Assembly (NCBI RefSeq): GCF_000014265.1
Contig: NC_008312.1
Location: 6,240,001-6,272,000 of the forward strand
Source of the DNA: Trichodesmium erythraeum IMS101
GTDB lineage: Bacteria; Cyanobacteriota; Cyanobacteriia; Cyanobacteriales; Microcoleaceae
Length of the DNA: 32,000 nucleotides
Direction of reading: 5' to 3'
Shown here: in pieces, positions 1 to 32,000 of the stretch
How the letters are laid out: every line of letters starts with the position of its first letter
How positions within the stretch are numbered: position 1 is the first letter of the stretch
Made by a program: the position numbers and the translations under genes
The notes under the pieces: generated by a model
Told to the model about the DNA's origin: nothing
The model's input: only the letters and a program-made list of their open reading frames with translations
The model's database searches: none

Positions 1-341
1 TATACTACAAGAAATCTCCACCCACACCAATATGAGTAAGTTTCAGTCCAAATCCCAATACAGAGCAAGTAACTAATCGGAATATGACCATGATGTACAA
101 TGAGCCAATAGTAAAATCTTTGTAAGTATTTTGCCTGCTCAATGTGTGCCTCAAAATCAGCTTTATTACTGTAATTTATACTTGCTAATCATAAAAAAAC
201 TAGGAAAAGGTATTATATATCCAAAAATACCGATATATGCTTATACAAACCAGATTTCTTTGCCTTTGTATAAAAATAATACTACCTAATTTGATATAAT
301 ACAGCACTACAAAGACATTATTGATGAAAGAAACATTATGA

Positions 342-770
342 CCGAAAAAACCAACAATTCACATAAGTGGTAACTACCATAAAGACCGACGAATCATAAC
401 AGATAACAAAGGCAATATGGTTGAAAAAAATGCAGGTAATAAAGGTAATATGGTTGAAAAAAATGAAGGATATTTCATCTAATACTCTCCTGAATAAAAG
501 CAAGATTTAGCCGAAACTGCTGCTGAGATTCAAAAACTACTAGAACAATTGGAGAATACTTACTCAGTAGAAACTACGACAGAAAAAATGACAATTGCAA
601 CAAAAGCCGTTGAGGAAATTGAGAAGAACCAGGGTTTAACACAGCGAGTTATTAATACTTTAAAAACAGTCGGTGCGGCAGCGTTGGCAAAATTCCTAAG
701 CCATCTAGCTTCTAGTTTTATAATCGTAGCTCTTGATGATTGGCAAAAATCAAAAAAAAGGATTAGTTAG
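342..770 (+). pseudogene. Degraded small helical-module gene of the kind found with cyanobacterial pentapeptide-repeat/STAND proteins
   Basis: One reading phase (that of ORF 549..770) stays protein-like from about 342: ...HISGNYHKDRRIITDNKGNMVEKNAGNKGNMVEKNEGYFI*YSPE*KQDLAETAAEIQKLLEQLENTY...TEKMTIATKAVEEIEKN.... It is broken by in-frame TAA codons at 480-482 and 495-497. There is no in-frame ATG upstream; the ATG at 338 is in another phase and stops at 371-373. An internal GNMVEKN(A/E)G duplication is present. The family resemblance is from memory. Confidence 0.5.
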
Positions 771-1566
771 TAATAATTGAACCAAATAAGAGCGAAGGGG
801 ATATTAAAACTGATGGTGATTATTATCAAGACCGTCGGCTAATTTCTAATAGTAAAGGCTGTGTTGTGGAAAATTTTAAGGATAATATATCCCTAGACCA
901 AACTGATATTAAAGCTCAAGCAAGTTATTTTTTTAAAAAAGTCGAAAAAGTTGTTATCCACAATCAAAATAACAATTATGAAACAAAACAAAGTAACAAC
1001 AAATCAGACACTCAATTGGCTTTTGTGATAACTGGAAGTATTGAAGAGGGAAATTTAACTAGAGCTCAATTAAATGCTGCTGTGAAAGCTTTACAAAAAA
1101 ATAAGTGGGGATGCGTCTTTGGAAATTGAGTTTATTGAAGAAGGGAGTATCAAAATTATATTAAAAGGAATTATATTAAAAGATTCAAATCAAGGTTTAA
1201 ATCAAATAAAAGAACTGTTTTTATCTGATGAAATTGCTGACGATCCTGCTGTTTTAGAAGCTGTCCATGAAGATTTTTTTTTGTTGATGCAGTTCGACTT
1301 TTAACTGATTTAAAAAAAATCAAAAGATAGAGGAAAAATTTCAACTTGTAGCACAAATTAAGGAAAGGGAAAGGAAAAGTGAGTTTAGTTCGGAGCTAGC
1401 TAACAGAAAAACTAAACTGATAGAGAAAAATCTGAGAGGGTCAGACCTCAGAGGGGTTGACCTGGTAGGTGCAAATCTGAGTGGGGTTAACTTAAGGTAT
1501 GCTGATTTGAATGGGGTTTATTTGAGCTTAGTTAATGTCATTAATACCAAATTTAGCAATCTTTAA
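767..1566 (+). pseudogene. Pentapeptide-repeat protein pseudogene with an N-terminal alpha/beta module, split over three reading phases
   Basis: Phase of 866..1129 gives ...LAFVITGSIEEGNLTRAQLNAAVKALQK. It shifts near 1119 to IEFIEEGSIKIILKG...ELFLSDEIADDPAVLEAV, then shifts again at about 1309. The third phase (1429-1527) reads NLRGSDLRGVDLVGANLSGVNLRYADLNGVYLS, which is canonical A(D/N)LXX pentapeptide periodicity. No usable start codon. Confidence 0.6.
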
Positions 1567-1569
1567 TTT

Positions 1570-1860
1570 TTAAAAGAAGTAAAGCAAGACTTCATTATCC
1601 GTGGTCATTTGCGCAGATGCTTAGAAGGAATTATTGAGGATGGATGGAAGACTTTAGAAGAAATCAAACAACTGGAAGAAAATAAACCTGCTTTTTGTCA
1701 TGCTAAAATGTCTATTTTTTCTAGTGAACAACCCTTAATTACAAGAGTAAAAGAACTTATTGAATTGGAATTAGTTATAAACAAGCAAAAAGTAGCTTTA
1801 GTCATGAATATTTTCTCACAAACAGCTCAAGAAATAAATGTAAAAATATTTGATTTTTAA
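1570..1860 (+). pseudogene. Orphan C-terminal ORF fragment (...GWKTLEEIKQLEE...VKELIELELVINKQKVALVMNIF...)
   Basis: Same phase as the pentapeptide remnant and separated from it only by TAA 1564-1566. The track start is TTG. From memory it resembles a conserved cyanobacterial '...GWQTLEEL...' module seen with CHAT/STAND loci. Weak assignment. Confidence 0.35.
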
Positions 1861-1928
1861 GCAGTTTTTTTCATGCCTAATCATATATTAATCAGCAGCT
1901 TTTTTCATGCCTAATCATATATTAATAA
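1861..1928. repeat. Tandem duplication, 2 x 34 bp (gcagYtttttTCATGCCTAATCATATATTAAT)
   Basis: Units 1861-1894 and 1895-1928 differ at 2 positions. Read directly. Confidence 0.9.
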
Positions 1929-2094
1929 TAGGTATTAAACCATTCACACAAATGTAAATTTTTCAGAATTAATTTTTTTTAAATAGTTATAATGCAAGAA
2001 AAATATCTTATTTACAAGCTTGTAAGCACCAATGGTTACTCAAAATAAATATTGGTAAAACTTGAAGTTATTAAACATCAATATTCTTATAAAA

Positions 2095-3380
2095 AAATCA
2101 GAAATTACAATTTATTTTCCTCCGGAAACTTTCCTAAAATATTACCATAATTGGCAGTTTCAATATAGAAATATACTGTTAAATCCCAGGGGGTAGTTTA
2201 TATCAGGTCAAAGAACTATTTCTGTTGAGCAATGTAAAATATTTTCTCGACAACTTAAAGTAGAGCTTGATACTTGGCTAAATCCTCTAAAGGAACAATT
2301 AAAAAAAATTCTTGCCCTAAAACCAGGAGATGTTATTCATTTTCTGTTTTAAGGTAAAGACCAAGAATTATATAACTTAAATCGTTTACCTTAGATTTCA
2401 TGGGATTTATTTCCTGAAAAATGTCAAGTAAAGGTAGGAAGAAGGTAAAGAATTAGAAAAGTTACGAGGAGCATATCCTTTTTTTCTTAATCAACTTCAA
2501 CGTCGATATTTTGTCAATATTTGGAATAATAACTGGGATATTTTTTGTTTTCTGATCACAGCAAAATAGAAGGAAACACAGGCTTACTTACTCTGAAAAG
2601 AGATAAAAATAATCAAGAAATAAATCTGAATATTGAAGAAATTTTAGCAACTTTAACAAAAGCTATTAATAATGGGTTAAAGCTGGCAATTTTTAATTCC
2701 TGCGATGGATTAGGATTGGCAAAATTCATCCAAAATTTAACTCTTCTTCATCCCTCTGTTATTGTTTGCTAAGAACTTGTACCAGATAGGGTAGCTCAAG
2801 CTTTTATTAAACATTTTTTTAAGTCTTATCAAGATGAAAATACGTGTTTATATACTGCGGTTTTAAATGCAAGAAAAAGGTTAGATGAATTAGAAGGAAA
2901 CAATAACCAAAAACTTAAGGATGCACTACCGGGAGCCACTTGTTTACCTATCATTATTCAACATTATCAAATATAACCGCTAACTTGGAATCAACTACGT
3001 GGCAAGCGCTCTGAAGAAATACCAACTCATCTGGAGCGTCAAAAGTTACTGAACAGAATCAAAACTTACTGGTTAGAAAATATATTAGAGAAACGTTTAC
3101 AGGAAAAGGTGGTACTAAACCTGAATTTAGAAAAACGTTTAAATTTAGTAAAAAATGCTGCCAAAACTGAAACTCCCGAATAAAAAGTCATCCCCTTATC
3201 TCCTAGCACTAAGATAATTGATTTTTTTAGATAAAATAGAAACGCTTTTGATTTTAGGGGAACCAGGAGCAGGTAAAACAATAACTTTGTTAGATTTAGC
3301 TCGCGACCTTGTTGAATTTGCTGAAGATGATTCAAATTATCGAATTCCTGTTGTGTTAGAGCTGACTTCTTGGAGGGAGA
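2095..3380 (+). pseudogene. CHAT-like/caspase-like N-terminal domain fused to a NACHT-type STAND NTPase; heavily decayed
   Basis: Recognisable segments in several phases: ITIYFPPETFLKYYHNWQFQYR; GLKLAIFNSCDGLGLAKF...VIVC*ELVPDRVAQAFIKHFF...LYTAVLNARKRL...ATCLPIIIQHYQI*PLTW; IKTYWLENILEKRLQEKVVLNLNLE. The Walker A is LILGEPGAGKT (G14-T21 at 3257-3280), followed by IPVVLELTSW. Stops include 2770-2772, about 2974 and about 3181, plus frameshifts. The architecture matches Nostocales NACHT proteins from memory. Confidence 0.65.
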
Positions 3381-3402
3381 AGCTTTATTTGCAAAATTTT
3401 AA

Positions 3403-3928
3403 ACCTTTTCCCAAAATAGCCCAATTATTAAAGTAGGCTTAAAAATAAAAGATCAAATTTTAGAAATTGATGGTGTAAATTATAGATATGACTGACAAAA
3501 TGAGTAATGAAGAAAAAAGAAAATTTTTAGATAAAAAAGTTGGAGAAAAAATGGTTATAAAAATTGCTCGCCCTGGTTTGATTATTGAAACAAAAACTGT
3601 AAGTATTACACACTCCTTAATTGACCTTTATTTAGAAGAAAAAATAGATTATGTTTTTGTAGGAATATTTGATGATAGAATCCTGAGCTGGAACGACGTT
3701 TTAGGTTGATATGATGTTCATCAGTCTTATCAGTTAAGGGGATATGCTTACTGCTATATTGGTAATGAGGAAAAAGGAAGGATGAATTGGAGAATCGCAG
3801 CAAAGCTTTTCTCTGATTCCAATGCATCTCCTAATGCTGATATTTTAAACAATCTTATAGAAAAATTAGATAAAAATCAAAAAGAGCAATCATGTATAGA
3901 AAAATTGGAAGGTATTGTTCTGAACTAG
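3403..3928 (+). pseudogene. PDZ-domain protein remnant with a TPR-like tail
   Basis: QNSPIIKVGLKIKDQILEIDGV (the PDZ carboxylate-binding/GLK.GD.IL.IDG pattern). A frameshift leads to MSNEEKRKFLDKKVGEKMVIKIARPG. An in-frame TGA lies at 3707-3709, and the same phase then continues YQLRGYAYCYIGNEEKGRMNWRIAAKLF... to TAG 3926-3928. Confidence 0.5.
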
Positions 3929-5380
3929 AAAATTTTTAATAGATATCTCCCATCATAAAAGTAATAAAAAATAAAACTCATTATTGCTCTGCTGATAATT
4001 TTTCTTTATTGGTGCATAAACTAGCCCAAAGCGCGATTCCAACAGAACGTTGAGGAGGTTTTTCCCAGTAATGTTTGCTCATACATTTAATCAAAAGGCT
4101 TCCAACTTGGATTCAAATTTTTTAGGATTTAATCGGTGTTTATGCTCTTTTGAACCTATCTTGTTTTAAGGCTCGTTCAATATTTAGCATTTTTCTAGTC
4201 AATTTTTTCTTCAGTCATTTTATCTTATTTCCCAACAACTTTAGTATATGTTGATAATTCTACAATTACTTCAATTTCCTTTACTCTCACACTTTTTTTA
4301 TCCAACTATACAACAACTATTCAACCAGATTTGATATAAAGATTTCAGGAGCTAGATTTTTTTGATAACAAAAAAAAAGTCATCTTTTCTTTCGCGATAT
4401 CATCGTCTACCCGGATTGATCATAAACAGAGGAATTGAGAAATACATAAGCCTTGGCATAGTTTAGTTTGAAAAGTCATATACTTGTCAAATAAGAGTTG
4501 TCACAAAAGTTTGTTATGACAGAATGTAATTACTCAATTTTTAGCTAAATTATTCAGATTCTTCCTCAGAAAAGTAGTATTTTTTTTCTAGTTTTAAGAT
4601 TACTATAATTTTGGTAGCGTCTCCCAGTATATAAAATTAATTTTTGATAAATTCGGGTCAAATATTAGTGAAAGTCAGATATTTTTTCGGATTAAAAAAA
4701 CTTTAAATAAAGGATTTTATTTTAGTTAATTAATAACTTGTACAGTGAAGTTTTAAATATATCCGTCAATACCTGGCTAATAAACATTCTAATCCTAGAA
4801 AAAGAGTTAATTTGTTTAGTTGGATTTTATTGAAGCTATTTATCTAATCAGTAATTATTTTCCTCATATTCATTCAGGAATTAACCCTTAAGGAAGTAAT
4901 GTTCAGTTTTAATACTATAAATATCTATAATTTACTTAATATTTTTAAATAATTCCTCATATTTGTATAGAAAAACTTATTGTTGTTTATTCTTGAGATA
5001 TTAAATTGATGCAAATTAACAAGATATTAGCCAGAAGCAATCAAGTTATAAACGAAAGTGATATCCTAATCTCTAAGTAGTTCAATCACAAAATTTATCT
5101 TCTATTTAAATCACTTGATGGCCTTGACAAAAAGAAAAAAATAGTATAATAATAAATTTATAACTAAATATCATGATTAATAAAAATTAAGGAAAGACAC
5201 TAGATATAGTGCTTAATAATTATGATGTTTTTGTATTTAGTTAGAAAATTTGGATAGTGTCCTCAAGCTCTGTTATACTTTCTGTCGCCAGAGAAAAATT
5301 GTTTCGCTACGCGATCGTCTCATCAACATAAAGATTTGAATTGCTGAAAAAAAATTGAGTCAAGTCTTTCTATATTAATC

Positions 5381-5880
5381 AAGTATTATGATGTATAATC
5401 AAAAAAATTTTACAAAGACTTTAAAAATGGACTTTGATTATATACAATATTGTTAGCATTTAATAAGTAGTCAGAAAATTTATACTATTACAAATCTGGC
5501 GAATTATCCTCAAAAAGTTAGTTATGATCGGATTAATCGTTATTTTTAAAATCTTGATTTAGGGAGTAAAGTTTTATGGCAAAATATCAAAAAATAAATT
5601 GAAAAGACTAAATCTACACATGAAGATTTTATTTTTGACGATACAGTTAGAAATAAAATATATTCCCAAAAAATTGATAGTTTTTCTGCTCTAAAAGAGG
5701 AAGTTTTCCGATGTCAGCATAGTGCTAATAAACATACAGTAATTCGTGGAAGCTTAAGTAGTTAATTACTTATATTTTTATCCAAAAATAGAAAAATTGG
5801 GGAAACTTAGATGATCGTATTTATAACCCAAAGAGTGATAAGAAGAACCAAAAAGGACTGACGCAGTACCGTTACATATG
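5381..5880 (+). mobile_element. DDE transposase remnant (IS4/IS701-like superfamily; family uncertain)
   Basis: The translation, with several stops, reads ...ITNLANYPQKVSYDRINRYF*...FIFDDTVRNKIYSQKIDSF...QHSANKHTVIRG...LDDRIYNPKSDKKNQKGL. This follows the LIFDDTVLDK.YS.KIE...YSGN.H..IKGI...IDYRIYDP..DGK pattern I recall from cyanobacterial transposases. Confidence 0.45.
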
Positions 5881-7181
5881 ATGTATTTTTGGTGATTTTT
5901 GCAGATTTTTACACTATAATTAGTTACTTTGGGTAAGTCCTGTCAAATATATTATGTAGAATAAATAATTATTGATGTGCTAAAAGTAATAAAATACTAG
6001 TAAAAAAAGTACCAATGGATAGCTAGTATGCAACTAAAAGACTCATAGCCTTCATAGATAGCTTAATTAAAATCTACTGTTTTCCTTTAAAAAAGAATTG
6101 TTGAGTAGACAAGACAGGGGGTGTACTATACTATTTCTAAAAAACTTTTCTATCCGCATCTTCTATAGAAGACTAACTCCTAACCTTGACGGTGGATGGA
6201 GAATAATTGAATGCAAAGTCTGTACGTCGAAGGGAGTAGGGTTAGAGGTGTTGCATACAACGTCCGTACAATACAACCTTAATAACCTAAAATTAGTATT
6301 AATTTAGTTAAAGTGAGGAAGAAGGTTATCAGTACTTAATGTTAATTACTTAATAACTCGTATGCTATCTAAGCATAGCATTAATGTATGGGAATTGGTA
6401 TAAAAATATAAAAATATAAAAATATAAATCTGGAAAATTAATATGTTGTAAATCAGAATTAATCTCAGGAAAAAATGATTAAGATTAGAGATTTTCCTAT
6501 AGATAAAAAAAATAAAATTATTCTAGGCTAGTGTTTCCACAAATGTAACAGAATATATAGAGACTAATTATTTTAATCAATCCTCTACATTATATGTGCA
6601 GTTTTAGTGACAAACTATATGTAAAATATAAGCATTTTACGGCATAATTAAGCAAGTAATATAAGTTTAGTTTTTCCAATGCTTAAAAATAAGAATTCAA
6701 AAAAAATATTGCTTGTATAATATTGTTTGGTAATTATTTTAAAAGCTAACAAAGGAAAATAGAAAAAACTATTGATAAAATAAAAAAATGAATTACTGTA
6801 AAATTATTGAAGCAAAAAAAATATATATAGTATAGCAATAAAATTTCAGTTACTTGGAAAAAATTTTGATGTTGATATATCAAGCAAAAATTAATCGTTT
6901 TTACAAATGTTTTTATGGTAAAAAAAACTCGAAGTAATGGCAATATAATTGATAGTAATTGCCTCTGATTAGTGTTAGTTATATATATATCTTTTGGCAT
7001 CAATCCTAAATTTTTTAGTATGCTAATTAACTAGGATTGACTTAACTAATCAAAATATAGTTAGGTTAAAGTGTCTCTAATATTTATCAGGAAAATTATT
7101 AAATATTGATCAAAATCTTTAGAGTCAAATAACTAAAGACTAGGCATTGTAAAAATAGTCAAAATTTGGGATTTAGTAGTT

Positions 7182-8372
7182 ATGAAAATTCTAGTATTAA
7201 GTTGGGAGTTCCCACCGAGAATTATAGGAGGAATAGCACGTCATGTTGCAGAACTATACCCAGAATTGGTGAAATTAGGACATGAAGTTCATTTAGTTAC
7301 AGTCAAGTCTGGTGAAGCACCAATGTATGAAATTGTAGAGGGAATAGAAGTCTACAGAGTGCCAGTTGGACCAAGCCACAACTTTTTTCATTGGATAGGA
7401 AATATGAATGAAGCTATGGGTCGTTATGGAGGAAAACTAATTAAAGAAGAGAAAAATTTTGATATAATTCATGCCCATGATTGGCTAGTTGCAGATGCGA
7501 CTATCGCTCTTAAACATATCTTTAAACTACCACTAATAGCTACTATTCATGCCACAGAAAATGGTCGCCATAATGGTATTCATAATCGTAGCCAACAGTA
7601 TATTCATGAAAAGGAAAAAGAGTTAATTTATAATGCTTGGAGAGTGATTGTTTGCTCAAACTATATGCGAGGAGATGTAACAAGAACTTTAGATAGTCCT
7701 TGGGACAAAATAGACGTAATTTATAATGGAATTTGTCCTGAAAAAAAACCTACTCTAAATCAGTTTGATTATCTACATTTCCGTCGGCATTTTGCAACAG
7801 ATGAAGAAAAAATTGTTTACTACTTAGGTAGAATGACTCCAGAAAAAGGTTTGTCAGTGTTAATTCATGCAGCACCTAGAGTAATTGAAGAAATGGGAGA
7901 TAGGATAAAATTTATTATGATTGGTGGTGGCAAAACTGACTATTGGAAACAGGAAATCTGGAATTTAGGAATTTCGGAAAGATTCTATTTCACAGGGTTT
8001 ATGTCTGAGGAAAAATTAGATAAATTCCAGGCGATCGCAGATTGTGCAGTATTTCCTAGCTTATACGAACCGTTTGGTATTGTTGCCCTAGAAAGTTTTG
8101 CAGCAAGGGTGCCAGTGGTGGTTTCAGATACCGGTGGTTTGCCAGAAGTGGTAGAACATGGTAAAACGGGTATTGTTACTAAAGTTGGTAATCCTACTTC
8201 TCTAGCATTGGGTATTCTAGAAGTTTTGAAAGGCCGTAGCTTTGTCAAAGAGTTGGTGAATAATGCTTATCAGGAATTAGAGAATAAATTTTGCTGGGGT
8301 AAAATAGCAAAACAAACTGATAGAGTGTATCACAGAGTACTAGCAGAAAGGACGCAAGTGACTTGGAAATAG
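7182..8372 (+). CDS. Glycosyltransferase family 4 (GT-B fold, group 1 glycosyltransferase)
   Basis: 396-aa intact ORF with an ATG start. N-terminus is MKILVLSWEFPPRIIGGIARHV. The C-terminal E-x7-E region reads EPFGIVALESFAARVPVVVSDTGGLPEVVEHGKTG. It contains a HIP1 site at 8031-8038. Confidence 0.9.
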   Translation: MKILVLSWEFPPRIIGGIARHVAELYPELVKLGHEVHLVTVKSGEAPMYEIVEGIEVYRVPVGPSHNFFHWIGNMNEAMGRYGGKLIKEEKNFDIIHAHDWLVADATIALKHIFKLPLIATIHATENGRHNGIHNRSQQYIHEKEKELIYNAWRVIVCSNYMRGDVTRTLDSPWDKIDVIYNGICPEKKPTLNQFDYLHFRRHFATDEEKIVYYLGRMTPEKGLSVLIHAAPRVIEEMGDRIKFIMIGGGKTDYWKQEIWNLGISERFYFTGFMSEEKLDKFQAIADCAVFPSLYEPFGIVALESFAARVPVVVSDTGGLPEVVEHGKTGIVTKVGNPTSLALGILEVLKGRSFVKELVNNAYQELENKFCWGKIAKQTDRVYHRVLAERTQVTWK

Positions 8373-8430
8373 AAAGTAGAGGAGTTGGTAAGTTTGTAAG
8401 TAGTTCGGTAATAGAAAGTAGAAGAGTTGG
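8368..8430. repeat. Direct 21-mer repeat AATAGAAAGTAGARGAGTTGG x2, 42-bp period
   Basis: Copies at 8368-8388 and 8410-8430 with 1 mismatch. The first copy contains the glycosyltransferase stop codon (8370-8372). Confidence 0.7.
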
Positions 8431-9774
8431 GGATGATATTTCCCTAATTCCCAATGTTTAATGCTTGTTTTTTTGTAGTGGTAAAAAATAAAAAATTACA
8501 GAATTAATCTTTAAAAATATGACTACTCAGACACTCAACTAAACATTCCTAATTATAAAGGTAAAAGTGGTACTTATGGTAGCACTAACAGTACTGATTA
8601 AATGAATAGTGGCAGCATTCAAACAATGATTGATTAAACACAATTGTATCGGGTAATTATAGCTAACTTTAACTTTGGTAGTCAATTGTTTTCATAGTTT
8701 TCAAAGACCAGAAGCAGCAAAAAATGCCACTGAAAAGATTGCGGTTTTATCAGTTATGACTTTTGATGATGGTCGATAATAGTACCTTCAAAAAATGGTT
8801 TAAGAGTTAAAAGTTCTAAAGACTCTGTAAGAGTTGATTTATCTATTACATGGAAAATACTAATTTTTTTGTTGTTTTATGAGTAAATTAATCACTTTCT
8901 GGTTCTTTTTATCCAACTATTACATCTACTATTTCTGTTGCTCAATATTAGTTATTATTTGTGTTTTTTATATATAACTCTTATTTTTGCCTAAATTATA
9001 TTGTTTCTGTTGATAATTGTTATTTAGTCTATATCTACTCTTTTCTATACTATCTATAATTAATTTTTGTTCTTTCAACATTTATTGTATTGATAAATAT
9101 TCATCTTATTTTTCCTGAAATTTTTCTAATAAGCTGAGTGATAATAATTATAGGAATATATCTATCCAATAATCAAAAATATTGTGAGCAGTCTATTAAC
9201 TAACCCCCAAGTTTATTTCCAGTATGAGCAAATGTCAGTACATGATATAATCATATAAAATTAATATGATTTATTTCGATGTTTTGAAAATCTTTTTTTT
9301 CCTCCTCCTGATTAGATTAATTTTTTTTTATAATAGCGATCGCCTTTCTTTTTCTGATTTTATATTTTGAGTGTTTTTTATTAGACATCTCCAAAAATCT
9401 CAATTTTAGAGCTGCAGGGTAAGGGTTGGAGAACCTCCAAGAATGGGACTTATTGCATAAGATTAACTGAATCAAGCAAAATTCACTAGAAAAATTCTTT
9501 TTTATAAATTTTTCCTAAAAATCTCTAAAAATTTATTCCTTGTTGTCTGGTACCTGTTGCCTACTCTACCAAGAAGTATATTAAATAGTTGTGCAAAATG
9601 AATTACACATATTTGAGCAAGTTATTTATAGTATAAAAGACAAATACATTATATAATGAACATCGATTAAGTCTAATGATTAAATTTACCTCCTAACTAT
9701 TTTCTGAGCAAAGAAAAAGGTTAGGTTTTTATGATTAGTAAATTATTAGTTTTATACCAAATATAAGCCTACTA

Positions 9775-10944
9775 TTATTTAATACTCGTAGTTGCTTGAC
9801 GTAAAGATTTAATTGTGGCGATCGCCTGTTCTGCTACTAGATCTATTTCTTCGGCAGTATTAAACCGCCCAATACCAAAGCGCACAGAAGCATAAGCTAA
9901 CTTTTCTGAACGCCCTAAAGCTTGCAAAACATGGGAAGGTGAGATTTTGGCAGAAGTGCAAGCAGAACCAGAAGAAACCGCCATCACACTTTGTAAGCCC
10001 AACAATAAAGCTTGGCCATCTACACCCTCAACACTAATGTTTAAATTTCCTGGTAAACGCTGAGTCGGATGTCCGTTGAGAAAAATATTTTCTAATGTTT
10101 GTAACTTCTCCCATAACTGTTGTCGTAAACTAGTTAACCGTTTTGCCTCCGACTTTATTTCTGCTAACGCCAATGCCACCGCTTTACTAAAACCAACTAT
10201 TTGAGGCGTACACAAAGTACCAGAACGTATTCCTCGTTCGTGTCCACCTCCATGTATTTGAGGCGCTATTTTGACTCTCGGATGGCGACGACGCACATAG
10301 ATAGCACCAATACCTTTTGGTCCGTAAATTTTATGGGCAGTTAATGACATTAAATCAATATTCATTGCCTGTACGTCAAGAGAAATTTTACCAATAGCTT
10401 GTGCAGCATCAGTATGGAAAATAATCGAATTTTCTTTGCATATTTCTCCTATTTTTGCTAAGGGTTGTAAGACTCCAATTTCATTATTTGCTGCCATAAT
10501 AGATACGAGAATTGTATCATCACGCAAAGCTGTTTCAAGACGAGTTATATCGATAATTCCATCTCTATTTACAGGTAAATAAGTTACTTCAAATCCCAAA
10601 TTTTGTAAATAGGCACAGGGGTCGAGAACTGCATTATGTTCAGTAGTGATCGTAATAATATGTTTGCCTTTATTAAAGTAAGCTTCAGCTATTCCTTTGA
10701 TGGCTAAATTATTTGATTCTGTTGCACCACTGGTAAAGATAATTTCTTCAGGACTAGCATTAATACCTGTAGCCAAAATTTCTCTAGCTTTTTTCACTGC
10801 TGCTTCTGCTTCCCAACCATATTGATGGGTAATGCTAGCGGGGTTGCCAAAATGTTCTGTGAAGTAGGGCAACATTGTTTTTAATACTCGTTCATCAAGG
10901 GGAGTAGTTGCATTACAGTCGAGATATATAGGACGTTTAAACAT
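9775..10944 (-). CDS. iscS: Cysteine desulfurase, IscS/NifS-like (class V PLP aminotransferase)
   Basis: 389-aa intact ORF. Motifs: IYLDCNATTP N-terminus, PLP-lysine motif HKIYGPKGIG, catalytic-cysteine loop SSGSACTS. There are no nif neighbours, so an IscS-type role is more likely than nifS. HIP1 sites at 9818-9825 and 10946-10953. Confidence 0.9.
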   Translation of the reverse strand: MFKRPIYLDCNATTPLDERVLKTMLPYFTEHFGNPASITHQYGWEAEAAVKKAREILATGINASPEEIIFTSGATESNNLAIKGIAEAYFNKGKHIITITTEHNAVLDPCAYLQNLGFEVTYLPVNRDGIIDITRLETALRDDTILVSIMAANNEIGVLQPLAKIGEICKENSIIFHTDAAQAIGKISLDVQAMNIDLMSLTAHKIYGPKGIGAIYVRRRHPRVKIAPQIHGGGHERGIRSGTLCTPQIVGFSKAVALALAEIKSEAKRLTSLRQQLWEKLQTLENIFLNGHPTQRLPGNLNISVEGVDGQALLLGLQSVMAVSSGSACTSAKISPSHVLQALGRSEKLAYASVRFGIGRFNTAEEIDLVAEQAIATIKSLRQATTSIK

Positions 10945-11090
10945 AGCGATCGCTTAATAATTAGTTAATTATTTTATGTTCTCATATTTTATAGTATCAA
11001 AAACTAGGTTCTTGGGAGCAAATTTAGGTATTGTGAGATGTATCATACGATGTCTAGTTATTATACATAACATTTTTTCATTCCTTTCTA

Positions 11091-11572
11091 ATACTTCTAA
11101 CTCCTGTCTTCTGCTTTACCTTCAGAAATATTGGTTTTGTCTAAACCGAATTTAGTTATAATACCGTTTCTTAAAAGTAATACTCCCATTAGAAGATAGT
11201 AAAAATAAGTACATAAATCACAAAGGTTAGTTAATAATAAATAATGCTTAATAAATAGTATTTAGAAATATAAAATCTAAGTATATAGTAACCCTAAATC
11301 ATTAGTAAAAATTACTATTTTTATTGACAAATAGTTCTAACCATTCCTGCTTTTGCTTTCTACCTTCAGCATAGGTGCCTTCTAATCGCTTATCTCTTTC
11401 ACTTTTAAGATAGAATTACTATATAATTGCCATAATACTAATACTATTTATCAAAAGTACTACTAGATTTTAAAATTAATAGAAATAAATATAAAAATCA
11501 CAGAAGTTAATTAGTAATATAACTACGTCAATAAATCTTATTTGGAAATAGAAAATTTAAGTATAGTAAAGT
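11091..11572. repeat. Diverged tandem duplication, 2 units of about 240 bp, non-coding
   Basis: Unit 1 is 11091-11330 and unit 2 is 11331-~11572. Anchors: ATAcTTCTAAC / ATAgTTCTAAC; CTGCTTTACCTTCAG / TTGCTTTCTACCTTCAG. The last ~80 nt (11213-11291 vs 11491-11570) are about 75% identical. All frames are full of stops. Confidence 0.75.
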
Positions 11573-11929
11573 TTTTAAGAAGTCGTATAGTCAATTTTAT
11601 TAGCATTTTTAGGCTAGGTTTCCTCTATAAACAACTTTCTTGACAAGGTGTTAAGGAAACCCAAGAATTTAGGTAAAATAACTTGTAGGTGGGGTTGACA
11701 TTAGGAAAACCAAACAATATAGAGTTTTTGGGTGTGGGAAAATTGAAAATGCTCAAAAGCTTACTCTTTATAGTTTTCAGTTTTTTTTATATTAAAAAAT
11801 ATGCTTTAACTTTGACATGATATGGATTTTAGCCTTTTTTTATTGCTTAATTCCCAATAACTCTAATATAAATAATGCCACTATTCTATTAGTGGCATTA
11901 TAAAACTACTATAGAGTTTTTACTGACAA

Positions 11930-12505
11930 TTACCACAGCCCTCTTACAGGAGCTGGAGGAATAGGTCGTGTAATAGGAGGTGGTGGTTGAAGCGGTGGAA
12001 ACTCTAAAGATGGTGGACCTTGAAAGTCATATCGTGGTACATTAACTTTTATCCTTTCGTAATTATAATCTGGGATAACTTTAAAAAAATCAATACAACC
12101 ACAAGGGTTTTCTGGGTTATCATCTTTTTTACCAACAACTGCATAAACCCGCATTCCAGGTACTAGACCTGCTATCTCTATATTGTGCTTAGGGGAAAAA
12201 TATAGACTTCGTAGTTGACCACGTTCTTCTTCAGGAATTGTGACATAAGTTGGTTCACCATTATTTCCTGCAATTCCAGGAATGCCTAATTCTTCTTCTT
12301 CATCTATAAGAATTGTGACTACATTACCAACGATACCTTTAACATAGCCCACAACCTCAATTTGGTTTCCTCCCCTAGGGCGAGATCTTTCACGTTGAGC
12401 AACTAACTCAAGTTCAGGAGCCGCGATCGCAGGATAAACTGCTCCTAATGTAATTAATACTGACAAGCAACCACTTGTCAAAATTGTCTGTTTTGGAAGA
12501 CGCAT
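11930..12505 (-). CDS. Secreted hypothetical protein with a proline-rich C-terminus
   Basis: 191-aa ORF. Signal-peptide-like N-terminus MRLPKQTILTSGCLSVLITLGAVYPAIAAP, GAGG 7 nt upstream of the ATG, C-terminal PPLQPPPPITRPIPPAPV. HIP1 at 12423-12430. No family recognised. Confidence 0.65.
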   Translation of the reverse strand: MRLPKQTILTSGCLSVLITLGAVYPAIAAPELELVAQRERSRPRGGNQIEVVGYVKGIVGNVVTILIDEEEELGIPGIAGNNGEPTYVTIPEEERGQLRSLYFSPKHNIEIAGLVPGMRVYAVVGKKDDNPENPCGCIDFFKVIPDYNYERIKVNVPRYDFQGPPSLEFPPLQPPPPITRPIPPAPVRGLW

Positions 12506-12838
12506 GACTACCTCACAAAATTTTACCCTGGCCTTAAGTCTGTTTTTCTATCAAATCTTGCCATTTAGGGCAAAGTTTTCAAAACAGGTATAGCTGGACA
12601 GTAGTTAGTTTATCGGCTATTTTATCAAACCTTGCTCTTTATAGCGGGATTTTAATTAAAGCCTCAGCCAAAAATTTATCACTAACAACTATTTTTGACA
12701 AGTCATTTCAATTTTAAATTATAATATCAGTACCTACCGCTGAAACGATGAGCTTAAAATACTGAATCAAATATTTTGTCATCTTCTATCTAATATGAAG
12801 TTTCATGAATTATAGTGATTGTAAATAAGAATGAGACA

Positions 12839-13690
12839 CTATTGGGCACAATAATTACTAATAATTTCATCAAGATATTTGTTAATAGGTGAATACATTC
12901 TAGCTCTTTTTAATGCACTAAAATCATGTTCTTAGTCATTTAAATCAGGAGAGTATTTTGGCAAAAATAGTAATTGATGACCCCCTGCTTCTACTAATTC
13001 TCTAATAACCTTTTTTCGTTAGAATTGGTTAATTCTCTATAATTAGTACACTGGGAATTTTTCATGAGGGCAATAAATCATCATTTAACCATTATTCAAA
13101 TCCTACGGTATTTAGGCTTCCTTTGAATATAATTGTTGCCATTAAATCCTTTTAATTTTTTATTTTCCAGGCTACTAAATTTTATCTTTTTCCTCATTTT
13201 ACTTCTGGCTCATCATCAAGTTTTTTCCCTTTTTTTGACCAGGCATAAATACAGTATTGATTATCTTAAAATCCTGGCTCATAAATTAATACAAGGCTTT
13301 TAATCCCAATTTTTTTGATAATATTTCGTAGTTTCTGATAATATTTTATTCTTTCTTATCTATTTATTTGTCTATAACGAAGTTATTTTTTTTAAGGAAA
13401 TTTTATTCTTTTCAAAGCATAAAACATAGCTGTAGAATAAACTCCAATTTTTTTAGCTCTGTCTGCTAATGAGATATTTTTTATTTGCTTTTATATCTTT
13501 TGATAATTCTTTCCAATCTAATTTTCTTTAACGAACTTTTACCTTAGTTGCTTCCAATTTTGGGGGGGGGGAGATAACTATTTATATATTAAGCTATTCT
13601 TATCCCAAATATATGAACTACTTCGGTAAGTATACCACCATTTCCTACAAAATTTATGACTTTTTGTCTTAAGTCTAAACTGTAAGGCAT
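12839..13690 (-). mobile_element. IS630-family (Tc1/mariner-like) transposase pseudogene
   Basis: The minus-strand translation starts MPYSLDLRQKVINFVGNGG... and continues KLEATKVKVR*RKLDWKELSKDIKANK.... It ends ...LFLPKYSPDLND*EHDFSALKRARMYSPINKYLDEIISNYCAQ*. This is collinear with cyanobacterial IS630 transposases from memory. It has many stops and frameshifts and an internal G10/C10 tract at 13562-13571. Confidence 0.8.
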
Positions 13691-14811
13691 GGTTAAAAAT
13701 AGTTTCTAGTTGAGTCGATTTTATTCTACTCAATTTTTTTCTCAATCTTAATTAAAACGACTATAACTATAATAAAAATGCTTTTCTTATATCAACTACT
13801 CCCCATTCCCAATTCACTCAAACTTTCCTAAAGTGGTTATTCAAAGAGACATGATATCAGGAGAGTTGTTAAAAATACAGAAGGAGATAGAGAGATAGTC
13901 ATAACTGGGAAATTTTGGCACCCTAAGTCTGGAAACATACCATATTTATCAACTGAAAGACTTACCACTGCCGGCAAGGGTTACCTAAAAGCGGGCAAAA
14001 TTTCTTAACACAACAGTTTTACTATTCAAGCCTTGTACTTAATGATGTCCGATCCCATGCTGTATCCTTGAAAGTCAATTAATTAATTGTTGCCATTTAA
14101 ACTAATTGAAGCAGATAAGCAGGTAAACAAAATAAATTGCACATTTTGAGTAGATAAATGAGAAAATTTATAACTAAATAGGGTTAGCACATCTATTATC
14201 TATGGGCTAAGGTTTTTTGTAGGTCAACAGGTGAGCAGGTTGACACGGATGAATCCTTTAGTCAGCAGGTCCGGTATAGTAGGAATTGTCCCCTGCTTTT
14301 TCTGCTGTCAATATGCCCATTCATCAAATCTATGCATGAACTTAAGTAACCGAACTTATGGTATTTTTTGAAACTTCCTAATTTGGCTTAGGTATAATTT
14401 GTATCAATGTTTTGAGAATTCATCAGCAAGTCCTAAGTAGCCAAGCAAAATTAATTTTATATTTGCAACTTTTGTTAAGTAGGTAGACTCAATTATTTTT
14501 ATCTACTTATAGAGTTTAATGGTATATTTTTTTCCCTACTCCCTACTCCTACTATCTATCTGAAAAATGTTAAATTAATTTAGCACAGGTAATTATCTCC
14601 GCAGAGAGTAAAACGAAGTGTAAAGAGGCAATTCTCTTGAGTTTCGACTACACTAATATGTTGTTATATAGTAAGATTTATTAGTGCTTACCTACTTAGA
14701 AGCTGAAATATAATCCCTGTATAAACATCACCCTTAGTCAATAATTATATGTAGGTGCTTATTTAGTGAGACTACTAAAAAAAGATTCGTAATTATTAAA
14801 AATATCAGTAA

Positions 14812-15237
14812 TTATTGATTAGTTGTTTCTCCTGCCTTTACTTTTCTGTCTCCCAACATATATTCTTTTTCAATATTAATAGCTTCTATCCCCTCATTTG
14901 CCATCAAATCAAACATTGATCCTAATTGCACCCAAATCAATAAAGCAGTTGGAAATACTACTATTGCACCCATCAGAATAGATAACCATTCAATAATATT
15001 AAATACAGAAAGACTAGCTGCCACACATAAAAAGACAAATAAAGTAGTCCCTAAATAAGTAGCTATTATATTAGGTGTTTGATGATCTATTTTTCTTTTA
15101 TAGTTTTTGCCTTGAGACCAGAGAGTTAATTTATACTCCAACATATCTTTAAAAACAACTCCTAAGAGAATAGCAAACAACAATGTCAACTGAATTACTG
15201 TATAAACAGGAAAATTAAAAAAAGTGTTACTGTACAT
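14812..15237 (-). CDS. Hypothetical integral membrane protein (3-4 predicted TM helices)
   Basis: 141-aa ORF with an ATG start. Hydrophobic stretches: VYTVIQLTLLFAILLGVVF, IIATYLGTTLFVFLCVAASLSVF, WLSILMGAIVVFPTALLIWVQLG. Polar C-terminal tail. No family recognised. Confidence 0.55.
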   Translation of the reverse strand: MYSNTFFNFPVYTVIQLTLLFAILLGVVFKDMLEYKLTLWSQGKNYKRKIDHQTPNIIATYLGTTLFVFLCVAASLSVFNIIEWLSILMGAIVVFPTALLIWVQLGSMFDLMANEGIEAINIEKEYMLGDRKVKAGETTNQ

Positions 15238-15360
15238 TTTTGTCTAGCCACAAATATTTACAAATATTAACTATTGTAAATTATATCACGTTTTTTTATC
15301 TAATATGGGATAATAGTAAATCTGCTTATCGAAATCATATTTTTTTTTATTTTTCTCTAA

Positions 15361-15440
15361 CCCTTCTGCCTGCTGCCTGACTCATAAGTACCTTACCTTC
15401 AGATATTAGTTGCTTTCTAAACCGGATTTAGTATAGCACT
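15361..15440. repeat. Third copy of the ...ACCTTCAGAnATATTnGTT..TCTAAACCGRATTTAGTATA... repeat seen at 11110-11160
   Basis: 15395-15440 (taccttaccttcagatattagttgctttctaaaccggatttagtata) matches 11113-11160 (tgctttaccttcagaaatattggttttgtctaaaccgaatttagttata) at about 80%. It lies about 100-200 nt 3' of the tnpB remnant on the minus strand. Confidence 0.5.
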
Positions 15441-15559
15441 AAATTCAGCGCTTTTGAATTTCTGTATTGAAAATATTGATATAGGAATGAGCAGGTATAT
15501 AGTTGATGTTGAGGGGTTTCGCTTATTCTAACTTCTGACTTAAAGTATCCTTTGTGACT

Positions 15560-15930
15560 ATTGAGATCCTCCCCAGCTGTTAGGCACGCTTAAACCACCC
15601 AGCCTTAGCTCCGATGAGGGTTAACTTTTGATAGGCTGCCACACCTCGACCTATTGCTGGGGGGTGAGTTACACTTGCTTCTACATCTGTTGTTTGTATC
15701 CTTTTGCCCAAAGAGGGACTAATATATTTATTTCTTCATTTTCATCACGGTCGTGTTTTGCAGCACAGTTGAAAAATTCCCATTCTTACCCCTGAAAGGT
15801 CTAACTTTCTAACTTTAAAACCACAACAAGAGCAAATTTGAGATGTGGGTTATGTCCGACTAATTACTCTGAAATCACGACCATATTTTTCTGCAAATCC
15901 ATATCTAACAGTATTCTAGATTGTCTTGAA
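15560..15930 (-). mobile_element. tnpB: TnpB (IS200/IS605-family OrfB, RuvC/Zn-finger C-terminal part) fragment
   Basis: With frameshifts the minus strand reads ...RYGFAEKYGRDFRVISRT*PTSQICSCCGFKVRKLDLS..REWEFFNCAAKHDRDENEEINIL.... This is the TnpB signature SSQ.CS.CG....L.LS.R.W.C..CG..HDRD.NAA.NI. The N-terminal two-thirds of the gene are missing. Confidence 0.65.
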
Positions 15931-16375
15931 CCTAGTTAGAGTTGATAGGGGTGTTTCCATTCCTATCTTCTACTGTTTTCCAGTACTTGTCCATATTTAT
16001 GCTCCTATTTCCTTTAGATTTAGCCCAAGTTCTTAATTTTTGGCAAACAAAGTGATCTAGTAAAAAAAATGTTTCCTTGCTGACTACAGATGAGTAATAG
16101 TTTGACCATCCTCTAATTATTGGGTTCAGCTTAATTATTAAAGCAGCTTGTGGCGAAGTCTTTAGGATATCTATTACTTACTTTTGTGATTCTTGGACAA
16201 TGGGCCTTGATTTTCTTCTTAGAGGTTATTATTAGTGTTTTGAAACCTAGTGGTTATTCATTTGATTTACATACAGATATGTAATTTCCTACCTTGTGCT
16301 GTTGTATTTTGCTGGCCTTGTTGATAAAGCTTTTGCTTAAACGAAGCCTTACTATTTTTTTGACCTCAATACTTA
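15931..16375 (-). mobile_element. Group II intron reverse-transcriptase/maturase fragment (thumb / domain X only)
   Basis: The minus strand reads ...PLGFKTLIITSKKKIKAHCPRI...SPQAALIIKLNPIIRGWSNYYSSVVSKETFFLLDHFVCQKLRTWAKSKGNRSINMDKYWKTVEDRNGN.... LNPIIRGW.NYY...SK..F..LD......LR.WA is the hallmark maturase motif. Stops and frameshifts are present. The RT palm/fingers and the intron RNA domains are absent. Confidence 0.7.
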
Positions 16376-16461
16376 GATAAGATAACTAGTTGTAGTGTAA
16401 ATATTTTAAAGAATTACTAACAATACACTATATGTAGAGGTAATATGTAAGTCGTGAAACT

Positions 16462-18123
16462 TTAAGATTGAGCAATTTCTTGGCGGAAGTTTTGCCATCC
16501 ATCAACAGCATTAAGATTAGAAGTAACTCCTTTTTCTAGTAAAACTACACCATCTCCAAAGTCAGTAATTCCATATTCACCAGAATTATAAAGTTCTTCA
16601 ATTCGAGGAACAATTGTTTCTAGTCGTTGGCGATCGCTCTTAAAAGCTACCCGATACCTATTCAACCGCCACAGGTCAACAATAATATATTGTACTTTTT
16701 CAATCTTTTTAGCATCATTGCGAAATTGCATTCTGGGAAATCGCAAAATTGCTCGACGACTTGATAAATGTGGAATAATATAAGTTGTTGCTGCGACACT
16801 AGCATCATCAGGAATTTTATCTAACAATGGTCGCATTTGACTAACATGCTGCCATTGTTCGTTTGCTGGTATATAAACCCAAGGTTTAACTGAATCTGGT
16901 ACTAAAAAATAGAAGGTGCGATTAGGATTAGATGTAAATGTAAAAAATAGTGACAGGCAAATACAAACTACCCAGAAACGAAGAAATTTTGGTGATGGTA
17001 CTGGTGAATTCTTAACTTCTGATTCTCTCTTTCCCCACCATAAAATTGCACCATAAAATAATCCTGGCACTACTGTCATAGCATAACGAATTGTAATTGA
17101 CAGTACAGACAAACCCTTAGCAGAAAATAGTTTCAGCAAAGGAAATCCTGCTATCATCCAAGCTGCAGGAGCAACAGCAGGCACAAATGCTAGAGGTAAC
17201 CATTGACCTAATAAATATTTGAGAGTACCAAAAAATGGAGTAAAAATTTCCTTGATCAAGCGCCAAGGGTTGCTCATCATGCCCCAAATAATTTCTAGAG
17301 TAGAAGCTTGGTCTCCTTCTGTATATTGACCAAATCTTTCCATCATAAATCTCTGGGAAATGTCTTCAGAAAACACTGGCATAATAAGATTGGTTAGAGC
17401 TATCATATAGGAAAAACTGAGAGTACAGATAGCTAAACCTATTTTGGGATAGCGTTTACTTAAGATTAAGTAGAATCCGACTCCAAATAATACTACTCCT
17501 GAATCTTCTCGAACAGCTAAAGTTAATACTGCTAAAATCCAAAATAGAGACCACCAGCGTTTTTCCATGGCCAATAGCAAGCTAAATACAAACAAAGGTA
17601 TTTGACAAATATCATGAAAATTGGCTAGGGTAGGGCCTATTACTGCATTAGCTCCATAGAAACTAATGCTCATCATGGCTGATAACTGTGGTTGGAGATG
17701 CTGTCTAGCCAGGATATATAGAACTAAGCCCGAAACACTAATTAATGTTACCTGTAAGACTGTTAGAGTAATAGGATATGGAAATAAGACATATATTGGC
17801 AACCAAAGCAAAAGAGCCGGGGTAAAATGTTGGCCTAAGCGGTGATAATATACTTCTGAGACTTGGCCTTGATGAACTACATTCGTGGAAAGAGCTGAAG
17901 AGAGGGAACTTTGAAAAAAATGACCGTGCATACTATTCCAAAAGACTTGGTTAAATATACCTTGGTCGTAAGAGGCGTAAAAACTGTAATAACGGTGTAG
18001 GTTGAACAACAGACAAACTACAAAAAAGGCGATCGCTACCACAAATAGCTTTATTTGGAACTGATTTTTTTGCCTACTAACCAACATTGTTATCCATATA
18101 TACTTAAAGCTCGCAGTATACAA
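16462..18123 (-). CDS. DUF2079-family polytopic membrane protein
   Basis: Intact ORF. The track start at 18123 is TTG; an ATG at 18087 (MLVSRQKNQ...) is the more likely start. About 12 or more hydrophobic segments. The region YDQGIFNQVFWNSMHG...LGQHFTPALLLWLPIY...ANFHDICQIPLF...AVREDSG matches my memory of the DUF2079 pattern. HIP1 at 16630-16637 and 18029-18036. Confidence 0.85.
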   Translation of the reverse strand: MYTASFKYIWITMLVSRQKNQFQIKLFVVAIAFFVVCLLFNLHRYYSFYASYDQGIFNQVFWNSMHGHFFQSSLSSALSTNVVHQGQVSEVYYHRLGQHFTPALLLWLPIYVLFPYPITLTVLQVTLISVSGLVLYILARQHLQPQLSAMMSISFYGANAVIGPTLANFHDICQIPLFVFSLLLAMEKRWWSLFWILAVLTLAVREDSGVVLFGVGFYLILSKRYPKIGLAICTLSFSYMIALTNLIMPVFSEDISQRFMMERFGQYTEGDQASTLEIIWGMMSNPWRLIKEIFTPFFGTLKYLLGQWLPLAFVPAVAPAAWMIAGFPLLKLFSAKGLSVLSITIRYAMTVVPGLFYGAILWWGKRESEVKNSPVPSPKFLRFWVVCICLSLFFTFTSNPNRTFYFLVPDSVKPWVYIPANEQWQHVSQMRPLLDKIPDDASVAATTYIIPHLSSRRAILRFPRMQFRNDAKKIEKVQYIIVDLWRLNRYRVAFKSDRQRLETIVPRIEELYNSGEYGITDFGDGVVLLEKGVTSNLNAVDGWQNFRQEIAQS

Positions 18124-18427
18124 CTTACCAGAAATTTACACCTTCTTGAGTCATCATAGCCACTAATCAGACTTATTGTTTTTATTTATATAAAGTATAA
18201 ATTATGTCTAATGACTATTGGATAATTTCAATACTGTCAAGAAAGGCAATTTACAGTATTGAGTGTCACAATATAAAATAGAGATTAAGTTATTTCAGAA
18301 ACAAATTTTCTGTTAATGGCCAATAAATTTCAAAGTAATTTGTGAATGGTTAAGTGGTAAACCCCGCCCTGCTTGTCCAGTCAGGCCTAATATCTAAGTA
18401 GGCGGGAATATTTTCGGAACGTTACAG

Positions 18428-19666
18428 ATGGTTAATTCCTCTCTTTCTGTTCGGCAACAAGATACTAATAGCCCATCTCACTTAGCCAGGGATTTTGTAC
18501 AGGTGTCTTTAGAAAAATCTAATAACGAAGGATTCTTGCAACTTTTATTGTTTATTAATAAACGTCCTGGTTCTGAAGAACAAATTCAAGCTATTCATAA
18601 TTCTCTAGCCAATTTAAAAACAGATTACCCATTTGAGTTCAATATCATTGATGTAGGAGAACAACCCTACATGGCAGAACATTTTAAGTTAATTGCTACT
18701 CCTGCTCTACTAAAAACTCATCCTGAACCAAGACAAACTCTTACTGGAACAAATTTGGTGGCAAAAATGGAATATTGGTGGCCTCGTTGGCAACGTTCCT
18801 TAGCAGAATATTGGCACAGTTATAACTCTCCACCTCTATCACAAGAAGTTGTTAGTCAAAAATTATCCTCTAGTCCAATCAATTGTGCTGCTGAATTAAT
18901 GCAAATGTCAGATGAAATTTTTCGCCTCAAGCGGGAAAAAGAACAATTGCAAGCTCAACTAAAATTTAAGGACCGTATCATTGCCATGTTAGCTCATGAC
19001 TTACGGAATCCTCTGACGGCACTTTCATTGGCTCTGGAAACTTTAGAATCAACTCAAAAAAGGGCAAATAATGAGTCGGTAAAAAGTTCTCCAACTTTTT
19101 TTGAACGCTTGATTAAGCAGGCACGTTATCAAGTGCGTATGATTGATAGAATGATTACAGATATTCTAGAAAGACCTATAGGGAAAAGTACTAAGTTACC
19201 AATTGAACCTGACAAGTTAGATCTCGGAGCATTATGTTTAGAGGTGAAAATACAGTTTCGAGACCGACTCAAGGCAAAAAAATTGCAGCTAAAAACAGAT
19301 ATTCCTAATGATTTGCCCTTAATTTATGCTGATAGAGAAAGAATACGTCAGGTAATAGTTAATTTGCTTGATAATGCAATTAAATATACTCCTAAAGAGG
19401 GTGAGATTCAGATTATCATCCTTGATCGCACAACTCAAAAGGTGCAAGTAACGGTTTCTGATAGTGGGCCTGGTATTCCTAAGGAAAATCGCTATCGGAT
19501 TTTTGAAGATTCTTTCCGACTAAAACGGGATGAGTCACAGGAGGGTTATGGTATTGGTCTGGCTTTATGTCACCGAATTATCTTATCTCACTATGGTAAA
19601 ATTTGGGTAGATTCTAGTCCTAATAATGGTAGTTGCTTTCATTTTACTTTACCTGTTTATAGATAA
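18428..19666 (+). CDS. sasA: Circadian-output sensor histidine kinase SasA (KaiB-like N-terminal domain + HisKA + HATPase_c)
   Basis: 412 aa. N-terminal thioredoxin/KaiB-like segment: LQLLLFINKRPGSEEQIQAIHNSL...FNIIDVGEQPYMAEHFKLIATPALLKTHPEPRQTLTG...WWPRWQ. H-box MLAHDLRNPLTA, N-box LLDNAIKYTP, G-boxes DSGPGIP and GYGIGLALC. Confidence 0.88.
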   Translation: MVNSSLSVRQQDTNSPSHLARDFVQVSLEKSNNEGFLQLLLFINKRPGSEEQIQAIHNSLANLKTDYPFEFNIIDVGEQPYMAEHFKLIATPALLKTHPEPRQTLTGTNLVAKMEYWWPRWQRSLAEYWHSYNSPPLSQEVVSQKLSSSPINCAAELMQMSDEIFRLKREKEQLQAQLKFKDRIIAMLAHDLRNPLTALSLALETLESTQKRANNESVKSSPTFFERLIKQARYQVRMIDRMITDILERPIGKSTKLPIEPDKLDLGALCLEVKIQFRDRLKAKKLQLKTDIPNDLPLIYADRERIRQVIVNLLDNAIKYTPKEGEIQIIILDRTTQKVQVTVSDSGPGIPKENRYRIFEDSFRLKRDESQEGYGIGLALCHRIILSHYGKIWVDSSPNNGSCFHFTLPVYR

Positions 19667-21055
19667 TTTGTGGTAGTTAGTTTTTCGCTTTTAGCTTTTA
19701 ACTATTAGTCGGTTTTGTTGACCTTGATGTATTGTTTTATTTTTTGAGTTTGATACTAGAAAATTGCATAGCTTTTTCTTGAGTTAAACAGGTTCCAGTT
19801 AGAAAATAGCCAAAAATAATAATTATGTTAAGAAACTGGGTTTCTTGTTTTGGTATTTAATTACTGTTGAAGATAAAAATATCGCTTTTATAACATTTAT
19901 CAAAAACTTCTCAGCCCATATCTTGAGTAGGATACCCACACTAACCCCTCCCATGAGGGCAGGGCTATTTCATTTGAAGCTTTTATATAAAAAAAATAGT
20001 TGGTCAATGTAATTATTTTTTTTACTTATCAACTGTTTTTTTGTATAAAATCGTGTATATAAATATTCTAATTAAACAGCTCAAAAAAATCCATGATTTC
20101 GGTAAATATCAAGGCTAAAGAAATGAATTGTTGTTAATCTTAATGATAACTATTCTGATATCTATGTCTTAATATACATCTATTTTTGATTCTTGGTGAT
20201 TTGCCTTTAGCTAATAAATCAAATATTATGAATTTTTCAATATTTATCCAGAAAAAGTATCATCATCTTCAACAATTTATTTGAAAATAAAACGAATAAA
20301 TTTTCTGAATACTCTTTAGGATTTTAATGAATAGGGAAGAAAATAATTTTGATATAATTGATTGCAAAAATGGCTGGCTGTTGATGCTCAAGGTTTCAGA
20401 AATACTCTTACTAATTTTCACAATAATCAGCAAAATTTTGTTTCAATGATTTCATTATTTAATCAAAATAGTGGATCTTTTTTTTTCTTAAAATTGTTGA
20501 AAATAAAAAACTATCATAAATCCAACAAGTGCAATACTTTATATCAAATATTTACTTCACAATACTGTTTTTATGATGGATTATTGAAATTGTCAAAAAC
20601 CACTCAATTAATTACACAAATAAACAATAACTATTTAATTGCTGTTCAAAAATTAGCCAAATTTATCAAGGCAGATTACAACCCATGGTCAAAATATTTT
20701 ATACTATAATTTATGGCTATTTTCTTGACCTAAACTTACTTAATAAGAAAGCCAATTTTTTAAATATTTATGAATAATTTGACATTGTGCGATCGCTGAT
20801 AAAAAAAATTATTAAAAAGCAACAGAGTAAACAGCTTAAACTAGAGAGTTACAGCTAAATTAACTAGATATTTAATAGATTTTTCTAAAAACTTAATGAA
20901 CTCAATTTTATTAGGTGAATAATTATTAAAGATACTTATTATATAATTCTTCTTTTAAAGTTTAATTATTTTTTTTCGGATTTGGCGATCGCTACTATGA
21001 AAGAGCGATAGTCAATCTAAAAATAAATTTTTTATTGGGAATAGAACGGAGTGGA

Positions 21056-21090
21056 AAGAGGCAATCTCTATTACTGTGAGATTGCTTCTT
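21056..21090. other. 13-bp-stem hairpin (AAGAGGCAATCTC-n9-GAGATTGCTTCTT) 54 nt downstream of the cassette's last gene
   Basis: Read directly. There is one G.U (plus strand) or A.C (minus strand) position and no trailing U-run on the minus strand. A related AAAGAGGCAATTCTCTT occurs at about 14620, so it may be a small dispersed repeat rather than a terminator. Confidence 0.4.
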
Positions 21091-21143
21091 GAGGTTTATA
21101 ATAACAATTATTTAACCATAATTTATTTTAAATAAAAGTCAAA

Positions 21144-21545
21144 TCAATCATCAAATTTAACACTTATTTCAGCGCTACCTTTAGTCTTTATTTCATCTAG
21201 AATCTCAGTCGGAATATTTGTCACTCTCTTGACTGTAGCACTTGTTGTATTGAGAAAACTTTTTTCTCCTTTTTTACTGTAAGTTTTAATTTCTATCAAT
21301 TCTTTTTGGTCATCAAGAATAAGACGGCTTCCCAACACAGAATATCCTTCTTGTTCAATTCTTGTATGGATATTTTCAATATCTTCCTCCAGTAAAGCAA
21401 AATTTAAAGTTTCCCTCTGGATACTATTCAAAGTATCAATATCAACAACATTTTCTTGTAATGCTTGTGATATTTTTTCCCCTGCATTTTTAACAGTATT
21501 GAAAAATTCACCAAACTTATTTCCTAAATTGTTTGCTTTTTTCAT
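21144..21545 (-). CDS. Cassette gene C: 133-aa soluble hypothetical protein
   Basis: ATG start preceded by AGGAGG with a 6-nt spacer. No hydrophobic segment. N-half is helical-looking (GEFFNTVKNAGEKISQALQENV...), and the C-half is beta-like and ends VKRVTNIPTEILDEIKTKGSAEISVKFDD. No family recognised. Confidence 0.75.
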   Translation of the reverse strand: MKKANNLGNKFGEFFNTVKNAGEKISQALQENVVDIDTLNSIQRETLNFALLEEDIENIHTRIEQEGYSVLGSRLILDDQKELIEIKTYSKKGEKSFLNTTSATVKRVTNIPTEILDEIKTKGSAEISVKFDD

Positions 21546-21551
21546 AGATAT

Positions 21552-21557
21552 CCTCCT
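21552..21557 (-). promoter_or_regulatory. Shine-Dalgarno AGGAGG for gene C
   Basis: The minus strand reads ...TTTTTTCAGGAGGATATCTATG, with 6 nt between the SD and the ATG (21545-21543). Confidence 0.6.
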
Positions 21558-21609
21558 GAAAAAAATTAAAGTTTTTTTGAATCATTTTGTATTAACTTTA
21601 GTTGTTACT

Positions 21610-21957
21610 TTAAGTACCTCTTCGGCCTAACTCCAGCTTTGCTTTGTATTCGAGTTGATCCTCTAAGTCTTGAGGAACATCTAAGGGATCAATTTCCTCT
21701 TGGTCTGATAAAAGTCTTGTAGTTTTGTCATAAATATTTCTAGCAAAAATTTCAACTCTTTTGTAAATGCGTTTGCCTTTTTTAACTAGATAAACAATAG
21801 CATCAGAAGTTACCTCAACGGCTCGGTTTATCAAATCTAGTAGAGATTCTATTACGCGAGTAAACCAAGCTGTGATGTCATCCCAAAAATAACCAACAGC
21901 AGCACCACCAAAAAAACTTAAACCTATAATTGTCCAAGTTATAGGATCTATCGGCAT
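21610..21957 (-). CDS. Cassette gene B: 115-aa single-pass membrane protein
   Basis: ATG start 3 nt after the stop of the AAA+ gene. One N-terminal TM helix (PITWTIIGLSFFGGAAVGYFW), then an amphipathic helix and an acidic/basic tail ...EEIDPLDVPQDLEDQLEYKAKLELGRRGT. No family recognised. Confidence 0.75.
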   Translation of the reverse strand: MPIDPITWTIIGLSFFGGAAVGYFWDDITAWFTRVIESLLDLINRAVEVTSDAIVYLVKKGKRIYKRVEIFARNIYDKTTRLLSDQEEIDPLDVPQDLEDQLEYKAKLELGRRGT

Positions 21958-21960
21958 AAT

Positions 21961-22920
21961 TTATTCCTCCTTTAAATTTGAATTATTTCCGTTTTCTACA
22001 ACAACTGTTTCTGCTAAATTAATTTTTTTGTGACGCAGTTTGATAGTTTTATATTTGTCGATTTCTTCATTTATAACTTCTTCATCAATAACTTTTACTT
22101 TACCAACTAGCAATTTTAATCCTAGCTTAATTGTGATGTTCCTAATATCTCCACCACATAATCCTTCACTAATTTCAGCCGCTCTTTCATAACTGATATT
22201 TTTAGGCACTTTTTCAGATATATGAAATTGCCAAAGTTGAGTTCTCATTTCTATATCTGGTACGGGAAACTCAACATTAAAAATAATTCTCCTTAAAAAA
22301 GCCTCATCATAATTTTCAAATAAGTTTGTGGCAAATATAATTACGCCATTAAACTTATCCATCAATGTTAATAAGGTGCTTTTGGCAGAGTTAACACCAT
22401 GATCTGCTGCTTGGGATAAGTTGGAAATTCTTTTACTTAATACAGCATCAGCTTCATCAAAAAATAATAAGCTCTGATTTTCTTCAGCTAGCTTGAAAAC
22501 CTTTGATAAATTCTTAGATGTACCACCTACTAATTCAGATTCTAATTCTCCATAATTAACCTTGATGATCTGAGTTTCTAACTTTTTGGCAATGGCTTCA
22601 GCAGTAATGCTTTTTCCTGTACCTGGTAATCCAAAAAAGTTGATGCTTAAACCATTACCTGTTTTGAGAAAACGATTAAATTCCCATTCAAGTAACAATT
22701 TATCCCGATTTTTTACATAAGCAATCATTTCTTTAATTTGCTCAATTGTAGTTTTTGACAAAGCTATTTCATCTAACGTCCATTTAGGTGTTTCGAGTAA
22801 ACTACTAACTTCATCTTTGGCATTAGACTTGTTTTTCTCCTTGACTAGTTCAAATTTCATGGTTTGATTTTCTGTTGGCTTTATTTTGCCATTGTTAGAG
22901 ATTTTTATAACAGCAAACAA
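21961..22920 (-). CDS. Cassette gene A: classical-clade AAA+ ATPase (SpoVK/COG0464-like, single AAA module)
   Basis: Walker A GLPGTGKS (22609-22632), Walker B LLFFDEAD, sensor-1 IIFATN, arginine-finger region DEAFLRR, sensor-2 GGDIRN. The ~90-aa N-terminal region reads WTLDEIALSKTTIEQIKEMIAYVKNRDKLLLEWEF. The track start at 22920 is TTG; the first in-frame ATG is at 22860 (MKFELVKEK...), giving 299 aa. Confidence 0.9.
   Translation of the reverse strand: MFAVIKISNNGKIKPTENQTMKFELVKEKNKSNAKDEVSSLLETPKWTLDEIALSKTTIEQIKEMIAYVKNRDKLLLEWEFNRFLKTGNGLSINFFGLPGTGKSITAEAIAKKLETQIIKVNYGELESELVGGTSKNLSKVFKLAEENQSLLFFDEADAVLSKRISNLSQAADHGVNSAKSTLLTLMDKFNGVIIFATNLFENYDEAFLRRIIFNVEFPVPDIEMRTQLWQFHISEKVPKNISYERAAEISEGLCGGDIRNITIKLGLKLLVGKVKVIDEEVINEEIDKYKTIKLRHKKINLAETVVVENGNNSNLKEE
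21966..21972 (-). promoter_or_regulatory. Shine-Dalgarno AAGGAGG for gene B, embedded in the last codons of the AAA+ gene
   Basis: The minus strand reads ...AAT TTA AAG GAG GAA TAA ATT ATG, an 8-nt spacer. This layout is typical of translational coupling. Confidence 0.6.
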
Positions 22921-23145
22921 TACTATTCTAAATAAAAATAAGGCTTAATAATAGTGTAAAAAGTATGAACTTTACCCGTTCTATAAAAGTAGAAAAATTA
23001 CGAAAAGTATAGTACTTTTAAAATGACTTAGTTTAAATACAAAGTTTATTCTGGTGACACTATATTCCTAAAATTTTATTTCTAAAAGGGATTTAGGGTT
23101 TTAAGTAAATGGTCTATTAGAACGGGATTTAATATTAATTGATTT
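22921..23145. promoter_or_regulatory. Divergent control region between the AAA+ cassette and the NB-ARC gene, with AAAAGTA repeats and a palindrome
   Basis: AAAAGTA occurs at 22959-22965, 22985-22991 and 23003-23009, and inverted (TACTTTT) at 23013-23019. The last two form AAAAGTA-tag-TACTTTT. Promoter -10/-35 boxes could not be placed confidently in this AT-rich DNA. Confidence 0.45.
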
Positions 23146-24528
23146 ATGAATAGTGCAGAAGTCTTGCAATTAGTAGATAATTTAATTTTTGCTAAAACCG
23201 GAAAACATTTAGAAGATTTACAAAAAAATTTATTGAAAGGCACTATAGAGGGTAAGAAATATTCAGATATTGCTAAAGACATTGGTTTTAGTGACAGTCA
23301 TGTCAAAAATGTAGGACAAGAATTATGGAATATTCTCTCATTAGTCTTAGGTGAAAAAGTTAAGAAGTCTAATTTTAAAAGTGTATTTAGAAATATCAAA
23401 AGCCTTAATTTTTCATCGGCTATTATTTCGGGATATTGTCATGCTAACCCCACAGCTAATAATATTAATATTTTTTCAGATAGAGAGCGATCGCCTACTT
23501 CTATAGAAAATTCCCAAGAAACTAAAAATCAACCAAAAATTGATTTAGCTGAAGCACCCAACATTTTTAATTTCTACGATCGCTCTTCTGAATTAAAAAC
23601 TTTAGAAAACTGGATAGTAAAAGATTCATCTCGCCTCATTGCACTTTTAGGAATTAGTGGTATAGGCAAAACAACTCTAATACTGGAATTAATAAAACAA
23701 ATAGAAACTAATTTTAATTACATCATTTATCGGAGTCTGCGCTTTTCCCCTACTCTTGATATAACTCTTACTAAACTATTAAAAAATTTCCCCAACCAAG
23801 GAGATACTTACGAGAATATTGAAACCCAAATATCACAACTGCTCAACTGCTTACGTCAATATCGTTGTTTGATTGTTTTTGATGACTTACAAATACTTTT
23901 TTGTAGTGGAAAAATTGCCGGTCAATATCAAACTGAATATGAAAATTACCAGATATTTTTTCAGCTTATTGCCGAAATTAATCATCACAGTTGTTTAATA
24001 TTAAATAGTAGGGAAAAACCCATAGAAATAGCTCAACTAGAAACAAATAATAAGTATGTGCGATCGCTCATTTTAAGTAACTTAGGATTAGCAGCAAAAC
24101 AAATTCTCCAAAACCAGAAATTGTTAGACGAAGAAGCTTGGGAAAATTTAATTAATATCTATCAAGGTAACCCTCGTTGGATAGAATTTACTGGCACCAT
24201 GATTCAAGAATTATTTGACAATAGTGTTGCTAAATTTTTGTCATGGGAAAAAGTAATTTTCAGTGAGTCTTTAGTAGCAGAATTAGATAAAAATTTTCAA
24301 CGAATAACTCAGAATGAAAAAGCCATAATAATTCAACTTTCTCAAGCAAATAAACCAGTTACTTTGCATCAAATTGATAAAAATTTGGAGTTATCAACAT
24401 CAGACTTATTGAATGCTATACAGTCACTAAAAAGACGATTATTATTAGATATAAAACAAGAATATCAGACAACTTATTTTAGTTTAAATAAAGTCTGGAA
24501 ACAGTATATTCAAAATCAATCTACTTAG
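23146..24528 (+). CDS. STAND NTPase: N-terminal HTH-like module + NB-ARC + winged helix, with no C-terminal repeat sensor
   Basis: 460 aa. N-terminus: LEDLQKNLLKGTIEGKKYSDIAKDIGFSDSHVKNVGQELWNILSLVLGEKV. Walker A GISGIGKT (23650-23673), Walker B CLIVFDDL, SCLILNSREKP, YQGNPRWIE (the GNPLAL-type motif). It ends at ...YFSLNKVWKQYIQNQST. HIP1 at 23487-23494 and 24060-24067. Confidence 0.85.
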   Translation: MNSAEVLQLVDNLIFAKTGKHLEDLQKNLLKGTIEGKKYSDIAKDIGFSDSHVKNVGQELWNILSLVLGEKVKKSNFKSVFRNIKSLNFSSAIISGYCHANPTANNINIFSDRERSPTSIENSQETKNQPKIDLAEAPNIFNFYDRSSELKTLENWIVKDSSRLIALLGISGIGKTTLILELIKQIETNFNYIIYRSLRFSPTLDITLTKLLKNFPNQGDTYENIETQISQLLNCLRQYRCLIVFDDLQILFCSGKIAGQYQTEYENYQIFFQLIAEINHHSCLILNSREKPIEIAQLETNNKYVRSLILSNLGLAAKQILQNQKLLDEEAWENLINIYQGNPRWIEFTGTMIQELFDNSVAKFLSWEKVIFSESLVAELDKNFQRITQNEKAIIIQLSQANKPVTLHQIDKNLELSTSDLLNAIQSLKRRLLLDIKQEYQTTYFSLNKVWKQYIQNQST

Positions 24529-24530
24529 AT

Positions 24531-24926
24531 TCATATTTTCTTCAAAGCAGTAATAATTTGCTCATTAGCTTCAGGAAAAGTAAATCTATCTATCTCATCT
24601 AATGTTACCCACCTAAACTCATCACATTCTATAGCTTTTGGTATTCCCCGCAAGTAACGACAATGATATACATGAAGGATGAGTCTAATTTCAGAATAAT
24701 TATACTCTATTGTAATTAAATGCTTTTCTACTGCAACCTCAATTCCCAACTCCTCTAAAACTTCCCTTTTAATACAATTTTCTATTGTTTCACCAGCTTC
24801 TTTTTTACCTCCAGGAAATTCCCATAAACCACCAAACGAATCCCCTAATCTTCGTTTATCAATTAATATTTTTCCTGTTTCATCCCAGATGACAGCAACG
24901 CCAATTAACTTATTAGATAATGCCAT
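24531..24926 (-). CDS. mutT: Nudix hydrolase, MutT-type (8-oxo-dGTP/NTP pyrophosphohydrolase)
   Basis: 131 aa with the Nudix box GGKKEAGETIENCIKREVLEELGIEV (GX5EX7REUXEEXGU). It is convergent with the NB-ARC gene and the two stop codons are 2 nt apart. Confidence 0.85.
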   Translation of the reverse strand: MALSNKLIGVAVIWDETGKILIDKRRLGDSFGGLWEFPGGKKEAGETIENCIKREVLEELGIEVAVEKHLITIEYNYSEIRLILHVYHCRYLRGIPKAIECDEFRWVTLDEIDRFTFPEANEQIITALKKI

Positions 24927-24945
24927 ATTAATTCTTATTTCTAAT

Positions 24946-24975
24946 AAAAAAAACCCTTAGTCTAGCAACCAAGGG
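24946..24975 (-). terminator. Weak intrinsic-terminator-like hairpin followed by U8 on the minus strand
   Basis: The minus strand reads CCCTTggttgctagactAAGGG TTTTTTTT. The stem is 5 bp (plus 2 after a mismatch) with T8 at 24946-24953. It lies 20 nt upstream of the mutT ATG and about 420 nt downstream of the DUF760 gene. Confidence 0.4.
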
Positions 24976-25188
24976 AATGATTAAAAATTGACTAATTAAC
25001 CGTTCTACTAAAATTACCCAAACTTACTTATAGATGATTACATGAGCTTTGAAGCTAGCTTGGGTGTTTCAGCCATATACCACTGAGGACATTCTGTAAC
25101 TTATTATCTCTCTTAAGGCTTGAAATCCCTTGAAACTCAAGCTAATGATACATATAGTTTTCGTGGGTTAATAGCGGCTATTTTAGTC

Positions 25189-25217
25189 TAGGCGAGGGAA
25201 TCAAAATCGCCTATTTT
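25189..25217 (+). terminator. Orphan plus-strand terminator-like hairpin (TAGGCGA-n11-TCGCCTA-TTTT)
   Basis: A 7-bp stem (25189-25195 / 25207-25213), an 11-nt loop and T4 at 25214-25217. There is no plus-strand ORF upstream of it. Confidence 0.45.
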
Positions 25218-25397
25218 AACAAAAACAATTGTAAGTTTTTAGGTCTAATGAAATCTTTAGTTTGTGAGTTTGTGTAAGATCAATTTTATGTCAATTAGTT
25301 ATTTACCTCCTTCAGATAAATTAGACATAGCTCTCATATTATGATGACAAATAACATACAATTTTATCAACTTTTGTAAATTATTTGACTTCAATAG

Positions 25398-25739
25398 TTA
25401 GCCCTCATTATTAAACATTTGATTGACTTTAAAAGACTTTTCAAATGTCATTCTTTGTTCAGCATTTCTCAGAAAATAGCCACTTATCATTGCTGAAGCT
25501 AATAATTTGCCTAAATTTTCTCTGCTAGTTGTTACATTTACATTAAATTGTTCCGAAGGGATATTTCCCAAGAGTCCAACAATATTTCGCTCCATTACCT
25601 GAAAAACTTCTTGGGAAGTTGGTTTTGATAAGTGAGACACTGTATCTGGACTCATAGACTGAACATATTGCCAAAGTAAATTGGCTTCTTCCGAACTTTC
25701 TTCAAATAAATCTGACCCGTTATTGTTTCTATTAGCCAT
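25398..25739 (-). CDS. DUF760-family protein (conserved in cyanobacteria and plastid-bearing eukaryotes)
   Basis: 113 aa. LLWQYVQSMSPDTVSHLSKPTSQEVFQVMERNIVGLLGNIPSEQF...TTSRENLGKLLASAMISGYFLRNAEQRM matches the DUF760 core as I remember it. Confidence 0.8.
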   Translation of the reverse strand: MANRNNNGSDLFEESSEEANLLWQYVQSMSPDTVSHLSKPTSQEVFQVMERNIVGLLGNIPSEQFNVNVTTSRENLGKLLASAMISGYFLRNAEQRMTFEKSFKVNQMFNNEG

Positions 25740-25904
25740 TTTTTCTCTCCATTTCAGAAATTTTTTTTGTTTTGACGACCATGGCTGATGGAATTAACCA
25801 ACCATATCTCTTGAAATTATTAATATTTTTTGACTTCCTAATTACTAATTTAGCAGCTTGACATCTTCCCAACATTGTAATTAAGCTATAACGAGTAATT
25901 TATA

Positions 25905-26169
25905 AGAAAATATCTAGAAATCAAATATTAAATCCTGGTGTAGTAGAGTGGTGTGGTTTATCTTATTTGTGCATTAAATCTTTCAGTATAATTATTGTTT
26001 TGGTAAGGTTGGGGAACTTTTTCTCAAGGAACATTTAAGGCTTATCGGTTTACTCGTGTGGGTTAGGCGCAAATTACTCCGTTAAACTTAATAATCTTTG
26101 TAATTAGCCATAACCCACCGAAACTTAGACTTTGAGCAAACCTTAATATTTATTTTATAGATACCTTCT
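25905..26169 (+). mobile_element. MITE-like repeat, copy A (265 bp, with about 110 bp extra internal sequence)
   Basis: It shares both ends with copy B. The left end is AGAAAATATCTAGAAATCAAATATTAAATCCTGGT. The right 90 nt read CGTTAAACTTAATAATCTTTGTAATTAGCC.TAACCCACCGAAACTTAGACTTTGAGCAAACCTTAATATTTATTTTATAGATACCTTCT. The termini form an imperfect ~17-bp inverted repeat (AGAAAATATCTAGAAAT vs the reverse complement AGAAGGTATCTATAAAA). Confidence 0.55.
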
Positions 26170-26232
26170 CAGATTTACAAAGGCCAGTTTATGTTTCATC
26201 GGAAATAAATCTGAGGTTACTTCCAGTATAGT

Positions 26233-26264
26233 CTTAGGGTTTCTCTACAGTACATAGCCCTAAG
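26233..26264 (-). terminator. Hairpin 30 nt downstream of the sigma-factor stop (CTTAGGG-n18-CCCTAAG)
   Basis: A perfect 7-bp stem read directly. There is no U-run, so terminator function is doubtful. Confidence 0.3.
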
Positions 26265-26293
26265 AATACTAAACAAACGTCTATGTATTTGCC

Positions 26294-27310
26294 CTAACTA
26301 GCTAAATAATCATTCATATCTTGTTTTCTTTTACGAAGTTTACTTAAAGCTTCCCGCTCTATCTGCCGTACTCTTTCACGACTAATATTCAGGTGGGCAC
26401 CAATTTTCGATAGAGTCATAGTTTGGCCATCTTCTAAACCAAACCTTAAGGCCAAAACTTGCTTTTGTTGAGGAGTAAGGTCAACCATGATTGATTCTAA
26501 ATCAGTTCGCATGGAAGATTGGAGAGCATAATCTTCTGGAGAAGCTCCTGTATCTTCTAGTAAGTCTCCTAATTCTGTATCTTGATTATCTCCCACTCGC
26601 AAATCTAGAGATAAAGGTAAGCGAGCCCGTTCTAAGCATTCCCGTATTTGTTTTGGAGTTAAACCTAGTTCTTCTGCTATTTCACCAGTAGTAGCCGAAC
26701 GTCCTAGCTGTTGAGTCAGTTGGCGCTGAACTTTTTTAATCTTATTTAGCTTTTCTGTAATATGGATAGGTAAACGAATTGTGCGGCCTTTTTCTGCTAT
26801 TGCTCTGGTTATAGCCTGACGAATCCACCAATAAGCATAAGTAGAAAATCTATAGCCCTTAGTCGGGTCAAACTTTTCTACACCTCGCTGCATACCAATG
26901 GTGCCTTCTTGAATTAAATCAAGCAAATCTACATTTCGCTTGATATATTTTTTAGCAACAGATACTACCAAACGCAAATTTGCCTCTACCATTTTTCGCT
27001 TGGCTCTTTCGCCTTCCCTAATAATTCGCTGCAATTCAGACTTCGACAGCTCCTTGGCCTCAGCCCATTCTAATAATGTTGGTTCACGGCCTAAAGCTTC
27101 TGCCAACGTTTGGTTAAATTCCTGCAAAGCCGTTAAGCGTTGAACTTGTTTTCCATAAAGAATTTCTTCTTCGTGGCTTAATAGAGGAACGCGACCAATT
27201 TCTCTTAGATAAGTGCATACAGAATCTATGTCTGAGGTTTTACCAATCTTCATAATCTTCATCCCGCTAGATAAATCTACTTTGAGATAGTAAGAAAAGC
27301 GGGCGGGCAT
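26294..27310 (-). CDS. Group 2 sigma-70 family RNA polymerase sigma factor (RpoD-like)
   Basis: 338 aa. Region 1.2/2: [21 protein letters not shown]...[61 protein letters not shown]. Region 3: [16 protein letters not shown]. Region 4.2: [24 protein letters not shown]. Alternative ATG starts at 27262 and 27253. Confidence 0.92.
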
Positions 27311-29489
27311 TACGCTTTTCTTGAATTTTTCTTAAAAAAAGTTTTTTTCTCTGGCCATTTATGATTTATTTGGCTTATAGAGAGTCTAAATTATAGATTT
27401 TAGATTTTTTAGATATGAGTAAGGAGTCCAAGTATTATTTTTTTGGCTCTAAAATCGGTATTTATTGGCGATCTAAAGAAGTTTTACTATTTTGGAATTT
27501 AGATTTGGTAAATAATCCTAATGGGATTTACCTAAAATAGACTTTCTTATCGCTTCAGATAATTTTTGTGGGCTTTACATAAATAAACACTACGTTAAGA
27601 ATATTAACATTTCTAAGACTAGATGGCTATACCATTACCAATTGATTTTTTGGATAAATAAGTTGAATTGCCTATATGACCCTACTCATAAATCCTAAAA
27701 AAAATTGCATCCTACACAACAAAATTACAAAAATTTTCTTTTCTAAAAAAACTTGATCGAACTAGAACTTCTGGACTTATTTTCTTAGTATTTGACTGTT
27801 ATATTTTGACTTTTGAAAAAAAAGTTATATGTAATACTAAAAGACTAAAATAAAAGTCTACTTTTAGACTTTTCTCATTGCCTAGTTTTTTATTTAATAA
27901 CGGCTGTAACTTTAAAAAAAGCCTCTCACAGTTGGCCGGTTTTATATTACTTATTATCTCAGTATGGTTACTGAATCTGGTTTTGATAAAATCAATTTTT
28001 ATGAATCACAAATTTAATTTTTAGAAGATTTATTAGGACATGTAGTCGATATCATAGTAAAAGATTGTTTACACTCCTTTATACGAATTTAACAAATGTT
28101 TGTTAAACTTGCTTGAGTAAGAAACCTTCCCCTCACTAAGACCTTGGAAGGGTAAGAAACTTAGATACAAAGTTTATACAACATCAGAATAATTAACACA
28201 CTTTTGGTTCTTTATTATCAAAAAAGCTATTGGTAAAGTGTTAATTACTTAATAATTGAATTTTCACCTAAGTTAAGTATTCTTTCTTTTCCTTTCATAT
28301 TATTCGTGATTTTTTATGGGAATAAAAATTAATGGTATTCCTGGATAATTTTTATTTGTTATACCATTTATCCAAAACTTTTCTACATTTTATTGAATAA
28401 GAAAGTTAGGGCAGTGTAGGAGAAGTAAACATAATAATTAACATGAAGTTAGCTAAAGAGAGTAAAAAAAAATATTTTTTTTATTTTTATATTAATTAAT
28501 TAATTATTTAATAACTAAATTTTTGTAAAAAGTTAGCATGAACCTATGAGAATTGGCATTAACTTTTTGAATGGGATCAAAAACTTAGAAAATAAAAATG
28601 ATCAAGATTTAATTTACACATGCAGAGAGAAAATAAAAACCATCTAGGCTTTAGGTATTAGGTTTAATAGCTGACACAGATCAAACAATTAGAAAAGTCT
28701 TATAAGTTTTTTCAGCAAGTATTCCTGATTTTCCTGAAAGTTGATCTCAAACAAGTCTAATTCATAGGACTAATTCTGAGGAATGAATGGGTGGGAATCT
28801 AATAATTTTTGGGAACAGATACTACTAAATGCAGAGAATAAAGATGCGAGTAATTATCATCTAGTTTATACCTTAACTACTATCTACGAGTATAAATCTA
28901 ACAATTAAGCTACTACAATTTAGAATAGTGCTTGATTCTCAGGTAAAGTCAAAGTTCTCAAGAAAAGAGAAAGACAGAAATCTATCACAAAGATTGCTTC
29001 CTCCCATTACAAATTTCAACCTATTTGACAAGGTTTGCTAACCATATATTTCAAGAAAATACTATGATTATTAAATACAAGAGTACTATATCTATTTTGA
29101 ATATAGCATAAAGCGATCGATCAAGACATACAAACCCGGCAACATACAATCAAAACCAAACAACAATAAGATTTTTTTCTATTGTATCAATAATTTGCTT
29201 CATAAAAACTAGCAGTTTTATCACTTTGATAAATTGGTTAATTTGAGCTTTTTTTTTGGGGGGGAGGGATAATTCAGCCTAATTCCAGTTCATTTTGATC
29301 AGCACATTAAGATTTGAAGCCTCTCATTTTAAGAGGAAAAAAAGTCTTTTCGAGAAACTGGAGGTACTAATAACTAGTAACTGAAATAACTTCCCTCCCA
29401 GCTAGATATATTGAAAAACCTAAGCAGAATTTTCAACTTTTTGTTGTGATTTATAGGTACTGATAATCCTGAATTTAATAATACTATAA

Positions 29490-29927
29490 TTATCTAAATT
29501 CTGCTAGTTTTAATAATTCAGCGCGGATGCAACCTTTTTCCCATTTCCAATTAGGTAAAGATTTTTGAGGAATAAAAATTGCCCAAATCGAACCTTCTGG
29601 ACTCTTATAAAAACCCGTAATTTTAGCTTCTACCACATTACTCCAGGGTGCTGATACTAAAATTTTATCTCCTGAGCTAAAGATTTTTCCGTGAGCATTG
29701 GTCGCTTGTTTTATAGATTCTTTTAACTTTGGTTTACTTAGTTTTCTTGGTCTTTGTAGTTTACTCGGTTGATTTATACTTTCTGTTCTTGATGAGGGTT
29801 TTTTTATTAGAGTAGGTTTTTGTGGTTTGGACTCAGTTTTTTCGCGCAGTGTCTTCTCAGCAGAATTAGCTTCAATTACCTGTTTTGGTCTCACAGGCCT
29901 GTTAATTGCTATGATTTCGTGACTCAT
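29490..29927 (-). CDS. Hypothetical protein: K/P/S-rich disordered N-half plus a compact C-terminal domain
   Basis: 145-aa ORF with an ATG start and GGAG about 12 nt upstream. The C-half reads GDKILVSAPWSNVVEAKITGFYKSPEGSIWAIFIPQKSLPNWKWEKGCIRAELL (SH3/Tudor-like beta pattern; speculative). No family recognised. Confidence 0.55.
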   Translation of the reverse strand: MSHEIIAINRPVRPKQVIEANSAEKTLREKTESKPQKPTLIKKPSSRTESINQPSKLQRPRKLSKPKLKESIKQATNAHGKIFSSGDKILVSAPWSNVVEAKITGFYKSPEGSIWAIFIPQKSLPNWKWEKGCIRAELLKLAEFR

Positions 29928-30176
29928 CTACTTAACTCCATATATCTGATTTTAGCGATCTTTGCTATTTATGATAGTACTACTGAAATTTTGCTTTTGT
30001 GTTTAGTAGTCTTAACTATTACTCAGTTTTCCATATTACACTTTTTACCAGAATAAATTTATGTTCTCGAATAACATATTTTCTAGAATTAATCATTGAG
30101 AGCTATTCTGAAATTTCTAATCTTCAGTAGTTAAATCAGGAAATTTTGTTAGTTAAGATGTAACTATTTAGTTGTT

Positions 30177-30197
30177 AGCTATTAGCTATCAGTTATT
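30177..30197. repeat. Heptamer triplet AGCTATT-AGCTATC-AGTTATT (STRR-like short tandem repeat)
   Basis: Read directly. The same 21-mer with 1 mismatch recurs at 30569-30589. Confidence 0.7.
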
Positions 30198-30267
30198 GGG
30201 GATAGAAGCAGGTCAAAGTAATTGAGAGAAAGAATAAAAATTTACTCCCAAACTACCCTAAGGTAGG

Positions 30268-30422
30268 AGAATATCTGTAAATAAAATATTAAATCCTGGT
30301 TTAAGCTTGGTTAAGAGTACATTCCTTCCTTCGTTTAACTTAATAATCTCTGTAATTAGCACCTAACCCACCGAAACTTAGATTTTGAGTAGACCTTAAT
30401 ATATATTTTATAGATACTTTCT
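30268..30422 (+). mobile_element. MITE-like repeat, copy B (155 bp)
   Basis: Collinear with both ends of copy A in the same orientation. Imperfect terminal inverted repeat: (G)AGAATATCTGTAAAT ... ATTTTATAGATACTTTCT. Confidence 0.55.
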
Positions 30423-30568
30423 TAACTTCAGCAGTAGTTATTCATTATTTGACTACTGATGAATCTCAAGCCTGTTATTACAGAGGTATTTATTAAAGAT
30501 GCTTTAACAATTTAACTTTTACCTGTTAATGGGAGTATTAAGGCTTAAAACGTAAGTATTCAGTGGTC

Positions 30569-30589
30569 AGCTATTAGCTATGAGTTATT
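30569..30589. repeat. Second copy of the heptamer triplet (AGCTATT-AGCTATG-AGTTATT)
   Basis: Read directly. Together with 30177-30197 it brackets MITE-like copy B. Confidence 0.7.
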
Positions 30590-31056
30590 AACTCATTATA
30601 TTGGAGGGAGAAATTAGTCTCCCAGGAGAGTTAAAAAGTTATGTTTGCACAGCATGACTTTTGCTCCCCATTCCATTTGCTTCCCATTTGGGATGTTAGA
30701 AATGTTTGTTTGTTATGTAATTGGTCATCAGGTAACCTTAGTAGTTGCTTGGCAGTTATTCAAAAGCCCTTTAGCTGACTGAATGCATTGCTGAATGCTT
30801 ACTTTAAAACTATTTTTTTGAGCAAATAATTTTCAAAGTATATCTACTAATTTTTTAAGCTTTATTTTTGGCTATTTTGATAATTTATAGATGTCGAAGA
30901 TGAGTAAATTGTTTTATGGCATAAGATAGGTTGGTAAAATTAATTAGAAAATGGAGAAAAGATGGGAACAAGCAACAGTGTCTCCTCTAATCTTGCTCTT
31001 TTTTACCTGATGACTAACTTAAGGCTGTAAATTTATTTATACTCAACTACTTAATT

Positions 31057-31084
31057 AAAACCCTCCTCTTAAGAAGGAGGTTTT
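31057..31084 (+). other. Imperfect hairpin AAAACCcTCCTc-ttaa-gAAGGAGGTTTT, 25 nt upstream of the kinase ATG
   Basis: Read directly. The stem is 6+4 bp with bulges and ends in UUUU. It could be a remnant or bidirectional terminator, or a 5'-leader structure. Confidence 0.35.
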
Positions 31085-31109
31085 ATCAATAAAGAAAGGC
31101 TCTAGCATA

Positions 31110-32000
31110 ATGGTTAAAAATATTTTAGATGGACGCTATAAAATTATTAAAATTATTGAGTCCGAAGGACTTGCCCATACTTATCTAGCCCAAGATATCC
31201 GTCGTCCAGGAGCTGCAGAATGTTTTATTAAGCATTTACAGCCAAGTATTTCTGACCAAAAATTTCTGGAAATTATTCGCCGTAGATTTCAACAAGAAGC
31301 ACAAATACTAGAAAAGCTATCTCAAAATAATCAAATTCCTAAACTACTTGCTTATTTTGAAGAAAACCAAGAATTTTATTTAGTTCAATCTTTTATTCCT
31401 GGTAAATCTTTGGATAATGAAATATTACCAGGTAGAGCTTTATCTGAAATCCAAATAATTAGAATTCTTATAGAAGTATTAGAAATTTTGGTGTTTGTAC
31501 ATAGAAATAATGTAATTCATCGAGATATTAAGCCTGCTAATTTAATTAGAAGAAAATTAGATAATAAGTTAGTTCTAATTGATTTTGGAGCTATTAAAGA
31601 AATTAATATTGCTCAACCAAGTCGAACTGCAAGGATTGGTACAATGGAATATATGCCAATTGAACAATTTGAATATAACCCACAATTAAATAGTGATATT
31701 TATGCTTTAGGAATGATGGGAATTCAGGGGATTACAGGGTTACCTAGTAGTGAATTATCTAAACTAAAATATCAGGAAAATGGCAATAAAAAAGAAATAT
31801 TTTGGCGAAACCGAATAAATTGTTCTACAGCTTTAGCAGATGTTTTAGATAAGATGGTGCGCTATAATTATCGTGAACGTTATCAGTCAGCAACAGAAGT
31901 TATAGAGGATTTAAAGGAAATTCGCTATAATTTAAATAAAACTAGTAAAATAAAAGCTTATCAGGAAGAGGTTATTCGTCGCGCTAGTTATCGCGGAGAT
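31110..32000 (+). CDS. Hanks-type Ser/Thr protein kinase, 5' part (ORF runs off the window end)
   Basis: Not in the ORF track because no stop lies within the window. My translation from ATG 31110 gives 297 codons open to 32000. Motifs: FIKHL (VAIK lysine), EAQILEKL (alpha-C Glu), HRDIKPANL catalytic loop, IDFGAIKE (DFG), GTMEYMPIEQ (activation/P+1 loop). Confidence 0.88.
   Translation, partial: MVKNILDGRYKIIKIIESEGLAHTYLAQDIRRPGAAECFIKHLQPSISDQKFLEIIRRRFQQEAQILEKLSQNNQIPKLLAYFEENQEFYLVQSFIPGKSLDNEILPGRALSEIQIIRILIEVLEILVFVHRNNVIHRDIKPANLIRRKLDNKLVLIDFGAIKEINIAQPSRTARIGTMEYMPIEQFEYNPQLNSDIYALGMMGIQGITGLPSSELSKLKYQENGNKKEIFWRNRINCSTALADVLDKMVRYNYRERYQSATEVIEDLKEIRYNLNKTSKIKAYQEEVIRRASYRGD

Follow-up and report, generated by a model that had tools for sequence, protein, structure and literature searches.

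What function keeps the gene of an AAA+ ATPase beside those of two small proteins in a cyanobacterial genome? This question is raised by a trio of genes of Trichodesmium erythraeum IMS101, Tery_4054 (A), Tery_4053 (B) and Tery_4052 (C), carried by the 32,000-nucleotide stretch of DNA that was analysed (the window). A preliminary description had presented the trio as an intact and tightly coupled cassette. Three co-oriented ORFs are indeed found on the minus strand at the positions of Table 1, A having then been read from a TTG codon (21961..22920). The stop codon of A and the ATG of B are 3 nt apart, with AAGGAGG lying within the final codons of A, and the ATG of C is preceded at 6 nt by AGGAGG, a hexamer with only 12 occurrences in the whole window (8.2 expected). 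The flank described as ORF-free is so in practice: the 1477-bp gap up to sasA has just short, unsupported ORFs. About 60 nt past the stop codon of C, a possible terminator hairpin followed by CTCTTTCC can be read; it is non-canonical and was not called by the terminator scan. Rfam and tRNA scans of the window gave no matches.

Table 1. Genes and sequence elements of the module in T. erythraeum IMS101 (positions in the window)
Feature	Position	Strand	Description
Possible terminator hairpin	21061..21085	-	8-bp stem GCAATCTC / GAGATTGC, 9-nt loop
Gene C (Tery_4052)	21144..21545	-	133 aa, soluble
Gene B (Tery_4053)	21610..21957	-	115 aa, translationally coupled to A
Gene A (Tery_4054)	21961..22860	-	299-aa single-module classical AAA+ ATPase
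Putative A-B-C promoter	22904..22932	-	-35-like TTTAGA and extended -10
Promoter-proximal single box	22958..22965	-	TACTTTTT within CATACTTTTTACAC
Three tandem 9-nt boxes	22983..23009	-	TACTTTTCG / TAATTTTTC / TACTTTTAT
Gene S (Tery_4055)	23146..24528	+	460-aa STAND NTPase, divergent from A

The trio does form a real operon with tight coupling, and its conservation extends across cyanobacteria. When synteny of the triad was looked at beyond this genome, the same gene order was found in >20 independent loci, an arrangement therefore far beyond chance; at all of them A and B lie close together, from 22 nt apart to overlapping by 11 nt. Furthermore, the STAND NTPase gene (S), first regarded as a mere neighbour, is a syntenic fourth component of the unit. 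Divergent S followed by A-B-C occurs in about 20 cyanobacterial genera, with flanks that differ outside the Trichodesmium clade. The module is found in Okeania, Dapis, Microcoleaceae, Phormidium, Planktothrix FACHB-1355 and Oscillatoria princeps, and also in Oscillatoriaceae, Nostocales, Limnospira, Microcystis and Dolichospermum. Tery_4055 and Tery_4054-4053-4052 constitute one four-gene accessory module that is specific to cyanobacteria.

The reading of this module that we tentatively favour, from its sequence, is that of an accessory module for conflict or stress that would be switched on by S and in which A would remodel membrane-anchored assemblies of B and C. Its likeliest role would lie in conflicts, with the membrane protein B serving abortive infection, phage defence or a growth arrest of the addiction type. 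Alternatively, though this appears rather unlikely, it may be a stress or proteostasis module unrelated to conflicts, S being a stress-responsive transcription factor and A-B-C a machine for membrane quality control or remodelling; its functional analogues would be pspF with pspABC, or Msp1/Vps4-type extraction and disassembly, under particular physiological conditions. An IetAS-like addiction cassette, which we consider quite improbable, would have a toxic membrane protein B (or B with C) that A continuously neutralises, leading to post-segregational killing, with S as an add-on regulator. Such a cassette would persist without any benefit for the host.

The genomic context bears on all of these readings. 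Trichodesmium has housekeeping genes on both sides of the module (sasA, mutT and a sigma factor) and not a defence island, which counts against a conflict function and in favour of the stress module. In other genera, by contrast with the latter reading, the flanks vary and are rich in toxin-antitoxin (TA) genes (PIN, HicA, ParE, BrnT and DUF433/DUF5615), which border the module in most genera and surround it in several genomes; these count for a conflict function and also agree with an addiction cassette. No plasmid or phage association was found, and the module was not detected on viral contigs (IMG/VR); the first point speaks against addiction and the absence from viral contigs counts against the conflict reading.

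The intactness of the ORFs had been attributed either to purifying selection or to recent acquisition. Purifying selection acts on all four genes, with dN/dS values of 0.05-0.15 for A and 0.2-0.6 for B and C. Recent acquisition is unlikely, since the order NUDIX, module, sasA-DUF2079 is also found in T. thiebautii, Dapis M229 and Microcoleaceae MO_207.B10. This strong selection and the roughly vertical inheritance with conserved synteny in the Trichodesmium clade favour a stress module, whereas the evolution of B and C, several times faster than that of A, does not. Strong conservation of four genes including a STAND is moreover atypical for TA pairs, contrary to an addiction cassette. Intactness itself holds in IMS101 and fails in sister lineages, where a stop in C, deletions and frameshifts occur. 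When orthologues of sister strains were checked for stops, a nonsense codon (E82*) was found in C of T. thiebautii-like populations; it indicates dispensability and is not evidence against function. A loss of A with B retained would not be expected of an addiction cassette, yet B is frameshifted as well in T. thiebautii H9-4. The distribution of the module is patchy, and it has been repeatedly lost or pseudogenised in relatives, even within one genus. Accessory or defence genes typically undergo independent decay of this sort, which therefore counts for the conflict explanation and against the stress module.

The ATPase A starts at ATG 22860 and not at TTG 22920, as had been proposed for a protein of 319 aa. 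The longer version is contradicted by the length of all orthologues (~299 aa) and by promoter conservation: the TTG falls within a conserved promoter-like region, ahead of its extended -10-like element. Since the orthologues align from ATG 22860, the unit ends at this position. The Walker lysine, which is K103 only in the 319-aa version, is K83; the other key residues are D135-E136 (Walker B), N179 (sensor-1) and R190-R191 (second region of homology, SRH). As had been described, the catalytic motifs are intact (GLPGTGKS, FFDEADA, ATN and the RR of the SRH), and all are invariant in 16 orthologues. Pore loop 1 is L-V-G, without aromatic residue. A belongs to the classical AAA+ ATPases (PF00004, E 1.4e-25, 90.7 bits for a gathering threshold (GA) of 21.2); its annotation is of the COG0464 type (SpoVK/Ycf46/Vps4), with the SRH motif D-E-A-F-L-R-R. 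Its best PDB match is p97 D1 (134 bits), others including PAN and Vps4-like proteins, and it also matches NCBIfam CdvC (1e-24).

In the defence library, the top match of A is PADLOC IetA (E 2e-36, residues 44-306), which represents no more than general AAA-level similarity. The best phage-family match is phrog_3757 (1e-52), and an IMG/VR scan with A gave no relatives. Together with the invariant motifs, the IetA and phrog_3757 matches count for the conflict explanation; a defence ATPase and a phage family as closest library relatives are not what a stress module would suggest. However, A orthologues share 62-94% identity, the identity between genera (80-94%) is at a housekeeping-like level, and the gene tree roughly tracks taxonomy. 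This is unusual for fast-evolving immunity genes and therefore counts against the conflict reading, while it favours the stress module.

S is a minimal STAND NTPase made of a predicted N-terminal HTH (HTH_VMAP-M9, sigma-70 region-4-like), an NB-ARC NTPase and a winged-helix end. It belongs to the NB-ARC/AP-ATPase clade of STANDs according to its domain scores (NB-ARC PF00931, 8.3e-9, 35.5 bits for a GA of 23.5; ATPase_2 PF01637, 2.4e-10, 41.1 bits for a GA of 33.2) and to its intact Walker A (GISGIGKTT) and Walker B (LIVFDD) motifs, conserved as GxSGIGKT and hhhhDD in the alignment of S proteins. PDB profile matches to NB-ARC proteins and plant NLRs cover residues 143-396. The precomputed PF26355 (HTH_VMAP-M9) annotation is present at every orthologous locus having S, and residues 18-55 weakly match the sigma70-ECF region 4 (E 0.026). 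S carries none of the TPR, WD40 or LRR sensor repeats and ends ~60 aa past the NB-ARC/WH region. Since its output domain would be an HTH and not a nuclease, a protease or a TIR, S would also suit a stress module.

The spacer between S and A contains tandem boxes of the conserved form GTACTTTTC, located between the divergent promoters. They are kept in 10 genera, in 2-5 copies with a 9-nt period. The motif TACYTTYC, which was defined on the same sequences as those used for its count, was observed 22 times on one strand of 4157 bp of S–A spacers, whereas the background of the locus predicts 0.36. A single box that follows the tandem ones at about 20 nt downstream, and that was also found by motif search, belongs to the aligned column block CGTACTTTTCATAC. 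The putative A-B-C promoter combines TTTAGA (22932-22927), a 14-nt gap and TGt with TATAAA (22912-22904), hence 17 nt between hexamers, and lies ~45 nt upstream of ATG 22860. Its block TTTAGGATAGnATTGTTTACTGGTATAAAA is kept across genera; the assignment as a promoter is a reading of the sequence, and the consensus scan missed it because position 6 of the -10 is an A. On the other side, five genera have an extended -10 (TGGTATAAT) directed towards S.

Conserved repeated sites are thus present in the promoter region of A-B-C, as for the operator of a STAND-type regulator, and the tandem boxes are a candidate operator to which the HTH of S may bind. S is probably the regulator of the A-B-C operon. 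The conserved, strand-specific tandem boxes and an S with an intact NB-ARC, a predicted HTH and no sensor repeats count for the explanation that we favour. Against it counts that DNA binding is what we infer for S, the HTH of which found no match in the PDB profile search with the N-terminus, and that Pseudanabaena has A-B-C without adjacent S. A divergent regulator and an operon separated by a conserved operator-like spacer would fit a stress module as well.

B comprises an N-terminal Gly-rich hydrophobic helix (~6-24), an amphipathic helix and a β-rich cytosolic domain (β-β-β-β-α-β; AF2 model, pLDDT 75). The single N-terminal hydrophobic segment reported earlier is present, with a marginal transmembrane (TM) character in IMS101 (Kyte-Doolittle 19-residue maximum 1.45) and maxima of 1.7-2.2 in orthologues; this marginal character counts against the favoured explanation. 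The C-terminal threonine is invariant in a 15-sequence alignment. In a set of 1.84 billion representatives, just 75 clusters correspond to B, and almost all are stand-alone proteins of ~110-120 aa. C was rightly described as soluble, its hydropathy profile having no hydrophobic segment. Residues 1-34 are predicted to be disordered and are followed by an α+β domain (AF2 model, pLDDT 73), with the motif N-I-P-x-[DE]-[IV]-x-x-E in the last ~45 residues.

Both proteins fall outside known families, as anticipated: Pfam, NCBIfam and PADLOC place neither of them. B has no match in Pfam, PADLOC, NCBIfam, PHROGs, the PDB or Foldseek, and C has none in Pfam, NCBIfam, PADLOC or PHROGs. Neither matches the TA families of Pfam and NCBIfam, and the module does not qualify as a type II TA system. 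Profiles built from broad alignments of B and of C had no match in the PDB either. In Foldseek searches with the AF2 models of B (PDB) and C (PDB, BFVD), the best matches reached only E ~0.02; for C, neither PDB nor BFVD had a match at E<0.01.

B and C themselves probably share a C-terminal β-rich module, which in C corresponds to the last ~45 residues with the motif given above. Their AF2 models have the same β-β-β-α-β order, and hhalign aligned their broader profiles with an E-value of 2.5e-4 and a probability of 43%, the first narrow profiles having given an insignificant value (E 0.023). Moreover, B has been amplified without its TM segment (B'): Okeania SIO2C9 carries 5-6 such copies in tandem, and one further copy lacking the TM segment exists both in Dapis, where it is B-like, and in Dolichospermum, where it is a paralogue of B. 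The roles first proposed, a membrane-perturbing effector for B, an antitoxin or adaptor for C and a gate for A, are hypothetical. Such amplified paralogues and a probable common domain fit the remodelling of hetero-oligomers better than a simple toxin/antitoxin pair, and both count for the favoured explanation. In one variant, HTH–TRADD-N–pentapeptide repeats are fused to B and the A…B-C context is kept. In multicellular bacteria, the adaptor TRADD-N is a hallmark of predicted conflict systems (PMC8195603). This variant therefore counts for the conflict explanation and against a stress module.

The weakest reading, that of a domesticated remnant of a morphogenesis module from a mobile element or phage, with a portal-like C and A as the phage AAA ATPase, is very improbable: beside the phrog_3757 match of A, it draws on Phage_portal_3 matches of 12/24 C homologues over most of their length, which are weak (best E 7.6e-4), come from related sequences and do not exceed 18.7 bits for a GA of 33.8, while Foldseek found no portal or other match in PDB and BFVD, no locus has other phage genes and IMG/VR yielded no relatives of C. 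C was thus rejected as a portal fragment, the match being sub-threshold and devoid of structural support.

None of the known systems that were compared has this composition, be it in PADLOC, Pfam, NCBIfam or the literature, in agreement with the initial claim. Among the closest is IetAS, first described as a plasmid-stability pair. Like IetA, A has one classical AAA+ module preceded by a short N-terminal region, and its gene lies directly upstream of that of its partner. Its best PADLOC and NCBIfam matches (IetA/IteA) and the tight coupling of A and B expression, as read from the sequence, are what an addiction cassette would show. However, A scores 115.5 bits with IteA_antiphage (NF042959), far below the equivalog cut-off of 510 and only slightly better than PAN or CDC48. 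The subtilisin-like serine protease IetS is absent, the partners are two orphan small proteins, the unit also includes a STAND gene, and no peptidase gene was found beside A in >20 loci. Membership in IetAS is consequently ruled out, and the same differences weaken the addiction cassette. PADLOC had been expected to return nothing: this was the case for B and C, not for A, which is IetA-like (2e-36) yet no IetA equivalog. The absence of the module from PADLOC models, save for this generic match, counts against the conflict reading.

The HTH_VMAP-M9 tag was first defined in vWA-MoxR-associated proteins. It is the only feature shared with the ternary vWA-MoxR/VMAP conflict systems (Kaur et al. 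2020): the orthologous neighbourhoods all lack Pfam families of MoxR or vWA and A belongs to the classical AAA clade, which rules out membership. S matches no Avs model in PADLOC, only PDC-S27 and PDC-M16A weakly (E 5e-6 or weaker), and was also rejected as an Avs/AVAST-type STAND on account of its predicted N-terminal HTH and of the lack of a C-terminal repeat sensor. HTH-bearing STANDs do occur in cyanobacterial conflict systems (Kaur et al. 2020, PMC7159879; 2021, PMC8195603). Like these and like the MalT and AfsR/SARP-LAL class, S joins a predicted HTH to an NB-ARC/AP-ATPase module. It is divergent from an operon, as are STAND-type regulators, and the direct repeats of the spacer resemble those bound by oligomerising regulators. 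It differs in having no C-terminal sensor (TPR, WD40 or MalT-type), and its HTH family is neither LuxR nor SARP.

With the remodellers of the meiotic clade or Msp1-Vps4 type (Vps4–ESCRT-III, CdvABC and Msp1/ATAD1), the module shares a single AAA module and small, probably oligomerising partners, one of them membrane-anchored. However, A lacks an MIT domain or TM anchor, Leu takes the place of the aromatic residue in its pore loop 1, and neither B nor C resembles ESCRT-III or CdvA; the likeness is one of mechanism only. The pspF-pspABC locus of the phage-shock system similarly has a divergent ATPase-HTH regulator beside an operon of small single-pass membrane proteins with a soluble partner, but the two are unrelated in sequence, S is an NB-ARC STAND in contrast to the sigma-54 enhancer-binding protein PspF, and the additional AAA+ gene A has no counterpart in the Psp system. 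A link with gas-vesicle clusters was considered, given the large number of gas-vacuolate hosts and the tandem amplification of B', which recalls that of gvpA; it was dropped, as benthic hosts without gas vacuoles are also numerous and neither sequence nor position connects the module to such clusters.

Under the favoured conflict reading, S would be a sensor-less NB-ARC STAND using its sigma-region-4-like HTH as output domain. Upon a trigger, it would oligomerise on the tandem boxes between the divergent promoters and switch the A-B-C operon, and probably its own gene too. A would be a hexameric AAA+ remodeller of the Vps4/Msp1/IetA kind, acting on hetero-oligomers of membrane-anchored B and soluble C (with B' where present). 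It might either hold B inactive, or release it and assemble it at the membrane. Synteny with varied flanks and the A–B coupling count for this explanation. A more far-reaching form of it, a cyanobacteria-wide immune or programmed-growth-arrest system in which S would be an oligomerising transcription factor on tandem 9-nt operators and A would control a new family of small β-rich proteins (membrane-anchored B, amplifiable soluble B' and C) that would assemble at the membrane to halt the cell, is unlikely.

The module is undescribed in the libraries and literature searched, in which we found nothing on Tery_4052-4055, including their expression. If it is a defence or growth-arrest system, it would represent a new immunity gene set in which an HTH-output STAND and an IetA-like AAA+ ATPase are joined by two orphan families of small proteins. 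If the far-reaching form holds, both the effector fold and the logic of STAND output would be new, in bloom-forming cyanobacteria (Trichodesmium, Microcystis, Limnospira and Dolichospermum). Its hosts include Trichodesmium, a driver of marine nitrogen fixation, as well as Microcystis, Dolichospermum and Planktothrix, which drive toxic freshwater blooms. In bloom-forming and N2-fixing hosts, bloom collapse is shaped by phage–host interactions and programmed cell death. The broken T. thiebautii-like field alleles and the intact copy of T. erythraeum offer a natural and directly testable contrast. Even if the function is physiological, the operator-like boxes, the sensor-less STAND and the probable paralogy of B and C would make this module a tractable regulatory and mechanistic model.

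The gene of the AAA+ ATPase (A) and the two short genes that follow it (B, 115 aa, and C, 133 aa) form a module with the divergent gene of a STAND NTPase (S). The preliminary description had counted three genes and taken the STAND gene for a mere neighbour; the same divergent order across genera makes S the fourth component. The three minus-strand ORFs are present in the window as described, and so are the coupling of A to B (TAA stop of A, 3 nt, ATG of B, with AAGGAGG within the last codons of A) and the AGGAGG located 6 nt before the ATG of C. Exact protein matches in T. erythraeum IMS101 identify C as ABG53064 (Tery_4052), B as ABG53065 (Tery_4053), A as ABG53066 (annotated AAA ATPase) and S as ABG53067 (annotated STAND ATPase); from adjacent tags and accessions, we infer Tery_4054 for A and Tery_4055 for S. 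The start of A, initially placed at TTG 22920, is corrected since all orthologues have about 299 aa and align from ATG 22860, and since, in the spacer alignment, the TTG is followed by a conserved element resembling an extended -10. The Walker lysine is thus K83.

A homologue search found B in Oscillatoriales and Nostocales and C in many filamentous cyanobacteria. The contigs of these homologues all had the same layout: a divergent S (~450-475 aa, HTH_VMAP-M9 and NB-ARC), then A (~299 aa), B (~115 aa) and C (~133 aa). Hence, the triad is syntenic in other cyanobacterial genera. When species genomes were scanned with a profile of C and the four proteins then compared by tblastn, S(-)|A-B-C(+) was confirmed in several Okeania genomes, Dapis, Microcoleaceae, Phormidium, Oscillatoria princeps, Oscillatoriaceae M33 and Oscillatoriales CG2_30. 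Searching with A extended this range to Limnospira/Arthrospira, Microcystis (119 contigs) and Dolichospermum. Pseudanabaena PCC 6802 carries A-B-C without adjacent S; upstream are genes for a 408-aa AraC-type (HTH_18) protein and a 121-aa secreted protein, and two CAGTGACTTTT boxes lie about 500 bp upstream of A. The flanks vary between genera and frequently include TA genes (PIN, HicA, ParE, BrnT, DUF433/DUF5615). Within the Trichodesmium clade, the order NUDIX, module, sasA-DUF2079 is syntenic and common to T. thiebautii-like contigs, Dapis M229 and Microcoleaceae MO_207.B10. Therefore, the module is ancestral in this clade and the suggested recent acquisition is not retained.

Features of the module and its surroundings (L-numbers designate individual contig regions, with coordinates within each region)
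Feature	Region	Position	Strand	Remark
S	window	23146..24528	+	
A	window	21961..22860	-	start ATG 22860
Tandem boxes	window	22983-23009		TACTTTTCG, TAATTTTTC, TACTTTTAT
Single extra box	window	22958-22965		~20-nt spacer after tandem boxes
Putative weak -35 and extended -10	window	22932-22904		~45 nt before ATG of A
Equivalent of C codon 82	window	21300-21302		
S/NUDIX junction	window	24528-24531		gene ends 2 nt apart
C–sasA gap	window	19667-21143		1477 bp
GIIM-tagged 61-aa ORF	window	~15930-16120		from L001 annotation
B-like copies, Okeania sp. SIO2C9	L030	4199-5861		5-6 tandem 331-bp repeats; N runs in assembly, copy number uncertain
B-like copy, Dapis M172	L024	5696-5857		one copy
Further B-like copy	L019	158-334		
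Further B-like copy, Dolichospermum	L034	6361-6699		112 aa
455-aa fusion, JGI metagenome 3300035685	L039	662-2029		
A-B-C, Pseudanabaena PCC 6802	L035	4392-5000		
Within S–A spacer, Microcystis	L033	4755-4940		spacer 492 bp, with called 61-aa ORF
C nonsense allele, T. thiebautii-like	L036/L038	6001-6399		
S/A deletion, GCA_000987385.1	L037	4184-6246		
C fragment, Dapis sp. BLCC M229	L025	1703-2053		residues 17-133
Module remnant, Okeania SIO1I7	L023	5274-6399		

ORFs of at least 100 aa span only about 37% of positions 1-32000, in line with the low coding density known for Trichodesmium genomes. No supported ORF lies in the AT-rich stretch (GC ~23-27%) that separates C from sasA, and no Rfam family, tRNA or clear repeat accounts for this gap, which measures only ~670 bp in T. 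thiebautii-like contigs. On the other side, S and the convergent NUDIX (mutT-like) gene leave no space for separate terminators, an arrangement kept in other T. erythraeum-type contigs. Elsewhere, the group II intron maturase tag (GIIM) of a 61-aa ORF suggests an intron remnant.

The S–A spacer (285 bp in the window) contains one block conserved across genera, with two to five head-to-tail copies of the 9-nt unit GTACTTTTC. About 35 nt beyond the single box lies TTTAGGATAGnATTGTTTACTGGTATAAAA, which can be read as a weak -35 followed by an extended -10. On the other strand, an extended -10 (TGGTATAAT) facing S abuts the boxes in five genera, so that the boxes lie between two putative divergent promoters. 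Over 4157 bp of S–A spacers, the motif TACYTTYC is present 22 times and always on the same strand, for 0.36 expected from its frequency elsewhere in these loci, the motif being derived from these same related sequences. The Microcystis spacer is longer, its ORF has no family match, and its boxes differ (CACTTTTT / CAATTTTC), perhaps because they co-vary with the HTH of S, which is more divergent there (36% identity).

The minimal STAND protein S comprises a predicted N-terminal HTH of ~90 aa, a low-complexity linker, an NB-ARC whose Walker A and B are both intact, and a terminal winged helix, after which nothing could serve as repeat sensor. The precomputed PF26355 match is found in every locus where S is called with its N-terminus, and residues 18-55 weakly match sigma-70 region 4. 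A is a classical AAA+ protein (PF00004, E 1.4e-25). As claimed, its catalytic motifs are intact: Walker A GLPGTGKS, Walker B FFDEADA, sensor-1 ATN and SRH DEAFLRR are invariant in 16 orthologues. Pore loop 1 reads L-V-G, without an aromatic residue, as in p97 D1, which also gives the best PDB matches. The top PADLOC match of A is IetA (2e-36), and A scores 115.5 bits against the NCBIfam IteA model (cut-off 510), PAN being barely lower with 102 bits. Its strongest family match is phrog_3757 (1e-52), a family of unknown function.

B and C fall outside known families: scans of Pfam, NCBIfam, PADLOC and PHROGs and PDB profile searches gave no match, and Foldseek of the AF2 models (pLDDT 75 for B and 73 for C) found no neighbour in PDB for either, nor in BFVD for C. 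An exhaustive HMMER run of the B profile against 1.84 billion representatives retrieved only 75 clusters, almost all of stand-alone proteins of ~110-120 aa. B consists of a Gly-rich hydrophobic N-terminal helix, an amphipathic helix and a β-β-β-β-α-β domain; the transmembrane helix initially attributed to it is clear in orthologues but only marginal in the window strain. C has an N-terminus predicted to be disordered and an α+β domain with a β-β-β-(β)-α-β end. Broad profiles align B 66-111 with C 84-128 (hhalign E 2.5e-4, probability 43%) around a common [DN]-[IV]-P-x-[DE]-[IL] helix. A common C-terminal module is probable, not proven, and B and C are likely paralogues.

In some genomes, B-like copies lacking the hydrophobic helix (B') sit between B and C. 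Those of Okeania SIO2C9 each encode a ~71-aa protein and open with the leader of gene C. Furthermore, in one metagenome, a 455-aa protein, encoded with the 3' end of an A-like gene on one side and a C-like gene on the other, carries HTH_3, TRADD-like_N (3.9e-17) and pentapeptide repeats, followed in frame by a complete B module; this single case could be a genuine fusion or else a read-through gene call. Such architectures are on record from predicted conflict systems in multicellular bacteria (PMC8195603), and the fusion would tie B to them.

Identity to the window protein is 80-94% for A in Oscillatoriales genera (62-78% in other members of the phylum), 39-81% for S, 43-77% for B and 41-76% for C. 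Comparison with seven genomes by the Nei-Gojobori method (dN/dS of A 0.05-0.15, of S 0.13-0.38, of B 0.2-0.8 and of C 0.24-0.54) bears out purifying selection on all four genes, by far strongest on A, B and C evolving fastest. Moreover, the module has been broken repeatedly, and it is decaying in the T. thiebautii-like sister lineage while intact in T. erythraeum. In the field populations of that lineage, C carries an in-frame GAA→TAA at codon 82 (148 index blocks of the collection), with dN/dS of 2.3 for C and 0.8 for B. In GCA_000987385.1, a deletion has fused S (from residue 77) with the 3' third of A (from residue 205), and a frameshift affects B. In one Oscillatoriales MAG, it is S that carries a frameshift. 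Only a fragment of C persists at the NUDIX … sasA site of Dapis M229, and C with an N-terminal fragment of S in Okeania SIO1I7, without A or B; C tends to be the last survivor. The preliminary description held that stops in sister strains would refute its cassette; we read them as dispensability rather than non-function. Being constrained when present and often lost is the pattern of accessory, conditionally useful genes.

The established four-gene unit, with its coupling, boxes, selection pattern and orphan B and C, lies outside several described systems, as initially proposed. IetAS is rejected (A below threshold, no IetS), as are Avs/AVAST (S without sensor or enzymatic effector, no HMM match), the vWA-MoxR/VMAP ternary system (no MoxR, no vWA) and TA families (no match). 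The unit looks like a STAND transcription regulator joined to a remodeller of the Vps4/Msp1/IetA type, and its layout recalls that of pspF|pspABC. In MalT- and AfsR-type regulators, oligomerisation driven by nucleotide brings several HTHs to repeated sites. S, divergent from the operon across tandem direct repeats and with its predicted HTH as sole output domain, would share this logic and be the switch. Since it lacks a sensor domain, its signal would have to enter via the NB-ARC/winged-helix region or a partner, possibly C or B. A, as a hexamer, would have B/C assemblies as its target, perhaps extracting or unfolding membrane-anchored B or, alternatively, disassembling B–C(–B') hetero-oligomers joined through the common β-module. 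The output would be an effect at the membrane.

We tentatively favour a role in conflict, be it abortive infection, defence or an addiction-like arrest, because the module turns over, its flanks are rich in TA genes, A has affinities with defence and phage families and a putative TRADD-N fusion occurs. The main rival, a regulated stress or membrane-proteostasis module, is somewhat unlikely; in its favour are the housekeeping-like conservation of A, an inheritance that seems mostly vertical, the housekeeping genes that flank the module in Trichodesmium and the presumably transcriptional output of the STAND protein. Less likely than both, a pure IetAS-like addiction cassette (see the IetA match) is improbable and a phage-morphogenesis remnant (see phrog_3757) highly improbable.

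No description of the module was found in the searchable literature. Among NTPase-gated conflict or stress modules, it is set apart by two new protein families, B and C, and by a distinctive cis-element. With a function proposed wholly by inference, the module is real, testable and widespread in ecologically important cyanobacteria.
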